Source: Escherichia phage naam
Reading direction: 5' to 3' (one strand)
Sequence record: MN850630.1
DNA: 64,000 nt
Below the pieces are notes generated by a model. It was not told where the DNA came from. It searched no databases and saw nothing but the letters and a program-made list of their open reading frames with translations. Of the stretch, positions 1-64,000 are shown piece after piece. Each line of letters begins with the position of its first letter. Within the stretch, counting starts at the first letter, position 1. A program made the translations under genes and the position numbers.

Positions 1-252
1 CGTGCCAAGTTTTCTGAGCGGCTGGATCCTGATAATTTAAAGTTCGACCCTGAATTGGAGGATGTTGTATACTACTTCGACACTGTGGATGACTACGATT
101 CGTGGTTTGCAGCAATGAATCATTTCCCTCAAGGTTCTGGTATGCGCCGAATGGAAGAAGATTATCCTCCGTGTGAGCAATTCAATAGCGCAATGACTTG
201 CCTCTATGATTGGGCAGATAAGAACCTTGTCTGGATTCGAACTGCATTCTAG
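1..252 (+). CDS. hypothetical protein, 5' partial (frame open to window start)
   Basis: Frame 1 is open from nt 1 to the stop at 250-252; track ORF 55..252 is the same frame from an internal TTG. Confidence 0.4.
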   Translation, partial: RAKFSERLDPDNLKFDPELEDVVYYFDTVDDYDSWFAAMNHFPQGSGMRRMEEDYPPCEQFNSAMTCLYDWADKNLVWIRTAF

Positions 253-267
253 CAGGTGGGGGCAGGG

Positions 268-561
268 ATGCCGCTTAGAAGAGTAATAAACATGTTATAC
301 CAGAAACACGAACTTTGTGCAGAAAAAGAGTTAAATTTTGACAAAGTTATCCACAAATATTGTTACGGGAAAACCGGAAGATACCTAAAAAGGTGCACTC
401 CAGCATTCTTTCACCCCAGCAGGCGACTAAGCCCTGAAGAAGCAACAGCAGAAAGGGTTGCATACAACTGGGAAGTTGTGTACGATATTGACAGATCCGA
501 TGTGACATCTGTTTTGGAAAACTTTGAAAACACTTACACACAAGTAGAGGACTTTTACTAA
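268..561 (+). CDS. hypothetical protein
   Basis: Track ORF 256..561; in-frame ATG at 268 follows a G-rich RBS; stop overlaps next start (TAATG). Confidence 0.5.
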   Translation: MPLRRVINMLYQKHELCAEKELNFDKVIHKYCYGKTGRYLKRCTPAFFHPSRRLSPEEATAERVAYNWEVVYDIDRSDVTSVLENFENTYTQVEDFY

Positions 562-1745
562 TGTCAAGAAACGTATTTGAAAGTGGTCAAATCACTGTCC
601 GTGAGTTGCCAGCCATCATTCAGTTTGCCCAGCGTCATAACCGATCTGTCCTGATTTTAGGACCAATGGGCGTGGGGAAGAGCCAGGTGATGAAGCAGAT
701 CGCTAATAATATGTTCGGTGAGCGAGATGACAACCTGGTTGACGTGCGGCTGTCAGATAAAGATCCTGCCGACTTATCTGGGCTACCTATCCCTGTAGAA
801 GCGGATGGAACTACACGTACAGTGTTTGCAATTCCAGAATTTTGGCCTGCAGATCCGGACTGGAGCGGAATTATCTTTCTGGATGAGCTCACTCATGCAG
901 ATAATTACCTGCAAAAGGTTGCAATGCAAATTATGCTCGACCACAAGTGCGGCACCTATGCATTCCCCAAGGGCTCTGTTTTTGTAGCTGCAGGTAACCG
1001 TTCTACAGATGGTGCGGTTCTCTCGGCGCTCGAAGCTCCTCTGGCTAACCGCTTTATCATTGTAGAGGTTACAAGCAATGCAGAGGTGTTTATTGAGGAC
1101 TACGCATTCCTCAACGGGGTGCACTCATCTGTAATTGGGTATCTGAAAAGAGTTCCATCAGCTATCGATAATTATGAGGCTATGGCTGAGATTAATTGTC
1201 CATCTTTTGCCACACCGCGATCTTGGGTTGCTGCATCTGACATCTTGCACGATTTTGACAGCGGTATTATTTCTGACGCTATGGCCCGTGTTCTTCTGCA
1301 AGGTGCTATTGGTCACACTGCAGCGGTAGAGATCTGGACTTACCACACTAAGAAACGCAACTTACCGGAAATCGGTCGGATTATGGCAGGGGGTTGCAAA
1401 GAATACGTAGGTCCTAAACAGCCAGACATCTTGTGGATTCTTGGGTCTGAAGGTTGTATCGCTATTCGTAATATGATGGAAAATGCAAGTATCTCTGACG
1501 AAGATCTTGTTAGCTGTGTGGCAAACTTCCTCGATTTCCTTTGGGAAAATTTCAAGGACGAGAACCGAGATTTTGTATTCTCAGTCTTTATGGCAATGAT
1601 GAAGCCTAATGCCTTAGGAAATGCCTTACTTATCGGTAAAGGGCGTGACAAGATTGTTGCTCAGCTGATCAAAGCATACCCAAACCTGATGAAGATTGTA
1701 AAAGAGTTTGGTGAAGAGTTTAGCGCCATTTTAGCTAAAGCTTGA
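561..1745 (+). CDS. AAA+ ATPase (MoxR/AAA_5-like)
   Basis: Walker A LILGPMGVGKSQ, Walker B IIFLDELTHA, sensor-1 VAAGNRS, arginine ANRF; 394 aa. Confidence 0.8.
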   Translation: MSRNVFESGQITVRELPAIIQFAQRHNRSVLILGPMGVGKSQVMKQIANNMFGERDDNLVDVRLSDKDPADLSGLPIPVEADGTTRTVFAIPEFWPADPDWSGIIFLDELTHADNYLQKVAMQIMLDHKCGTYAFPKGSVFVAAGNRSTDGAVLSALEAPLANRFIIVEVTSNAEVFIEDYAFLNGVHSSVIGYLKRVPSAIDNYEAMAEINCPSFATPRSWVAASDILHDFDSGIISDAMARVLLQGAIGHTAAVEIWTYHTKKRNLPEIGRIMAGGCKEYVGPKQPDILWILGSEGCIAIRNMMENASISDEDLVSCVANFLDFLWENFKDENRDFVFSVFMAMMKPNALGNALLIGKGRDKIVAQLIKAYPNLMKIVKEFGEEFSAILAKA

Positions 1746-1754
1746 GGAGGTTGT

Positions 1755-2135
1755 ATGGCTAAAGTAGGTAAGCGGGGAAACTACCTAGTGGTATTGACCG
1801 AGGAGCCGGAGAAGGAGTACGAATGCAGCTCCACTTGCGTGATCGATATCCGAGAAAAAGATGTAGATGAAATCTGGTTTGAAATACTAGACGCTTGCGA
1901 CAGCAGTGATTATTTCTTCATCTATGTCAACGATAAGGCTGGGTTCTTCCATGACGACGGAGAGTTGCCGTATGAAATCTATGAACTTGTAGAGGCTTGC
2001 CATCGTGGAGATGCGGAGTTGTTTGGCCTACGGCTGAAAAGCGGTAAATTCTTCTATCAAGATGAGTGCATGAATCTTCATAACTTTGTAGAGGGAACTT
2101 GCAACGATGGAGAGATTTTGGCACACTACGATTAA
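1755..2135 (+). CDS. hypothetical protein
   Basis: ATG preceded by GAGGAGG; 126 aa; followed by an intrinsic terminator. Confidence 0.6.
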   Translation: MAKVGKRGNYLVVLTEEPEKEYECSSTCVIDIREKDVDEIWFEILDACDSSDYFFIYVNDKAGFFHDDGELPYEIYELVEACHRGDAELFGLRLKSGKFFYQDECMNLHNFVEGTCNDGEILAHYD

Positions 2136-2147
2136 TTTCTAAGACCT

Positions 2148-2175
2148 CCCCCGCTTCGGCGGGGATTTTCTATTT
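2148..2175 (+). terminator. rho-independent terminator (hand-located, +/- few bp)
   Basis: Stem tccccgc / gcgggga with ttcg loop, then T-tract ttttctattt, directly after the 1755..2135 stop. Confidence 0.6.
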
Positions 2176-2184
2176 GGAGTCATT

Positions 2185-2685
2185 GTGAAAATTAAGATCT
2201 TTGCTATTATTTTGAGCGCACTTTTATCGCTGCCTGTTGTTGCAGCACCAAAACAAAAAGTATATCATACTTGCAAGCCATCAGATACTAAGGAAAACAT
2301 TCTGGCATGCAATATCTACAGGGAAGCTAGAGGAGATGGCACGATGGGTATGCTGGCATCTGGGTTTGCCACACTAAACAGGAAATCCCACCCTAAATAC
2401 CCAGACACTATAAGAAAGATTGTCTACCAACCTAACCAGTTTTCGTGGACAAACCACGGCAAAACTTTTAAGGTGACAGAAAAAGATTCATGGGATCACG
2501 CTAAAAGTCTTGCAAAGATGCTTCTAAAGGTCTATAATAACAACCATGTTGCATACATGGCTATGGACATAACAGGTGGAGCAACACACTACCATACAAC
2601 CAAAGTACGACCGAAATGGGCAAAAAAGATGCAGAGGACAGCTCAATTCGGGAGCCATATCTACTACAAGGAGCGCAATAAATGA
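2185..2685 (+). CDS. secreted cell-wall hydrolase, SleB/CwlJ-like
   Basis: GTG start after GGAG; N-terminal signal peptide KIKIFAIILSALLSLPVVAAP; core ACNIYREARGDG...TLNRKSHPKYPDTIRKIVYQPNQFSW resembles the SleB hydrolase signature. Confidence 0.65.
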   Translation: MKIKIFAIILSALLSLPVVAAPKQKVYHTCKPSDTKENILACNIYREARGDGTMGMLASGFATLNRKSHPKYPDTIRKIVYQPNQFSWTNHGKTFKVTEKDSWDHAKSLAKMLLKVYNNNHVAYMAMDITGGATHYHTTKVRPKWAKKMQRTAQFGSHIYYKERNK

Positions 2686-4664
2686 TCGTAAACAGTAATG
2701 AAACTAAAGCGGTACTAACCGGTAATATGGAGGTCACCAGGGGCTCAATTTCTCTGAACAAAGAGACTTTTGGGCTAATCATTAAAGGGATTTACGAAGA
2801 TAAGGTGCTGGCAAGCTGCCGTGAACCAATCTTCAATGCCGTGGACTCCCATGTTGAGTCTGGACGGGGTGATGTACCGATCATTATTCACTCTCCTACA
2901 GACCTTGAACCATACTTCTTTGTGCAGGACGTCGGATTGGGCATGTCAGAAGAGATGGTCCGCAACACTTTCATGAACCTCGGGGAGTCAACCAAGCGCA
3001 ACAGCAACGCTCTGGTAGGTAATAAAGGTGTTGGTTCAAAGGCTCCGTTCAGCATGGTGGACACTTTCGATGTTATCAGTGTGCACAATGGTGTTGAAAG
3101 CACATATCTATTGTTCTTGGATCAGGGTATCCCAAACGTTACCAAGATCCGTGAGCGGAAGACTGAAGAGCACAACGGGGTAAAAGTTCAGTTCCATGTT
3201 AAGAAAGAGCATGTCCTGAAATATCGCACTGCTATTGCATCGTGCTTACGCTATGCGAAGTTTCCGTTCATCGTCACCGATCCTATGACCAGTAAGATGT
3301 TAGAAGGTGACAAGGTTGAGGCACAGTATCATTACGAGAAGGATGGCTGGAAAATGACCATCCTGAAAGGTTATACCAGTTCTGATGAGAGCCGTGTTGT
3401 GATGGGTCACCAACCTTACCGCTCTAAGTTTCTGGAAACATTGACAGACTACCCTGCAATCTGCGTGGAAATTCCTATTGGGGATTGCAATATTAACCCT
3501 GGGCGTGAATGGACCATAGAGGGCCATGACGACGGTGGATTCCAGGATCGCCTGGAGGCATTTGTTAAAGAAGGTATACGTCTTCGCGGGGCAGAAGTTG
3601 TTGCAGAACTGGAGACGGCAAAAACCTCCGCAGAAGCACGTGAAATGATGAAGAATAGTGGAGTGTTCGGACACATCTTCGGCAAGAACTTTATGTGGAA
3701 CCGTTGGGAAGAAACAGGGCTTGGCGACTTAGGCGATTGTGAAATTTTCGCTGGCGGCTTAAATAAAGGCCGCATAGGCTATGCTCGTTACGGAAAGTCG
3801 GAGTTCTTACGAGGTGTATACCTTGTATTTAACGACGGAGACGGCAAATATAACCGGAATAAGTGTAACTACTTAAGCGAGATCACCGGACGCAACGTTT
3901 TCTATTGCCGGAACACGGATCTGGTGAAAGAGTTTAAAGAGGCGGCACACCATCCGTTCTTTGCAGATACGGTCAAATTGTTATCGGAGCTTCCACGCCG
4001 ACCTGCGAAGAAAGGTGAAACCAAAACTCGTTACGAGCCAGGCTACTGGGTTAAGAAGCTTAGAGAGGATGGCTACTTCCATCGTGAGCGCCTCACGAAG
4101 GCAGAGTTCAAGAAGATTAAGCATTGCATCCCTTATGAGGGGGATATCCAACGGGGAAGCTGCTGGCTGGGCCAGATGAGTAACATCTACCAGCAAAATT
4201 ATGACCGTGTGCGTGCTGCACTCCAGATTCCTGAAGGTGAAGATCTGTACCTGGTATCAGAATCTCGTCTGCTTTGGACTGATCCTGATTGCCAGTATGT
4301 TACAGAGAAGAATGTGGAACATTTGTTGAAAGAGGATGCTTGGAAATTCTTACTGACTCGCGCAGCAAATGAAACTTCATATGACAGCCTATATAGACAA
4401 TTAGGGAAAATTATCCCCATGCAGGATTTTGGAAATTATCGGCCACATTTCCACAAGTGGGAAGGTAACACCGCGTGGAAGCACAGTGAGCTAAATCATC
4501 GTGCCAAAATCTTAATCGCCAACCGGGTTAAGTGCGGGAAGGCCTATATTGCAAGATTGGAAAAGAAATATCCACTTTTGAAGCATGTGGGCTTGAAATA
4601 TTGGGACACTCCTGCTATGATTGAATACCGTGAACTGATCGATACAAAGAATAACATCAAATAA
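2682..4664 (+). CDS. rIIA: rIIA-like protein with N-terminal GHKL (Hsp90/MutL-type) ATPase domain
   Basis: Bergerat-fold motifs: N-box EPIFNAVDS, G1 VQDVGLGMS, NLGESTK, G2 GNKGVGSKAPF; 660 aa with a 401-aa partner immediately downstream, the T4 rIIA/rIIB arrangement. Assignment by inference. Confidence 0.5.
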   Translation: MIVNSNETKAVLTGNMEVTRGSISLNKETFGLIIKGIYEDKVLASCREPIFNAVDSHVESGRGDVPIIIHSPTDLEPYFFVQDVGLGMSEEMVRNTFMNLGESTKRNSNALVGNKGVGSKAPFSMVDTFDVISVHNGVESTYLLFLDQGIPNVTKIRERKTEEHNGVKVQFHVKKEHVLKYRTAIASCLRYAKFPFIVTDPMTSKMLEGDKVEAQYHYEKDGWKMTILKGYTSSDESRVVMGHQPYRSKFLETLTDYPAICVEIPIGDCNINPGREWTIEGHDDGGFQDRLEAFVKEGIRLRGAEVVAELETAKTSAEAREMMKNSGVFGHIFGKNFMWNRWEETGLGDLGDCEIFAGGLNKGRIGYARYGKSEFLRGVYLVFNDGDGKYNRNKCNYLSEITGRNVFYCRNTDLVKEFKEAAHHPFFADTVKLLSELPRRPAKKGETKTRYEPGYWVKKLREDGYFHRERLTKAEFKKIKHCIPYEGDIQRGSCWLGQMSNIYQQNYDRVRAALQIPEGEDLYLVSESRLLWTDPDCQYVTEKNVEHLLKEDAWKFLLTRAANETSYDSLYRQLGKIIPMQDFGNYRPHFHKWEGNTAWKHSELNHRAKILIANRVKCGKAYIARLEKKYPLLKHVGLKYWDTPAMIEYRELIDTKNNIK

Positions 4665-4674
4665 GGAGACCAAG

Positions 4675-5880
4675 ATGATTTTCATCTACGAACATTTCAA
4701 AACCCGTAAAGAAGCACGAGACCGCCGTGCAGAACTTGAGAAGAAGGGTTTCACATGTGCCATTGAGAAAGGCGACACAACCTGGACACTGGCAGTTGGT
4801 GCCCCAGAGTTGTTCGATCCTGACCGTGACAGCGTCTGCTACACCCGTGAGGATTTTGAAACCCGCGAAGAGGCCCGTTTATTTCGATACGGTCTGGAAG
4901 ATAACGGTAAGTACGCTATGATCTTAGATTTAGGCGAAGGTTCCGTTAAACGTTGGGGCGTGGTATACCCACTGTGTGTTGTTCACGGTGTGGGGTTCAC
5001 TGGGGTAGCAATCAAGTCAGAAGAACCTTTAGTAGAAGTCAAAGATCCGGTGCTGGAGGTGGTGAGCAGTGTGTCTCAGCAACAGACTCGAAGCATCGAG
5101 CCTTTGGTAGTTATTTGTGGGGAACTCCTCCAGATCACCTGCAACGAAGGCATTTTTGAAATTCGCCGCAGCGAAAGTGAGGAAGTTTACCAGAAAGTCT
5201 TCGACCATATCTCTGTTCAGGAATATGATGAGGCAATTGGTGAAATCCTTGTCTGGCTGGAACGCAAGAATGAGTTCACCACACTTGCAGACAACCTGAT
5301 CATGAAAGATGGTAAGCTCTACTACTACGGTGTAGAGATGCGATCCACCATTGCAAAGAAAATTGAGAAAGATTATGCAGACGGAACGCTGGATGACCGC
5401 TATGTGAAATTCCTCGTTCGCCTGCTACGCAATCCTTCTGCAAAATCTGTAAACATGCTCTACGATTTTATGCAGGCCAACGATATCCAGATTGCCGAAG
5501 ATGGTCGAATCATTTGCTACAAAGGGGTTCAGTTTAACGGCAGCAAGTGGGTGGATTGGCACAGTGGTAAAGTTCCACAATACCAGGGTGCTTTTGTATC
5601 CATGCCTCGTAACTTTGTAGAGGATGATCCGGAAGCTGCGTGCTCCTATGGCTTACACTGCGCCAGCAAAGAGTATGCAAAGAGCTACGGCACTGTAATG
5701 ACTGTTATGGTTGATCCTGCAGATGTGGTTAGTGTGCCATACCAACACAATAGCGCTAAGTGCCGTGCATGCCGCTATGAGATTGTGGTAGCTCCGGAAG
5801 CACGCAAAGATGGAGACCCTATTGAATATGTAGTTGATCGTGACGGTAACACTATCGACATTCTTTACGAGGAGGCGTAA
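4675..5880 (+). CDS. rIIB: putative rIIB-like partner protein
   Basis: Position directly after the rIIA-like gene, size 401 aa, AAGGAG RBS; no diagnostic motif recognised. Confidence 0.3.
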   Translation: MIFIYEHFKTRKEARDRRAELEKKGFTCAIEKGDTTWTLAVGAPELFDPDRDSVCYTREDFETREEARLFRYGLEDNGKYAMILDLGEGSVKRWGVVYPLCVVHGVGFTGVAIKSEEPLVEVKDPVLEVVSSVSQQQTRSIEPLVVICGELLQITCNEGIFEIRRSESEEVYQKVFDHISVQEYDEAIGEILVWLERKNEFTTLADNLIMKDGKLYYYGVEMRSTIAKKIEKDYADGTLDDRYVKFLVRLLRNPSAKSVNMLYDFMQANDIQIAEDGRIICYKGVQFNGSKWVDWHSGKVPQYQGAFVSMPRNFVEDDPEAACSYGLHCASKEYAKSYGTVMTVMVDPADVVSVPYQHNSAKCRACRYEIVVAPEARKDGDPIEYVVDRDGNTIDILYEEA

Positions 5881-7250
5881 TGGAAAAAGGGCAGTATGAT
5901 GTAGGCACAGATGCTGCCCTCGTTGCAATCATGAGCGGTGAGAATGTCTTCGTTTCAGGACCCGCAGGTTGTGGGAAGACGTACCTCATCAACATGATCC
6001 AGTCAATGTATGGAGACTCTTGCATAACGGTTGCCCCGACAGGGGTAGCCGCTTTAAACGTTAATGGAGCAACAGCACACCGAACCTTCGATCTTGCAGC
6101 AGGTGTGAGCATGGAGTCGGACTGGACCGCAATAAGGGCAAAAACAGCAAAGCCTTTGAAAAGCAAGGCATTTACCATCCTAATTATCGATGAAATCTCT
6201 ATGATCCGTGCTGATAAGTTTATAGAGATGGATAGGAAACTCCGCTTCCTTCGAAAAAATGACAAACCTTTCGGGGGCATACAGGTCATATTGTTTGGCG
6301 ATTTTTACCAGGCACCTCCTGTTGTCTCTTCTATGGAGAAGGAAGCCTACTTCAACTTCTACCATACGGACCTGTGTTGCTATACCGAATCTTGGAAAGA
6401 GCTTGACCTCCACAACATAGCCCTAATAGATCAGTTCCGACAGGAGTCTATTCGATTTGCTACAATGCTCAACTGTGTTCGTGAGGGTCGTCGCATAAAA
6501 GAGGTTGTAGCAGAACTTAATGCTCGCTGTTACAAAGGAGGTGTACCAACAGACGCTCTCACAATTTGCGCCACCAACAAACAAGCAGAGGAAGTGAACA
6601 GAAGGTTCTATGATGCCATCAACGCCCCAGAGAAGGTATACACTGGTGAAATGAAGGGTAAGTTTCCCTCCACCCTGCCAGTTGAGCAGGAGATGAAGTT
6701 GAAAATTGGCATGAAAGTTATGATAACCGCCAACGATGTTGACCCGACGCACAAAGTACCTTATTATGTTAACGGAACACGTGCCACAATTGTTAAATTT
6801 AAGAACAAGGCGGTGGTGGTAGAGCTTGAAGATGGAACACAGGTTGACATAGAGCAGAGGTTGTGGGAGAATAACGAGTATAAGCCATCTCAGAGATACA
6901 ACATTGCAGAAAGGAAGATGGAGAAGTTTATAGAGAGGGTAGTGATTGGGTCATACAAGCAACTTCCTCTGAAATCTGGGTACGCCGTAACATCTCATAA
7001 AAGTCAAGGACTTACACTAGATTGTTACAACCTAGACCTTGGAAAGAACGGAGCTTTCTCTCCTGGGATGACGTATGTCGCTTTGAGTAGAGTTAAGACA
7101 ATACAAGGGATAAACTTGTTGCGTCCACTAAGAGAAGTTGACATTATTGTTGACCCGCGAGTCGTAGAGTTTTACAATACAACATTCCCTGACTTAGACA
7201 AAATTGTCAGGAAAGATTTTGAAACCAGAGCCGAAGAGGGGGACGTATGA
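5880..7250 (+). CDS. SF1 DNA helicase (Dda/PIF1/RecD-like)
   Basis: Walker A VSGPAGCGKTYL, Walker B LIIDEISMI, ILFGDFYQAPPV, C-terminal SHKSQGLTLD and YVALSRVK motifs. Confidence 0.8.
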   Translation: MEKGQYDVGTDAALVAIMSGENVFVSGPAGCGKTYLINMIQSMYGDSCITVAPTGVAALNVNGATAHRTFDLAAGVSMESDWTAIRAKTAKPLKSKAFTILIIDEISMIRADKFIEMDRKLRFLRKNDKPFGGIQVILFGDFYQAPPVVSSMEKEAYFNFYHTDLCCYTESWKELDLHNIALIDQFRQESIRFATMLNCVREGRRIKEVVAELNARCYKGGVPTDALTICATNKQAEEVNRRFYDAINAPEKVYTGEMKGKFPSTLPVEQEMKLKIGMKVMITANDVDPTHKVPYYVNGTRATIVKFKNKAVVVELEDGTQVDIEQRLWENNEYKPSQRYNIAERKMEKFIERVVIGSYKQLPLKSGYAVTSHKSQGLTLDCYNLDLGKNGAFSPGMTYVALSRVKTIQGINLLRPLREVDIIVDPRVVEFYNTTFPDLDKIVRKDFETRAEEGDV

Positions 7251-7588
7251 GTTTGTGGAGAAATATAGTTAACTACGTGTGTGGCAATCCAACTCCTGAA
7301 GAGAAGGATGTTTTGATTCACGATTTTACTAAAAGATCCCGTGAAAAAGATCTACTGTTAACAAAGGTGACTGATAAAGACCCTGCAGTAGGGGACTGGG
7401 CAGGTTTTGCGTTTACATCGGACAAATACACCTTTAACAAAGGTGACTACCTTGTTGTGGATTTTAACGAAGACATCGAGGGTGCTGAACCTTACTATCA
7501 GACCCTTATTGTTGCAGGGTGTGTTAATCTATCTTCAGGCATGCACAGTTTGATTCTTTTTGAGCTTGACTCTGAAGACCTTGAGTAG
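7247..7588 (+). CDS. hypothetical protein
   Basis: ATGA start/stop overlap with the helicase gene; 113 aa. Confidence 0.55.
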   Translation: MSLWRNIVNYVCGNPTPEEKDVLIHDFTKRSREKDLLLTKVTDKDPAVGDWAGFAFTSDKYTFNKGDYLVVDFNEDIEGAEPYYQTLIVAGCVNLSSGMHSLILFELDSEDLE

Positions 7589-7649
7589 TAAGATGTGAGT
7601 ATAAAGGGGAGGCCTCCTCCCCACAAAAAACTAAGGAGAGCACCAAACG

Positions 7650-8975
7650 ATGAGCAAAACCAAATTAGAACTTACCTGGATAGGTAAAAACGAGCGCAAA
7701 AAGTTAGAGCCGCACATTTTATTAGAAGATTCTAGCAAGTCTTACCGCAGCCAGAAAGTGACCGAAAACGATATTTTTGATAATAAACTGATTTTTGGAG
7801 ATAACTTATTAGCATTGAAGGCGCTAGAGCAAGAGTATGCAGGCAAAGTGAAGTGTGTTTACATAGACCCGCCATTCAATACCGGGAGGGCTTTTGAGCA
7901 CTACGATGATAGCCTGGAGCATTCCATTTGGCTGGGCTTAATGAGGGATAGGTTAGAAATAATTCGTAATCTTCTAAGTGATGATGGGGTAATATTCGTT
8001 CACTTAGATGATTGCGAAATGGCGTATTTAAAAGTTTTGATGGACGAGATTTTTGGTCGTGCAAATCAGTTAAATACCATATCGATGACCACAAATTCCC
8101 CTTCGGGATTTAAGGCAACAGGAGCCACAGTTTTCTCCACAGCAAACTTTTTGCTTGTATATGCAAAAGATCGCACCCAGAAACCGCTTAACAAAATCTA
8201 TATACCTAAAGGGTACGATACAGGATATAACAAATACCTATTAAACCCGGATGACCATTATAAAAATTGGACGTGGTGCAGTATTGCCGATGCGTTTGCA
8301 AAGGCCAATGGCTATAAGGATGCAAAAGAAGCCAAGAAAAAACTACCTGACACATTCGATGATGAATTAGCACAATTCGCAATTGATAATGCAGAACGTG
8401 TATTTCAATCTGTTGCAATTGGTGGTGGTGCTAAAATAAAGAGAAAAGAAACTATCGAGAAGTCAAAGAAAGATAGGGATAAGGTTTATGTACATCCAAA
8501 TGAGGATGTTGAAGGATTTTATATCGCAAATGGTAGGCAAATGGTCTTTTACTCCAATAGACTTTTGGAAATTGACGGTGAGATGCAACCTGCGGAACTA
8601 ATAACTGATGTTTGGACTGATATTAGTTGGAATGGAATAGCAAATGAAGGCGGCGTCAGTTTCAAAAATGGGAAAAAACCAGAAGCGCTTTTGAAGCGGA
8701 TTTTAGAAATGTGTACGCGAGAAGGCGATTTGGTATTGGATTCATTCGGTGGTTCGGGAACTACTGCTGCTGTAGCTCACAAGATGAAAAGACGTTGGAT
8801 CTCAATCGAGCTAGGTGATCATTGTCATACCCATATTATTCCGCGCTTGGAAAAAGTGATCGATGGCGAAGATCAAGGCGGTATTTCTAAGTCTGTAAAC
8901 TGGAAAGGTGGTGGTGGCTTCCGTTATTACAAACTTACCCCGACCTTAATTGCGAAAGATAAGTCTGATCAATAA
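7650..8975 (+). CDS. DNA amino-methyltransferase (N6-adenine or N4-cytosine, beta class)
   Basis: Motif IV DPPF (IDPPFNTG) near the N-terminus and motif I FGGSGTTAAVA near the C-terminus; AAGGAG RBS; 441 aa. Confidence 0.8.
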   Translation: MSKTKLELTWIGKNERKKLEPHILLEDSSKSYRSQKVTENDIFDNKLIFGDNLLALKALEQEYAGKVKCVYIDPPFNTGRAFEHYDDSLEHSIWLGLMRDRLEIIRNLLSDDGVIFVHLDDCEMAYLKVLMDEIFGRANQLNTISMTTNSPSGFKATGATVFSTANFLLVYAKDRTQKPLNKIYIPKGYDTGYNKYLLNPDDHYKNWTWCSIADAFAKANGYKDAKEAKKKLPDTFDDELAQFAIDNAERVFQSVAIGGGAKIKRKETIEKSKKDRDKVYVHPNEDVEGFYIANGRQMVFYSNRLLEIDGEMQPAELITDVWTDISWNGIANEGGVSFKNGKKPEALLKRILEMCTREGDLVLDSFGGSGTTAAVAHKMKRRWISIELGDHCHTHIIPRLEKVIDGEDQGGISKSVNWKGGGGFRYYKLTPTLIAKDKSDQ

Positions 8976-8988
8976 AGAGTACAATCAA

Positions 8989-9294
8989 ATGATGAAACGT
9001 TATAAACCATACACTTTTGAAATCGATTTCGAACTTGACGATATGTTCACTGTGGAAGCTCAGGCAGTTGTCCAGTTGCCAGACCCAGCGTGCCGTGATT
9101 CTGATGTTGACTATTATGGATTTAGACAAATTACCGATGTGCATGTTTACCACAACGGTGAAGAGGTGGACTTCCACAAACTGCCAAACGATATGCGCCA
9201 CTCAATTTACAAACGTGCAGCCCGTGAACTAGAGTCCTATCTTGATGCAGCGACGACAGCAGCTGCATTTGCCGAAGAAGTGGGAGGTTTCTGA
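8989..9294 (+). CDS. hypothetical protein
   Basis: Track ORF 8950..9294; first ATG clear of the upstream methyltransferase gene is at 8989. Confidence 0.5.
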   Translation: MMKRYKPYTFEIDFELDDMFTVEAQAVVQLPDPACRDSDVDYYGFRQITDVHVYHNGEEVDFHKLPNDMRHSIYKRAARELESYLDAATTAAAFAEEVGGF

Positions 9295-9689
9295 TGATTA
9301 CAGGTGTGAAGATTATCCAATACCACTTAACCAAGTTGGAAGATGCTGAGAAAGAGCTTGCAGAAGTTCTGAACAGTGGATATACTTTGCTATCATGCGC
9401 CTGTTCAGACACCTACGCTGTGTGGACACTTATCCGGAAGGAAGAGCCTGCAGGGATCTTGGTGCCAAACCCTAAGATTATTAGTGAGGTGGATGACTAC
9501 CCCCAAGACGGCCTGCCAGAAGGCTGGGAAGTATGGGAAGGTGGTGAAAACCCTGCACCAGGTAAGTGGGTAAAATACAAACTACGTAGTGGTGCACAGT
9601 ACGCTGACTACTCTGATGACCTAGACTGGAGTCATTCTTCACCAGGATCGTCTGCAAGTTCATATGATATCGTTGCTTTTCAGGAATAA
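9294..9689 (+). CDS. hypothetical protein
   Basis: Coupled start (TGATG) with GGGAGG RBS; 131 aa. Confidence 0.55.
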   Translation: MITGVKIIQYHLTKLEDAEKELAEVLNSGYTLLSCACSDTYAVWTLIRKEEPAGILVPNPKIISEVDDYPQDGLPEGWEVWEGGENPAPGKWVKYKLRSGAQYADYSDDLDWSHSSPGSSASSYDIVAFQE

Positions 9690-9701
9690 GGAGAGAGTAC
9701 T

Positions 9702-10184
9702 ATGTCAGATTTTATGTGGAAAGTAGGCTATGCCACTCCTGAAATGTGCGAGGCTTGCTTTGTGAAAATAGGCCGCGAGGATATCGACAAAGTGATCCTT
9801 AAGTTTCGTGATGTGGCTGTGATCGGCAACCGGGTGCTTAAGCACTTAAAGAATCTGAAGCTCACTAAAAAGAAGTTCTTCGGACTTTTCGAAGAGAAAG
9901 TTGATGCTTGGACCCATTGCATTCAGGAAGCTAAATCTCACTACAGTGCTATCGTTACTCCAGAACGGGTAGCTAAGATGGAAGGATTCATCAACAGCAC
10001 AGAATTTGAGTGTCTGAAAGCTGCACTTGATAGTTATCCGAAATGCCTCAAGCACTTGGACAAGTATGCAGAAAAGGATGGGGAAATGTATCTAACCCTG
10101 GACGCATATTATGAGATGCAAGAAATTTTAAATTTAGATTTGACATTGGTATCCACCGAGTACACAATAGGTATCCGGGTTTAA
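9702..10184 (+). CDS. hypothetical protein
   Basis: AAGGAG RBS; 160 aa; followed by a terminator. Confidence 0.6.
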   Translation: MSDFMWKVGYATPEMCEACFVKIGREDIDKVILKFRDVAVIGNRVLKHLKNLKLTKKKFFGLFEEKVDAWTHCIQEAKSHYSAIVTPERVAKMEGFINSTEFECLKAALDSYPKCLKHLDKYAEKDGEMYLTLDAYYEMQEILNLDLTLVSTEYTIGIRV

Positions 10185-10190
10185 CACTAG

Positions 10191-10219
10191 GCCCTGCCCG
10201 AAAGGGTGGGGCTTTTTGC
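10191..10219 (+). terminator. rho-independent terminator (hand-located)
   Basis: Stem gccctgccc / gggtggggc with gaaa loop then TTTTT; same hairpin recurs at about 20.33 kb. Confidence 0.7.
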
Positions 10220-10235
10220 ATTAGGAGACAGCAAA

Positions 10236-11000
10236 TTGAAATTTATCTACAAAGAACACTACCATAAAGGTGTTGTGTGGAGTCTATTTGACGGGTCTGG
10301 TGGTGCAGTCATTGACTGGGCAAAAGCTGGGTACCTGTGCCTGTGCTTTAATGCAGAAGGCGCTGATCACGGCAGTTATGCAGAGGTGATCACCGATCAT
10401 CCCAACATTCACTATGTGGACTATTGGATTGACCCGTGGTTCCCTCAGGAAACTTTTTGCATGTATCCGGCTCCAGACTTTATTCTTGCATTTCCTCCGT
10501 GCACGCATTTAGCGGTATCAGGTGCTGCACATTTTAAGAAAAAGCTGGCTAAGGACCCCATGATCCAAATTAATGCTGTAAAGGATGCTCGGGTTGCGGA
10601 AGAGCTGGGAGAGATTTACGATTGCCCGTGGCATGTAGAGAATCCTGTGGGTGTTATGTCCACACTGTGGCGCAAACCTGATTACCGTTTTCACCCTTCG
10701 GATTATGGCGGGTATTTACCGGAAGATGATGTAAACCCATGGTTTCCTGAATTTATAGCTCCACGTGATGCCTATCCAAAAATAACTTGCGGCTGGATAG
10801 GTAATGGATTTATAATCCCAGCCACAAAACCTGTCCCGCAAATAGTTGACGCGGTTAGCGGGTATTCCATGCAACACGCCAAGCTGGGTGGAAAGAGTGC
10901 AAGAACGAAGATGATTCGAAGCCTCACACCACGTGGCTGGGCAAAAGCCGTATTCCTAGCAAACGAGCCTGTAGTAAGGAGCAGAATTAATGGGAAGTAA
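10236..11000 (+). CDS. compact DNA (cytosine-5)-methyltransferase-like protein
   Basis: Motif I SLFDGSGG, motif IV AFPPCTH (PCQ-like, catalytic Cys), motif VI HVENP (ENV-like). The track start 10206 lies inside the terminator stem, so a TTG at 10236 after AGGAGA is preferred. Confidence 0.5.
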   Translation: MKFIYKEHYHKGVVWSLFDGSGGAVIDWAKAGYLCLCFNAEGADHGSYAEVITDHPNIHYVDYWIDPWFPQETFCMYPAPDFILAFPPCTHLAVSGAAHFKKKLAKDPMIQINAVKDARVAEELGEIYDCPWHVENPVGVMSTLWRKPDYRFHPSDYGGYLPEDDVNPWFPEFIAPRDAYPKITCGWIGNGFIIPATKPVPQIVDAVSGYSMQHAKLGGKSARTKMIRSLTPRGWAKAVFLANEPVVRSRINGK

Positions 11001-13068
11001 ATTTATGGCATCTGCATACAACCGTTTCGGTGAGCCAAACCCGAAAGCAACTAAGTATAAAAGTGGGGGAAGTGTGAAACGAGACTATCGTGATGAAAAA
11101 GAAGTTGAAACTGTAGAGACTGTTTTAGAAAATACTAAAATTGTCCCTGTCCCACAACAAAATATCGGTCTGATGGCTGCACAATATTTTGGTGTGCGAT
11201 CAGCATTGTCACAAGAAGACGGTGTGACAGTCACTGCAACATATTTCCCATATTACGACCGCTACGGAAATCTGTCCGGTTTCAAAAAGCGTGACTGGAC
11301 TATTCCTAAAGAACAAAGGGGCCACTTCTCCGTTGTTGGCATCGTAAAGGCCAACTCCCAGATGTTTGGTCAAAAGCTGTGTGCATCTTCCAACAACCGT
11401 AAGCAGATTAACGTTTGTGAGGGAGAAGGTGATGTTATTGCAGCATGGCAGGCTGCATATCAGATACAAGTAAAAGGGATTCTCACCAACGCTAAAGCCC
11501 CGGCAAAGGTGAAGCAGTGGGCTAAAGAGGTCCAGGACGGGATCGACGCAGTTATCAACGGTGGTGATCTGGCAGGAAAACCCTGCCTGCCTTTTGTTGG
11601 AATTAACTGTGGATGTGCAAACGCAGTAGATACTTTTGCAAACAATGAGAAGTTTATCCGTAGCTATGGAACAGTTGTGCTGGCAATGGATAACGATGCA
11701 GCTAACGAGGTAGAGAAGCAAAAACACGTCATTAAAGGTGTCGAGGCCACGCACAATATCGCAGCATTTTTGATGGCTGATAACGTTTACCACGTAGAAT
11801 ACCCTGGTGAAGTAAACGACCCTGACGGTGTAAAAGATATCCGAGACATGCTGAAGGCTAAAAAGCTGGAAGATATTGTCAACATGTTCCGGCATCCTGT
11901 TAAATATGTGCCTGATGCTGTGTCGGATTTAGAAGACTTCTCTATCGAGTCTTTGCGGAAAAAGACTTCCAACGGGGTAGATATCAGCGCAGAGTTCCCA
12001 AAACTGCAAAAAATGCTAAAAGGCTTGCACAAAGGTACACTCGTAATGCTTACAGGCCCATCAGGTGGCGGTAAAACAACCGTAGCTAAAAAACTGGAAC
12101 ACTGTATTGCAAGATACCTAATGGACCCGACATGCCCGAAGGCTGATGACTATGAAGAGGATGATCGTCTATGTATGATCCATCTTGAGGAGGACCCAGA
12201 GGAAGCAATTAACTCCTTGTATGCAAACCAGTTAGGGTTTGATGTTAAAGAGTTTGTTGAAGATCCTAGCCAGTTTTTAACTGATCAAGAACACGCAGAG
12301 ATTCATCAGTCATGGGCAAAAGCTGGAAAAATCAAAGTGTTCAAACATTTCGGGTCTATTCCGGTGGATGAGTTGATTACCAAGCTTAAGCAAATGGTTT
12401 GCCTGTACCATTGCCGTTATATTGTGCTGGATCACCTGTCCATGGTAATTTCAGGGCTTAATGTTAAGGATGAGCGAAAAGAACTGGACATGGCTATGAC
12501 CCAACTGGCTGCGTTTTGTAAGCAGTTTAATGTGTTTATCTTGGTGATCGCTCACCTCAAACGTACAGAGATTGTGCCTCCTAAGGACAAGGATGGTAAC
12601 CCGTTACCTTTCTGGTATCCTGTGCGAAAAGAGAATTTGCGAGGATCGGCGGGGCTTGAACAGTTGAGTTGGGTAGTCATAGGTGTCGAGGCCGAAGAAA
12701 TGGTGGATCGTTCTCGTGGGCGTGTCCGTCTGGTAGGTCTTAAAAACCGTCCAGCAAAAACTTTAGGTATTGCTGACACTTTAGTTATGGACCCGCACAC
12801 AGGTAAGTTCCATGATGCCAGTAACTGGTACTGGGACAAAGAAATGCAAATGTTTACAGACGGAGAAGGTGGGGAGGTTGTTTGGAGACCTCAGGCTATG
12901 TTTGAGGATCAGGAGCATGCAGTTGTAGAAACACCTATGGGCAAGGTTGTGGCTGATAAGGTTGTAACTCCTACTGTTAAGCCTGTTGACACGCAGGAAG
13001 ACCTCCAGTACGATGATCCGTCCTCTGACCATGTTCCTGGTTTTGAGGATGATGAAACACCTTTTTAA
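10990..13068 (+). CDS. DNA primase-helicase (TOPRIM primase fused to DnaB/gp4-like helicase)
   Basis: TOPRIM motifs VCEGEGDVIAAW and LAMDNDAAN; helicase Walker A LTGPSGGGKTT; 692 aa. Confidence 0.85.
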   Translation: MGSKFMASAYNRFGEPNPKATKYKSGGSVKRDYRDEKEVETVETVLENTKIVPVPQQNIGLMAAQYFGVRSALSQEDGVTVTATYFPYYDRYGNLSGFKKRDWTIPKEQRGHFSVVGIVKANSQMFGQKLCASSNNRKQINVCEGEGDVIAAWQAAYQIQVKGILTNAKAPAKVKQWAKEVQDGIDAVINGGDLAGKPCLPFVGINCGCANAVDTFANNEKFIRSYGTVVLAMDNDAANEVEKQKHVIKGVEATHNIAAFLMADNVYHVEYPGEVNDPDGVKDIRDMLKAKKLEDIVNMFRHPVKYVPDAVSDLEDFSIESLRKKTSNGVDISAEFPKLQKMLKGLHKGTLVMLTGPSGGGKTTVAKKLEHCIARYLMDPTCPKADDYEEDDRLCMIHLEEDPEEAINSLYANQLGFDVKEFVEDPSQFLTDQEHAEIHQSWAKAGKIKVFKHFGSIPVDELITKLKQMVCLYHCRYIVLDHLSMVISGLNVKDERKELDMAMTQLAAFCKQFNVFILVIAHLKRTEIVPPKDKDGNPLPFWYPVRKENLRGSAGLEQLSWVVIGVEAEEMVDRSRGRVRLVGLKNRPAKTLGIADTLVMDPHTGKFHDASNWYWDKEMQMFTDGEGGEVVWRPQAMFEDQEHAVVETPMGKVVADKVVTPTVKPVDTQEDLQYDDPSSDHVPGFEDDETPF

Positions 13069-13126
13069 TGTTTAACAAAGAGTGGGAGGGGTAGTACAAC
13101 CGCCTCCCCTTTAAGGAGAACTGTAT

Positions 13127-15904
13127 ATGAGCATGTGGTCGTTCGATTTTGAGTCATCCGGTTTGCTGGAAGACCCAGATCTTTATTATCACTGCGGCCT
13201 GTTTAAAGAGCTGAATAAGAACCGTTTTATGCTGTTCCTTCCTCTGAATGACCGCACACACTACTCCGAGGAGGATATAGAGAAGGCCAAGAACTTTATT
13301 CTGGCAAAGAAAACTCTTTATAAGGATTTTGAAGTTCGCATAGCAGATTTTTCGGAGTTGGAAGGTTGGCTTACAGGAAATTCCGACTGGTCACCAACAG
13401 CTTTGAACTGCCATAACTGCTACAGTTATGACTTTATGCTGATGGAGAGATTATCCGGTATTCATTTTGATATGTTCCGTGATCCTAAATGTATGGGGAC
13501 TATCAACGACCACCAGGTTAACCTGTTTGATACGTTGGCGATGAGCCGAATCTTGTGGCCTGATCGCCCTTTACCAAAAGGTTGTCCGGACTCCGTATTC
13601 AACCCGGTTACTAAGAAAATGCAGCCTGTTGGTCCTCACGGCCTTATGGCATGGGGCTACGCCCTTGGTAACCAGAAAGTTCAAATTGATGACTGGCGCG
13701 ATCTTCCGTTGTGGAAGTATGTGGATCGTGTATTCGAGGACGTTATCATCCAGGAGCTACTCTGGAAAGAGCTGGTAGCGGAATCAAAAGGTGTATTCTA
13801 CGGCAAATCTGACATGCAGAACTTTATGTACGATCCTGCCAAAGAGAAGCCGAAAGGGTTCAAGAAGATCACCTGGAAGAACGCATTGCGCCGGGGTATG
13901 CTGCAACACTTCCTGATGGAGCTGCAGGCCCGTCAGGGTGTGTATTTTGACATAGATGGGGCTATTGCTTTACGTGACCGTTGCGATGCTTGGATGAAAG
14001 AAATCGCTGATCGTGTTGAACCACAACTACCTTTAAAAGAGCTGTCAATGTCTCAGCGGCCCAAGTTCCCTGAAAAGCCGTTTAACCAAGATGGGACAAT
14101 CTCCAATAATGGTTGGAAATGGTTAAAAGATAAGCTTGGCTATCCTGTGGACATGAGTGCTTTAGAGTTCAAGGCCCCGCCTAAGCGAGCATTTACCTCT
14201 ACAGGAGATGTCAGTAAGATGGGGATAAAATGGTGTGAAGAGATGGGCTGCAAAGACCCAGATAAGATGGCTGATTTCTTGAGAGGCTATATTAAGGGCA
14301 CCTCCACACCACAACCTTTGCCTAAAGAGCTAATGGATCAGGCAATAAGTGATCTACAGCAGAAGCGAATGCCGGACTGCAAGATACCTATGAAAATCAG
14401 CAACCAGGACGACATTAAGCGATACCTGATCAGTGCTGGTTGGCTTCCGACAATGTGGAGAACTAAGGATGTAACTAAAGACAGCAAGAAGAAAGCTCTA
14501 CCTGATGCAGATGTTGATGCACGAGTATATGCATATATGGACGAGCTTTTAGAGTCAGAGTATTGTGACCTGATTATCAACTTCTGGAACAAAACTGATG
14601 CTAAGTTCCAGACAACCGTGCACAAGTTCCGAAGCTTTCCTAACTCCGAAAGGATTAAAAAGGAAGTATTCGGGAAAATACGTAGAAAAGCTAGGGCACT
14701 TATTACTTCTCCGCAACTGAAAGATACTTTTGGACACCTATGTCCAAATCTTGAAAAATTGAACGGAGAGATGGCTAAAGATATCGTCTTGTGGTTATCA
14801 TTGCGAAACCGCAGATCGGTCCTTGATCCAATCAAGGAGGATAAGGTTGATACTGGTCTTCTTAATCACCCACGTTTGAAGATTGACCATAAGCTTCCTG
14901 CTAAAAGCTCTGGATTAACAAACACTTCCCGACAGAAACACAGTATTTGTGCAAACATGCCTAAACCATCTCCTAAAGTGGTTATGGGTAAAGAGATGCG
15001 TAGTCTGTGGGGTGTTCCTCCAGGATACTTTGAGATCGGTATTGACGGGTCCAACTTAGAGCAGCTTATCGGGGCTTGGGGTGCCTTTGAGTTCGACAAC
15101 GGCTTGTATTATGATGTTGTAAGTAACGGAGACGCACACCAAAACAACGCCGAGGCATATACAAAAGTAGCAGGCAGAGAGGTATCTCGTAACGACGGTA
15201 AACCTATCACGTATGGGGTTATGTACGGGGCACAAAAAGACAAAGTTGCAGACATGCTGGATATCTCCCCAGAGTTGGGACAAAGGGTAATTGATGCACT
15301 TTGGGATGCCAACCCTGGTCTTAAGGGGCGTAAAGAAGATCTGGAGAAATTCTGGGAAGCAACGGGTAAGAAGTTTATCTACTCTTTTGATGGTCATGCT
15401 ATCTGGACCCGATCTAAACACTCTTTACTTAATGCATACCAACAGAATGGTGGTGCATCGTTGTGTGACTTAGTTGGGATACTCATGCACCACCAAATGG
15501 TGAAGCGTGGGTGGTACGATGAAGGTGTTCGTCGTATTATTTATTACCATGACGAATATCAGCTTCAAGTCCCTGACACACCTAAGTATAAGACTGTGTA
15601 CACCTTCGACACAATTGAAGAACTGGAAGCATTTAAGGCAGAGCAGGAGTCCAAACTTCATGTGTTCGACGGTCATAAGTACAAAAAGGCACGCAAGGAT
15701 GAGGACGGAAACGAAGTGGTTGACAGAGACGGAAACACGGTGTACGATCCTATCCTGAACGATGACGGAAAGCTTGAACTTATCTGGAGCCCTGTGGGTG
15801 AAATGGTGGTGCATTGCTTCTGGCAAGCTTCTAAAATGATGGGCGTCCCGTTTCAGATCACAGGTGAATACCTGTGTGGTCGTAATTGGGGTGATTGTCA
15901 CTAA
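13127..15904 (+). CDS. DNA polymerase, family A, with probable 3'-5' exonuclease domain
   Basis: Exo I-like FDFESSG at the N-terminus; Pol A motif B RNDGKPITYGVMYGAQ; motif C YYHDEYQ; 925 aa. Confidence 0.9.
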   Translation: MSMWSFDFESSGLLEDPDLYYHCGLFKELNKNRFMLFLPLNDRTHYSEEDIEKAKNFILAKKTLYKDFEVRIADFSELEGWLTGNSDWSPTALNCHNCYSYDFMLMERLSGIHFDMFRDPKCMGTINDHQVNLFDTLAMSRILWPDRPLPKGCPDSVFNPVTKKMQPVGPHGLMAWGYALGNQKVQIDDWRDLPLWKYVDRVFEDVIIQELLWKELVAESKGVFYGKSDMQNFMYDPAKEKPKGFKKITWKNALRRGMLQHFLMELQARQGVYFDIDGAIALRDRCDAWMKEIADRVEPQLPLKELSMSQRPKFPEKPFNQDGTISNNGWKWLKDKLGYPVDMSALEFKAPPKRAFTSTGDVSKMGIKWCEEMGCKDPDKMADFLRGYIKGTSTPQPLPKELMDQAISDLQQKRMPDCKIPMKISNQDDIKRYLISAGWLPTMWRTKDVTKDSKKKALPDADVDARVYAYMDELLESEYCDLIINFWNKTDAKFQTTVHKFRSFPNSERIKKEVFGKIRRKARALITSPQLKDTFGHLCPNLEKLNGEMAKDIVLWLSLRNRRSVLDPIKEDKVDTGLLNHPRLKIDHKLPAKSSGLTNTSRQKHSICANMPKPSPKVVMGKEMRSLWGVPPGYFEIGIDGSNLEQLIGAWGAFEFDNGLYYDVVSNGDAHQNNAEAYTKVAGREVSRNDGKPITYGVMYGAQKDKVADMLDISPELGQRVIDALWDANPGLKGRKEDLEKFWEATGKKFIYSFDGHAIWTRSKHSLLNAYQQNGGASLCDLVGILMHHQMVKRGWYDEGVRRIIYYHDEYQLQVPDTPKYKTVYTFDTIEELEAFKAEQESKLHVFDGHKYKKARKDEDGNEVVDRDGNTVYDPILNDDGKLELIWSPVGEMVVHCFWQASKMMGVPFQITGEYLCGRNWGDCH

Positions 15905-15953
15905 TGTAAACTATCAACACATGGAAGTGTTGTTGAGCAAAGAGGAGACTTTT

Positions 15954-16238
15954 ATGGTAGTAGAACCAACAAAAACATTTACATCCATGACTATCCCTGT
16001 TATTATGCAGGTGGAGTGTGTTCAGGTATCTCAAGTGTGGCCAGGCACTAAAATCCCAACAGGGCCTGATTTCTTTCAGGTTGGGAAAGTGTACAATGTC
16101 TGGAAGGCACCAGATTGTCACCCTTTCATCAAAGATGACCGTGGAATGCTGTGGTATCTTGGAAATGATTTGACACTGCACCTTGGGAATGCTATTATTG
16201 CAGTATTCAGACTTAACAAGAAGGAGACTGATCAATGA
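15954..16238 (+). CDS. hypothetical protein (paralog family A)
   Basis: Track ORF 15864..16238 starts inside the polymerase gene; ATG at 15954 has an AAAGAGGAG RBS. Carries KDDRGMLWYL, shared with the next two genes. Confidence 0.55.
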   Translation: MVVEPTKTFTSMTIPVIMQVECVQVSQVWPGTKIPTGPDFFQVGKVYNVWKAPDCHPFIKDDRGMLWYLGNDLTLHLGNAIIAVFRLNKKETDQ

Positions 16239-16462
16239 CGACTTTGGTTAAAGCTACCTTTGTAGAAGAAAAGATGACAGACCTGTCATTCTTTAAAGAA
16301 GGAAAGACCTACGAGGTTTATTACGATAAAGCTCGTGCAAACAAGATGATTAAAGACGAGGAAGGGATTGCCTGGTTTATCTCCCATCTGGCAAACGGTG
16401 AGTATCATATCTACGGAACCACCCTGCTTGCCAAGTTTGTAGCTGTTGAAGAGGACCTATGA
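16235..16462 (+). CDS. hypothetical protein (paralog family A)
   Basis: Coupled start; KDEEGIAWFI motif. Confidence 0.55.
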   Translation: MTTLVKATFVEEKMTDLSFFKEGKTYEVYYDKARANKMIKDEEGIAWFISHLANGEYHIYGTTLLAKFVAVEEDL

Positions 16463-16653
16463 AAGTAAAGTATCTGGCTGAGGGTATGAGTAGGTATTTC
16501 ACCCTTGGTGAAGAATATTGGCCCTTTACAAGCAACGGCGATGTCTACGTGAAAGATAATTTCGGCACGCCGTGGTTTCTGCACCCTAATGGGCTGGGAT
16601 ACTCCATTTACTGCGGTGCAGTGAACAACACAACACTTGCAGAGTTTGTATAG
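16459..16653 (+). CDS. hypothetical protein (paralog family A)
   Basis: Coupled start; KDNFGTPWFL motif. Confidence 0.55.
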   Translation: MKVKYLAEGMSRYFTLGEEYWPFTSNGDVYVKDNFGTPWFLHPNGLGYSIYCGAVNNTTLAEFV

Positions 16654-16663
16654 AGGAGGTAGA

Positions 16664-17035
16664 ATGTTAGTAAAAGGTACCCACACAGTCAAACAACGTA
16701 TTGAAGTTGAGATTGATGACTGCGAGCTGAAGCATATTTTACGGTCATGCTCCAACGTTTTGCTCCTTAGCATTCTTCAGGAGCGAGCAGAGAACGAGTT
16801 CTTAAATGCACTGGCAGGCCGTCCTGGTGACTTCTGTGTGCGTAAGCGTGGTGACAACAAGTCATGGCTGTGGGAGATAGACGCAGAATGGGATTACCAC
16901 AAAAATGAGGGTATAGATGAGCCTATTCGTGAATTGACAGACAAAGAGGTTCAGATGTACAATGAAGTTTGTCATTGGGCAACACGCCAACAAATTTACC
17001 TCGACCCCGTGTGGCTGATTGAAAATAGTCATTGA
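16664..17035 (+). CDS. hypothetical protein
   Basis: ATG after AGAGGAGG (track ORF 16637..17035). Confidence 0.55.
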   Translation: MLVKGTHTVKQRIEVEIDDCELKHILRSCSNVLLLSILQERAENEFLNALAGRPGDFCVRKRGDNKSWLWEIDAEWDYHKNEGIDEPIRELTDKEVQMYNEVCHWATRQQIYLDPVWLIENSH

Positions 17036-17060
17036 CAAGAAGTAAGATTAGATATAAGAT
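17032..17060 (+). promoter_or_regulatory. sigma70-like promoter
   Basis: TTGACA, 17-bp spacer, TAAGAT. Confidence 0.5.
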
Positions 17061-17111
17061 GCTTCACACAAACAGAGCGTTGATTTTTAAATAACTAAGG
17101 AGACTGCTAAG

Positions 17112-17366
17112 ATGAAAATTACTTTGAAGTCAGAATGCGTTGCAAATGACCGAGCTTTTAAAGATTGCACAGTCGGTGCAATTTATGAAGCAGAGTTTTG
17201 TGAGAACCCTCTGGTAAAAGCCCTCCTGGAAGAAGGGGCCCCTTTATCACAAGAAGAGATCGATGAGCTGGAAAACTCAGCACAGTGCCTTACCTTTAAA
17301 GATGATGAAGGAGACTCTGTCTGGTGCACTGTTAATGAAGTAGTTTTTGTAAAACCTGAACATTAA
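17112..17366 (+). CDS. hypothetical protein (paralog family B)
   Basis: AAGGAG RBS; shares AF(K/R)DCT and DD(E/N)GD(S/C)V(W/F)CT motifs with the next gene. Confidence 0.6.
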   Translation: MKITLKSECVANDRAFKDCTVGAIYEAEFCENPLVKALLEEGAPLSQEEIDELENSAQCLTFKDDEGDSVWCTVNEVVFVKPEH

Positions 17367-17369
17367 TAC

Positions 17370-17398
17370 TTGACAACAGTGATGGGGCCTAATATAAT
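17370..17398 (+). promoter_or_regulatory. sigma70-like promoter (consensus -35 and -10)
   Basis: TTGACA, 17-bp spacer, TATAAT; the track ORF 17370..17690 begins on the TTG of the -35 box. Confidence 0.6.
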
Positions 17399-17429
17399 GG
17401 CCCTATCAAAACGAAAGGGGACCACAGCA

Positions 17430-17690
17430 ATGACCAAACAATATCAACGAATTAAAGCCAAGGTTAAGCCAGACTATCTGGAGAAAGACTCTGCTTTTCG
17501 GGACTGCACAGCCGACAAAGTTTACACAGGGGCTGTCCTGTTGAACGATAAGCTTGAAGTAGATGTGCTGGGTAAAGAGGCCGTTATCGAGGATGACAAC
17601 GGTGACTGTGTTTTCTGCACCACACGGGAGCTAGAAGTCTTAGAATACTTCGGTGAAATCTTCAACTCCTTAGACGACGAGGAAGCGTGA
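17430..17690 (+). CDS. hypothetical protein (paralog family B)
   Basis: First ATG downstream of the promoter, after AAAGGGGA. Confidence 0.55.
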   Translation: MTKQYQRIKAKVKPDYLEKDSAFRDCTADKVYTGAVLLNDKLEVDVLGKEAVIEDDNGDCVFCTTRELEVLEYFGEIFNSLDDEEA

Positions 17691-18079
17691 TGAAAAATAT
17701 TTGGGATATTGATATCTTTGAAGCCTCTAAGCTTGACGGTGCTGATGGAGTTATTATGGTGTCTGATGGCAAGGCAACACTAACTTCCGGAGATATCATC
17801 TATGCCTTGGACGAGCTGGCGCTTCTGAAATCTACCGGTAACACTTTAGAGGAGCGTCTTCAAGGCTTCGCCTTCAAAGAAGGCACAAATACCGCCATGA
17901 TGTGCACCACACGGACAGTTCAGGTTGGTAACGGTGTCTATATGATCATTGCTGTGTGTCCTAAATTCAGCAACGTCAACAAAGATGATGCTGACGCTGT
18001 CAACGATGTGGTTGTTCTCTTCGTGGGTGACGCTATGGCAGACCTGATGAATGCAGGAGAAGCGGCAAATGAAGACTGA
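17687..18079 (+). CDS. hypothetical protein
   Basis: ATGA coupled start; 130 aa. Confidence 0.55.
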   Translation: MMKNIWDIDIFEASKLDGADGVIMVSDGKATLTSGDIIYALDELALLKSTGNTLEERLQGFAFKEGTNTAMMCTTRTVQVGNGVYMIIAVCPKFSNVNKDDADAVNDVVVLFVGDAMADLMNAGEAANED

Positions 18080-18371
18080 AAACATTACCCCAGCAGGGTT
18101 CTTAAAAGTATACCGTGAACTGCTATATACTACAGAGGACAGTGTTCTAGAGTATCCAGAATATCTTTTGCTGTATAAGTATCTACAGGAAGCTGGTGAA
18201 AATCTGCCAGTTAGTGCAGAAGGCGGTCCGAACTGGGTATACAGCGCATGGAGAAAGGTTGACATTCTCCCAGATCCAGGTAAAGATATGGTAGTTTGGC
18301 AGCTTATCAACAACATCGGGATTCCAATCTTTGATGAAGCTGTTAAAATCTATTTTGAACTTGACGATTAA
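18069..18371 (+). CDS. hypothetical protein
   Basis: ATG after CAGGAG (track ORF 18051..18371). Confidence 0.5.
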   Translation: MKTENITPAGFLKVYRELLYTTEDSVLEYPEYLLLYKYLQEAGENLPVSAEGGPNWVYSAWRKVDILPDPGKDMVVWQLINNIGIPIFDEAVKIYFELDD

Positions 18372-18388
18372 TATCAGGAGACCTTAAG

Positions 18389-18634
18389 ATGACTGAAGTA
18401 GTTGCTCGCGCAGGACAGAAAGTACGTTGTGTTGAAGTAGGTTTTGGTGGCAAAGGGTGTCAAAACTTGACTCAAGGTAAGGAATACGCTGTTATTTCTG
18501 GTGGTGGCGACGAAAGTATTGTGTTCGAGGGCCACATCCTGGATGCTGAAAACTTTGAAATCTTTGACGACGATGGGGATCCGATCACCTGCCTGCTGGA
18601 CGGGAATTGGGGAACTTTTGAAGTGATTGGCTAA
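18389..18634 (+). CDS. hypothetical protein
   Basis: CAGGAG RBS; 81 aa. Confidence 0.55.
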   Translation: MTEVVARAGQKVRCVEVGFGGKGCQNLTQGKEYAVISGGGDESIVFEGHILDAENFEIFDDDGDPITCLLDGNWGTFEVIG

Positions 18635-18717
18635 CAAATATCTATTGTAATTTACAGAAGGGGATGCTAAAATAGTGTCTCCTTCTATGTTGTTCAAATA
18701 AAATCGGAGATTCCATA

Positions 18718-19083
18718 ATGGAACAAATGAACGATCAAGCGTCGGTTGCGATGAACGAGCAAGAACAACCTCAAGAATTTTTCTTAGGGTTAAGTAAAGA
18801 TCAAGTGTCTCTTCTGCTAGTGCTTTCTTCTTTCATGGGAAGACTTCAGGAGCTTACACAACAGCCAGAGGCTGAACAATTATTCCAGGCTCTGCGTGAA
18901 GAAGAAAAATATCGTCGTTTGGACTATGCCTTAGGTTGGGTAGCTCAACAACGGGATATGCTGATGGCCCTCTCTGGGACCACAAGTTTTGCAATGGGCC
19001 TGCTGGCTCAAGTTCAGGACAAATTAATTCAAGCAGGGTTTGCACACACGGCAAACACTAACGAAGAACAAGGAGACAAATAA
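18718..19083 (+). CDS. hypothetical protein
   Basis: CGGAGA RBS; 121 aa. Confidence 0.55.
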   Translation: MEQMNDQASVAMNEQEQPQEFFLGLSKDQVSLLLVLSSFMGRLQELTQQPEAEQLFQALREEEKYRRLDYALGWVAQQRDMLMALSGTTSFAMGLLAQVQDKLIQAGFAHTANTNEEQGDK

Positions 19084-20309
19084 TGAGCGTTATCCAACAA
19101 TTCGCTAACCCGATGAATCCGCGTGAAACTGTTTTACTGGCTCACGGCATGATTAAACGTGTCAGCATCAAGCCTATCAAAGGTGCTGATCCTACAACAG
19201 GTATTAAAACCACTGTGTGGCAAGGTAAGAAAATTGAATCCAGCCACACCATCTCTTTACTGATTTCTGAACTGGATTCCTCTGATAACCTGCTTCAAGG
19301 TGGTGAAGAAGTCTGGATCAGCATGGGTGATAAACTGCTTAAACCGGGTCATCAAGACTCTGTCTCTGTTAAGATTGATGACAAGTGGGAAACCGTAACG
19401 CCAGGATGGATCGTAAATATCCCTTTGAAGGCAAACGAGCATAACGGTAAGACCTATTACAAAGGCTCACTGGCTAAGATGGTTAAGCTGGGTGCAGGAG
19501 AGGCTCCAGCAGCGGCTCAGCAGCAAAAACAGCAACAAGGTGCACAATCACAAGGCCAGAAGCAGAAACCTCAGCAGAATGCCAATCAGGACGTTTTACG
19601 CATCTATGGTGATGTGACTCAGATTGTTGGCAACGTGGTTACTGTTAATGACCACAAGATTGGCGAAGGTGCTATGGTTGTCACTGATGAGCAGCTTAAA
19701 GACCTGGTGGTAGGTGGTCGTGTTGCAGCCATTGTTGACAAAGACACCGGAAACATTATCAGTGGTTTCAAGGCCTATCCTCCTAAGGCAGAGAACGGCA
19801 CTCAAGGCTCTGGTGGCAAGCGTAAATCCTCTTACGACCCTATCGGTGTGGAGACGGGACATAGCATCAATGCGTTGCAGATCATCCTGGATCGCGGGTT
19901 TAAGGTGGACGACCCACTAGGCGTGGCTAAAACACTGCACGTAGTCACCATTGAGCTTAAGAAAGAGTATGCTCAAGCCACCAACCGAACTGAAGATGAA
20001 GTAGGTGCCAGTGTCGGCAATGCGGTGTTGAACGCTTGTCGCCGTATTGACAAGAAAACGAAAGTTGATGATTTTGCAGCGGCAATTACTGCAGAAGCAA
20101 AAGATGTCTTGACTAATCTGGCTGAGCCGTTGTACGATTGGATCAAGAACGGTGCTGGGTCCACTGACCATCAAGAACCTCAAGCTGCCAAACAGGAAGC
20201 AGCTCCACAGCAAAACACTGTAGACGCTCCTCCTGTAAATGACGAGGAAGATGACCCGATGGATCAGAATCCAGCACAGTACGCCTTTGATGATGACATC
20301 CCATTCTAA
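19083..20309 (+). CDS. single-stranded DNA-binding protein-like, with host-SSB-type C-terminal tail
   Basis: Last six residues DDDIPF match the E. coli SSB tip; Gln-rich linker QQQKQQQGAQSQGQKQKPQQ; acidic C-terminus; 408 aa. Confidence 0.6.
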   Translation: MSVIQQFANPMNPRETVLLAHGMIKRVSIKPIKGADPTTGIKTTVWQGKKIESSHTISLLISELDSSDNLLQGGEEVWISMGDKLLKPGHQDSVSVKIDDKWETVTPGWIVNIPLKANEHNGKTYYKGSLAKMVKLGAGEAPAAAQQQKQQQGAQSQGQKQKPQQNANQDVLRIYGDVTQIVGNVVTVNDHKIGEGAMVVTDEQLKDLVVGGRVAAIVDKDTGNIISGFKAYPPKAENGTQGSGGKRKSSYDPIGVETGHSINALQIILDRGFKVDDPLGVAKTLHVVTIELKKEYAQATNRTEDEVGASVGNAVLNACRRIDKKTKVDDFAAAITAEAKDVLTNLAEPLYDWIKNGAGSTDHQEPQAAKQEAAPQQNTVDAPPVNDEEDDPMDQNPAQYAFDDDIPF

Positions 20310-20324
20310 CATCTAGTTAACATA

Positions 20325-20353
20325 GCCCTGCCCGAAAGGGTGGGGCATTTTTG
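20325..20353 (+). terminator. rho-independent terminator
   Basis: Same hairpin as at 10191 (gccctgccc gaaa gggtggggc) followed by ATTTTTG. Confidence 0.7.
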
Positions 20354-20371
20354 TATAAGGAGATCTGAAAA

Positions 20372-20788
20372 ATGACATTAGAAGATATCATTGTTAAACC
20401 TGAGAACTATGACCAATACAACCTGTCAACTCAATCTGTAGACCTTGGATGCGCCACGGTCAGTGCGTGGATGGTTAACGGAAAAGAGCTGGATAAATGC
20501 TTAGAAGCTCACATGTCTATTAACAAGTTTCTGGATGAAAATACTCACTGGCTTGAGGGTGCAGGTGTGTATGCTTCATGGTTGGAGAGTATGGGATTCG
20601 ACTACCAATCTGAAGAGGGGTGGTGGAGCTATTTAGCTATCTGCCCAGAGACGCTGCAATGCTTCATGAAATATTCTGAAGATTTGGAGTACCGGGCGGT
20701 GGTTGATAGTGCTATTGCCCGTTATAGCCGTAAACCTTTTTCCCACGACATTAAAACTGTGGAAGAATTTGTTGAAGTTTTCTGTTGA
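20372..20788 (+). CDS. hypothetical protein
   Basis: TAAGGAG RBS; 138 aa. Confidence 0.6.
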   Translation: MTLEDIIVKPENYDQYNLSTQSVDLGCATVSAWMVNGKELDKCLEAHMSINKFLDENTHWLEGAGVYASWLESMGFDYQSEEGWWSYLAICPETLQCFMKYSEDLEYRAVVDSAIARYSRKPFSHDIKTVEEFVEVFC

Positions 20789-20884
20789 CACAAGTTGAAA
20801 GGTGTGCAATTATAACTTCATAGAACGGGAGGACGTGATGAACGAAGAAAACTGGGATGTATAACTAACAGGAGGCCACTGCCC

Positions 20885-21082
20885 ATGATTTATCGAATCC
20901 GTGTAAGAGAAGATGCACCAGGCTGTTACTTTGACTGGCGTGGGTGGTGGTTTCTCCACCCGATGGATGGACTCACAGATAGAATGCTGGATGCTGCCCT
21001 TTATACAGATACCGATATAGAATATAATCTCTATCTGAAGGATGGTATAGATAACGGTCTATTTGAAGCAATTCCTGTGTAA
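20885..21082 (+). CDS. hypothetical protein
   Basis: CAGGAGG RBS; 65 aa. Confidence 0.5.
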   Translation: MIYRIRVREDAPGCYFDWRGWWFLHPMDGLTDRMLDAALYTDTDIEYNLYLKDGIDNGLFEAIPV

Positions 21083-21150
21083 GAAACTGTGATAGCCATG
21101 TTTTATGATCTTCCTGTAGCACCACCACCTGTTGAACCCGGAGAACTAAG

Positions 21151-21576
21151 ATGATCTATGAAATGCCAAAACTGATTCGTGACGATGCCCAAAACGCTCA
21201 CACCATTATTATGGGCAAACGAATGGATATTATTTGTCATAAAGATTTCTGGGAAGGAAGTTACTTCACAGAGTATTTTGGTAAACTGGACAATGGTCTG
21301 CTGATCCAGTTCTACACCGATGCGGAAAACAACATTCACTGGGAGTTCGAAACTGAAGATATCCATAAACTTTTCACCTTCCTCGATATTAAGGTTGAGG
21401 CCAAGTTTGAAGAAGGTGAGTGCGACGATTGTGGATTCTATGAGGTAACAGATTTCTATCTCCCGAGTGGTGAGAACCTTTACTATGAAAGCCACTTCGG
21501 TAACTCCAATATGCCACAGTGCTGGACTGAGTTTTTTGAAATTGCGGAAGAGGAGCTGGCATACCGTGATTATTGA
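21151..21576 (+). CDS. hypothetical protein
   Basis: GGAG RBS; 141 aa. Confidence 0.55.
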   Translation: MIYEMPKLIRDDAQNAHTIIMGKRMDIICHKDFWEGSYFTEYFGKLDNGLLIQFYTDAENNIHWEFETEDIHKLFTFLDIKVEAKFEEGECDDCGFYEVTDFYLPSGENLYYESHFGNSNMPQCWTEFFEIAEEELAYRDY

Positions 21577-22024
21577 TACTGTAGAGGGAGATCTAATCTC
21601 CATTTTCAAGAAAGGGTCAGGCCACATGATCCACGGTTGTAACTGCTTTCACACAATGGGTGCAGGTATAGCGAAAGATATTGCCCGTGAGTTCCCTCAA
21701 GCACTGGCAGCCGACAAAGAGACTGCTTATGGTAATCTAGACAAGTTGGGTATGTTTTCTTGTTGGGAGCATTTTGCCAAGAACAGGGTCGTATATGGAA
21801 TCAACCTGTATACCCAGTTCTACCCAGGGCCCAATGCTGAATACTTCTCAATCATGAAAGGTTTTGAGCGAGTCAACGAGGTATTCAAAGGTGTGTCATT
21901 GCCGTTCTACATTCCTAAAATCGGATGCGGTATTGGCGGTCTAAAGTGGGAACATGTAGAAGATGTAATTAATCTTGCAACCACAGATATTGATGTGGTT
22001 GTGGTAGAGTACAAAAAGTGTTGA
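21566..22024 (+). CDS. macrodomain protein (TARG1/DarG-type ADP-ribose-binding or hydrolase fold)
   Basis: GDLISIF then HGCNCFHTMGAGIAKDIAREFP, the H.C...MGAGIA pattern. Track ORF 21467..22024; a GTG at 21566 after AGGAG overlaps the upstream gene by 11 nt. Confidence 0.6.
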   Translation: MIIDTVEGDLISIFKKGSGHMIHGCNCFHTMGAGIAKDIAREFPQALAADKETAYGNLDKLGMFSCWEHFAKNRVVYGINLYTQFYPGPNAEYFSIMKGFERVNEVFKGVSLPFYIPKIGCGIGGLKWEHVEDVINLATTDIDVVVVEYKKC

Positions 22025-22078
22025 CGACCATCTTCTGAGGTGATATAGTTCCCACAACAGCTAAGAGAGGAGAGCACT

Positions 22079-22249
22079 GTGGAGACTAAAATCTTAATTC
22101 TTGCTGTGGTAGATACAACCGAAGGAGCTATATTCGAATCTGCAGGAGGGTATTTCTACCTACCATACGGAAAAAGAACTTCCGAGCCAAGTAAAGATTC
22201 AATCCTCAAAGTGTTCCCGTGTGCTTTCTGGCTGGAGATTTTGGTATAA
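22079..22249 (+). CDS. hypothetical small protein (56 aa; not in ORF track)
   Basis: GTG start 6 nt after AGGAG; hydrophobic N-terminus ILILAVV; hand-translated with no internal stop. Confidence 0.4.
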   Translation: METKILILAVVDTTEGAIFESAGGYFYLPYGKRTSEPSKDSILKVFPCAFWLEILV

Positions 22250-22275
22250 GATTGCAGAGGATTTGGGAGAGAATT

Positions 22276-22470
22276 ATGAGAAACAAGAAAGAGCTTTACT
22301 CTGGTGAGTGGATCAACGATCAACAGGTGGGAGAGGTAACCTGCTTCAGATGTTTTACCAGGTACAATCTTAAAACTGCACCAAAAAGTGTTCCAAAGAC
22401 TGATGGTTATTACATAAAAGAACCTCATTGCCCAAAATGTAAATGCCGATTGTGCTGGAGCAATCTGTAA
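22276..22470 (+). CDS. small zinc-ribbon-like protein
   Basis: ATG after GGGAGAG; Cys pairs CFRC and CPKCKC; track ORF 22219..22470. Confidence 0.5.
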   Translation: MRNKKELYSGEWINDQQVGEVTCFRCFTRYNLKTAPKSVPKTDGYYIKEPHCPKCKCRLCWSNL

Positions 22471-22474
22471 GAGG

Positions 22475-22502
22475 TTGACATCTGAAAACTGCAGTGTATA
22501 AT
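22475..22502 (+). promoter_or_regulatory. sigma70-like promoter (consensus)
   Basis: TTGACA, 16-bp spacer, TATAAT. Confidence 0.6.
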
Positions 22503-22533
22503 ATACGCATAAACTAACAGAGAGCGATGCATT

Positions 22534-22725
22534 ATGGTAATTTTTAACCGGGATGGTATCATAGTTAGACAGCACCCGTTCCTTGAATACTATCAAATTG
22601 AGCAATGGTGCTACGGGGATTGCAGTCACTCCTATGGGCAAAGTTGGGGATATCGTACAGTTTTTGAATCAACAGATCTTGACAAAGTAAGACAGAAAGT
22701 TTTAGAACTTATTAACAACAAGTGA
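22534..22725 (+). CDS. hypothetical protein
   Basis: Downstream of the consensus promoter; 63 aa. Confidence 0.5.
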   Translation: MVIFNRDGIIVRQHPFLEYYQIEQWCYGDCSHSYGQSWGYRTVFESTDLDKVRQKVLELINNK

Positions 22726-22732
22726 GTATGAT

Positions 22733-23068
22733 ATGGTAACATTAGAAAGACGTAAAGCTATCGCCGCCACACTGGCAGACATCTTTTGGGAGTGCAATTT
22801 AAAAGATACCCGATATTGTGGCGCATCTGTAGATGCATTATTCCCACGGCCCACTATTGTTGCAATGGGAAACCTGTCAAACGTGGTGTATGGAGCATGG
22901 GACAAAGAAGGTGGATTTTATATCTGGCAACCTGACTACGGGACCTGGAAAGAGGTAAGGGGTGCGGATGACTTTGGGCCTGCAGTTGCCAAAACGATGG
23001 ATGGCTGGCAAATTTATGTTGGAAATGACATGAAGCTGAAAGGCGAGATTGTTTACTGGTTACCTTAA
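22733..23068 (+). CDS. hypothetical protein
   Basis: 111 aa. Confidence 0.55.
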   Translation: MVTLERRKAIAATLADIFWECNLKDTRYCGASVDALFPRPTIVAMGNLSNVVYGAWDKEGGFYIWQPDYGTWKEVRGADDFGPAVAKTMDGWQIYVGNDMKLKGEIVYWLP

Positions 23069-23088
23069 GAAAGTGCAGGAGATAAAGT

Positions 23089-23334
23089 ATGAACAAAGGG
23101 TGGACATTTGTAGACGGCGTTGAAAACATGCCTCTAGGAAAGTATATTGTAGCCATGGCAGATGAGAATGGCAAGGTTGATTTCGGAGCTTGCGAGATTG
23201 TTCTTGCAGGATCTGGTGACCATGTGCACAAAACTGGGATAATTAACGGTCATTTCTACTTTGATTACAACCCTGTTGTGGCGTATATGGCTATGCCAGA
23301 GTTAGAGCTCCCAAAGGAGGGTGCAGATGTTTAA
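23089..23334 (+). CDS. hypothetical protein
   Basis: CAGGAG RBS; 81 aa. Confidence 0.55.
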   Translation: MNKGWTFVDGVENMPLGKYIVAMADENGKVDFGACEIVLAGSGDHVHKTGIINGHFYFDYNPVVAYMAMPELELPKEGADV

Positions 23335-23524
23335 GCTTAAATCTGCATGGAACATCGCTGTGGGGGACGAGATCCGCATCCCAGGTGGAAAGACCATTAT
23401 GAAGATATCACGTATCGAGTATGAAGGTGATCGTGTATTTCATATCTTTGCAGAAGATGGTCGAGAAATTTATATACAGGCAGGCTCTCATATCTATATC
23501 CATAAGAAAGGGGACGACAAATGA
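23321..23524 (+). CDS. hypothetical protein
   Basis: AAGGAGG RBS; overlaps the previous gene; 67 aa. Confidence 0.5.
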   Translation: MQMFKLKSAWNIAVGDEIRIPGGKTIMKISRIEYEGDRVFHIFAEDGREIYIQAGSHIYIHKKGDDK

Positions 23525-23853
23525 CAGAGATCATCGTTTCAACTGCAGGGTATGTATTCCTGACAATCATTGCGTTGGCTATTCTGGTGGCGGTGTATGG
23601 ATTTGTTATCCTGCCTATTCTTGAGACATTTAGCTTGTGTCGGTGTTGGAGAAAAGCTTACGGACCACAACCGTGGAAAGACTGGTTTCATTTGGTGCGT
23701 ATAGCGTTCTCTTATGCCTATGATCACTCCAGCAGTGCATGCGTAACCGGGTACCATGCCTACAACTGGAACTGGGAAGGGCTGGGGAGATGGACTGTTA
23801 CAAAAACTATACCCTTACGGTTGTATAAAGGAAAGAACACACTGGGAGCCTGA
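23521..23853 (+). CDS. hypothetical membrane protein
   Basis: Hydrophobic helix VFLTIIALAILVAVYGFVILPIL; ATGA coupling; 110 aa. Confidence 0.55.
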   Translation: MTEIIVSTAGYVFLTIIALAILVAVYGFVILPILETFSLCRCWRKAYGPQPWKDWFHLVRIAFSYAYDHSSSACVTGYHAYNWNWEGLGRWTVTKTIPLRLYKGKNTLGA

Positions 23854-23897
23854 TATTTTAAGTTATCAGGTTGCCAGAGATCAGGAGGATTTCTAAA

Positions 23898-24110
23898 ATG
23901 GATTTCCTCCTTTTGATATTTTACCTACCAGGATATTTTAAAATCCTTAGAAAATCAGAAAATGGATCGAAAACTAAAATGGATTTTTCAGAGCAGGCAC
24001 GACGAGATGAACCACTCATCCTATCGTCTGCACCATATTCCAGACCACCATTACAGATTTCCCGCACATGCTCACACCCTTCTACTAGAACTTCCCCCAC
24101 TTACCCTTGA
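23898..24110 (+). CDS. hypothetical protein (doubtful)
   Basis: ATG after AGGAGG, but the ORF sits in a repeat-rich region and the RBS doubles as a hairpin arm. Confidence 0.25.
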   Translation: MDFLLLIFYLPGYFKILRKSENGSKTKMDFSEQARRDEPLILSSAPYSRPPLQISRTCSHPSTRTSPTYP

Positions 24111-24457
24111 CCTTTTATAGTAATAATCCAACCACTACCTTGAAGTTGTGGCGCAGCTTTCCAAGTACTCGATCTGTTTTTCGTTTCAAAGATTGAATTT
24201 TCTGAAAATTTTTCTCGATAAATTTCTCAGTACTCGATCTGTTTTTCGTTTTCTGAATCGGATTTTCTGGAAATCGTTCCGGCTCTCGACCTGAAATTTT
24301 TGGGGACGAAATCGATTTTTCGTTTTCAGAAATGGATTTTTAAAATTTCTATATGGGAATATTTTAGTGGATACTATTTTATAGGAAATTGTTACGGAGG
24401 GTAATTAGCGTGCTAATTAAATTTATTAAATGCGAGGAGTTCTCATTTAGAATTTTG

Positions 24458-24470
24458 AATGATAATCATT
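24458..24470. promoter_or_regulatory. Fur-box-like palindrome AATGATAATCATT
   Basis: Perfect 13-bp palindrome matching the core of the Fur consensus GATAATGATAATCATTATC (15 of 19 with flanks); a second GATAATGATAAC copy lies at 24588..24602. Confidence 0.3.
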
Positions 24471-24487
24471 CTCGTTTGCAGAATAAC

Positions 24488-24529
24488 GGGCAGGCCCGGT
24501 GATTGTCTCCCGGCCCCTGTTGCCCCGGC
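24488..24529 (+). repeat. GC-rich conserved element (core GGTGATTGTCTCCC)
   Basis: Related copy at 24621..24670 (GGTGGTTGTCTCCCCC) and an inverted copy at 33922..33947 (GGGGGAGACAATCACCAGGCCTGCC). Confidence 0.5.
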
Positions 24530-24866
24530 TTGTTATTATAGTATCACACAGGACAAAGAAGGCAAGGATTTTTTGCATAAATTTTTAAATGATAATGATA
24601 ACCGTTCTCATTTTATGCAGCGCCCATCCCCGGTGGTTGTCTCCCCCGTCACCGGTGCCTGCCGTCCTTTCGATAGGTATATTGTGCCACCTGGCGGGGC
24701 CGCTGTCAACACCTTTTCAAAAAATTTTTCTAACCTGATGCGCTAACCGTTGCAACCTGGCGGGGCCAGCCTGGCAGGACCTAACTGACCAGGTGGGAGA
24801 GGGTGAAATCTTGCAAACCTGGTAGGCCCATGCTGTAGGGTAAACAATTGAAGAGGAGGTACAAAA

Positions 24867-25109
24867 ATGAAAGGTAATGCTACTCACCTGGGAAATGTAG
24901 CGATTAATGACGCTGAGGCTATCACCCTGGTTGAAAAGGCTATGGCGGGAGCGTTGGAACATAAAGAAGAGTACGAAAAAATGATGGTTAACCTGGCAGG
25001 GGCGGCGGCTGGAGAATTCTGCCCAAAAAATAATTCTAACCAATGGTTGACAGCTCGGATAGTTCTGTTATTCTTATCCTCGCAAGGTGAACAACACCAC
25101 ACTAATTAA
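24867..25109 (+). CDS. hypothetical protein
   Basis: GAGGAGG RBS; 80 aa. Confidence 0.6.
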   Translation: MKGNATHLGNVAINDAEAITLVEKAMAGALEHKEEYEKMMVNLAGAAAGEFCPKNNSNQWLTARIVLLFLSSQGEQHHTN

Positions 25110-25126
25110 CAGAGAGGATAAAAATC

Positions 25127-25324
25127 ATGAACGCCTACGGAATTAAAGTACGTCGCAACACTCGCCAGGCCGTCACCGATCAAATGGTTTGCCAGGTGGA
25201 CGTAACCATCAACAACGGGCAAGGCCTTTATAAATTCCGTCGCGGTCAGAGCTATACCCGGCAACAGCTTAATCGTTGCGCCCTGACAAAAGGCCAGATC
25301 AACCACTGGTTTAATAAAAAATAA
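25127..25324 (+). CDS. hypothetical protein
   Basis: AGAGGA RBS; 65 aa; basic. Confidence 0.55.
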   Translation: MNAYGIKVRRNTRQAVTDQMVCQVDVTINNGQGLYKFRRGQSYTRQQLNRCALTKGQINHWFNKK

Positions 25325-25327
25325 GTA

Positions 25328-25356
25328 TTGACATATAGTCCGACACCAAATACACT
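25328..25356 (+). promoter_or_regulatory. sigma70-like promoter
   Basis: TTGACA, 17-bp spacer, TACACT. Confidence 0.5.
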
Positions 25357-25388
25357 AAAAGCACAAAAGACACTAAGAGGATAAAATC

Positions 25389-25787
25389 ATGAAAACCACT
25401 ACCTTTAATTTTGATAATGCGGACTTTTCTTTTTCTGATGTCAAGAACTGCCGCCGTGATCGTGGATTCTACAAGGCTTATAATCTGGTTGGCCTGGACG
25501 ATGACAATAATTTGCACGAAGTAGCTGAGATCCGGTATTATGCCGCCGCCAGCGGGAACACTCACTACTGCGTGTTTTGGATTCACGACAACAAGAACAA
25601 TAAGTACGGTTATACTGGCGGCAAGGCGAGCGGTCACGGTTACGATAAAGCTAACGCAGCACTTGAGAGCGCATTAAATGCTATGGGGATCACTGCCGAC
25701 GGCTGGATCTACGAAGAAGAGTTTTTGTCGGCACTTGCTGACCACCTGGGCTATAAAAAACACATTGTAACATGCGCCCACGAATAA
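25389..25787 (+). CDS. hypothetical protein
   Basis: AAGAGGA RBS; 132 aa. Confidence 0.6.
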   Translation: MKTTTFNFDNADFSFSDVKNCRRDRGFYKAYNLVGLDDDNNLHEVAEIRYYAAASGNTHYCVFWIHDNKNNKYGYTGGKASGHGYDKANAALESALNAMGITADGWIYEEEFLSALADHLGYKKHIVTCAHE

Positions 25788-25793
25788 AAATCA

Positions 25794-25821
25794 TTGACAC
25801 GCTGCAAAATTTAAGTAAACT
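25794..25821 (+). promoter_or_regulatory. sigma70-like promoter with 5' leader hairpin
   Basis: TTGACA, 16-bp spacer, TAAACT; leader stem-loop GGCGGGAATGTTTCCCGCC before the RBS. Confidence 0.5.
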
Positions 25822-25869
25822 AGACACAAAAGGCGGGAATGTTTCCCGCCAGCACAAAGGAAAAAGATC

Positions 25870-26265
25870 ATGAATAAGAACGTACGCCGCATCATGAACG
25901 AACTGGCAAACGATGAAAAAATTATTGATATGCATTTGGTCAACATTTGCCGCCGTTGTGTAACATATAACAACCGCGCCGCAAAAGCGCGTGAGATGAA
26001 CGCAAAAGGCACCTTAAAGCCCTTTCAGGTGGTTGTAAAATCTATAACTAGCGCAGCAGGCCAGGCGCAGGACCACAACAACGAGAGCGCTAATATTGAT
26101 CCGTCTTACGTAATGAAACGGATCCGGACTTGCAAGAATAAAGAGCAGGTATATAACGTCATAGATTGGCTGGACTCCCTGGGCGATGTGGTTTACAATA
26201 GGTTTTCTGCAGCTATCGAGATCCAGCTTGACAGATTGGACGGGAAAGTACTAAAAACTTATTGA
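25870..26265 (+). CDS. hypothetical protein
   Basis: AAGGAAAAAG RBS; 131 aa. Confidence 0.6.
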   Translation: MNKNVRRIMNELANDEKIIDMHLVNICRRCVTYNNRAAKAREMNAKGTLKPFQVVVKSITSAAGQAQDHNNESANIDPSYVMKRIRTCKNKEQVYNVIDWLDSLGDVVYNRFSAAIEIQLDRLDGKVLKTY

Positions 26266-26267
26266 GT

Positions 26268-26311
26268 TTATTTTTAGATGGCCTTGACACCAGGGCCATC
26301 AATAAAGTAAA
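26268..26311 (+). promoter_or_regulatory. conserved 44-bp promoter cassette, copy 1
   Basis: TTATTTTTAGATGGCCTTGACACCAGGGCCATCAATAAAGTAAA; inverted repeat GATGGCC/GGCCATC flanks the -35 TTGACA; near-identical copies at 26889 and 30628. Confidence 0.55.
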
Positions 26312-26345
26312 CTAACCACAGTTGAGCGGAAAAGGAGGCTTAAAG

Positions 26346-26465
26346 ATGAGCACTACACGCCAGCACACAAAGGTAACCATCATCGTTTGCATCATTGGGT
26401 ACATCCTGGCGCAAATGTTGATGGGTAGCGCCAACGGTGTCGCAAAATTTTTCTTAAACTTTTAA
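26346..26465 (+). CDS. small hydrophobic peptide (39 aa; not in ORF track)
   Basis: ATG 7 nt after AGGAGG; MSTTRQHTKVTIIVCIIGYILAQMLMGSANGVAKFFLNF. Confidence 0.5.
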   Translation: MSTTRQHTKVTIIVCIIGYILAQMLMGSANGVAKFFLNF

Positions 26466-26493
26466 TTGACAAGCTAACTTAAATCGATATAAT
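26466..26493 (+). promoter_or_regulatory. sigma70-like promoter (consensus)
   Basis: TTGACA, 16-bp spacer, TATAAT. Confidence 0.6.
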
Positions 26494-26544
26494 AAGCACA
26501 TAAACGGGAAAACTTCCCAGAACACACAAAAGGAGAAAAACACC

Positions 26545-26886
26545 ATGACTACTATGACCGCCTCAGAAAAAGCTATGCAGATCGCTGAACTGAAAAAACA
26601 GATCGCAGACCTTGAGAATAAGATCGATAACTTTGAAATCGACGAGGACAAGTACGACGAAAACTATGATGAATGGTTAGACGAGATCTACGGCGAAATT
26701 ATGATCGGAAACATTTCTTTTCTTCCGTCGCGTATCCTCAAGGAGCTAGATCCTATCGCTTACCGCTGCGGATTTAGCGACTACATCGACAGCCTGGATA
26801 TTGAGGACGATGAAGAATACCAGGAATTACAGACAGAGTTAGAAGAAGCAAAAGAAGAGCTTGCGGAGCTGGAAGAAAACGAGTAA
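26545..26886 (+). CDS. highly acidic coiled-coil protein
   Basis: AAGGAGAAAAA RBS; 113 aa, strongly D/E-rich. Confidence 0.6.
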   Translation: MTTMTASEKAMQIAELKKQIADLENKIDNFEIDEDKYDENYDEWLDEIYGEIMIGNISFLPSRILKELDPIAYRCGFSDYIDSLDIEDDEEYQELQTELEEAKEELAELEENE

Positions 26887-26888
26887 GC

Positions 26889-26932
26889 TTATTTTTAGAT
26901 GGCCTTGACACCAGGGCCATCAATAAAGTAAA
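26889..26932 (+). promoter_or_regulatory. conserved 44-bp promoter cassette, copy 2
   Basis: Identical to copy 1 across the palindrome and -35. Confidence 0.55.
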
Positions 26933-26975
26933 CTTTATACTGTTAACACTGAACTAATGCATAGGAGTTAAAACC

Positions 26976-27221
26976 ATGGCAGCACTAATCACCAAATATT
27001 ATGCCCCTACCAACACCAAAAGCGCCCGTATCATGGTAAAAGGCTTCGGACGTAAAAAGGTGTACACCTGGGATTATGCCTTAGACACGGAAGACAACTA
27101 CACCAACGCGATGACCGATTTTATTAATGATCTGAACACGCGGATCTTGACAAATTATAAAATTACCGATATTGCCTATATAGGGGAAGGCGGGATCTGT
27201 TTTGTCGGTATCGTCAAATAA
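26976..27221 (+). CDS. hypothetical protein
   Basis: TAGGAG RBS; 81 aa. Confidence 0.6.
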   Translation: MAALITKYYAPTNTKSARIMVKGFGRKKVYTWDYALDTEDNYTNAMTDFINDLNTRILTNYKITDIAYIGEGGICFVGIVK

Positions 27222-27296
27222 GCTGTTTTTTCGGTGGTCCTGGTAGCAGGGCCATCTATAAAGATAGTTTATCAATACAATGAAAGGAGAAAGTAC

Positions 27297-27650
27297 ATGA
27301 TCAGCGGGGCAAGTTTTATTATTGGCGCTATTGCTACGGCTTTAATTGTAAACAAGATCCAATCTAAAAACGAAAAAGATAGCAACGCCCTTACAGAATA
27401 CCCGTTTTGGGTATTCAACGACAATGAAGACTATATTATCAAGTACAAGAATGAGAAGGGCGACCAGGTAACACCGCGACCGATCCCGGCTTACAAGATG
27501 CAAGAAACACTATACCGCCTAAAGGCTGGAGGCGCAAAAATCGTAGACTTTTGGGGATACGATCACACAGATCAGGAAGTTATAAAGCGCCGTATCCGGG
27601 CTATTCAGGCCAATATTGAAGTTAGCAAGGGGGGAATATATGAAGATTAA
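27297..27650 (+). CDS. hypothetical membrane protein
   Basis: ATG after AAAGGAGAAAG; N-terminal helix ASFIIGAIATALIV; track ORF 27234..27650. Confidence 0.55.
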   Translation: MISGASFIIGAIATALIVNKIQSKNEKDSNALTEYPFWVFNDNEDYIIKYKNEKGDQVTPRPIPAYKMQETLYRLKAGGAKIVDFWGYDHTDQEVIKRRIRAIQANIEVSKGGIYED

Positions 27651-27837
27651 TTTTGAGAAGATTGTAAAGCGATCTCATGATTCCGAAGAGCTGCCGGAAC
27701 GCCGCCAGCGCAACAATAAACTGAATAAGCCAAAAAGATTTGGGAAGATCTGGCGGAATCATTATGATCGCAAATTACCGGGCCTGCTTTTGGAACGTGA
27801 ACGACAGGCGGAACGATACCGCCACAAAGGCAAATAA
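27640..27837 (+). CDS. hypothetical basic protein
   Basis: ATG after GGGGGGA; Arg/Lys-rich; track ORF 27616..27837. Confidence 0.45.
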   Translation: MKINFEKIVKRSHDSEELPERRQRNNKLNKPKRFGKIWRNHYDRKLPGLLLERERQAERYRHKGK

Positions 27838-27845
27838 CAACCAAC

Positions 27846-27874
27846 GCCCCGCCATTGTGCGGGGCTTTTTATTT
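27846..27874 (+). terminator. rho-independent terminator
   Basis: Stem gccccgc / gcggggc with cattgt loop, then TTTTTATTT. Confidence 0.7.
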
Positions 27875-28018
27875 CTATCCTACGAATAGCGCCCCTGGTT
27901 GGCCCTGTAAGCGCCAAAAAGGCCCCACCTATACAATCGCCCCCCTTTAACCTGAAAACATCGCTTAGGGCCGTTTTATGGCGTTAAAAATATCATTGAC
28001 AGTGATTTTATTTAAAGC

Positions 28019-28046
28019 TTGACATCTTAAACAGGTTAGCTATACT
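28019..28046 (+). promoter_or_regulatory. sigma70-like promoter
   Basis: TTGACA, 16-bp spacer, TATACT; a second TTGACA lies 23 bp upstream. Confidence 0.55.
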
Positions 28047-28078
28047 AACCACATCAAAGAGAGAAAGGAGTAAACGCC

Positions 28079-28339
28079 ATGCGTAAATTAAAAAATTTTG
28101 ATAAAGTTGATGTTGTCCTGAATAATTTTTACTACTGCAACAACAAGGCCATTTGGTGGCGTGATAGTTCCACCGATAAAGTTAAAGCTCGCTTTCTCCA
28201 AGGGCACTGGCAAGGCCGTCCAGTGATTAAAATACTGGGGCAACTGGTAGCGTTTAAAAATTGCCGCCGTGTTGATGACGTTGAAGAGATCTTGAACATT
28301 TTACGCCACAATAATTTAAAAAATAGTGTTGACAAGTAA
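28079..28339 (+). CDS. hypothetical protein
   Basis: AAAGGAG RBS; 86 aa. Confidence 0.6.
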   Translation: MRKLKNFDKVDVVLNNFYYCNNKAIWWRDSSTDKVKARFLQGHWQGRPVIKILGQLVAFKNCRRVDDVEEILNILRHNNLKNSVDK

Positions 28340-28356
28340 ATCTCGATAAGTATACT
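28329..28356 (+). promoter_or_regulatory. sigma70-like promoter with 5' leader hairpin
   Basis: TTGACA, 16-bp spacer, TATACT; leader GGCGGGAAAACTTCCCGCC. Confidence 0.55.
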
Positions 28357-28413
28357 TAAACACACAGGCGGGAAAACTTCCCGCCACTAACAAAGAAAAT
28401 AGGAGAAAATATC

Positions 28414-29037
28414 ATGACCACCGTTAACATTACCACAGGTTACAATTTATCTTTCGACGTGCTGACCGACGAACAAAAAGAAAAAGCTATTGAAATGGTC
28501 CGCGAAAGAGAAGAACACAGCGGGGATAATTTTTTTGCAGAAAGTGTAATTGAACACTATAAAGAATATGTCTTTCCAGAGTACGGCCTTGAAGATACCG
28601 AAGTACGTTGGTCCGGCTTTTGGTGTCAAGGCGATGGCGCGTCAATCAGTGCTGAAAACGTGGATTTAGAAAAATTCTTGCGTAAAGTAAAGGCCCTGAC
28701 CAAGTTCCGATCAATTCGTCACTTGTTCGGCACAATGCACGATGGCGAGTTATCAGCCAGTGTTGAACGTATCCCGTTTAGCCATTATCATCACGAAAAC
28801 ACAATAGGAGGGTGCATCGATACTAATTGGCTAGACCTGACCACCAAGCAAGAGGACAAAGTTGAAGAGCTGGAAGAGCTGATCACCGAGACGGTACGGG
28901 AGCTATCACGCAAGGTTTACGTAGACCTGGAGGAGGCCTATCTTGAACAGTTTACTACCGAAAACCTGATCGGCCTTATTGAAGCCAATGATTGGCGGTT
29001 TGATGTGGATGAATATGGGGAGATGAGTTTTTCATAA
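28414..29037 (+). CDS. hypothetical protein
   Basis: TAGGAGA RBS; 207 aa. Confidence 0.65.
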   Translation: MTTVNITTGYNLSFDVLTDEQKEKAIEMVREREEHSGDNFFAESVIEHYKEYVFPEYGLEDTEVRWSGFWCQGDGASISAENVDLEKFLRKVKALTKFRSIRHLFGTMHDGELSASVERIPFSHYHHENTIGGCIDTNWLDLTTKQEDKVEELEELITETVRELSRKVYVDLEEAYLEQFTTENLIGLIEANDWRFDVDEYGEMSFS

Positions 29038-29045
29038 ATAAAGTG

Positions 29046-29073
29046 TTGCAATAATCTAAAAACCTGCTATATT
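29046..29073 (+). promoter_or_regulatory. sigma70-like promoter
   Basis: TTGCAA, 16-bp spacer, TATATT; leader hairpin GGGGCGAGATGACTTGCCCC. Confidence 0.45.
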
Positions 29074-29127
29074 AAAAACTCAAGGGGCGAGATGACTTGC
29101 CCCCCACAAAACAAAGAGGAAAACATC

Positions 29128-29508
29128 ATGAAAAACACTACTAAAGCTATTGACACCGTTATGTTTAACCTGGTTACATTCCGTGAAGATATGAAAGATC
29201 TTCCACGTGAAACAGTGTGCGACCATATCGAAAACTATCGCAAACTAATCAAAGAGTTGCCTTTAAAACGTGACCAGTACGCGGCTAACGCTATGCTTAA
29301 CGCCATGATCAAAAAGATGATCCAGTGTGATTTAACTCTGGCCTATGATTATGCAGGCGGTCGTTTTGCAGTATACAATCAGCCCGTGCCCGGTATGAGC
29401 ACCACCGAAGAATTGCACGCGTTAAATCTGAAACAAGATGTATGGGATAACATGCCCCGCGTGGTGGTGTGGGCAGAAAGCGGAAAGATTTACGGCGATA
29501 ATTTTTAA
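29128..29508 (+). CDS. hypothetical protein
   Basis: ATG after AAAGAGGAAAA (track ORF 29092..29508). Confidence 0.6.
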   Translation: MKNTTKAIDTVMFNLVTFREDMKDLPRETVCDHIENYRKLIKELPLKRDQYAANAMLNAMIKKMIQCDLTLAYDYAGGRFAVYNQPVPGMSTTEELHALNLKQDVWDNMPRVVVWAESGKIYGDNF

Positions 29509-29572
29509 TCAGGTAACAGGCGGCATATTTGCCGCCTTATTGTTAAACAGAACTGCAAAAGAGGTACATAGA

Positions 29573-29944
29573 ATGGAATTTATTATTTTGGCTGTAGTAG
29601 TTGCCTTGTTCAACGCCTGGATCGCTGGCAAGATGGGTAGATCCGCCTTTTTATGGTTTATTATATCTATTTTCCTGGGGGTGGTTGCAACTATTGTACT
29701 TGTTATCCTTGCAATTGTTGACAAGGGGAATAATAGAAAGGGTAAAGTATTTTCAGACCTGTACGACGCTCAAACATTTGTCAACGCCTACTACAGCGAT
29801 CTTCCAGTCTCCCTACGTTGCAGCCTTGCACAACAGGTTTTCGATGAAGCTAAAACCAGAGATCACGCCCATGAGATTTGTTTAACTGAGGCGGATCGCC
29901 TATTTGAGAGGAATAGAAAATATGTGGACCAGCCGTTTAAATAA
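29573..29944 (+). CDS. hypothetical membrane protein
   Basis: ATG after AAAGAGG; two hydrophobic helices (FIILAVVVALF, LWFIISIFLGVVATIVLVILAIV); track ORF 29438..29944. Confidence 0.55.
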   Translation: MEFIILAVVVALFNAWIAGKMGRSAFLWFIISIFLGVVATIVLVILAIVDKGNNRKGKVFSDLYDAQTFVNAYYSDLPVSLRCSLAQQVFDEAKTRDHAHEICLTEADRLFERNRKYVDQPFK

Positions 29945-30163
29945 TGCCACGTTAATTAACCCCTTTAGTGAAGATTTGAAGCCAGCCGCCTGGCGGGATG
30001 GATTCAATAACGAAAGCTTTATTTTCAGGCCTGATCTTAAGGAATTTTATAACAATGGATCGAACAACGACAGAGATAATTTTTCTTGTAATGTGCGTGG
30101 TGATAATACTCCTGGGGGCCATTGCAAACCACGTCACTGCTAACAGGAGGAAAGGGGGAGACG

Positions 30164-30283
30164 ATGACACCCAAGGATAAGCCCCGCACCGATAAGGCGC
30201 GCCGTGTTATGGTATGGCTTGAGATCATCGCCCTTGAAATATTGTTAGGCGTAGGGATGTATTTTATCGCTGTAAGTAACTGA
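30164..30283 (+). CDS. small hydrophobic peptide (39 aa; not in ORF track; uncertain)
   Basis: ATG downstream of AGGAGG; hand-translated MTPKDKPRTDKARRVMVWLEIIALEILLGVGMYFIAVSN; ends just before a hairpin. Confidence 0.35.
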   Translation: MTPKDKPRTDKARRVMVWLEIIALEILLGVGMYFIAVSN

Positions 30284-30423
30284 TAACGGCCCCGATCCCT
30301 GGGGCCTAACTTTTCAAATTTTTTTCTCCCTGAGTGTTGCAATCCGATCCAGAATATGGATAATAACAATCAACGGGGAGACACTCCCCACCGCATAGAC
30401 AAAGTTCCAAAAGGAGAAACAAA

Positions 30424-30624
30424 ATGAGCAACAATATCCGCGTTATTAACTTCAAAAAAGAAGAAAAAATTGCCGTGCTGATTGACGGTCAAGAAATCTT
30501 TAAAGGTGATTATGAAGATCATCAAACGGCGATTAGTATCACTCGCGTGATTGGTTACCATAATTTTTACCCTCAAGGCGCTGAGGCAGCAGTAAAACGA
30601 ATTAAAGAGATTGTAGGCCTGTAA
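30424..30624 (+). CDS. hypothetical protein
   Basis: AAAGGAGAAA RBS; 66 aa. Confidence 0.6.
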   Translation: MSNNIRVINFKKEEKIAVLIDGQEIFKGDYEDHQTAISITRVIGYHNFYPQGAEAAVKRIKEIVGL

Positions 30625-30627
30625 AAT

Positions 30628-30671
30628 TTATTTTTAGATGGCCTTGACTCCAGGGCCATCAATAAAGTAAA
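30628..30671 (+). promoter_or_regulatory. conserved 44-bp promoter cassette, copy 3
   Basis: Same palindrome and -35 as copies 1 and 2, with TTGACT. Confidence 0.55.
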
Positions 30672-30715
30672 TTTAAACCCTGTTAAAATAATCAGTGCAA
30701 AAAGGAGTAATGATC

Positions 30716-31015
30716 ATGTTTATCCAGGCTAATAATCTTTATTTCTTTGATGGTCAGATCGTAGACGGCGTGGAGGTGGAAATAACCGGGTGCCCTGGCG
30801 GTCAGGTTATGACTTTTCGGAATAATGCCTTTGATGATTCTCATATCGTTATGAGAATGGAAGTTAGTAAGCTGGATGACAAGAAAACACTTATCGACTA
30901 TTCCGTCAAAGATCATCCAGACTACCACATGATCTATGGTGATTTGTGCATTGTTGACCGTGACAAGGTGAACGGCATTGTTATAGCCATTGTGAACGAT
31001 GTTTTCTCTGAATAA
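30716..31015 (+). CDS. hypothetical protein
   Basis: ATG 8 nt after GGAG (track ORF 30695..31015). Confidence 0.55.
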   Translation: MFIQANNLYFFDGQIVDGVEVEITGCPGGQVMTFRNNAFDDSHIVMRMEVSKLDDKKTLIDYSVKDHPDYHMIYGDLCIVDRDKVNGIVIAIVNDVFSE

Positions 31016-31074
31016 TTCCGGCAAATGATGCAAAATAAGGCCCCTAGCAGGGCCTGCAGCGATATAATCACATA

Positions 31075-31108
31075 AAGGCTATGCGGTTGCATGGCCTTTA
31101 TTATTTTA
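31075..31108 (+). terminator. rho-independent terminator
   Basis: 10-bp stem (aaggctatgc / gcatggcctt, one G-U pair) then TATTATTTT. Confidence 0.6.
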
Positions 31109-31239
31109 GCGTTACAGCGGCCCCAAGGCGCTTAAAAAATTTTTAAAGAAGTACTTGCATCAAGTCCTACAATATGGATAATAGGACGTGTCAGGGGGGC
31201 GGCCCCCAATCATTAACCGGATAGATAGGAGTTAAAATC

Positions 31240-31524
31240 ATGGCTATTGTCACCGTTGGCGATGTAGTGGAAATGGAAGCAAAATACTTAAAAGCGGGTA
31301 TGCATATCCTACGGAATGATCAAGAATTGTTATTAACGATGGTAGACTATAATCCCGGCCAGGATTATCCAAGCATCGACTACTTTTTTGAGTATGTTGA
31401 TGAAGAATTGAAAGAGGATGAGACTTATCAGGGTGAATTCTGCAATTTCTTTTGCCCTGATGAGGTTGTAAAAGTTATCTATCAACCTGGCGTACCTTTC
31501 CCGCTGCACGCTATCAATAAATAA
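31240..31524 (+). CDS. hypothetical protein
   Basis: TAGGAG RBS; 94 aa; followed by hairpin GGCGGGGCC gaaaa GGCCCCCGCC. Confidence 0.6.
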   Translation: MAIVTVGDVVEMEAKYLKAGMHILRNDQELLLTMVDYNPGQDYPSIDYFFEYVDEELKEDETYQGEFCNFFCPDEVVKVIYQPGVPFPLHAINK

Positions 31525-31586
31525 ACCTGGCGGGGCCGAAAAGGCCCCCGCCTGAAATTATGAAAAATAAAAAGAGGCAAACTATC

Positions 31587-31817
31587 ATGATGGAACAAAT
31601 TAAACGCGCTGAGGCTATTAATGGCAATGTGATCTATTTTGTCAGCAATAACGAAAAAGGCGTACCATATGCGGCGGTAATAGTACAGCCTGACGGCAAT
31701 TATTGGTTTACTGTATACGGATCTTATTCTTTCGGGCGTCCGGTGCATGATAGAATTTTAAAAGTAGCGAACCCAACCGGGAAGAATATCACAGCAGAAA
31801 AATTTTTTGAAAAATAG
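31587..31817 (+). CDS. hypothetical protein
   Basis: ATG after AAGAGG (track ORF 31560..31817). Confidence 0.55.
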   Translation: MMEQIKRAEAINGNVIYFVSNNEKGVPYAAVIVQPDGNYWFTVYGSYSFGRPVHDRILKVANPTGKNITAEKFFEK

Positions 31818-31845
31818 TTGACATGGCCTTATAAGACTGTAGAAT
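31818..31845 (+). promoter_or_regulatory. sigma70-like promoter
   Basis: TTGACA, 16-bp spacer, TAGAAT; the track ORF 31818..32072 begins on the -35 TTG. Confidence 0.55.
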
Positions 31846-31892
31846 ATAAATCAAAGGGGCAAGCCCCATCAACGGCAAAGAGGATAAAAATC

Positions 31893-32072
31893 ATGGCTAT
31901 TATTGCAAAGACTGAGATCGTAGGCTTAGATTCTATTCTCCTCGCATATGAGGAAGCTATAGAAATGTATGTGGTTTCCTATGGTGAGTATATCCGTGAA
32001 TATAAATCTATTGATCTGGCTTTTGAATGTTATATTCGCCAGGTTAATAAAGCGTACGATGATTATCGTTAA
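31893..32072 (+). CDS. hypothetical protein
   Basis: ATG after AAAGAGGA, downstream of the promoter; 59 aa. Confidence 0.5.
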   Translation: MAIIAKTEIVGLDSILLAYEEAIEMYVVSYGEYIREYKSIDLAFECYIRQVNKAYDDYR

Positions 32073-32163
32073 AATAGTTTGACAACAAACAACCATCTAA
32101 CAAAGCATAACACATAAGGTGGTAGAATGATCCGCCACCTGGAACAAAGAAGAGGTAAACACC

Positions 32164-32409
32164 ATGAAAAGCAATAAAGGTTATAACGGTTACAAAAACA
32201 AAACTCATTGGAATGTAAGCCTTTGGATTAATAACGATGAGTCCTTGTACCGGTTGGCCCAAGGCTTTATTAACGCTAATGCTAATCGTAATGATGCGGC
32301 GCGGGATATGATGCTTTTTCTGGAGCTAACCGGACAAGATAAGACCCCGGACGGCTTCAAGTACAGCACTACGGCGATCCGTGCCGCGATGGTTGGAATG
32401 AAACACTAA
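32164..32409 (+). CDS. hypothetical protein
   Basis: AAGAGG RBS; 81 aa. Confidence 0.6.
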   Translation: MKSNKGYNGYKNKTHWNVSLWINNDESLYRLAQGFINANANRNDAARDMMLFLELTGQDKTPDGFKYSTTAIRAAMVGMKH

Positions 32410-32486
32410 AAGCACATAGCCGCCTTACCCTGGGGCTGTAGTAGCGGTCCCATGAATAAGGTTACTAACAGAAGAGAATAAACACC

Positions 32487-32591
32487 ATGAAACAGAAATT
32501 AATTGATGCGGTGATCCTGGTTATTGCCCTGGGTATTGGCCTGATTGCAACCATGGCTAATGTGATCTTGTCTTCCAACGGTATCGGGTGA
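32487..32591 (+). CDS. small membrane peptide (34 aa; not in ORF track)
   Basis: ATG after GAAGAGAA; MKQKLIDAVILVIALGIGLIATMANVILSSNGIG. Confidence 0.4.
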   Translation: MKQKLIDAVILVIALGIGLIATMANVILSSNGIG

Positions 32592-32600
32592 GGTTGGCAA

Positions 32601-32816
32601 ATGATCACTAACAAAACAGGCAAAACGGAATTTTTACGCAACTTACAGATCGGCAAGCCTGAGATCTGGTATTGCACTAAAACACCACGTGACGAAATGA
32701 AAGACTTCACCGCCACGCTGCAACGGGTAAAGATATCCATCACGCAGAAAAAGGCCTTATTAGTGGTGGAAGGTGAGATCCCCCAAACCGTTGTTATAGT
32801 TGAACGTACAGCATAG
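32601..32816 (+). CDS. hypothetical protein
   Basis: 71 aa. Confidence 0.5.
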   Translation: MITNKTGKTEFLRNLQIGKPEIWYCTKTPRDEMKDFTATLQRVKISITQKKALLVVEGEIPQTVVIVERTA

Positions 32817-32907
32817 TTTAATTTATACCGATACCTGAAAATTAACCAACAAGGCATAAACAGGCTGTTACCGCCGCCTTAAACGTAGCAGAAAGAGGAT
32901 AGACACA

Positions 32908-33192
32908 ATGAAAAAGATGATCGCAGTGGTTGCCCTGGTTGTTGGACTTAATGCGCCTGTAATGGCTAAAGAGCTGGCAAAAGAGGTTAATCTAACGGAT
33001 ATTCATGCCGTCAATCGAATCGGGGTTACTTATCGCTTATGCCTTGCCGCTAAAACTTTTAAGGACGGCACGACAGAGTACTACGGATTCGAGGGTGTCC
33101 GGTGCGGTGAACTTGCTCGCGACCTTAAGGAAGATCCAGACCTGGAGGATCTGCCCATCACCGTAAACGGGAAAACTTACGTAAACCGTTAA
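32908..33192 (+). CDS. secreted or periplasmic hypothetical protein
   Basis: AAAGAGGA RBS; signal-peptide-like N-terminus MKKMIAVVALVVGLNAPVMA. Confidence 0.6.
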   Translation: MKKMIAVVALVVGLNAPVMAKELAKEVNLTDIHAVNRIGVTYRLCLAAKTFKDGTTEYYGFEGVRCGELARDLKEDPDLEDLPITVNGKTYVNR

Positions 33193-33337
33193 CCATGAGA
33201 AAGATAATTATTACCATGGGGATCGTGGCGGCAATGTTGGCGATCTTTCCCTTTATGGTTAGGTATGTGCTGATTAATGTTGTCCTGGTAGTCAGCGATC
33301 TGGTGTTATATATTAACTCATTGTTTTAGGCGCGATA

Positions 33338-33529
33338 ATGACAGCGGAAGAAGTTAAAAAAGTACTGGCGGTACTGCGTTATCATAATCATTGCAAGGTG
33401 AAGAATGATCCTGATTATCTTGATTCATCCCTTGAAGAGGATACACTACAAGCCATAAGCAACATGCAAGAATTGCTTAAGCGTATGACAGAGAAAAACC
33501 GACCGGACTACATAGGGGGTAAAATATGA
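33338..33529 (+). CDS. hypothetical protein
   Basis: 63 aa. Confidence 0.5.
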   Translation: MTAEEVKKVLAVLRYHNHCKVKNDPDYLDSSLEEDTLQAISNMQELLKRMTEKNRPDYIGGKI

Positions 33530-33837
33530 TCGCTATTACGCCAACCGTTTTAGATTGGTATCGGCAACGCATAGCGCCTCCGCTGGCTATCTTCAAAGAT
33601 GCGGAAGCAAAACAACGCCGGATCTCAATACATGAGATCATCAACCTTAACGCTGGAGGCACACCATACCGCCCAGGACCTGGCCGTGAGATGGACAATA
33701 CGTTAGCGATCCTGAAGATACGCCGTAAACGGTCCTCCCTTACGCTGGACTCATTACACACAATGCAGCCTCCGTTCCAGGTGACCGGGAAACGGATCGC
33801 CAGGTCCTGGACAAAGGCCAATGATCGGACCGTATAA
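33526..33837 (+). CDS. hypothetical protein
   Basis: ATGA coupling; 103 aa. Confidence 0.5.
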   Translation: MIAITPTVLDWYRQRIAPPLAIFKDAEAKQRRISIHEIINLNAGGTPYRPGPGREMDNTLAILKIRRKRSSLTLDSLHTMQPPFQVTGKRIARSWTKANDRTV

Positions 33838-33971
33838 ATAAAAGTGTTTTGGTACTGATTTTGGGGTTGACTTGTTCGGCCCCTTTTGCTATTCTTATTA
33901 AACGGGCGGCACTTGGGAACAGGGGGAGACAATCACCAGGCCTGCCTGTCATATAAGAACTATAAAAACCG

Positions 33972-34000
33972 TTGACATCTGCCATGGGGTGAGGTAACAT
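33972..34000 (+). promoter_or_regulatory. sigma70-like promoter with leader hairpin
   Basis: TTGACA, 17-bp spacer, TAACAT; leader GGGGCAAAAGTGCCC. Confidence 0.5.
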
Positions 34001-34054
34001 TTATCTTGAAGGGGCAAAAGTGCCCACACAACAACCAGAAGAGAGGAAAACATT

Positions 34055-34327
34055 ATGTCAAGCTGGATTAATCAAGAAGTCGAATCACGTTTTAATGCTA
34101 TTTGGGATCTCATCGAAAAAGAGGACGGAACATCAAGCCCTTATCTCAATAATCTTGAATTCCATTTCGTGGAAGCGATGAACGCAGAACATGATCACGA
34201 AGGTGGTGCGGATGAATTCGCTAAAGGATATGGCTTCAACAATGCCAACGAAATGATCGAGGCGGTTGTACTCCAGGCTGAGGAAGATTATCAATTAAAA
34301 ACGCTTGAATTCTGCCGCCGTAAGTAA
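34055..34327 (+). CDS. hypothetical protein
   Basis: AGAGAGGAAAA RBS; 90 aa. Confidence 0.6.
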   Translation: MSSWINQEVESRFNAIWDLIEKEDGTSSPYLNNLEFHFVEAMNAEHDHEGGADEFAKGYGFNNANEMIEAVVLQAEEDYQLKTLEFCRRK

Positions 34328-34389
34328 TAAGATAATGACACGGGCCAAAAGGCCCACTAAACAAAAACCACATAAAGAGGAAAAACATC

Positions 34390-34653
34390 ATGAAACGCCT
34401 TGATCAGCTCAAATTAGTTCAATATATGGCTTATCGTGTTCTTGAAGTCCAGAAAGGTAGCAAAAAAGAGGTTTGCGAGAAAGCTTATAAGATCTTCACT
34501 CGCAAAAAAGATGACTGGATGCTACGCCAGACCAAAAAGGCTGACATCTTGGGGTACCTGGAAGAAGAGATCCGCCTTGAAGAGCAAGAAGAGATCCGCC
34601 GTAGTGAGGCAGATTATCAGGCAGCTTGGGAAAACTGGATGAGCAACAAATAA
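34390..34653 (+). CDS. hypothetical protein
   Basis: AAAGAGGAAAAA RBS; 87 aa. Confidence 0.6.
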   Translation: MKRLDQLKLVQYMAYRVLEVQKGSKKEVCEKAYKIFTRKKDDWMLRQTKKADILGYLEEEIRLEEQEEIRRSEADYQAAWENWMSNK

Positions 34654-34719
34654 TACAACAAGTTACGGTCAGGGGGGTAATAAAGCCCCTTGATCGCATA
34701 AAAATTATGCCATCTCTGG

Positions 34720-34748
34720 TTGACAGGGATCGGCAGTTTTGCTATATT
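34720..34748 (+). promoter_or_regulatory. sigma70-like promoter
   Basis: TTGACA, 17-bp spacer, TATATT. Confidence 0.55.
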
Positions 34749-34797
34749 CTTTTTTGAAGGGAAGTTGTAAGAAAATTAACTAAGAGGTAAAAACACC

Positions 34798-35217
34798 ATG
34801 AACATTAAATCTAATAATCCGGCATATAGCTTTGATAACGCTTTTTGTCACGGTCCGGCGGCGAAAGGATTCGAAATCGATGGTAAACTAATTATTGTCA
34901 ATGTTGACGGGGAAGAGGTTGCAGTATATCCGGTGGCAGACGTAAAAAGCCGTTTACAATGCCGCATGGATGTTACCGCCTATCAGCTTGATCCGGTCCG
35001 CATAGTTGCCCTGGTCCTGGAAGAAGAAATTAAAGCCATGCACCATAGCAACAGATTTATTGGTGACGCGCAGGATAATATGAAAGTATGCCGCCATAAA
35101 GTTAATGAAGTGCTTAAAGAGTACGGCTATAAAGATCTTATGATCAAACGTGAGGAAAAATTCCGCTACCGTAACGACCTGGCAAATCGGATTTTTGAAA
35201 TATACGAATCATTATAA
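34798..35217 (+). CDS. hypothetical protein
   Basis: AAGAGG RBS; 139 aa; last gene of the plus-strand block. Confidence 0.6.
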   Translation: MNIKSNNPAYSFDNAFCHGPAAKGFEIDGKLIIVNVDGEEVAVYPVADVKSRLQCRMDVTAYQLDPVRIVALVLEEEIKAMHHSNRFIGDAQDNMKVCRHKVNEVLKEYGYKDLMIKREEKFRYRNDLANRIFEIYESL

Positions 35218-35235
35218 TTTTTTAACTGAATTATC

Positions 35236-35260
35236 AAGGGGCTTAGGCCCCTTTCTTTTT
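35236..35260 (+). terminator. rho-independent terminator ending the plus-strand block
   Basis: Stem aaggggc / gcccctt then TCTTTTTG. Confidence 0.65.
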
Positions 35261-35878
35261 GTCTGCTCTTCCCCCTACCATAAACGGCCCTACCTGGCAA
35301 GTGGAATAATTGACGAGCCATCAATCCTACACACTGTACAAACATACATGTAAAATAGCTATTGCATAACCTTTCATTGTGTGGTAGCGGTGCTATTTTT
35401 TACCAGTTTTCCTTCCAAAATTGCACGTAATGCCGCTATTGCACAAATTTTAACCTGATGCACATCTCCAATATCTTGTCAACAACTAAAAATCTTTATA
35501 AGTCATACACTTACACAGCATCGAAAGCGTGTTCTACGCGAAAAATCGAGTATAACTATAGCCGCCAGATCTCAGAATTCACGTACGCACGCCATTCTAT
35601 AGCCTGCAAAGTATTTATTCCAACCACAGAATAACGGAATAGTCAATACCTGCATAAAATAATTATTAGTGTAAACTGCATAACATAAATCAGCTCAGGT
35701 GTCAACATTTTTCGTAAACAGTCCGAAATTATCACGATGAGTTATCATAAACAGAGAAATCTTTAGTCGTCTAATGTTTACTGTACATTACTATACTGAC
35801 TGGAATCATTAGATGACTAAGAGAAAGATAAGAAATAATTAATAATGTAATTGTTTTACCTGTAACAATAAGGCAACT

Positions 35879-35898
35879 ATGCAAACGAATGGCATGGC
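35879..35898 (+). repeat. 20-bp direct repeat ATGCAAACGAATGGCATGGC, copy 1
   Basis: Exact second copy at 36140..36159. Confidence 0.7.
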
Positions 35899-36015
35899 GC
35901 GACGGAGTCGCGACATAATATAAAAGCAGTAACCATCACCCCCGTGATAGTTTGTCTGCAATCTATTAATCAGATCATAGTTGCCTTGTATTCAGTTAAT
36001 CATGACATGATAAGC

Positions 36016-36047
36016 AAGGCAACTATAGATCTTCTAATAGTTGCCCT
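36016..36047. repeat. palindromic site GGCAACTAT-N10-ATAGTTGCC
   Basis: Further copies of the arm at about 35870 (AAGGCAACTAT) and 35977 (ATAGTTGCCTT); operator-like or iteron-like. Confidence 0.55.
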
Positions 36048-36170
36048 GCTTTTATATTATGTCATAGAAACACCCGAAGGGGTGACCAAAGGTCACCTGG
36101 CATAGCCAGTGAAAGATTATTAACTTGCTAATAGTTATCATGCAAACGAATGGCATGGCTGATTATCGGT

Positions 36171-36257
36171 GTGTAAACAGTCAATCATGTAAATGGTTAG
36201 CATGTGAACAATCAGAAATGTAAACAATCCAGTGTGTAAACTAATAGGTGTGTAAAA
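36171..36257 (+). repeat. cluster of (G)TGTAAAC(A) repeats
   Basis: GTGTAAACAG, ATGTAAACAA, TGTGTAAAC and GTGTAAAAG within 90 bp; further GTAAACAG at about 35714, 36511 and 37221, and on the minus strand at about 36368. Confidence 0.55.
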
Positions 36258-36851
36258 GTGTCATGTTGTGTCAGTTAGGTCACATTATGTCAGACAAGTT
36301 TTTCTCCTCTTTGTCAAGTGCTGCATGAAAAATTTACAAGCTTGTATGGTAGCATTTTTGCGGCCCTGTTTACATTCAGTGTTGTATGTATAATCCTTGT
36401 TGTGTGGGCGTTTAGACGTCTGGACGGTCAGAAGTCTGCAGGTTAATATCTAATCTATCGGCTGCTAACTATATCCCACACAAATAGTAAGAAATATAAT
36501 TGTTATGTGCGTAAACAGTAACCCATGTTATCAATCCCTGTATGTATCGCCAGTGGTGCGCATAATGGGTATTATGTTAAATTGCCCGTAATGATAACAG
36601 TTCTCACAATGATAGGTATTCTCATTCACCCCCACAAGATAGGTTGCAAATGTTGTGCCACTGTGTGAACGGCCTGGCCTATTAATTTGCCTCACTGCCT
36701 TGATATTTGAGAATTATTATAAGAATGAGAAGTATTCCCATTTCGTCCGCCTGGCAGCACTCCTGTAGGTCAGGTCAAAATCGTGGTAGAACTAGACCTA
36801 TCCGGATATTTCTGGCTGACTCTTCAGGTCTGTGTGGGAAAAGCCAACCTC

Positions 36852-36866
36852 TCCGGCGGGGCAGGG
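36852..36866 (+). repeat. 15-bp GC-rich direct repeat TCC(C)GGCGGGGCAGGG, copy 1
   Basis: Second copy at 36999..37015; CTCTTCAGG recurs at about 36820, 36904 and 37351. Confidence 0.5.
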
Positions 36867-37710
36867 GGAGGTCAATTAAAAAATTTACGTGGTGTATGAA
36901 GCGCTCTTCAGGTAAGGCAGGTATTATGGGATGAAACCCGCTTCAGGCAATGATATTTGTGGGTGTGATATTTGCTGGAAGGCCAGATATGACGGGACTC
37001 CCGGCGGGGCAGGGGTAGTACAGACAGGGAAAATATGGGGATGTAGTTGGGGAAATTGATCAGACAGGTAGAGTATGGAATATGTTACAGGTATGTTAAA
37101 TATGGAGGTTGAATATCTGTAGGATTTGTGTGTAAAATCAAAGACTTAAGGGGTGTTGTGGTATTTTCTATAAATAATTCAAGTTTAATAGGCAATATTT
37201 GTCTCTATCCGCTTTGTGTGGTAAACAGATTCAGATGAGATTGGTTTACAAGTGTATACATAATATACAAATTAAAGATACAAGAAACCCCCCTCCCCCT
37301 TCGGCTACCATTCACCTTTTCCTCTGACTGGTACTTAAACACTTATTCAGACTCTTCAGGTTATCACCCATATATCATATGGCAGTGACTGGTGTCCTCC
37401 GGCCCCTCTTTCGTCACCCGTCCGCTTCGCCATGCTAATGCCATAGCTAATGGTTCGGTTGTTCACCCTGTTCACTCAGGTGTATCTCTATACCCCTTCA
37501 AACCGAAGAGAACAGAAAACCCGAATTACTCGGTAAAAGAAAAGAGAAGAACTTAATTTTATCAGGATAGGCAAGAATGTCAAGGCATGACTGCTCACTA
37601 AACAAGCAAACAGTCATGTGTGGGAGGTAAGTGATTGTGGTGGTAGGAAATTTAGTTGAAAGATGTGTTATAGGTGCTTCCAGCACTTTAGCCGGGCAGC
37701 TAATTGTGTG

Positions 37711-37926
37711 TCAGTCCAGCGGTTCATCCTCTACTTCACTGAAATCAATGTTCATGGTCTCTTCCCAACCATCGATCTCAGCACAAGAGTGGAGTTCTTT
37801 AGGGTTTACTCCCAAAGCCTCAGCAACAGAGTCTATATTTAACACCTCTGGCAGGTATGATTCATCGAATTCAAGGTAAATCAGGCCACGAGTGTTGTCA
37901 GCTCCACCAAATATCTCTATCTTCAT
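37711..37926 (-). CDS. small acidic protein (MK[IV][EK] paralog family)
   Basis: MKIEIFGG N-terminus, acidic C-terminus; most downstream gene of the minus-strand block. Confidence 0.55.
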   Translation of the reverse strand: MKIEIFGGADNTRGLIYLEFDESYLPEVLNIDSVAEALGVNPKELHSCAEIDGWEETMNIDFSEVEDEPLD

Positions 37927-38047
37927 AAAATCTCCTCTGGGAATGAGAGTGTGAACAGGGTTTTATACGTTCCAATACGCTGGAATTATGCACGTTTGCC
38001 TCTTCAGGCCATGCTTTAGCATGAGGAACCTGTGTGGGCTCGGTGCT

Positions 38048-38260
38048 TCATAGTCTACCACCTCTGAACTCTTCGTGCTCAGGCATAATAGAGAACCAGA
38101 TATCTACGATGTCCTCCCACGTCAGGTCATCAGCCTCAGGATCTGTCTGGGACGAAGATGAAGAGTCCTCAGAATCTAAGTTTTCCTCTTTAACTGGCTC
38201 ATCCAAGGGACATATGGTCACTCCTTTGGATGTCTCTTCAGATGCATGTGTGTTGATCAT
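38048..38260 (-). CDS. highly acidic small protein
   Basis: 70 aa, strongly D/E/S-rich (DSEDSSSSSQTDPEADD). Confidence 0.5.
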   Translation of the reverse strand: MINTHASEETSKGVTICPLDEPVKEENLDSEDSSSSSQTDPEADDLTWEDIVDIWFSIMPEHEEFRGGRL

Positions 38261-38620
38261 GTCCCACCTGTGAGTATTCCGGCAACAGCCGCTATGGACG
38301 TAATGATCATCAGGATCACCACTAAAACTTCGGACAATGTTCTCATTGTGTATTCCATATTCTACAAACTATGTGTGGATACTATCACGAGAGCGGTAAT
38401 GTGTCAACAGAAACGCCGCGAGGGTTTGGTTAAAATCCGAGCGTATGGTGATTTGGGTCAAAACGGACGTGCGTTCTCGCTACGCTCGAAAGAGAGATTT
38501 GTTTGTAGGAAGCTCTTAAACGCTCTGTAATGAGATTATCTGTCCAAGGTATGCAATCGTGCACCAGATAAAGAAAAGGACGCCACAGAGCGTCCTAGGT
38601 GTCTTAAATTTGATATTTTG

Positions 38621-38932
38621 CTATACCCATGAGGGCTTATCAAGGTTGGAGTAGCTGAAAGGTGTCAAAAGGTGACTGTCAAAATCTCTCAAACTATCTA
38701 AATCTTTTTCCTCGTCCTGACACCATCTGTGCCTACATTTATTGTTGTAGTGCATAGAATGCATAGCGTTCTGCAATTTAACAGGCACAAGTGATTCAGG
38801 AGTAGATAGTATTGTTGGGTATGCCAGAACCACCTCAAACAGTGGAAACACATCGAAACTAAAGTCTACCTCTGCAGAGGTTGATGGCATGTAAGAGTAT
38901 TTAGCCGCCTTTGTAGACATAATCCACCTCAC
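38621..38932 (-). CDS. hypothetical protein
   Basis: 103 aa; ATGA coupling with the upstream gene. Confidence 0.5.
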   Translation of the reverse strand: MRWIMSTKAAKYSYMPSTSAEVDFSFDVFPLFEVVLAYPTILSTPESLVPVKLQNAMHSMHYNNKCRHRWCQDEEKDLDSLRDFDSHLLTPFSYSNLDKPSWV

Positions 38933-39255
38933 ACAGGTTTGATAATACCTTTACCGAATAACTCTTCGTATCTAATCTTATCCGGATCCCACTCCTGGAT
39001 AATTTCGAAGACAATATCCAACCCTGGGATAATCACTTCTCCAGTGTCGAGCTTAGCAAGAACAAAACCGGAAGGTTGAATGGTTTCCCAGTTGCGCCGA
39101 TTGGAATAGAAGACCTCGAAAATATCGCCGACCTTTATCTGTTGATCAAGATGTTCAAGATTCTCTTTCATATAGACGCAGCGGATTTTTCGTGCAGGCC
39201 ATAGACCACCTGCATCACGTTCATTTAGCTCTTTTACAGTAATCGGTATACCCAT
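38929..39255 (-). CDS. hypothetical protein
   Basis: 108 aa. Confidence 0.55.
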   Translation of the reverse strand: MGIPITVKELNERDAGGLWPARKIRCVYMKENLEHLDQQIKVGDIFEVFYSNRRNWETIQPSGFVLAKLDTGEVIIPGLDIVFEIIQEWDPDKIRYEELFGKGIIKPV

Positions 39256-39310
39256 CTCAAATCTCCTTCATAGATAGTAAAAAGAGGGGCCCAAGCCCCC
39301 CTCTTTGTCA

Positions 39311-39616
39311 TTATTCTACAGAGCGTTTGAACAGAATGTCTGCCTCAGACATGTGCTCAACCTCTTCTTCGATTTTAGCGCGACGTTTTTCAGCCTCATA
39401 GCGGATATCGAACTCGGTAGCCACCAGAGATTTGATGAATTTAGGAGAATACAGGTGATCCTGCTTCTCAACGAGAATGATATCCTTAATGGCATCTTTC
39501 AGATCTTTAATCTGAAGTTGGAGTTCCACCAGTTCTTCGATTGTTTTGCGAAGGCGATCACGCTCTGCAGTGTCAGAAGGAAGAGAGGTGAACAGTTCAA
39601 CTTTAGATTTAGCCAT
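39311..39616 (-). CDS. hypothetical coiled-coil protein
   Basis: AAGGAGAC RBS; 101 aa. Confidence 0.55.
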   Translation of the reverse strand: MAKSKVELFTSLPSDTAERDRLRKTIEELVELQLQIKDLKDAIKDIILVEKQDHLYSPKFIKSLVATEFDIRYEAEKRRAKIEEEVEHMSEADILFKRSVE

Positions 39617-39644
39617 AGTAAGAGTCTCCTTATGTTGTTTTAAA

Positions 39645-39896
39645 TTAGCGTTCTACAAAAATACCGTTCAGTTCAATAACCAGGAATTTCTGGTCTTCAC
39701 TATCGTCTCGTGCCAGCACCTCACAGACGTATCGGTCATCCCCATCATCATCGCAGTCAAATACAAGACTGAGGACTTTATCATTATAAACCTTCGCCAC
39801 TACCGCCTCGTAAGTATTGCCGATTGTGAATCCAAGATAATCTCCGATGCATTTGACAACAACATGGTCGCCAGCATTCAAGTCAATCTTCGTCAT
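39645..39896 (-). CDS. small acidic protein
   Basis: ATG after AAGGAG (track ORF 39645..39962); acidic DCDDDGDD stretch. Confidence 0.5.
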   Translation of the reverse strand: MTKIDLNAGDHVVVKCIGDYLGFTIGNTYEAVVAKVYNDKVLSLVFDCDDDGDDRYVCEVLARDDSEDQKFLVIELNGIFVER

Positions 39897-40051
39897 TACT
39901 GCGCTCCTTGGGTAATAATACTGTATGTAAAACTTTAACCAGAGATGTGAATAACGCCCCAAAACACACCGATAGCGCTAAAACAGACAAGGCCATCATC
40001 AAAGCTTCAGTAAAATCAGTCATTCCTCACCTCTTGTTAGTCACTATACTA

Positions 40052-40315
40052 TCATTTATCCTTGCCGTCAAGAACTTTTTTAAATCTTTCAGGGATATCC
40101 CCCGTTCTTAGATAGTTCATGACCTCACAAGGTTCCCACTTGAATTTCTTACAGAGCAGGGCGGCTGAGATTGTTTCATTGCGAAAAGAAAGGATATTAA
40201 TATCCCACTCTGAGAACCCCAACTTCCGAAGGGTAGCTACAGAAATCCTCACCGCAACCCAGCAGCAAAAACATGCAACAAACGCCACTGCTACAACCCA
40301 CATCAGGATGTTCAT
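40052..40315 (-). CDS. hypothetical membrane protein
   Basis: N-terminal helix ILMWVVAVAFVACFCCWVAV; 87 aa. Confidence 0.5.
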   Translation of the reverse strand: MNILMWVVAVAFVACFCCWVAVRISVATLRKLGFSEWDINILSFRNETISAALLCKKFKWEPCEVMNYLRTGDIPERFKKVLDGKDK

Positions 40316-40404
40316 ATAAGCACCTTACTGAAATACAAGACACAGTGTTAAGGTTACTGACCAGCAAATAATTAGCAGGACCATTGCAACCTTGGCAAGA
40401 TTTA

Positions 40405-40692
40405 TCATAGTGCCTCTAAGATTTCATATCCTTCAGGTCGAAATACAAGCCACTCCGTGGCTCCGTTTGGTCGATACGCTTTATACAGAACAACCTGATC
40501 TCGGCACATGCACATGGCTACATAGTTTTCATCCACACCTGCAGCCTGCATTGCATCTTCTTCTCCGGCAACTGCTTTGCTTACAACTTCCTTGGTAGGC
40601 AGGTGTGCGATCAGCTCGTCACCATCATTAATTCCAAAATGACTGAGTTCTCCATTGGTATCTTTAATCTTAATCTTAACCAGATCTTTCAT
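40405..40692 (-). CDS. small acidic protein (paralog family)
   Basis: MKDLVKIKIKD start; 95 aa. Confidence 0.55.
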   Translation of the reverse strand: MKDLVKIKIKDTNGELSHFGINDGDELIAHLPTKEVVSKAVAGEEDAMQAAGVDENYVAMCMCRDQVVLYKAYRPNGATEWLVFRPEGYEILEAL

Positions 40693-41021
40693 TAGTCTTT
40701 CTCCAGGTTCAAAGGTCCTAAGATTTCATATGCCAGATTAGAAGTTACCAGAGGGTCTTCTGCATCTTTAGTATTGTACCACCCGTGAATAACCAGAGTC
40801 CCACTTTGTTTCATATCCAACTGGAACTGTTCTGCAGTTTCCTCATCCATCTCTAAGATCTCCATGAGGTATTTGATGTTAGGAAGGTATGCAGCTGTTA
40901 CAGTTCCCTCTACCAAACCTTCGGGCCAACCTACATCCGGATGACAAGTAGGAACCAGATTAGTCAGCTTAATAGTGTACGCTTTTTCTGCACGAGCCTT
41001 CAGTAACGGGTCAATCTTCAT
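40692..41021 (-). CDS. small acidic protein
   Basis: 109 aa; coupled start. Confidence 0.55.
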   Translation of the reverse strand: MKIDPLLKARAEKAYTIKLTNLVPTCHPDVGWPEGLVEGTVTAAYLPNIKYLMEILEMDEETAEQFQLDMKQSGTLVIHGWYNTKDAEDPLVTSNLAYEILGPLNLEKD

Positions 41022-41371
41022 TATTCGTCCTCCTCTTCGGTGCCTGCTTCCAGTAATAAGTTAAGAATATCTTCTGCACAAGGTTCATAGAACTCTTGGC
41101 CTTCATTATCGATGATTTTGTAGTCATCTCCACGAATAATCAGGGGATCACTCTCAAAATTATCGAGACCTTTAACAACGACAACACGATCGATTGCCAT
41201 CATTGTAAGAACTTTATCGACATCTTCCTCTGCTACACCATACTGCAGCAGAATGTCTTTGGTAGGAGGAACAGCATCCACCACAACGCCGTTACCAAAA
41301 CCTTCTGGGAGTTTAGCTAAAATATCTTCCGGAACCACATTCACATCAAAACCGGTAATTTCTACTTTCAT
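41021..41371 (-). CDS. small acidic protein (paralog family)
   Basis: MKVEITGFD start; VVVVKGLDNFES core; acidic tail EEEDE. Confidence 0.55.
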   Translation of the reverse strand: MKVEITGFDVNVVPEDILAKLPEGFGNGVVVDAVPPTKDILLQYGVAEEDVDKVLTMMAIDRVVVVKGLDNFESDPLIIRGDDYKIIDNEGQEFYEPCAEDILNLLLEAGTEEEDE

Positions 41372-41632
41372 TTACAGCACCTCTTCGTCAACTACTTCAT
41401 AAAAATGGCCTGGGATTGCAATAGCGTTCTCACCTTCACCTACAAACACAGTTCCGTCAAGAATCAACATCATAAGAATTTCTGTAATATCCTCTTCCGG
41501 AACGTTGCCAAAACCTTTAATCAGCTCGTAGGTTGGAATATTTACCTCTAAGATGTCACCATCTTTAGAACGGAAATCAACACCGTCCTGAATCTCTGCC
41601 GTTTCAAGGTTTTTCAATTTAATCTTCATCAA
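41372..41632 (-). CDS. small acidic protein (paralog family)
   Basis: MMKIKLKNL start; ends VVDEEVL. Confidence 0.55.
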   Translation of the reverse strand: MMKIKLKNLETAEIQDGVDFRSKDGDILEVNIPTYELIKGFGNVPEEDITEILMMLILDGTVFVGEGENAIAIPGHFYEVVDEEVL

Positions 41633-41708
41633 TCGGTCTCCTGTCTTGTTAAGATGAAGGTATTATTTCACACAGGGTTGGCGTTGTCAACACCTGTGTG
41701 CAAGAAAA

Positions 41709-42104
41709 TTACTGAAACAGTGCGGATAAATTACCTTCTGGTGGGAACTTATCTGCCAAAAACGGTGTTAGCACAGTAGCCTTCTGAAGATCTGGGGTCC
41801 ACTCGTTGTTCAGAACATCCCAGTAGTACGCAATGTTGCTGTGTGGGTGCCGCATTACGAACTTTTTTCCTTCGTAGTCATCTGAAACCTCTACAGAAGA
41901 AATAACAACAGAATCTTCAAGGGTTTCTTCATAGAAAGATCCGCCTTCAAATTTCCAACGAGATGCAAGAGCCCCTGCCTTGAACGCTGCAGATAACGGA
42001 CTGTCGGCAAGAACATACATTTCTTGCACTCTGTCGCTGCGATCTTTGCTTCTTACGTTGTATACAGTATCTGAGCTATACTCAACACGGTATAGGCTTA
42101 CCAT
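41709..42104 (-). CDS. hypothetical protein (paralog of 43911..44309)
   Basis: Shares HP.S...YW......WTP with 43911..44309. Confidence 0.55.
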   Translation of the reverse strand: MVSLYRVEYSSDTVYNVRSKDRSDRVQEMYVLADSPLSAAFKAGALASRWKFEGGSFYEETLEDSVVISSVEVSDDYEGKKFVMRHPHSNIAYYWDVLNNEWTPDLQKATVLTPFLADKFPPEGNLSALFQ

Positions 42105-42436
42105 TACCGCACCTCCTCAATAACTTCCACATCTGAACCTACCACAAATGCAAAAGGACAGGTTTCATGAAAGACATCCGGATCGCCGCCAAGCTTGCTA
42201 ACAATCTCTCCACCACTAATAAACACAAGCTCACCGATATTCATCAGATTGCTGAAATAGTACCCATAATGATTAAAGAATGCAGCAGGGTCAGGTAGAC
42301 TAGTAGCCTCAAGCACTACATCAGTTGAGGTTACTTTCTTATCATAACCTCTCGCCTTTTGAGATGCAAGATCTGCAGAATCCTCAGGCGACCGGAGATG
42401 CACAGGAATTGTTTCACCAATAAAGCGTACTTTCAT
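42104..42436 (-). CDS. small acidic protein (paralog family)
   Basis: ATG (MKVRFIGE) after GGTGA, clear of the upstream gene (track ORF 42104..42463); ends VEVIEEVR. Confidence 0.5.
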   Translation of the reverse strand: MKVRFIGETIPVHLRSPEDSADLASQKARGYDKKVTSTDVVLEATSLPDPAAFFNHYGYYFSNLMNIGELVFISGGEIVSKLGGDPDVFHETCPFAFVVGSDVEVIEEVR

Positions 42437-42440
42437 ATTA

Positions 42441-42704
42441 TCACCCAACAACCATAGCTTCAAAAGGGGTCATGAACGAATAAACGGCATCATCATCTGC
42501 TTCAGGGAATGCTCCCAAAGACTTCATGTCTGAGCCCTTGACAAATACAAGGTTTTGATCAAAAGCTTCTTGAGGATCAATCCGATACATATTTCGTAGA
42601 ATATCGCCTACCTCCTCATCAAGAGGTGAGTATGCTGTGCACGTTTTTCCGATCAAGCTTTGAGAATCAGGGTATCCACCTGAAGTTTTAAAATAAACAA
42701 TCAT
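42441..42704 (-). CDS. small acidic protein (paralog family)
   Basis: LVFVKGSDMKSLGA core. Confidence 0.55.
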   Translation of the reverse strand: MIVYFKTSGGYPDSQSLIGKTCTAYSPLDEEVGDILRNMYRIDPQEAFDQNLVFVKGSDMKSLGAFPEADDDAVYSFMTPFEAMVVG

Positions 42705-42795
42705 ATAGTATCACCTCTGGTAAGAGATTGGGATTCCTTTCCCACAAATAATTACAAACCTTCCTTATCGAGGAAGTATGCTAATCCAAGCAGGA

Positions 42796-43065
42796 TTATT
42801 CCTCTACAATCTCATACACATCCGGAGTTACAATCAACTCTTCTCCGTTACCCGGTGCAACAAACACCACCATGCCTTCAGGTGTGTGCTTTTTAGCCAT
42901 CTCGATAACATCTTCTCGCAGAGCTGGCTCCATCAGATCAAAACCTTCACCCAGGGCATCACGAACCACCTTCATATAGTCAACTGGTTGTGCTTCGACA
43001 ATCATACCTTCAACCAGTTCACAGTTTTTGTCTGCCAGCTCAGTTTTGAATAATTTAATTTTCAT
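42796..43065 (-). CDS. small acidic protein (paralog family)
   Basis: MKIKLFKTE start; ends VYEIVEE. Confidence 0.55.
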   Translation of the reverse strand: MKIKLFKTELADKNCELVEGMIVEAQPVDYMKVVRDALGEGFDLMEPALREDVIEMAKKHTPEGMVVFVAPGNGEELIVTPDVYEIVEE

Positions 43066-43202
43066 TTAGAGGTCTCCTCAATTATTTGATATTAATAGCC
43101 GTAACCTAACACATTAACTACAACTGCGATTGCAAACATAATTTCAAAGCATGCAATCTCTACATTTGGGACTAATTTCTTGATCACACCCATTGTAGCA
43201 CC

Positions 43203-43520
43203 TCATTCTCTAAAGTCAATCTTTACTTTGCCTTTCCCCTTACCTTTCTTTCCACCGCATTTAGCCAGTTGACGTGCTGCAACATCTACCATACGGTCAG
43301 TTGCCTCGTAAGCATCACTGCCTTTAGCTTTGGCAATAACTTCTTTTCCAGAATTGTCAAAAATGAACGCCATAACTTCCTGGTGATCATTTTCAACTTT
43401 TACACTCACACGTGCATAGTTGGCAGAGGGATGCAAACGCTCCAGCTTAGACATTTTGTGGGAAATGAAAGACACCATACCTTCAGTGATTTCTACGTTG
43501 CCAGTGATTTCAATTTGCAT
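43203..43520 (-). CDS. hpf: ribosome hibernation promoting factor / RaiA-like protein
   Basis: MQIEITGNVEITEG...KLE...VKVE...AKGSDAYEATD...ARQLAK parallels E. coli HPF (MQLNITG.NVEIT...KLE...KVEK...AEGQDMYAAID...ARQLTK); 105 aa. Confidence 0.75.
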   Translation of the reverse strand: MQIEITGNVEITEGMVSFISHKMSKLERLHPSANYARVSVKVENDHQEVMAFIFDNSGKEVIAKAKGSDAYEATDRMVDVAARQLAKCGGKKGKGKGKVKIDFRE

Positions 43521-43567
43521 AACGTGTTCCTTTTAAAGAAGAGGGAACCAAACCCTCTTTGAAAACA

Positions 43568-43596
43568 ATGATACTAAATCTGAAGCGTTGTGTCAA
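43568..43596 (-). promoter_or_regulatory. sigma70-like promoter upstream of the hpf-like gene
   Basis: Minus strand TTGACA, 17-bp spacer, TATCAT; leader hairpin AAGAGGG...CCCTCTT before the RBS. Confidence 0.55.
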
Positions 43597-43602
43597 CAGT
43601 TT

Positions 43603-43893
43603 TTACAGATTGTTGTCGATAGTTTTTAAAATATCCACAGCAAGATCTGCCATTTTTCGAACATACTCTGCAAACTCAACAGGATCCTTGATCAAAGAAT
43701 TCACAGGGTCGTACCCTAGAGCGTTCAAAATGGCTGCAGCATCTACAACCTTCTCATCATTTGCGAAGATCTCTCCATCAAACTTGTAGGTCCATTTTGA
43801 GTCAATCTTGGCAGGGAATGATTGGTCAACGCTTGTTACACCATCCTTTTTAAACGCTCCGGTGTTATCAGTGTCTAGAACTAAATCCATCAT
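43603..43893 (-). CDS. hypothetical protein
   Basis: 96 aa. Confidence 0.55.
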   Translation of the reverse strand: MMDLVLDTDNTGAFKKDGVTSVDQSFPAKIDSKWTYKFDGEIFANDEKVVDAAAILNALGYDPVNSLIKDPVEFAEYVRKMADLAVDILKTIDNNL

Positions 43894-43910
43894 GTTAGTA
43901 CCTCACCGTT

Positions 43911-44309
43911 TCAGTTTAGCTTTTCTTCAACAACCCCATAGCTCGGGACAGAGTCAAGAGCTTTCTGGTTTAAAAGTGGTGTAGCAGAATCTGCAAACGG
44001 TGTCCAAGTTTTTGTTCTGGCATTCCAGTAATGCTTCACTCTGGAATCTGGATGCACTATAACAAAAACTTTTTCACTTGTCAACACATTAATTTCTTCT
44101 ACACCCTTGCTGATAATTTCTCCGTCATAGCCACCAGTCTGGTATCCTTCGTACCAGGTTCTTGCATATGCATAGCCAGCCTGCCAGCATGCAGCCTCCT
44201 CCGAGGTGGAGACTACGTAGAAGTCTTTCTCAAATTCTGGGATACGCCCTTGCTTTACGCTCCAAGCTCCGCGAATTTTCATTGTAACTTTGAACAGTTT
44301 ATTTTTCAC
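43911..44309 (-). CDS. hypothetical protein (paralog of 41709..42104)
   Basis: HPDSRVKHYWNARTKTWTP motif. Confidence 0.55.
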   Translation of the reverse strand: MKNKLFKVTMKIRGAWSVKQGRIPEFEKDFYVVSTSEEAACWQAGYAYARTWYEGYQTGGYDGEIISKGVEEINVLTSEKVFVIVHPDSRVKHYWNARTKTWTPFADSATPLLNQKALDSVPSYGVVEEKLN

Positions 44310-44321
44310 AACGGTTACCCA

Positions 44322-44576
44322 TCACAGCTCTACAATCTCTGCATCTGACCCTGCCCCAAAGGCATAATAGGATTCTTCCCCGAAATAATATTCCGGTGCA
44401 CCAGCAGCGATCAGGTCTGATCCCAAGATAAACACCACGTTGTGGCCTACATAACTGTGATGTTGCCGCACAGGATCATCCCACGGCAACCCTTCAAAGT
44501 ATACCGCAGGAACGACCTTTCCCTTCAGGAAGGATTGTCCCAAGTAGACGTTAGAATCAAGAATTTTAACCTTCAT
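44322..44576 (-). CDS. small acidic protein (paralog family)
   Basis: MKVKILDSNVYLGQ start; VFILGSDLIAAGA core. Confidence 0.55.
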   Translation of the reverse strand: MKVKILDSNVYLGQSFLKGKVVPAVYFEGLPWDDPVRQHHSYVGHNVVFILGSDLIAAGAPEYYFGEESYYAFGAGSDAEIVEL

Positions 44577-44793
44577 TCTCGTCCTCCACTATCTCTACAT
44601 CCTCACCAAGGGCAAAGTTGTAGGTCCACTGGCTGTCAAAGCAGTCCTGAGATGCACCAGCGGAAATAAGATCTGCACCTTTTATTTTTAAAAGGTCAGG
44701 ATAATCTTCGTTAGGGATAGCGGTAAACACTTTCCCCACTAAGGGCTCCTGACCAATATAGAAGCTTGAATCTAAAACTTTAACTTTCATCAA
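44566..44793 (-). CDS. small acidic protein (paralog family)
   Basis: MMKVKVLDSSFYIGQ start; LKIKGADLISAGA core; ends EIVEDENEG. Confidence 0.55.
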   Translation of the reverse strand: MMKVKVLDSSFYIGQEPLVGKVFTAIPNEDYPDLLKIKGADLISAGASQDCFDSQWTYNFALGEDVEIVEDENEG

Positions 44794-45077
44794 CGGTCTC
44801 CCTCAGGCGGTTGTGGGACGTAAACACTGTTACGAATATCGTCAGCAGTGTAGTAATAAGTGGTTCCAACCCTATCTCGGGCTGCAATGTACTCTGCTAT
44901 ACCAATAAGTGCCATTGATTTGGTGGCGTATCTTCCCCACTCGTTAGCTCCCCAGTAGAATTTAGACCAGTAGGGAATAATACCGAACAAATATACCTTT
45001 TGACGAACTTCCCAGTAAGTGCCTTTTCCGACAAGTTTAAACTCTACTTCACCACTGTTAATCTTTTTCATTATCAA
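44790..45077 (-). CDS. hypothetical protein
   Basis: 95 aa; ATGA coupling. Confidence 0.5.
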   Translation of the reverse strand: MIMKKINSGEVEFKLVGKGTYWEVRQKVYLFGIIPYWSKFYWGANEWGRYATKSMALIGIAEYIAARDRVGTTYYYTADDIRNSVYVPQPPEGDR

Positions 45078-45370
45078 TCTCCCTCTACCGTGGTCGGATT
45101 GTCAGTAAGAAATTGAGCATTGGCTGGAGGCACGCCTGACATTTTCCACACAACCATAAGTTTGTAACCAGGAACTCTATTAAGTGCAGATCGAGTAGAG
45201 TTTGTGCACGTATACTTTCGCTTTCCAAACCCGTTCTCCATCATAATCCAGTACCCAGTATCTTTGTCACCAGGTATCGGTAGACCACCTTCATCAACCC
45301 ACTGAATGGACCACGGCACGATGGCTACAGCTTTATATTTAAACTTTTTAAACCACTCAAAAAGTTTCAT
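45074..45370 (-). CDS. hypothetical protein
   Basis: 98 aa. Confidence 0.5.
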   Translation of the reverse strand: MKLFEWFKKFKYKAVAIVPWSIQWVDEGGLPIPGDKDTGYWIMMENGFGKRKYTCTNSTRSALNRVPGYKLMVVWKMSGVPPANAQFLTDNPTTVEGD

Positions 45371-45465
45371 AATTCAGCCTCGCATAGACATAATCACTAT
45401 AAACAGGCAAACAATGAATCCGAATGCCACGCCACCCATAAACGTTAATATTGATGCAATCATAG

Positions 45466-45651
45466 TCAATCAGCCTCGCTTGGCAACTCTTCTACCTTAA
45501 CATGCCGAAAAGTGTTACCGTAATGGTTGATCCATGACATCAGCTCGCTTTCTTGCTCTTCCTCTGGGATGAACTCTCGAATGCTGACAAGTTTTAAGAA
45601 AACCCAATCACAATCTGCACCCATTCTACCAGACAGGCAATAGTGCTTCAT
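45466..45651 (-). CDS. hypothetical protein
   Basis: ATG after GGCGGGGG (track ORF 45466..45726). Confidence 0.4.
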   Translation of the reverse strand: MKHYCLSGRMGADCDWVFLKLVSIREFIPEEEQESELMSWINHYGNTFRHVKVEELPSEAD

Positions 45652-45667
45652 AAAACCCCCGCCTGGT

Positions 45668-45862
45668 TTAGAATATTGCTTCTTCCATTGCACCTGAGAG
45701 CAACAAAGAGGTGATCTGGCTAACATTCATCTCAGACTCTACTTCCTCCCCTTTGAAAGGTTCGCGGCAGAATAGGACTGTTTCAGGACTTTTACTTCGA
45801 ACAATATAATACAAATCATTCAATGTGTTGTAGTAATAAGTGTTAAAACGTAAGTTTTTCAT
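45668..45862 (-). CDS. hypothetical protein
   Basis: 64 aa. Confidence 0.45.
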   Translation of the reverse strand: MKNLRFNTYYYNTLNDLYYIVRSKSPETVLFCREPFKGEEVESEMNVSQITSLLLSGAMEEAIF

Positions 45863-46146
45863 TTTCTAGTCCCCTTCTTAGATTTTTGTGTAGAAACGCT
45901 TTCTGCAATACGAGACAAACGTTCTTCTGAAGCCTTGCCTATTCCAGGTTTTTTGAGTGGGTTATCTTTATGACCACAATCCAATTGGATATTGGATACC
46001 TCTCCAACCTTGTAAGTCAATTCTAGCAAAAGGTTGTCGTCCTTGTCAAATGTTCTTACGATAAATTTTTTATCGTTCTCCTGAACTTCGTATCGGGTAC
46101 CCGCAGTATACAGCATGGTGCCATCCGCATAGGATATCCAGATCAT
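45859..46146 (-). CDS. hypothetical protein
   Basis: 95 aa; coupled. Confidence 0.5.
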   Translation of the reverse strand: MIWISYADGTMLYTAGTRYEVQENDKKFIVRTFDKDDNLLLELTYKVGEVSNIQLDCGHKDNPLKKPGIGKASEERLSRIAESVSTQKSKKGTRK

Positions 46147-46490
46147 TGAACCTCCTTCTGCTGCAACAGCATTAACTCTTTGTTGGAGATTTTTACTGCT
46201 GTTTTTATTGTTCCATCTTCACGAAACCACGACCAGAACTCTACAGTGTCCCCACTGTCAAGCAAAGCATACCCGTGGTAGAAGTCTTTGTCCTTAGACA
46301 GTTTCTCATCTATGTCTGCATCGACACATTCGTGATCCATAGCATTTTGCCTGAATGCATCGGTTATACCAATGCACGCCTTGCTCTCAAGACTGGTATA
46401 TCCGATATCTTTTAATTCAGTTTCCCAAGTCCAGTACCCTATAAAAGCTAAAACAGCTACCCACATTAATAACGTTTTAATCTTTGGCAT
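46143..46490 (-). CDS. hypothetical protein with N-terminal signal or membrane anchor
   Basis: MPKIKTLLMWVAVLAFIGYWTW start. Confidence 0.5.
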   Translation of the reverse strand: MPKIKTLLMWVAVLAFIGYWTWETELKDIGYTSLESKACIGITDAFRQNAMDHECVDADIDEKLSKDKDFYHGYALLDSGDTVEFWSWFREDGTIKTAVKISNKELMLLQQKEVQ

Positions 46491-46552
46491 TCTCTCTACC
46501 TCTTTCTTAGTTTATTTCACTATGGCACATCCTTTGTGCCATATCTCAACCA

Positions 46553-47014
46553 CTACTTAAATAGTAGTCCAAAATAGTGCAAAATTAACAGAAGTTGAAC
46601 TACACCTAGTGCAACGGCGAGTATGTTAATCTTAGAATCGAAAAACTTCTTAACTTTTACTCTAAAAGGTTCCTTAATGTCCTTTACGATCCTATTTATA
46701 GATGATTTCATATCCCTGATTACCATCCTAAACATTAGAGACGGATCTTCCTTCTCTGTAATAGAATCGAAAACATACTCTCTTCGGTCATAAGGACCTC
46801 CAGATCTGCGTATTAACCTCTCCACAGAGACCTCGTACGACACACCTGTAACGTAATCATCTATGATAAGTAGTGACGGGTCTTTATCGTCCAAGGGTAT
46901 TAAAGTTATCTTTCCAGATTTTGTTAAAATTTCTCCTTTTTCAAGCAAGGTGTACCAATGCTCTCTACCAAGATTGTTGAGGCACGTTTTTACATATTTA
47001 ACAAACATCGTCAC
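46553..47014 (-). CDS. hypothetical protein with C-terminal membrane helix
   Basis: C-terminal INILAVALGVVQLLLILHYFGLLF; 153 aa. Confidence 0.5.
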   Translation of the reverse strand: MTMFVKYVKTCLNNLGREHWYTLLEKGEILTKSGKITLIPLDDKDPSLLIIDDYVTGVSYEVSVERLIRRSGGPYDRREYVFDSITEKEDPSLMFRMVIRDMKSSINRIVKDIKEPFRVKVKKFFDSKINILAVALGVVQLLLILHYFGLLFK

Positions 47015-47214
47015 CCCTCATCGCACGTCTGATATAACCACTCTATGAAATCTTGATACCATTCGCCCTCTGAGCGCTCCGTAGGCCAATAATCTTCACC
47101 CTCTCGTGCATTAAAATCTGAGTATTCAACTTTCCACTCCTTTACCAGCTCGTGGAGAAGGTTTTCAGCCTGCTCTAAAGATTTATTTTTTGCCATTGCT
47201 GTCTCCTTTTTCAA
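47011..47214 (-). CDS. hypothetical protein
   Basis: Internal ATG at 47196 after AAAAAGGAGA is a likely alternative start. Confidence 0.5.
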   Translation of the reverse strand: MKKETAMAKNKSLEQAENLLHELVKEWKVEYSDFNAREGEDYWPTERSEGEWYQDFIEWLYQTCDEG

Positions 47215-47415
47215 GATAGTTATACATCAGAACTGCACCACCTAAGATGGCTACCAGTAACAATATCCCAGATAGCATCTCAATAAACATGGCTTGAAAC
47301 ACTGGAAGGTCTCCCTAAATTAACGCACCATTTTAAATACATGCTCTTTTCCCATAAAGGTGCCTGGCTAAGATCTGCGTAGAACGCAATCTCTTTAAGA
47401 ACAGTATAGATAGTT

Positions 47416-47643
47416 TTAGGTGCGGTCTCCATCCCTACTCTCCTTCCTGATATTCTTGTAGTAATCAACTAGGCACATTATTACGATGAAGATAACAACA
47501 GGCCAAAAAGGTGCAGCAGTGATGATGGTGATAAAATCATCAAACTTCACCCTTCGTCTGGACACGATGCATACACCTGTCAAGAATACCGCTGTTATAA
47601 CGGACATTACCAGGTAACCTATTAGCACAACATTTATACTCAT
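47416..47643 (-). CDS. hypothetical membrane protein
   Basis: Two hydrophobic helices; 75 aa. Confidence 0.5.
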   Translation of the reverse strand: MSINVVLIGYLVMSVITAVFLTGVCIVSRRRVKFDDFITIITAAPFWPVVIFIVIMCLVDYYKNIRKESRDGDRT

Positions 47644-47673
47644 TGGTCCTCCCTTTGTAGGTTAAATTGTATA

Positions 47674-48207
47674 CTACAAATGGTCGCTGAGGGTGTCAAG
47701 AAAATTATCCCGTTCTTTCTCAGAGTTTTCATGTGTGTAGCTGAAAAACATATCGAGAATAACCTTATTGATATATTCCAGCTCCTCTGTGTTCAGATGC
47801 TTAGCAGGATCTACAATGACATCCCAAATATCATACAGACCACACTCATGATACCCATAACGCCACTCAATTGTCAAGCTGAGCGGCAAATCTTTACCTT
47901 CACAAACAACCTTCCATCTACATATGTTGGTATCTGGTCGTACCTGTGCACGGTACACCTGCACAAAATCCAATTTGAATTTGAGGTACTCGTCATACAA
48001 TTTAAGCACAAAGCTCTCGATTTGTGGAGACACTTTTGCAGCAAACTGTGCGTATTTGTACTTGCACTGGATGATCTTTCTGCGTTTTGCAGTTAAATTT
48101 TTTGCCGCCAGTTGTTCTTCAGTGTATCTCCACCTACGATCAACAAACGCAACAGGGTCTTTGTCCCCATAGAGGTCTTCCCAGTTAATCAGAAGCATAC
48201 CTGTCAC
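47674..48207 (-). CDS. hypothetical protein
   Basis: 177 aa. Confidence 0.55.
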   Translation of the reverse strand: MTGMLLINWEDLYGDKDPVAFVDRRWRYTEEQLAAKNLTAKRRKIIQCKYKYAQFAAKVSPQIESFVLKLYDEYLKFKLDFVQVYRAQVRPDTNICRWKVVCEGKDLPLSLTIEWRYGYHECGLYDIWDVIVDPAKHLNTEELEYINKVILDMFFSYTHENSEKERDNFLDTLSDHL

Positions 48208-48437
48208 TCCTCCACAACTTCAAGGCCTTTACCGCCTCGCTCTGGCAGATTACTTAAAGATAGGTAATACATATAATCAGGAGAGATCCTGCCAGACTCT
48301 GCACCTGCAGCTAGTAAATCCTTCCCTTTAACCAGGACAACATTCTCGTTTGCAGATAGCCGTTTTGCTTCCACAATTTTACCGACACAGTCAACCAAGG
48401 AAGGGTACCCTAAATCTGTAAGAAATTTAACTTTCAT
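48204..48437 (-). CDS. small acidic protein (paralog family)
   Basis: MKVKFLTDLGYP start; LVKGKDLLAAGA core; ends LEVVEE. Confidence 0.55.
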   Translation of the reverse strand: MKVKFLTDLGYPSLVDCVGKIVEAKRLSANENVVLVKGKDLLAAGAESGRISPDYMYYLSLSNLPERGGKGLEVVEE

Positions 48438-48474
48438 GCTACCTCCTACCTACCGTCCCTGGTAAGATAAATTA

Positions 48475-48873
48475 TTACTGAACAGAGCGCGGTGCTGGGA
48501 AGGATAACTCTTCTAAAGAGAAGATTTCATTTCCTACCACCCAAGTTGCTGGGTCATCTGGATCAACAGGTTGGATAATCATTACCTCATCCGCCTCGCA
48601 CACACGTTTCCCACCCATAGTAGCGTCAGCCACTAACATACGCGGCTCTTCAGAAATGCACAGGTAGCCACCTCGGCCCACTGTTCCTTCCACGGGATCC
48701 TGCCCTTTGACCACAATGAATACCTTCTCTCCTGTGGCGATATTACTTTTCACACTAACAGTTTGACCAACTTTAGATGTACCGATCTTGGTGGCTTCAA
48801 ACATTAAATCCCGAATTACTGTTGCATAGTTGCCGGACACTTTCTTACCTTCTTTAGTAATCTCAATCTTCAT
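48475..48873 (-). CDS. hypothetical protein
   Basis: MKIEITKEG start; 132 aa. Confidence 0.55.
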   Translation of the reverse strand: MKIEITKEGKKVSGNYATVIRDLMFEATKIGTSKVGQTVSVKSNIATGEKVFIVVKGQDPVEGTVGRGGYLCISEEPRMLVADATMGGKRVCEADEVMIIQPVDPDDPATWVVGNEIFSLEELSFPAPRSVQ

Positions 48874-49142
48874 AATCTAGGCTCCTTAAATGAATCTATG
48901 TAATCAATTAAATCCCAAGCATCCCTATGACCTGTCAGAGGGTATACTTCTCCAAGAGGGATCATAGCAATAAGTCTATCAAAAACCCAATCTGGACGCA
49001 ACATTTTATGGTGATACTCCCACTCACCTTCTACAGACTTTTTCTGAGTGATCAGGATCTCTGTGTAGTGTTTCGCCTGTCTTGAGTAGATTGAGAATGA
49101 CTTGTACATAAATGGCCCCCTCTTGTTGAAAACAAAATACAC
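48870..49142 (-). CDS. hypothetical protein
   Basis: 90 aa; coupled start. Confidence 0.5.
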   Translation of the reverse strand: MYFVFNKRGPFMYKSFSIYSRQAKHYTEILITQKKSVEGEWEYHHKMLRPDWVFDRLIAMIPLGEVYPLTGHRDAWDLIDYIDSFKEPRL

Positions 49143-49144
49143 TA

Positions 49145-49429
49145 CTACCAGGTCACTGTCAAGTAGGCAACTGTGTTATTTTTCTCCGGAGAGATGCCAA
49201 CAACATCCACCTGCAGACCTCCTGCCCTCAAATCCCCAACAATGTGTGGGAAGTAGTCTGAGAGGTGTGATGGGAGATTTATCGAAAATCCACATCCCAG
49301 AAAGCCTGCTAACGCTTTATTTTGTATCTCCCCAACAATCGCATCATAAATAGAGTTAAGCTCGTCAGGAAGCGTTACAGGACGTTTTAGCGCTAACTGG
49401 TGCAACTTGTCCTTAGCACTCATTTTCAT
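49145..49429 (-). CDS. hypothetical protein
   Basis: ATG at 49429 overlaps the methyltransferase stop (ATGA); track ORF 49145..49498. Confidence 0.5.
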   Translation of the reverse strand: MKMSAKDKLHQLALKRPVTLPDELNSIYDAIVGEIQNKALAGFLGCGFSINLPSHLSDYFPHIVGDLRAGGLQVDVVGISPEKNNTVAYLTVTW

Positions 49430-49959
49430 TTCAAGTCTGCCTCTGGTGGTGCCAACCACATAAATGGCGGCAAGTCTAGACGGTTTTTCTTGTCCCATAC
49501 AAAATATGCATATGCCTGCCCATCCGTTCTACCATTAGATTGGAATGACGGACGCTTAGATATTGTGATCACAGTGGTAGGTGCATTATCAAGCCACCAT
49601 TCAAATCTGGCCTTGCTTTCCAGAAAATTAAGACGCAAAAGCATAATAACTACGTCGGCATCTTTCAACGCCTTGTCCACAAACTCACGAGCCAGGCTGT
49701 ACGGCGGGTTGGTGATAATACAGTCAACATGGTTGTATTCTGTATTCAGATAGTCAACACCTTCTTGGATTTCTCCCCATGCAGATCCTAACGGCATACG
49801 GGAGTAGAACACACCTGAGGCACTATTCCTGCAAGGCTCTAAGTAGGTCCAGTCTTCTGGGAACGGAATAAGGTAATACAGCCCTTCTGCACACCACTCC
49901 GGTGTCACATACTCATCGTAGGCGTTACGTTGTTCATCAGGTTTTCTAGCACAAGTCAT
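49426..49959 (-). CDS. phage Dam-like DNA N6-adenine methyltransferase (small)
   Basis: Motif IV IITNPPYSL and upstream EYVTPEW; 177 aa. Confidence 0.7.
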   Translation of the reverse strand: MTCARKPDEQRNAYDEYVTPEWCAEGLYYLIPFPEDWTYLEPCRNSASGVFYSRMPLGSAWGEIQEGVDYLNTEYNHVDCIITNPPYSLAREFVDKALKDADVVIMLLRLNFLESKARFEWWLDNAPTTVITISKRPSFQSNGRTDGQAYAYFVWDKKNRLDLPPFMWLAPPEADLK

Positions 49960-50010
49960 GCAAATCTCCAGATCATAAAAGCCCTCCGAAGAGGGCTTTA
50001 GAATTAATGT

Positions 50011-51060
50011 TTAAGCTTCTTCGACAATTCCTGCACCCAGGATTTTTTCATTGAGCTCTTTTGCTGTTTTAATAATATTGTCCACAAGACGCTTGCGAGT
50101 CTTATCTTTCACCTTAACCTCTTCACCGCCGTTCAGAGTAGTCTTCAATTGAGACAGAATATCCTGAAGTTCAACGACAGAGAATCTCTGCAGATCTTCT
50201 GAAGTAATCTCACCCAGGGCAATTCGGACGGTCTCGCCACTTTCCATCTGCAGATTCAGGAACACAGTGTGAACATCACCTTTCGAACCACCCGCTTTTG
50301 CAGATTCAACAGCATGAACTAACTCATCTAAAGATGTGCACTGATGAATCTCCGGAAGACCTGCTTCACCTAACACGCCTTCTTCATCACCTTTTGCCAG
50401 AAGCTTTTTCGGTTTTTGTCCGTTCTGGATGCGTTGTATGTTGCCTTCATCCAGAATAATAGCTCCAGTGCGTGCTGCCAACTCTTCTCCGTCCAACCAC
50501 ACTTCGCCACCAGCTGTGATGGATGCGATCTCATCTTCTGTCAGCACCCCACCGTAGTATTTTTCGATCAGGTGTTCAAAACGTTTTTTCCAGTAGCTGA
50601 CCTGAGTATTCATGTTAACACCGTTACCATAAGTGCCACCTTGATAGTAGTGGAACATAAATTCTGTGTCCGGAGCCACAGTACGTTCTTTGCAACCAAG
50701 CCATAAGATTGTTCCAGCAGAGCAGCACATCCCTTCAGCATGTGCAACAACGCTTGCCTGAGACTCGCGGAATGCCTGCAGATAGGCCATTGCAATGTGC
50801 ACGCAACCACCAGGGCTATTGATGATCACACGAATGCTTTCTTCCGGCTGCGCCATACGGATCGTCTGCAGACGAGACATATGATCCTGCAGGTCCTCCA
50901 AATCGTCGATATAAAGAACGTGGTCAACAACAGGTGTTGGGTAGCTGTATGTTTCCATGATACCGCCCGGCATACCAAACATTTTATTACTCATAGGTTC
51001 GAAACCGTTCTGTTTTTCTTTCATGCCGTGTACCATGGTGCTGCGAGGTGTTAAATTCAT
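50011..51060 (-). CDS. ClpP-like serine peptidase (S14 family) with N- and C-terminal extensions
   Basis: VIINSPGG (ClpP INSPGG), catalytic Ser context GMCCSAG, His context FMFHYYQGG; 349 aa against about 200 for canonical ClpP. Confidence 0.7.
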   Translation of the reverse strand: MNLTPRSTMVHGMKEKQNGFEPMSNKMFGMPGGIMETYSYPTPVVDHVLYIDDLEDLQDHMSRLQTIRMAQPEESIRVIINSPGGCVHIAMAYLQAFRESQASVVAHAEGMCCSAGTILWLGCKERTVAPDTEFMFHYYQGGTYGNGVNMNTQVSYWKKRFEHLIEKYYGGVLTEDEIASITAGGEVWLDGEELAARTGAIILDEGNIQRIQNGQKPKKLLAKGDEEGVLGEAGLPEIHQCTSLDELVHAVESAKAGGSKGDVHTVFLNLQMESGETVRIALGEITSEDLQRFSVVELQDILSQLKTTLNGGEEVKVKDKTRKRLVDNIIKTAKELNEKILGAGIVEEA

Positions 51061-51120
51061 GAGAAATCCTTAATATTGGAAGTTGAAAGCTATTTATTTA
51101 AACCTGATTCACATTTACCT

Positions 51121-51432
51121 TTATTTAGCAATCACTATGGAGTACTTACGATTGTCAGAAGCATCACAACTCAATGATTGCCAATCTACCACATACCACG
51201 TATCATTGTCAACAATTACTTTATCGCCTGTTCTGTAGCAAGTGCTGCTTTCAATAATTCGAGACTCGATAAAGAATCTGTGTCGGCGCTCACGTAGCAA
51301 CGCTAAGTTGATTATATTACCACCGCTGTCCTTGGTCCACACATTCTTGGATCCTTTATTTGCCAAAATTGTCTCACCGTTATAGACAAATAGGCAGTAT
51401 ATTTTATTCAGTTTCTCTTGTATTGTAGCCAT
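51121..51432 (-). CDS. hypothetical protein
   Basis: ATG after AGAAGGA, preceded by a minus-strand TTGACA-17-TATTAT promoter (track ORF 51121..51555). Confidence 0.5.
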   Translation of the reverse strand: MATIQEKLNKIYCLFVYNGETILANKGSKNVWTKDSGGNIINLALLRERRHRFFIESRIIESSTCYRTGDKVIVDNDTWYVVDWQSLSCDASDNRKYSIVIAK

Positions 51433-51533
51433 ACTGTCCTTCTCTTTGTTTTGTCCGATAATAATATCTAAAGCTTGCCTATTTGTCAACAACTGTTTTA
51501 GATATTTAAGGGTGGAATAACCACCCTTCTGTA

Positions 51534-52322
51534 TTACTCGGAAACAGGGGTCCAAATATGATTTGCACGATCCTCAATAAGATTGAGTGCGATTTGACGA
51601 CCCAACCCGGAACGAACGACATCGTCTGGACTATCAAAGCTGATCATTCCAACCTCAGGATCTGGATGACGAGTAAAGAAATCCGTCACCCATGCAAGGC
51701 CAGATTTACCAGGGATGTCACGTTGGCTATTATCACCCATAATTACAAGGGTGGCTTGATCAGAGATCCTTGTGATAATTGACAACATTTCTTCAGGGTT
51801 AGTTTGCTGTGCCTCGTCAATCAGGACAAAGCATCGCTCATCGAAACTACGACCACGAATGCTTTCAACTTCACAAATCTCGATACGACTGTTCTGACCG
51901 TCTCCCAGCATTGCGGCAAAAGCACCTTTGCCAACACGACGACAAATCGTGTCCATCATGCTTCGAAGATAGGGCCACAGTTTCTGCATTGCATTTCCTG
52001 GTTTAAATCCTGAAGTCTTTCCTGTCTGGACGTAAGGACGTGCAACAATGATCTTATCAATCTCGTTCTTACGCAGAAGATCACCTGCATATGCAGATGC
52101 CATAAATGTCTTACCGGATCCAAACACACCGTTTACAATAATAATCTTACGTGACCCTAGATAATCAAGATACTTTTGCTGCTTCTTATTCATTGGTCGG
52201 AGAGCTGGAGCGGTGTGCTCTCTTTCGTCAGCAAATTTCTCAGCAGCCTTACGCAGGCGATCAGATTTGCGAGCCTCTCTAGCTTCATCACGCATGCGTT
52301 TTGTTTCTTTAGCTCGACCCAT
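51534..52322 (-). CDS. phoH: PhoH-like ATPase
   Basis: Walker A VNGVFGSGKTFMA, Walker B FVLIDEAQ, later VIMGDNSQRD; 262 aa. Confidence 0.85.
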   Translation of the reverse strand: MGRAKETKRMRDEAREARKSDRLRKAAEKFADEREHTAPALRPMNKKQQKYLDYLGSRKIIIVNGVFGSGKTFMASAYAGDLLRKNEIDKIIVARPYVQTGKTSGFKPGNAMQKLWPYLRSMMDTICRRVGKGAFAAMLGDGQNSRIEICEVESIRGRSFDERCFVLIDEAQQTNPEEMLSIITRISDQATLVIMGDNSQRDIPGKSGLAWVTDFFTRHPDPEVGMISFDSPDDVVRSGLGRQIALNLIEDRANHIWTPVSE

Positions 52323-52360
52323 GTTGGGACTCCTTTCAGATTGAGATGTGCCAAGTACTT

Positions 52361-52711
52361 TTACTGCAACAGTTTTTCAATAGCCGCTTCCATGCTGCTT
52401 GCAACAGCCTGAACTCGGATATTCATCTCTTCTTGGTGGATCAGCTCCTTAAGCTCTTTAATGGTAAATTCTTTAGAGAAACCTTCCACCATAATCTTGT
52501 GCAAGGCTTCTTGCGTGTCTACTTGCAAGAACTTTTCCAGTTTGTTGGCAGAGGCTTCTAAATCAGCCCGAATACGAGGGTCATCTGTGCGATTCAGCAT
52601 TAGGCGTAAGCCATCAAGATTAGTAGAAATAGCATCTGCATGTTGAGTAACTAACCGTGGCAAAATGAGATCTACAAACTTATTAGCCAAATCGATACGT
52701 TCTTGTGTCAC
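52361..52711 (-). CDS. hypothetical protein
   Basis: GTG start overlapping the stop of the upstream micro-ORF (GTGA); 116 aa. Confidence 0.5.
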   Translation of the reverse strand: MTQERIDLANKFVDLILPRLVTQHADAISTNLDGLRLMLNRTDDPRIRADLEASANKLEKFLQVDTQEALHKIMVEGFSKEFTIKELKELIHQEEMNIRVQAVASSMEAAIEKLLQ

Positions 52712-52821
52712 TGTTGCACCCCCTCTTCATCTTCATGATGTTTCTTTTCACGCTTGTGTTTTTTCTTAAGCTCAAGCGCAATCTCTTTCTTGTACGCCTT
52801 CTTCAAGGCTTTTTTAGCCAT
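52708..52821 (-). CDS. small lysine-rich basic peptide (37 aa; not in ORF track)
   Basis: ATG after GAGGAGG; MAKKALKKAYKKEIALELKKKHKREKKHHEDEEGVQQ. Confidence 0.5.
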   Translation of the reverse strand: MAKKALKKAYKKEIALELKKKHKREKKHHEDEEGVQQ

Positions 52822-52883
52822 TTGGCACCTCCTCTGCTTTCATTACGACAATTATAACCGACTTAACAAAGCTTTGTCAACGA

Positions 52884-53357
52884 TTAGTCAACCTGAACCC
52901 AACCATCTGCTACCTTTTTAAACATTCTTTGGTTATCACTGCCTCTAAAGGGTTTTTTGGTGGGGTTATCTTTTTCGTACTTACCGTCCATAATGTAATC
53001 AACACTATCTTTAATGTAATCGGGGACTTCTTCAAACAAATACCCTGTGTACACCCAGATAGTTTTTGTGTTGCCGAAGTGTTCACGGATAGCGCGAATG
53101 ATCGAGTACATACCATCAATATTGTAAGGCGCTAAAGGTTCGCCACCGCATAATGTAACGCCAGTAATGTGTTTCGGCTCTATAGAGTGAAGTATACTCT
53201 CAATAGTGTCATTTGTTAACGGTTCCCCTTTAGCTGGTGACCAAACACTTTTGTTTTGGCAACCGACGCAGTGATGTGGGCAACCAGAACAGAACACCGT
53301 TGTCCTAATGCCTGGGCCGTCAACCATGCTACACTCTATAATATTAACAACATTCAT
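52884..53357 (-). CDS. nrdG: anaerobic ribonucleotide reductase activating protein (radical SAM)
   Basis: CSGCPHHCVGC cysteine cluster near the N-terminus; 157 aa; same operon as nrdD. Confidence 0.85.
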   Translation of the reverse strand: MNVVNIIECSMVDGPGIRTTVFCSGCPHHCVGCQNKSVWSPAKGEPLTNDTIESILHSIEPKHITGVTLCGGEPLAPYNIDGMYSIIRAIREHFGNTKTIWVYTGYLFEEVPDYIKDSVDYIMDGKYEKDNPTKKPFRGSDNQRMFKKVADGWVQVD

Positions 53358-53590
53358 TCCTTATCCTCTTTTAGGTAAGGATATTCAGGCCCACAATAAG
53401 CTCTATCCAAGAAAACAGCTTCTTCCCCTCTGGAATCAGTAGATCTATAATACCCATCACCATGGTAACTAACGAACCAGTGGCACCCATCATCGCTTTC
53501 TACTGTTGTGGCTCTGTCCGAATGAAAGATAATTTCGTAATCCTTACCGAATGTAAACCATCTGTTAGCTTTTACACAGACACCTATCAT
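53354..53590 (-). CDS. hypothetical protein
   Basis: ATGA coupling to nrdG; AGAAGAGAGG RBS; 78 aa. Confidence 0.55.
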   Translation of the reverse strand: MIGVCVKANRWFTFGKDYEIIFHSDRATTVESDDGCHWFVSYHGDGYYRSTDSRGEEAVFLDRAYCGPEYPYLKEDKE

Positions 53591-53741
53591 AAGGAACCTC
53601 TCTTCTGTGATGTGCTTCTATTCAAGATAAACCTATAAAAGTCCATTTGATGAAGCCGTATAACTTTTTATACTTACGCTTCAGTGCTAACAATTTTATC
53701 TTGATTTTCTTGATAGATTTCCGCATTTCGACCCCTTATGC

Positions 53742-53858
53742 TTATAAGTACTCCGCATCGCATTCAGGGCAATGCCAAATAAAATCGTCCAGTGCCTTGC
53801 ACCAACGAAGATTGCAACGACAACCACACTTGCAAATTTTATAAATACCTGATGACAT
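53742..53858 (-). CDS. small cysteine-rich zinc-ribbon-like peptide (38 aa; not in ORF track)
   Basis: ATG after TAAGGAGGT; MSSGIYKICKCGCRCNLRWCKALDDFIWHCPECDAEYL, codon-verified by hand. Confidence 0.5.
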   Translation of the reverse strand: MSSGIYKICKCGCRCNLRWCKALDDFIWHCPECDAEYL

Positions 53859-53910
53859 ACTGCACCTCCTTAGTTAATAGCATGTTTAAGATATGCATAT
53901 CTTTCTACAA

Positions 53911-54843
53911 TCATTTACCACAAATCTTCTTGTATACCTCTTCTACCGTGTCAAACACTTCAGGCCTGTAGTAGAAAAACTCAGTGCTACCGTCAAATTT
54001 TACAGGAAAGTTTATTTTATACTTGCTCAAGGCCTTATGCACAGATTTTTCTAAATCTACCATGTTTTGAGTTGATCCGCTCCATGTTTTTACTACGTGA
54101 AGAGTGTGGACACCTGCGCCAGATTTACGAGCACTGTTAAGCACCTCATTTTTCCTCCTGTGCATTTTAACGCATACACCGATTTTCATAAGTGTTGGCA
54201 CTTCTAAGTCATCAACCATAATGTAGAGTTTACCGTACTCATGAGATAAGAATCCATTTTGTGCGCATTTACAGCAGCCACGACCACTTTTTAGGTTATT
54301 AGGTTTAGCAGACCACTTATACCCACAAATTTTGCACCTACATTGCACTTTTGTGTTATCATTGGCAATTTTCTCTAATATTTCTATGTCTGGGTTGGCT
54401 TTGTGGATAATTGCAGCGTGCTCCTTATGGGTTAACGCTTGACTTTGCCCACGTCTTAAGTCATAGCACTCTGGGCAGCCGTTTCTTTGGTATAAGTGGT
54501 TTTCAGGGTATTGTTCAAACACACCGTGTTCAGGGCAAACAATTTTTACAGGCGTTCTCATGTTCGCATATTTGACTAATGAGTAATCGTACTTGTCCCC
54601 ATGAACAGCCATAGCCTCTTTTATGAACTCTTCAGTGTTCTTTTTCGCTGACCCACCACACCTTGGACAACCATGATTCTTGAAAGCATGTGCCACAGGG
54701 GTTTGCCAGAACTCACCGTGCTCAGGACAAATTATACACACAGGTGTCTTGTTGTTTTTATACTCCACTTTGAAGTAATCATATTTGTCACCATGTATAG
54801 TCTGAGCTTTTTCTATAAACTCTTCGGTTGTTAGTCTTCTCAT
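53911..54843 (-). CDS. putative homing-endonuclease-like protein (three zinc-ribbon repeats plus C-terminal T5orf172/GIY-YIG-like domain)
   Basis: Three repeats of CPEHG.F.Q.P..H.....GCP.CG; C-terminal LYIMVDD...KIGV...R...EFFYY fits the T5orf172 pattern; own promoter and upstream terminator; lies between nrdD and nrdG. Confidence 0.65.
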   Translation of the reverse strand: MRRLTTEEFIEKAQTIHGDKYDYFKVEYKNNKTPVCIICPEHGEFWQTPVAHAFKNHGCPRCGGSAKKNTEEFIKEAMAVHGDKYDYSLVKYANMRTPVKIVCPEHGVFEQYPENHLYQRNGCPECYDLRRGQSQALTHKEHAAIIHKANPDIEILEKIANDNTKVQCRCKICGYKWSAKPNNLKSGRGCCKCAQNGFLSHEYGKLYIMVDDLEVPTLMKIGVCVKMHRRKNEVLNSARKSGAGVHTLHVVKTWSGSTQNMVDLEKSVHKALSKYKINFPVKFDGSTEFFYYRPEVFDTVEEVYKKICGK

Positions 54844-54881
54844 TACCAGACCAGACCCTTCCGCTATTCACTTTATATTGC

Positions 54882-54910
54882 ATACTATAGAAAAGAGGAA
54901 TAGAAGTCAA
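54882..54910 (-). promoter_or_regulatory. sigma70-like promoter for the endonuclease-like gene
   Basis: Minus strand TTGACT, 17-bp spacer, TAGTAT. Confidence 0.5.
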
Positions 54911-54946
54911 TAAAAACAAAAAAAAAATGAGAGCATCCTTGCTCTC
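54911..54946 (-). terminator. rho-independent terminator after nrdD
   Basis: Stem gagagca / tgctctc followed on the minus strand by a long T-tract (TTTTTTTTTTGTTTTT). Confidence 0.7.
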
Positions 54947-54957
54947 CACCTCTTTCC

Positions 54958-57096
54958 TTATTTACTCAACGGACAACAGTCTACATTCCCAACATGTTTA
55001 ACACGTTCGATAACCTCTGCTTGTTTACCTGTGTTATACGGCCTACTGTTCGGGCTGGAGAGATAGCCAGACACTCTTCGGATCACTGAGATATATTGTT
55101 CATCGTGGCATCCGCACGCAGGGCAGCAGAACCCTTTAGCTGTTGCACTGAACTCACCAGAGAAACCACACTTGAGACATTTATCCACAGGTTGGTTAAT
55201 ACCAAAATACATAATGTGTTTATACCCGAAGTCAACAAGAGCCTCTAAAGCATCAAGGTTGTTTTTCAGGTTAGGTGTCTCTACGTATCCGATGTTGCCA
55301 CCGGAGGAGATCATAGCAAAACCTTCCTCATACTCCCACTTATCAAAAGGAGAGCTATTGATCCATACTGGCTGATGGAAACTGTTGGTGAGATATTCAT
55401 GCTCGTGCTTTAACACTTCTGGATATTCACGATCCAGACAGGTTGCAGCTTTATAGCATAGACTCTCAGAAGGAGTGCCGTACAAGCTAAATGCTAGTCT
55501 ACTTTCCTTCTTGTATCGCTCACAAGCATCTCTCATGTGCTGAAGGATTCCAAGAGCTAAAGCCTTGTCACCTTCTCTGCCCAAAATCTGACAGGTTTCA
55601 TACACACCAATGTACCCAATGCTGATGGAAGCGTACCCGTCATAGAAGAGTTTATCAATACTTTCTTCAGGATCCAGGCGAGCAAGAGCGCCTTCACACC
55701 ACATGATGGGGTTCTGCCCTGACTTTGTTCCTTTTAGACGGTTAACCCTTACAAGGTGAGCCTCGTATGCAAGATCCAAGTATTCGTCAAGAACTGCAAA
55801 GAAATCAACACCTTCCGTCTTAGCTTTTGCCGCAATCATTGGCAGGTTAAGGCTAACAACGCCTAAGTTAAATCTGCCAAGGTATTTCTCCTCGCCTGTT
55901 TCCAAGTCATTGTATTTGCTAAGAAAACTCCGGCAACCCATGCTCGTTACTTTGCCATCTGTCGAGCCTGTCACTTTTCTATTTAGTGGTACAGATACGA
56001 AGTCAGGATAGATACGTTCTGCACAGCATTCCAGAGCTAATCGTTTCAAATCATAGTTAGGATCTCCAGGGTTCATGTTGACACCCTCTTCTAGGAAGAA
56101 CAGCACTTTAGGGAACACAGGTGTGATCCGTTCTTCACCAAGACCCATTTTGTGGACTTTCAAGTAATTTTTGGTAATCATTCTACCAAAGACCGAGGTA
56201 TCCAGTCCTAAACTTAATGTGATGAATGGAGTTTGCCCGTTGACAGAAGTTAACGTATTGATTTGATAGAGCAAAGTCTGCATGCTGTCAAATACGTCTT
56301 TATCTGTCATTTGCATTGCAACAGTCTCAGCATCTGGCAACCAATGTTCCTGGCAAAATTTAAGGTTCTTCTCATAGGTCGCTTCAGCATACTGTGCCAG
56401 ATAATGATCAATATGGCTCATAGTCTGACCCCCATATTGAGCACTAGCTACTGCACTAGAGATTTGGCTAAGGATTGTTGTTGCAACCCCTATTGACTTA
56501 GGCTTACTGACATGGGCGTTACCAATGTTGAATCCGTTTTCCAACATATCTGGATAATTTACCAAACAACAGTTTGTTAACGGACTGATCAAGTAGTCAA
56601 GATCATGCACATGGATGAAGCCTCTATTGTGCTCTTCTGAGACACGGTCTGGCAGGATCTGTGTTGATGCAAGGTGTTTGCTAAGAATACCTGCAAGCAG
56701 GTCGCGATGAGTGTGTACATGATTAGTAGGCTTATTTGCGTTTTCTTTTGTAAATTCATCACAAGTTCGATCCAAGAAGCCACTAATATCTGCAAGCAGT
56801 TTTCCACCTGCCTCTCTGTTATTATCTCTTGTCTGTCTATACTGGATGTATTCTCTGGCTGCACATTTTAAACCCATATCCATAAGAGCATCTTCAACAA
56901 GGATATGGATATTTTTTACAGAGATCGTGCACTGGTCGGTTGGTAGATTGTTAGCAACAACTTCATTAACCGCGCAGGCGATCCGGTAAGCTTCTTCTTC
57001 AGTATGCCCAGACTCAAGTAAGGCGGACTCTGCCGCCTTGATCACCTTAATTCCGTTATAGAACTCTTCTCTACCGTCCCGTTTTACAACTTTCAC
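54958..57096 (-). CDS. nrdD: anaerobic ribonucleoside-triphosphate reductase (class III)
   Basis: N-terminal ATP-cone (VVKRDGREEFYNGIKVIKA); C-terminal zinc ribbon CLKCGF...CCPACGC; glycyl-radical-type RRVSGYLSSP; 712 aa. Confidence 0.85.
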   Translation of the reverse strand: MKVVKRDGREEFYNGIKVIKAAESALLESGHTEEEAYRIACAVNEVVANNLPTDQCTISVKNIHILVEDALMDMGLKCAAREYIQYRQTRDNNREAGGKLLADISGFLDRTCDEFTKENANKPTNHVHTHRDLLAGILSKHLASTQILPDRVSEEHNRGFIHVHDLDYLISPLTNCCLVNYPDMLENGFNIGNAHVSKPKSIGVATTILSQISSAVASAQYGGQTMSHIDHYLAQYAEATYEKNLKFCQEHWLPDAETVAMQMTDKDVFDSMQTLLYQINTLTSVNGQTPFITLSLGLDTSVFGRMITKNYLKVHKMGLGEERITPVFPKVLFFLEEGVNMNPGDPNYDLKRLALECCAERIYPDFVSVPLNRKVTGSTDGKVTSMGCRSFLSKYNDLETGEEKYLGRFNLGVVSLNLPMIAAKAKTEGVDFFAVLDEYLDLAYEAHLVRVNRLKGTKSGQNPIMWCEGALARLDPEESIDKLFYDGYASISIGYIGVYETCQILGREGDKALALGILQHMRDACERYKKESRLAFSLYGTPSESLCYKAATCLDREYPEVLKHEHEYLTNSFHQPVWINSSPFDKWEYEEGFAMISSGGNIGYVETPNLKNNLDALEALVDFGYKHIMYFGINQPVDKCLKCGFSGEFSATAKGFCCPACGCHDEQYISVIRRVSGYLSSPNSRPYNTGKQAEVIERVKHVGNVDCCPLSK

Positions 57097-57371
57097 TTTT
57101 TCTCTCCAAAACCATTCTTAACAAAAGAGATGAAATCGTCGGCACCGCCTATATGGACACTGTCAAGATCGCTTTCTAAGAAGATCTGCGGCAACGTTCT
57201 GGGGACAATTGGACTGCACTTCTCAATAAGCTCTTCTTTTGTGTAGCCCTCGCCAAGTGTCTTATATACAAAAGGCAGACCTTTGCTGATTGCAAATTCT
57301 TTTGCTCTGACACAATGTGGGCAGTTATCCTTACCGTAAATGATGATGAAAAAAGATTTTTCGCAGCTCAT
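57093..57371 (-). CDS. glutaredoxin-like redoxin (NrdH/Grx-type)
   Basis: Active site CPHC in IYGKDNCPHCVRAKEF; 92 aa; between nrdB and nrdD. Confidence 0.7.
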   Translation of the reverse strand: MSCEKSFFIIIYGKDNCPHCVRAKEFAISKGLPFVYKTLGEGYTKEELIEKCSPIVPRTLPQIFLESDLDSVHIGGADDFISFVKNGFGEKK

Positions 57372-57374
57372 ATA

Positions 57375-58463
57375 TTAAAACTCCCAAATTTCTTCTTCAG
57401 CGTCGTTAACAGTTGTGTTGACGCGGTAGTCAGTGTTCGACATTTCTTGGTTCGCCGTCTGTTGTAATGAAGGTTTCATCCACACCTGCATAAACGGTAG
57501 CGGGTCCTTTGTTGGCGGCACAAAGTCTTTGTCGATGTCGTAGTAATCATAAATCGGTGAGCAGTTATAGTCAACCCACTCTTTAAGCAACGGTGAGTTA
57601 AGACCTATAATCGCTCTTCCTTCGCTGAAAATATAGTCACTCCAACCGTACTCTTTGGTTCGTACTTCATCAAGAATCTCTTTTAACTCCCCTTTTATCT
57701 CCAGGAAGCTTTTCTCCCATGCGGGATCGTTAAGCAAGATATCAATGATGGCAAAATCACCTTTCGAATGTAGCATTTCGTCAAGCATGATTTTTTGAAC
57801 AAGCTGCGCCACCTGAACAAAAATACCCTGTTCAGCTACTGCGAAAGTGCATGCAAAACTTGCAATAAACTCAATACTTTCTAGAGCTAAAAGTGCAAAA
57901 AGCGCTCTAAGAATGCATTTCCGCACAATATCTTCTTCAACACTAGAAGGATCCAGGCGGTATTTTGCACCAATAACCTCAAGCTCTTGCATGTATTTGA
58001 CAATAACGCCGGATCTGCTCAGAACGTTTTGGTTTTCCTGAATCTCTTCTATAATCTCACGGGCATTGGGGAGGCATTGTCTAACAATCTCTGAGTAAGT
58101 TAGTGCGTGAAGAACTTCAATCTCTGACTGTTTCATCAATAGAGTGAAAAGCTCACTATTAGTGATGAATGGTGAAAAGAGGCAGATGATCGATCTTGCC
58201 GCAACGCTATCAGCCTCCCATTGCCACATCAAGGTCTGCACCATCACGTCATAAGTTGACTTTGAGCATGTTACAAAATCTGAAATAGATTGCGACAAAT
58301 CCACTTCATCCTCTGTCCAATCTTGCTCTTTTTGTTTTTTGTATAGTTCAAACAGTTGTGGATATTTTTTGTTGATAGAGTCGTACATACCCATTTGCTG
58401 TCCCAGAAACAACGGATAGTCACCAGTTTTATGAGCGGTGTTCTCAGCATTAAATACAGCCAT
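57375..58463 (-). CDS. nrdB: ribonucleotide reductase small subunit (class Ia)
   Basis: Follows nrdA; iron-ligand-type motif SEIEVLHALTYSE; ATG at 58463 after AGAGGTAG (track ORF 57375..58523 starts further upstream). Confidence 0.8.
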   Translation of the reverse strand: MAVFNAENTAHKTGDYPLFLGQQMGMYDSINKKYPQLFELYKKQKEQDWTEDEVDLSQSISDFVTCSKSTYDVMVQTLMWQWEADSVAARSIICLFSPFITNSELFTLLMKQSEIEVLHALTYSEIVRQCLPNAREIIEEIQENQNVLSRSGVIVKYMQELEVIGAKYRLDPSSVEEDIVRKCILRALFALLALESIEFIASFACTFAVAEQGIFVQVAQLVQKIMLDEMLHSKGDFAIIDILLNDPAWEKSFLEIKGELKEILDEVRTKEYGWSDYIFSEGRAIIGLNSPLLKEWVDYNCSPIYDYYDIDKDFVPPTKDPLPFMQVWMKPSLQQTANQEMSNTDYRVNTTVNDAEEEIWEF

Positions 58464-58473
58464 TATTCTACCT

Positions 58474-58495
58474 CTAAAATGGGGCCGAAGCCCCT
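58474..58495 (-). other. intergenic stem-loop between nrdA and nrdB
   Basis: Stem ggggc / gcccc with ttcg loop followed by ATTTTA on the minus strand; hand-located. Confidence 0.4.
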
Positions 58496-58501
58496 TTAAA
58501 A

Positions 58502-60817
58502 TTATAGTGCACAGCTTTCGCAATACGGATCTTCAACTGAACTATCTGCAATCAAAGGATAGTTCTTTCTGGTTTCATCTTCAGCCTGTTTCTTGGCATG
58601 AAGTTCCTCTGCCAAGGAGTCACCAGCACCAACCCTGGAGTTTAAATAATACCATGTCTTCATCCCGAATTTAGTGGCACGGATAAGGTACCCTAGCTGC
58701 TCCTTCATTGAAATTTTACCATCTTTCAACTTGGTGTAGTCTATGTATAAATCCGCGCTGATTGCCTGACCTGTGAATTTTTGAATCACAGCATACATAT
58801 CGATCATGTCGTTAGTATCAACGTCCCAAGCCGAGGTGTAATACTCTTTCAACTCATCATAGTCAGGAACGATAAACAGCACCTGCCCTTGTGGCGACTT
58901 TTTAAAGATAATGTGCTCACGGACAGGATAAACCCCGTTAGTGGTGTTTGTTGCCAGCGAAGAGCTTTCATTAGGCATATATGCTTCAAGAACGCTATTA
59001 CGTAGCCCACCATTTTCAATGATTTCTTTACGTAACCCTTCCCAATCCTGTTTAAGAGAAGGATCTTTCACCACGCTATCGACCTCTTTGTTATAGGTGT
59101 CGATTGGTAACCAACCTTCTGGATATTTTGTTTTATGCATCCACTCGCAGACACCACGCTCTTTTGCCAACCGTAAACTTGCCTTATGCAAGCTGTAGCT
59201 GTGAAGTTCTGCAAGATCGTGAACGAGCTGTTTACTCTCAGGAGATCCGTAAGTAACCTTGTGGCTGGCAATAAAATGTGCAACATTGGTAAGGCCAACC
59301 CCGATGGATCTGCGTTTTTTAACTGTGCTTTCCATATTTTCATACGGATATGTCATGATTTCCATAACATTGTCAATCATAAGCACCGTATAGTATGCAA
59401 CATCCTCATACTCTTCTGGAGTAACCCTTCCGGCTACAAGAGATGACAGGAAGCACAATGCAACCTCTCCATCATCAGCATCGTACTTGAAGATATTACG
59501 CATATCTGAATAGCCTTTTGTCGGGAGGGCTATTTCTGCACACAGGTTACTTGAATAGATCACATCTTTAAAAGGTGTATGTCTATTCATCTCATCTGTC
59601 CAGTATACATACAGCCTTCCCACCTCAGTACGCTGCGTGATCAGCTCAACAGCAAGATCTCTAGCTCGGATCCATGTTTTAGGAATACTGTCATCTTTAG
59701 CGATACGATCAACCTCTGCATCAAACTCCTCCATAGACATGGTGAAGATACCCTCATGTAGTTGAGGCGCGTGCTTATAAGAAACAAGCATCCAATCTAA
59801 ATTCTTAGCCACACGGTTGATAAACGACCTATTAATACCGATGGAGTAGTCCATGGTGTTGATTCTTTTTGAAGCAACAGTCATAGGGTTTCTCAAACGG
59901 ATTAGCTCATCAATCTGCGGGTCTAGTGCAAGGAATGATACTGTTGCAGAACCGCCACGTGATTGTTGTCTGTTCTCCTTAACCCCAGCATCAATACCTC
60001 GATAATATGGAATCTTACCCATGTGTTTAATAGTGTTACCACGAACACCATCACCTGCAGATCTTGATGATAAATAGTAGCCGATACCCGCTTGGTTAAC
60101 CGTCATTGTGTACGCAACTTCACGTGCCACACCAATAGATTTTGCTGTATCGTCAGCTTTTATTACACAACAAGATGCATACCCTGTCTTACCTGTGCGC
60201 AGCCCGTTTAAGTACGGTGTCGGGGCATTGATCTTTAAGTCGGACAGATAAGTGTATAATTTTACAACATCGTTGATACGACGTTCTTTCGGCATATTCT
60301 TCATGACAGCCATTGCTATCCCCATAAACATCATCTGGGGAGATTCAAACAGGGTGTCTTTAAGAGTATCCTTGATCCCGTATTTGTCGCGAAACTGTTT
60401 AAGGACTGCATAGCCATAACCGAGATCTTTACTGTGGTCAATAACAGCGTCTAAAGTGTTTAGCTCGGTAAAGCTATAGCCCATATTCTCCCAATACCCT
60501 TTCTCAACCATGGTATTGTAAAATGATGGTAAGGAAGGGATCTTTGTAAACCCTCCAAAAGCCTCTTTATAAATCTGACCAATAAGAACACGACCAGCCA
60601 TACGGGAATGTGCTTCGTCTTTACGGCTAACACAGGAGTCTATGATAGCTTGGTTAACTTCTTTGGTTGTACATCCATCATACAGTCGTTTGTATGCATC
60701 CAGTGCAATGTGTGACCAATTGCCGTTACCGTCGTCACCGAAAATAGCTGCCTTATTTAAACGTTCTGGATCGAATGCCACTTCACATCCGTTGCTTTTA
60801 ATTACCTTGGTGATCAA
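58502..60817 (-). CDS. nrdA: ribonucleotide reductase large subunit (class Ia)
   Basis: N-terminal ATP-cone; active-site signature NLCAEI; C-terminal CESCAL cysteine pair; 771 aa. Confidence 0.9.
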   Translation of the reverse strand: MITKVIKSNGCEVAFDPERLNKAAIFGDDGNGNWSHIALDAYKRLYDGCTTKEVNQAIIDSCVSRKDEAHSRMAGRVLIGQIYKEAFGGFTKIPSLPSFYNTMVEKGYWENMGYSFTELNTLDAVIDHSKDLGYGYAVLKQFRDKYGIKDTLKDTLFESPQMMFMGIAMAVMKNMPKERRINDVVKLYTYLSDLKINAPTPYLNGLRTGKTGYASCCVIKADDTAKSIGVAREVAYTMTVNQAGIGYYLSSRSAGDGVRGNTIKHMGKIPYYRGIDAGVKENRQQSRGGSATVSFLALDPQIDELIRLRNPMTVASKRINTMDYSIGINRSFINRVAKNLDWMLVSYKHAPQLHEGIFTMSMEEFDAEVDRIAKDDSIPKTWIRARDLAVELITQRTEVGRLYVYWTDEMNRHTPFKDVIYSSNLCAEIALPTKGYSDMRNIFKYDADDGEVALCFLSSLVAGRVTPEEYEDVAYYTVLMIDNVMEIMTYPYENMESTVKKRRSIGVGLTNVAHFIASHKVTYGSPESKQLVHDLAELHSYSLHKASLRLAKERGVCEWMHKTKYPEGWLPIDTYNKEVDSVVKDPSLKQDWEGLRKEIIENGGLRNSVLEAYMPNESSSLATNTTNGVYPVREHIIFKKSPQGQVLFIVPDYDELKEYYTSAWDVDTNDMIDMYAVIQKFTGQAISADLYIDYTKLKDGKISMKEQLGYLIRATKFGMKTWYYLNSRVGAGDSLAEELHAKKQAEDETRKNYPLIADSSVEDPYCESCAL

Positions 60818-61044
60818 TTTGCTTCCTCCACTTCATTAACGTATTTATCAAGGCAGGTATCAGTATCTTGCTGGATAAAGGTATCCTCTTCTACAGAGAT
60901 ATTTATAATTTTACCTGTATACTCGTCATAATAAACATCATCATACATTTTAATATCGTTTGTCAGGCCGTTGAACCAAAGCCAACCAACATACTCTGCC
61001 CGACTTGCAAAACCAAGATCCTTCCACTTGGAGTTATGACTCAT
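60814..61044 (-). CDS. hypothetical protein
   Basis: ATG (MSHNSKW) after AAGGTGGTGA (track ORF 60814..61122). Confidence 0.5.
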   Translation of the reverse strand: MSHNSKWKDLGFASRAEYVGWLWFNGLTNDIKMYDDVYYDEYTGKIINISVEEDTFIQQDTDTCLDKYVNEVEEAN

Positions 61045-61054
61045 CTTCACCACC

Positions 61055-61516
61055 TTAGCTTTCAATACCGAATAATTTTTCCAGGCGATGCAGATCTTCA
61101 AAATTAAAAGGTTCATCAACAATATGAATATCTTCAGCCTTTTCAGATTGTTTTGTATACTTTCTTACATTAACACGATCCTCTACAGGGATATCATACG
61201 GAAGATCTTGAACAAGCATTGCCTCACCGGGTGCTTTATCTACATCTAAAATATCTACACCGTTATACATTTGCGGGTATCTAAAGTCTGCACGCATGAC
61301 ACCAGCAAATACATCTGCCTTTCGATAATGTGTTGGCTTATTTTTGCATCGAACGTTTTTTCCACGAAGAACATCAATACTTTTTAAATCAAACCCTACG
61401 GCAAAGAGTGCAGCTCGGAGACCGTTTCGTGTGCGAACGTTAAACCCGGGAACGGTAGATAGGAAATCCAAAGTAACTGAAATAAATGTCTTTTTAGGAA
61501 TCATAACATTACTCAT
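61055..61516 (-). CDS. hypothetical protein
   Basis: ATG (MSNVMIPKK) after GGAG; the track start 61555 abuts the -10 box and is unlikely. Confidence 0.5.
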   Translation of the reverse strand: MSNVMIPKKTFISVTLDFLSTVPGFNVRTRNGLRAALFAVGFDLKSIDVLRGKNVRCKNKPTHYRKADVFAGVMRADFRYPQMYNGVDILDVDKAPGEAMLVQDLPYDIPVEDRVNVRKYTKQSEKAEDIHIVDEPFNFEDLHRLEKLFGIES

Positions 61517-61556
61517 ATCTGTCTCCATTTCTGGCCCACTAACAAAGTGAGCCATT

Positions 61557-61585
61557 ATTATAGATTATCTAATACTATTAGTCAA
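61557..61585 (-). promoter_or_regulatory. sigma70-like promoter (consensus -10)
   Basis: Minus strand TTGACT, 17-bp spacer, TATAAT. Confidence 0.55.
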
Positions 61586-61586
61586 C

Positions 61587-61613
61587 ACAAAAATTACCTA
61601 TCGCTGTGATAGG
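61587..61613 (-). terminator. rho-independent terminator after thyX
   Basis: Stem cctatc / gatagg with 5-nt loop, then TAATTTTTG on the minus strand. Confidence 0.55.
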
Positions 61614-61614
61614 A

Positions 61615-62598
61615 TTAACCTTTCACGAAGTGGTTATTAAGCAGTTGTCTGTGCTGAACCCACCCACAAAAGTTGGCAGACCAGAATTTACCATCACGAT
61701 CTTGATGGGTTACACCTTCCTGCCAAGTACTGATGTCTTGTGTGATTTCACATGAAGACAGGTAGTAGTTTAAACGTTCCATTGCGTTATCGTGATCCAT
61801 AGGTGTTGCCTGGTGCTCGTAAGGGCTTGCATGAATACGATCCCCACCAATCAATTTTTTAGCCACACTGTCTGCCTTTTCAAACGTGCTGTCAATATTT
61901 CGATAAGATACTTGTGCACAGCAACTAGCACTGATAGACAGAGCTTCTTTAGTATCGAGAATGCAGAGCTTTCCTTCTGTGTCACGTACAGCGTAGTTAA
62001 ACTCCCCGTCCAAATAAACGTGCTCTACATATGGAGTGTGCCATTGACCCGGTTTAAGGATTTCAGGAGTGCTATTCACAAGAGCCTCCCACATACAATT
62101 AGCCAACATCTGAATCGTAGGATCCGCATCGTGCCAGCAACGGAGGTGGAAAAAATTATTCCACTCGGTGCTTGTTACAACTGTTTTCATGCGTTGAAAA
62201 GGCTCCACTAAGCGGTTACATACTTGCTTATGGTAACCAGCAAGGGCGAACTTCTCTGCATGCCAAGCGGCGTTTTTTGCAGCTTCTTTCCAAAATTCTT
62301 CAGGAGTTAACTCCATGTCAGTGTACTCTACACGGATCTTTTGATCGTGTTCCCCACCATCTTCCATCCCTCGCTTATTTGCACCGAAGCGAACTGGCAT
62401 TGCCGGATTCTCCACAATCTGTTGCAGCATCTTGCCGACAGGAACTGCACGGGAAGACATGGCGTTTCGGCTGAATACTCGATGCGTCATAAGCTCTGAG
62501 TGAATAATTCGAGGATACTCTAGCTCAAAAGTGGTGATGCGCTTACCTTTCTCGGAAATGCTGTCAGCAATGATCTTTGCAGTGCACAGTTTTAGCAT
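61615..62598 (-). CDS. thyX: flavin-dependent thymidylate synthase
   Basis: ThyX signature region MTHRVFSRNAMSSRAVP (RHR-x7-S-type); 327 aa. Confidence 0.75.
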   Translation of the reverse strand: MLKLCTAKIIADSISEKGKRITTFELEYPRIIHSELMTHRVFSRNAMSSRAVPVGKMLQQIVENPAMPVRFGANKRGMEDGGEHDQKIRVEYTDMELTPEEFWKEAAKNAAWHAEKFALAGYHKQVCNRLVEPFQRMKTVVTSTEWNNFFHLRCWHDADPTIQMLANCMWEALVNSTPEILKPGQWHTPYVEHVYLDGEFNYAVRDTEGKLCILDTKEALSISASCCAQVSYRNIDSTFEKADSVAKKLIGGDRIHASPYEHQATPMDHDNAMERLNYYLSSCEITQDISTWQEGVTHQDRDGKFWSANFCGWVQHRQLLNNHFVKG

Positions 62599-62798
62599 TA
62601 TTTAGCTCTCCTTGTTTTAATTTTGGAAATTTCGTCTGGGTTTATGTTGGCCTTAAATGCAAGGTATCTGTTGAACATATCGGAGCACATGTCTTGGGTG
62701 ATCCTGGAGGCATACACCAGCTTACCTCCCAGATCATACACCTCTAGCCAGTCACCGTATCTGACTACAGGATCGCCACCTTTAGAACATCTGCCCAT
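62598..62798 (-). CDS. hypothetical protein
   Basis: 66 aa; coupled with thyX. Confidence 0.5.
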   Translation of the reverse strand: MGRCSKGGDPVVRYGDWLEVYDLGGKLVYASRITQDMCSDMFNRYLAFKANINPDEISKIKTRRAK

Positions 62799-62799
62799 T

Positions 62800-63393
62800 T
62801 CAAATACCTTCTAAAAACTTTCCTATTTTATACCAGCTATTAGCGGTATAGTCAACACTGACCTTTAACTCCTCGAATTGCTCATAAGGCGTATCTTTTA
62901 GGATTTTAATAACTTCAGGTCGTGAAGCGAATTGGTTCAGGTATTCATGCCTGTCGTCAATTATAACATCTACAGCCACATTTCCTTTGAAATGTGTGGC
63001 GTAGAAGCCGTGACCCTGGGTGTGATCGTCCAGATCCATAAAATCACTGGTCCAACGCTTTAAGAACCTTGATTTAGATGCAAGGTGACCTTTCTTGCAT
63101 ACCGAGATAAATGCAAGCTTGTGACCACGAGCCACCAAATCTTTCATAACCTCAATAGCCCCCTCTTCGGGCTTAAGAAAGTCGTAGAGGAACGGGTCAC
63201 TCCAGAAATCAAAAGGCCCTATGATGTTTTCTTTGGGGCGATCAGGCCAATACTTTGACAGATCGTAATACATTAACCCATTAGAAGGTTTAGTGACTGT
63301 CTTACTGGCTGGACCATACAAACGCTCCAACCACTCCCACCATGCTGTTCCTGAATCTACCAGTGTCAGATCTACATCAATTCCGATTAACAT
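62800..63393 (-). CDS. HAD-superfamily hydrolase, 5'(3')-deoxyribonucleotidase-like
   Basis: N-terminal HAD motif I IGIDVDLTLVDS and later VIIDDRHEYL; 197 aa. Confidence 0.5.
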   Translation of the reverse strand: MLIGIDVDLTLVDSGTAWWEWLERLYGPASKTVTKPSNGLMYYDLSKYWPDRPKENIIGPFDFWSDPFLYDFLKPEEGAIEVMKDLVARGHKLAFISVCKKGHLASKSRFLKRWTSDFMDLDDHTQGHGFYATHFKGNVAVDVIIDDRHEYLNQFASRPEVIKILKDTPYEQFEELKVSVDYTANSWYKIGKFLEGI

Positions 63394-64000
63394 TCTTCTT
63401 GGGCCTCTTTAGCATCAATATACTTGCACACAATCTCCGATGCACACTCCCAAGGTGCACCTTCAGGGTTTACAACATCAAACTCAACCCCTTTTATTCC
63501 GTTCTTTTCCAGACTTAGATAGGTTCTGGAATCATTTCCCCAGTCATATCCGACACGGTGAATACGGAACAACAACAGATCTCCACCTGTGCTGTATGCG
63601 TACTCACTAAGGCATGCCAGCTCCTCTTTGAATCCACCATCGGAGTAAACAACAACCCCTTTACCTTTAGGGAAATCTTTCTTCAAGGATGTGACTGCGG
63701 CCTTACCGAAAGCATCTTCACCAAAGATAGGTTTAATCAGATTTTCACTACAATGGATCATCCATTCTCGCGGAGAAACATGCTTGCCGTCTATCATTAA
63801 GAAAGGGCAAGGCTCTTCTTTGTAGTGGCGGTCATAAAGTGCATTCCAGAGTTGAGGAGTTACACCAGCTGCCTTAATTGCCACGCTGAAGAGCATCTCC
63901 TTAACCTCGCGGTGGTGTGAGTTAGGAATAGCTTCCAACAAGAGATCTGCAATGTGATCCTTACCACTGCTGGGTGGGGCGTTAAGAACAATAATATCCA
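63387..64000 (-). CDS. P-loop kinase, deoxynucleoside monophosphate kinase-like (partial; start beyond window end)
   Basis: Frame stays open past the track TTG start to the window edge, adding DIIVLNAPPSSGKDHIADLL, which resembles the T4 gp1 P-loop (SGVKRSGKDTTADFI). Confidence 0.5.
   Translation of the reverse strand, partial: DIIVLNAPPSSGKDHIADLLLEAIPNSHHREVKEMLFSVAIKAAGVTPQLWNALYDRHYKEEPCPFLMIDGKHVSPREWMIHCSENLIKPIFGEDAFGKAAVTSLKKDFPKGKGVVVYSDGGFKEELACLSEYAYSTGGDLLLFRIHRVGYDWGNDSRTYLSLEKNGIKGVEFDVVNPEGAPWECASEIVCKYIDAKEAQEEC

Follow-up and report, generated by a model that had tools for sequence, protein, structure and literature searches.

The 64,000-nt window analyzed here, from Escherichia phage naam (MN850630.1), belongs to a Vequintavirus (rV5-like coliphage). 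It carries, between nrdD and nrdG, a 310-aa gene that is probably a free-standing homing endonuclease gene of the T5orf172 branch of the GIY-YIG superfamily, spreading as a small cassette. In this cassette, the endonuclease gene is accompanied by a promoter, a terminator, and a recoded 3' end of nrdD. Its kind, free-standing T5orf172 homing endonuclease genes beside ribonucleotide reductase genes, is already known (Barth et al. 2023, PMC10448857). Cleavage, target position, and biased inheritance are properties that we infer for the present gene. Its product is best annotated as a "T5orf172-family putative homing endonuclease" and the 38-aa open reading frame (ORF) next to it as a separate core gene.

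Gene order and the inserted segment

On the minus strand, the order is nrdD, the 310-aa gene, the 38-aa ORF, and nrdG. The ATG side of the 310-aa gene lies 114 nt past the nrdD stop codon, in an intergenic position outside any intron or intein. The features of the locus are as follows.

54958..57096, minus strand: nrdD, anaerobic ribonucleotide reductase, 712 aa, left flank of the insertion (Pfam NRDD 4.9e-159, Gly_radical, ATP-cone)
54958..55132, minus strand: recoded nrdD 3' end ("W" haplotype), with the C-terminal zinc ribbon, the glycyl-radical motif RRVSGY, and an altered tail, …KHVGNVDCCPLSK
53876..54994, no strand: 1119-bp segment without rV5 counterpart, replacing 67 bp of rV5 (L001 1576..1642), delimited by blastn boundaries and alignments
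54919..54946, minus strand: intrinsic terminator after nrdD, stem GAGAGCA/TGCTCTC, loop AGGA, T10
54882..54910, minus strand: sigma-70-type promoter-like site TTGACT-17-TAGTAT, 38 nt upstream of the endonuclease ATG
53911..54843, minus strand: free-standing T5orf172-family homing-endonuclease-like gene, 310 aa (ORF list, Pfam, PHROG)
53888..53903, no strand: perfect 16-nt palindrome AAGATATGCATATCTT, 8 nt past the endonuclease stop codon
53742..53858, minus strand: resident Cys-rich ORF, 38 aa, right-hand border of the insertion and outside the element (PHROG 20137, 4e-31)
52884..53357, minus strand: nrdG, activase, 157 aa, downstream (Fer4_12 2e-38, Radical_SAM, PHROG 626)

The initial annotation described a gene with three zinc-ribbon modules and a C-terminal T5orf172 domain between nrdD and nrdG, and this gene is indeed present, on the minus strand. 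Its premise that nrdD and nrdG are normally adjacent does not apply to this genus, where they are never direct neighbours: they are always separated by the 38-aa ORF, and in rV5-type genomes by 34-aa and 78-aa ORFs as well. The latter two ORFs form a second, unrelated indel of Vequintaviruses, a few hundred bases off. A tblastn search of the 64-kb window with the 310-aa protein finds no paralogues beyond the gene itself.

The 38-aa ORF encodes 8 Cys residues and is preceded by the ribosome-binding site AAGGAGGT; both this site and the coding sequence are conserved in rV5, WalterGehring, and I29. It is found in all 121 Vequintavirus records, whether the endonuclease is present or absent, and in no other phage of the collection. 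The Cys-rich micro-ORF with a strong ribosome-binding site, which the initial annotation described as following the gene, is real but is a core gene of all 121 relatives. Its 75-aa annotation in rV5 is probably too long.

The 67 bp that the segment replaces in rV5 comprise the nrdD stop codon and a short spacer ahead of the 38-aa ORF. The extent first given to the feature, 53742-54946, has to be revised, as the exchanged segment runs about 175 nt into nrdD, to 55132, and alters the C-terminal tail of NrdD. The cassette is not set apart by base composition (GC 0.37-0.44, compared to 0.42-0.46 in the flanks). A transposon-type insertion is rejected, as the borders at 53876 and 54994 show no terminal inverted repeats or target-site duplication. 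No Rfam family matches positions 52700..57300 at an E value of 1 or less, which eliminates an intron or a noncoding RNA there, and a group I intron-encoded endonuclease of the I-TevI/II/III type is excluded by an uninterrupted nrdD in the window with no match to intron models. Some relatives have a separate intron with an HNH endonuclease elsewhere in nrdD.

The strong terminator predicted after nrdD in the initial annotation is present and lies inside the inserted segment. Its 7-bp G+C-rich stem (54946..54929) is followed by T10, with a folding energy of -16.7 kcal/mol (z = -3.7; 0 of 200 shuffled sequences are as stable). Two distant uncultured relatives, L015 and L018, have a hairpin and a T-run at the same place, with the stem TGAGCAC/GTGCTCA; this stem differs in sequence yet still pairs, which shows that the pairing has been kept. 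The T-run terminator is absent from the empty rV5 site.

The claim that the gene has its own promoter at 54882..54910 fares less evenly. The site agrees with the consensus at 9 of 12 positions, which by itself is no better than chance (10 such sites in the region, compared to 10.2 expected). It lies inside the inserted segment, and L015 and L018 have, at the same position, the same -35 box and, at the same 17-nt distance, a TAnnnT -10 box, with a different spacer sequence; this conservation, rather than the consensus match, is the reason to accept it. The empty rV5 site contains in the same gap a promoter-like TTGACA-18-CATATT (10 of 12 positions), so that the cassette may have swapped out a resident promoter rather than added one.

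L015 and L018 also have the same gene order as the window and the same NrdD tail (…KHVGNVDCCPL-). This identical layout in distant lineages points to long residence at the site, which would fit a retained useful gene too. Compared to these two, the window has a 5-nt duplication (TCTGG TCTGG) that moves the Shine-Dalgarno-like AAGGG farther from the ATG and might lower expression of the 310-aa gene. The 16-nt palindrome is unique in the window and weak as an RNA hairpin. It is also found downstream of the JEP1 and ECML-10 variants of the gene; L015 and L018 lack it and have different hairpins at that place.

Zinc ribbons and the T5orf172 domain

The sequence and the AlphaFold2 (AF2) model (pLDDT 85.7) of the 310-aa protein show three helix plus β-hairpin modules followed by the putative nuclease domain.

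54652..54843, minus strand: zinc-ribbon module 1, aa 1-64, ligands C39, H42, C59, and C62 (DUF723/DUF7836 matches)
54460..54645, minus strand: zinc-ribbon module 2, aa 67-128, ligands C103, H106, C123, and C126 (best DUF723 stretch, residues 86-126)
54259..54438, minus strand: zinc-ribbon module 3, CapR/DUF4379 type, aa 136-195, ligands C170, C173, C190, and C193
53914..54258, minus strand: putative nuclease domain T5orf172 (GIY-YIG-like), aa 196-310 (Pfam)

Three Pfam zinc-ribbon families match the protein, DUF723 (50.2 bits; cut-off, 20.9), CapR (41.0; 24.2), and DUF4379 (39.3; 24.5), each in two stretches within residues ~1 to 195. In the model, module 1 consists of a helix (residues 6-17) and two strands (35-39 and 43-47), and module 2 has the same elements at residues 70-81, 99-103, and 107-111; module 3 is covered by the CapR (157-194) and DUF4379 (150-195) matches. 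In the alignment of homologues, C39, C59, and C62 of module 1, C103 and C126 of module 2, and C190 and C193 of module 3 are invariant, with C170 and C173 nearly so. Complete, conserved four-ligand zinc sets are thus predicted in all three modules, which are putative DNA-binding elements.

The T5orf172 domain (PF10544, GIY-YIG clan) matches residues 207-307 with 33.4 bits, against a cut-off of 20; the MUG113 profile stays just under its own (20.3, compared to 22.3). The protein also matches PHROG 681 "endonuclease" (4e-65). In the predicted model, this domain adopts the GIY-YIG α/β fold (β1-β2-α1-β3-α2-α3), and both structure models of the protein are confident. Seven residues, Y207, K220, G222, R230, E265, H269, and E288, are invariant across 21 homologues. 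This pattern suggests that the catalytic core (motif 1 Tyr, helix 1 Arg, and catalytic Glu) is retained and that the protein is a putative nuclease. With the zinc ribbons and T5orf172 all above the Pfam cut-offs, the possibility raised earlier, that a profile search would find no nuclease domain, does not hold.

In sequence searches, neither the protein itself nor a domain profile retrieves a solved structure, and the defence-system models and NCBIfam have no match to the protein. No HNH family is among its Pfam matches, and the match to PHROG 559 "HNH endonuclease" is limited to the zinc-ribbon part (residues 53-198). An HNH "mob" endonuclease can therefore be dismissed; the likeness to mobC of T4 is one of position and lifestyle only. 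Phages A51.2 and I29 encode an identical protein, with the GenBank note "phage T5, ORF172 domain containing protein."

Distribution among relatives and exchange of the nrdD end

The initial annotation read the gene as a mobile insertion and proposed comparing the junction in related phages. This reading is supported by presence/absence polymorphism at a single site. Among 121 related records (a few of which are GenBank/RefSeq duplicates), 18 contain this cassette with at least 98.4% identity, about 8 contain other T5orf172 variants at the same site, and at least 92 have an empty junction, i.e., an uninterrupted nrdD/38-aa ORF region. Empty-site alleles are thus the majority, and it is not the case that all relatives carry the gene. 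Naswa, inoa, and A51.2 are among the carriers. Seventeen of the 18 have an intact ORF with very few sequence differences; in the remaining one, PMBT16, an 11-bp deletion shifts its frame, a decay that would be expected in the life cycle of such elements. The cassette occurs on at least two local backgrounds, with an rV5-type or a murica-type nrdG side, and the nrdD intron may be present or absent on either.

The site has at least five different endonuclease alleles. The variant genes encode proteins of 311, 330, 386, and ~400 aa, with a homologous nuclease domain and differing zinc-ribbon arrays. They include WalterGehring bas51_0186 ("putative homing endonuclease") and SOPHIAROSE_117 ("putative GIY-YIG nuclease family protein"). 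The allelic proteins are 44 to 52% identical to the window protein over their whole length, more so at the C terminus, and their genes are followed by the same 38-aa ORF. In contrast to the window gene, they encode zinc-ribbon modules of a different number and sequence (330, 386, and ~400 aa) and follow an rV5-type nrdD end, without the T-run terminator or a window-type promoter.

The recoded nrdD end differs from that of rV5 at 67 positions over the last 175 nt of the gene, mostly synonymously, and identity drops from ~96% immediately upstream to 64% across this tract. Codons 651-700 have 27 synonymous and 7 nonsynonymous changes, compared to 1 to 9 synonymous changes per 50 codons elsewhere in nrdD. 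The full W haplotype (at least 99% identity) is found in exactly the 18 of 18 cassette carriers and in no phage of the collection outside them. L015 and L018 are rejected as donors of this end, as they are 68% and 75% identical to it in the tract, which is about background identity; neither nrdD haplotype is clearly nearer to these outgroups at the DNA level.

The genomes that combine the two haplotypes fall into three mosaic classes, some of them in phages without the endonuclease gene, with shared sharp breakpoints near 55066 and 55024. HeinrichReichert/Bas58, for example, has an empty site and a W/R mosaic nrdD end. The breakpoints cluster within ~110 nt of the insertion. Such mosaics are what repeated break-repair events would be expected to leave. 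In the Murica-type mosaics, the sequence beside the insertion site is of the rV5 type and that far from it is of the window type, a pattern that requires at least two successive events. The data fit either direction of change, gain of the cassette or its replacement by an empty allele.

The W tract probably marks the target region of the endonuclease in relatives that lack the gene and is probably the source of self-immunity. The endonuclease genes of WalterGehring, Mangalyan, and ECML-10 adjoin an rV5-type nrdD end, so recoding is not required for every variant, and the recoded tract may instead be a hitch-hiking foreign flank that does not determine immunity.

The proposed homing would operate when a carrier and a relative without the gene infect the same cell. 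The endonuclease would bind a long DNA site through its three zinc-ribbon modules, most probably within the 3' end of the relative's nrdD or immediately beyond it, and the C-terminal T5orf172 domain would cut nearby. Repair of the break by recombination, with the carrier genome as the template, would copy the cassette and a variable length of the nrdD flank into the recipient, i.e., intronless homing with co-conversion. The carrier might escape its own endonuclease through the differences at 67 of ~175 positions of its nrdD end, which change the protein little; splitting of the target site by the insertion could be an alternative or added protection. The terminator would stop the nrdD transcript, and the promoter would drive the endonuclease gene and probably also the 38-aa ORF and nrdG.

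A more tentative proposal, which we regard as possible rather than likely, is that the alleles at this site form a natural series showing how T5orf172 enzymes choose targets and avoid self-cutting, with the enzyme cutting rV5-type nrdD and silent changes immunizing the carrier. The series would comprise the empty rV5-type allele, an empty allele in which the nrdD end is half recoded (Murica type), no fewer than five endonuclease variants that differ in their zinc-ribbon arrays, and one variant with a fully recoded nrdD end and its own terminator-promoter. On this proposal, the cut may fall inside the NrdD zinc-ribbon/glycyl-radical coding sequence of rV5-type phages, and the 67 mostly silent changes may be the immunity determinant. 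If true, this would be the first tractable system for demonstrating T5orf172 homing, as these phages infect E. coli K-12.

The intact ORF of nearly all carriers, the conserved terminator-promoter unit, and the same layout in two distant lineages, suggesting long retention, could also indicate a domesticated T5orf172 protein, kept as a CapR-like sequence-specific repressor or an Odn-like nuclease against competitors or satellites, with no spread by homing. The protein has a CapR homology domain, and there are precedents for such roles within the T5orf172/CapR family (PMC8096241, PMC8263062). Yet most close relatives, with at least 92 empty sites, grow well in its absence, several variants take turns at one and the same site, the recombination tracts of the flank cluster at the insertion, one carrier has a frameshift, and no defence-system model matches, all of which makes domestication unlikely. 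It overlaps with the homing explanation, since a competitor-cutting nuclease is mechanistically a homing endonuclease in mixed infections.

It is slightly less likely again that the cassette is ancestral here and that most Vequintaviruses lost it by deletion or ordinary recombination in which the endonuclease played no part. The gene order, NrdD tail, and regulatory layout of L015 and L018 agree with such a history, as does the similar distance of the two haplotypes from these outgroups, and the nearby indel with the 34-aa and 78-aa ORFs shows that ordinary mosaicism occurs here. However, haplotypes that are 64% identical over 175 nt, in genomes that are ~96% identical just upstream, imply import of at least one nrdD block rather than a local deletion; the clustered breakpoints, the at least five endonuclease alleles sharing one site, and the conserved catalytic residues also argue against it. 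A decayed remnant, i.e., a former homing endonuclease that has lost cutting and persists only because it has not been deleted so far, seems very improbable. Such elements often decay after fixation, and the PMBT16 frameshift and the TCTGG duplication, which might lower expression, could be taken as signs of decay, but the window ORF has its full length, no zinc ligand and none of the seven invariant nuclease-domain residues is lost, both structure models are confident, and the promoter and terminator are conserved.

Comparison with known systems

In the phage collection, at least 1,000 records are matched by tblastn with the 310-aa protein. Genes of the T5orf172 family rank among the commonest endonuclease-like genes in phage genomes and are thought to mark borders of genetic exchange between phages. 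The nrdD locus is an ordinary but clean example of this class, with close relatives with and without the gene, several variants at a single site, and laboratory E. coli strains as hosts, and its recoded flank confines the likely target to some 175 nt of nrdD.

The closest parallel is provided by the T5orf172 genes of ICP1 and other phages (Barth, Dunham & Seed 2023, PMC10448857). These also encode N-terminal CapR/DUF723/DUF4379 zinc fingers and a C-terminal T5orf172 domain, vary in presence between close isolates, and adjoin essential genes, with ribonucleotide reductase genes in 33% of the neighbourhoods; their variants likewise keep the nuclease domain and swap the zinc-finger repeats or change their number. 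The ICP1 "tcgB: putative homing endonuclease" is 32% identical to the window protein over the zinc-ribbon part (tblastn). According to that study, neither cleavage nor homing has been verified for any T5orf172 gene of this type. The window gene differs from those of ICP1 in its phage group (Vequintavirus, infecting E. coli) and its site (after nrdD), in the two-haplotype mosaic flank, which points to where recombination starts, and in its own terminator-promoter unit.

Odn (ICP1 gp88) is the sole biochemically tested T5orf172 nuclease, and its E180A substitution abolishes cleavage (Barth et al. 2021, PMC8263062). Its residues Y125, K138, G140, R148, E180, H184, and E202 align with the invariant Y207, K220, G222, R230, E265, H269, and E288 of the window protein; the equivalence of the catalytic Glu to E75 of I-TevI comes from the same study. 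Unlike the window protein, Odn has a RepA_N-like DNA-binding domain and no zinc ribbons, the identity of the nuclease domains is only ~17%, and Odn is used against PLE satellites rather than as a homing element. Module 3 of the window protein matches Pfam CapR (41 bits), the family of the CapR repressor of Vibrio cholerae PLE satellites (Netter et al. 2021, PMC8096241), which has no nuclease domain, whereas that of the window protein is intact.

Compared to I-TevI and the Seg proteins, the "beads on a string" members of GIY-YIG, the domain order is reversed, with the nuclease at the C terminus; the second motif is K-I-G, not Y-I-G; and the DNA-binding part consists of treble-clef zinc ribbons instead of NUMOD or helix-turn-helix modules. 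The window gene is also not intron encoded. In lifestyle and genomic niche, it resembles mobC, mobE (nrdB/nrdA), SegH, and Hef of T4-like phages (Edgell et al. 2010, PMC2988022). In T4, mobC (HNH) fills the gap between nrdG and nrdD, and free-standing endonucleases cut at a distance from the insertion site, with co-conversion of the flanks, accompanied by marker exclusion (PMC2988022). As HNH enzymes, MobC and MobE are not homologous to the window protein, and several T4 cassettes, including that of mobC, have no promoter of their own, whereas the window cassette appears to have one.

The nrdG-nrdD region and its variable insertion

The nrdG-nrdD region of phage naam (window 52800..57200) matches 121 records, each of them an rV5-like (Vequintavirus) genome, and is 99.4 to 99.7% identical to its counterparts in Escherichia phages nomine, A51.2, naswa, PMBT16, and inoa. 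Every gene considered here is located on the minus strand; the ORF list places them as follows, with Pfam confirming NrdD and NrdG on either side of the 310-aa gene, the arrangement described in the initial annotation.

54958..57096, minus strand: nrdD, 712 aa
53911..54843, minus strand: T5orf172 gene, 310 aa
53742..53858, minus strand: Cys-rich ORF, 38 aa
53622..53726, minus strand: ORF, 34 aa
53354..53590, minus strand: ORF, 78 aa
52884..53357, minus strand: nrdG

Relative to rV5 (locus L001), the window carries 1119 bp (53876..54994) in place of 67 bp that comprise the nrdD stop codon and a short spacer ahead of the 38-aa ORF. This full cassette is found in 18 records (at least 98.4% identity to the 1119-bp query), whereas the rV5 empty-junction query detects an uninterrupted junction in at least 92. 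Empty-site alleles therefore exist, and the mobile insertion proposed in the initial annotation is borne out. The borders of the insertion show no inverted terminal repeats or target duplications, and an Rfam search found no intron or other Rfam family at the locus.

In other Vequintaviruses, the same site is occupied by genes encoding 330 aa (WalterGehring and nom), 386 aa (Mangalyan and SophiaRose), ~400 aa (ECML-10, unannotated), and 311 aa (JEP1). Each of the encoded proteins has a homologous C-terminal T5orf172 domain, and they differ in the number and kind of zinc-ribbon repeats. The WalterGehring variant is labeled "putative homing endonuclease" in its record; the GenBank label of the 310-aa protein in A51.2 and I29 is "phage T5, ORF172 domain containing protein."

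At least two local backgrounds harbor the same cassette. An rV5-type right flank, with the 34-aa and 78-aa ORFs and the nrdG allele MNVVNIIE…, is found in seven carriers, and a murica-type flank, where the 38-aa ORF directly adjoins the nrdG allele MNIVGYTE…, in eleven, including I29. The PMBT16 endonuclease gene is a decaying copy, as an 11-bp deletion near codons 12-15 (L014 1150..1380; window ~54800..54810) disrupts its frame and leaves two annotated ORFs.

Part of the carriers have an additional HNH-endonuclease intron in nrdD. The window nrdD is uninterrupted at ~56236/56237, the position at which WalterGehring, Mangalyan, JEP1, nomine, navn, and others contain an ~800-bp insertion encoding an HNH endonuclease (L004 3901..4697; also loci L005 and L009). 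The BASEL record gives nrdD as a joined CDS, i.e., with an intron, at this insertion, and JEP1 nrdD apparently has two interruptions of this kind. Counting the T5orf172 gene, nrdD is thus a hot spot in the genus, hosting three different mobile endonuclease genes.

The 34-aa and 78-aa ORFs (53354..53726), the latter annotated as "putative minor capsid protein," constitute another indel, located a few hundred bases away from the endonuclease gene. They are present in the window and in rV5-type genomes and missing from Murica, HeinrichReichert, I29, JEP1, nom, ECML-10, and SophiaRose (loci L003 and L009-L012 compared); in these phages, the nrdG 5' allele is clearly different (MNIVGYTE… versus MNVVNIIE…) and overlaps with the 38-aa ORF. 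About 20 GenBank "Campylobacter phage" records (MG0656xx; stated host, Campylobacter jejuni) are rV5-like coliphages by sequence, with the nrd region 96-98% identical to the window; these are probably mislabeled or represent contaminants of typing-phage stocks.

Domain architecture of the 310-aa protein

The three zinc ribbons and the C-terminal T5orf172/GIY-YIG-like domain that had been assigned to this protein are both recovered. In Pfam, the zinc-ribbon families DUF723, CapR, and DUF4379 match two stretches apiece and a putative nuclease domain, T5orf172, covers residues 207-307, with every match exceeding the curated cut-off; the PHROGs assignment is family 681, "endonuclease" (4e-65). In the AF2 model (whole protein, pLDDT 85.7), three alike modules, each a helix and a β-hairpin, are followed by a compact C-terminal domain. 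The predicted zinc ligands, C39/H42/C59/C62, C103/H106/C123/C126, and C170/C173/C190/C193, are kept in homologues.

Sequence searches of solved structures returned no match to this protein. The top 16 structure matches of its putative nuclease domain include the GIY-YIG proteins I-TevI (4.9), AtGRXS16-N (4.5), PD-T4-3 (4.2), R.Eco29kI (4.0), UvrC (3.4), and T4 EndoII (3.4). Seven residues, Y207, K220, G222, R230, E265, H269, and E288, do not vary across 21 homologues. In an alignment with Odn (ICP1 gp88, sequence taken from the ICP1 record), E265 corresponds to E180 and R230 to R148. Published biochemistry exists for Odn alone among T5orf172 proteins, and mutation E180A abolishes its cleavage (PMC8263062). 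Given the structure matches, the invariant residues, and the Odn alignment, both the fold and the catalytic residues match what an active enzyme would have, making this a putative nuclease. Both the observation and the interpretation in the initial annotation were correct in substance; cleavage, the target position, and biased inheritance of the cassette are what we infer.

Related proteins are also encoded elsewhere. SophiaRose has a second copy of the endonuclease family upstream of phoH (L007 1..414), and the lambdoid phages mEp013 (L008 2510..3046) and mEp021 encode a 178-aa short form, located between a helicase gene and replication gene O, with one zinc ribbon and T5orf172 (64% identity over aa 135-307).

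Noncoding elements and the Cys-rich ORF

The strong terminator noted after nrdD holds up: the hairpin at 54946..54929, followed by T10, has a predicted stability of -16.7 kcal/mol (z = -3.7), equaled by none of 200 shuffles. It is missing, as a T-run terminator, from the WalterGehring-like variant genes. The separate promoter claimed for the gene stands less simply. The consensus match alone (TTGACT-17-TAGTAT, 54910..54882, 9/12 positions) is not above chance expectation for the region, but the site is credible because it is conserved in two uncultured phages (L015 and L018, from Logan assemblies SRR25011148 and SRR12268564). These encode homologues of the endonuclease between nrdD and nrdG, P0009 (76% identity; 141-kb contig, L015) and P0091 (59% identity; 135-kb contig, L018), in genomes that are only ~74% and ~69% identical, respectively, to Vequintaviruses in the nrd region. 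NrdD has the C-terminus …KHVGNVDCCPL(S/N)R in both phages, and its stop codon is followed by a hairpin whose stem (TGAGCAC/GTGCTCA) differs from that in the window, a T-run, TTGACT, a diverged spacer of exactly 17 nt, TAnnnT (TATGCT or TATTAT), and the endonuclease gene. The hairpin has been retained although both of its sides changed, and the promoter geometry is kept as well; this supports the view that the terminator and promoter are functional parts of the cassette. Since a promoter-like element (TTGACA-18-CATATT, 10/12 positions) is already present in the gap of the empty rV5 site, the cassette may have substituted for a resident promoter of the 38-aa ORF and nrdG and not have brought an additional one.

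Several other elements are found nearby. A tandem TCTGG TCTGG (54844..54866, minus strand), present in a single copy in L015 and L018, separates a Shine-Dalgarno-like AAGGG from the endonuclease ATG; the duplication stretches this spacing from ~6-7 to 12 nt, which might make translation of the endonuclease less efficient. Located 8 nt past the endonuclease stop codon, the perfect 16-nt palindrome AAGATATGCATATCTT (53888..53903) is unique in the 64-kb window and recurs downstream of the JEP1 and ECML-10 variants. As an RNA hairpin it would be too weak; it could be a protein-binding site. Directly downstream of nrdG, there is a perfect sigma-70 consensus (TTGACA-18-TATAAT, 12/12; 52851..52880, minus strand), the counterpart of the annotated rV5 promoter P118.

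The 38-aa Cys-rich micro-ORF pointed out in the initial annotation, MSSGIYKICKCGCRCNLRWCKALDDFIWHCPECDAEYL, is real but not part of the element: each of the 121 Vequintavirus records has it, and it is absent from every other phage of the collection. It contains 8 Cys residues, belongs to PHROG 20137 (4e-31), has a conserved ribosome-binding site, and differs from its I29 counterpart by 6 synonymous and 2 nonsynonymous substitutions (hand count, alignment A1). As a resident core gene, it marks the right border of the insertion and is no passenger. Its fixed position directly upstream of nrdG suggests that it may serve the anaerobic reductase system as a small metal-binding partner; some records label it "ribonucleotide reductase." The rV5 record gives this ORF as 75 aa (gp109), starting within the nrdD end. 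The 38-aa form is more likely, because conservation starts only at the ribosome-binding site, and the rV5 start is probably too far upstream. At this position, L015 has a different 52-aa ORF (Pfam DUF8272) and L018 has none.

The recoded nrdD end and known systems

Over most of nrdD, the window and rV5 are ~96-100% identical, but identity drops to 76, 64, 70, and 50% in the four 50-nt windows that immediately precede the insertion. Codons 651-700 show 27 synonymous and 7 nonsynonymous changes, compared with 1-9 synonymous changes per 50 codons in the rest of the gene. The recoded tract contains the codons for the C-terminal zinc ribbon and for the glycyl-radical motif RRVSGY, and the NrdD tail changes from …KHYGSCGC in rV5 to …KHVGNVDCCPLSK in the window. 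The full window-type tract (W; at least 99% identity) is found in 18 of 18 cassette carriers and in no other phage of the collection. At 67 sites in 55132..54958 that distinguish it from the rV5 type (R), other phages form clean mosaics: JEP1 is W-W-R; nom, SophiaRose, and the empty-site phages Murica and HeinrichReichert are W-R-R; and WalterGehring, Mangalyan, and ECML-10 are R-R-R. The breakpoints, near 55066 and 55024, are clustered within ~110 nt of the insertion site. The W and R blocks are 64% identical within genomes that are ~96% identical directly upstream, so at least one block was imported by recombination. Such a mosaic is what repeated double-strand-break repair would leave as its footprint, and the Murica-type mosaics would need at least two successive exchanges. 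This kind of footprint is known from the free-standing endonucleases of T4, which cleave away from their own genes and co-convert flanking markers (PMC2988022).

To specialists, nothing in this locus is surprising. The contribution of this analysis is to fix the exact borders, to show that the exchanged block extends 175 nt into nrdD with a rewritten gene end, to describe the mosaic of haplotypes, the series of alleles at this one site, and the conservation of the terminator-promoter unit, and to exclude the 38-aa ORF from the element. The architecture, variable presence, ribonucleotide reductase neighbors, and zinc-finger repeat shuffling are all like those of the T5orf172 putative homing endonuclease genes described by Barth, Dunham, and Seed (PMC10448857). 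In that survey, a ribonucleotide reductase gene was found in 33% of T5orf172 neighborhoods, and 87% of T5orf172 proteins had CapR, DUF723, or DUF4379 fingers, often several. According to the same authors, T5orf172 homing lacks experimental verification; the literature searched contained no later report of such a verification, and this locus would suit as a convenient E. coli system for a first test. In T4, the gap between nrdG and nrdD is occupied by the HNH gene mobC, unrelated to the 310-aa gene, and the targets of seg and mob enzymes include nrdD and nrdG (PMC2988022).
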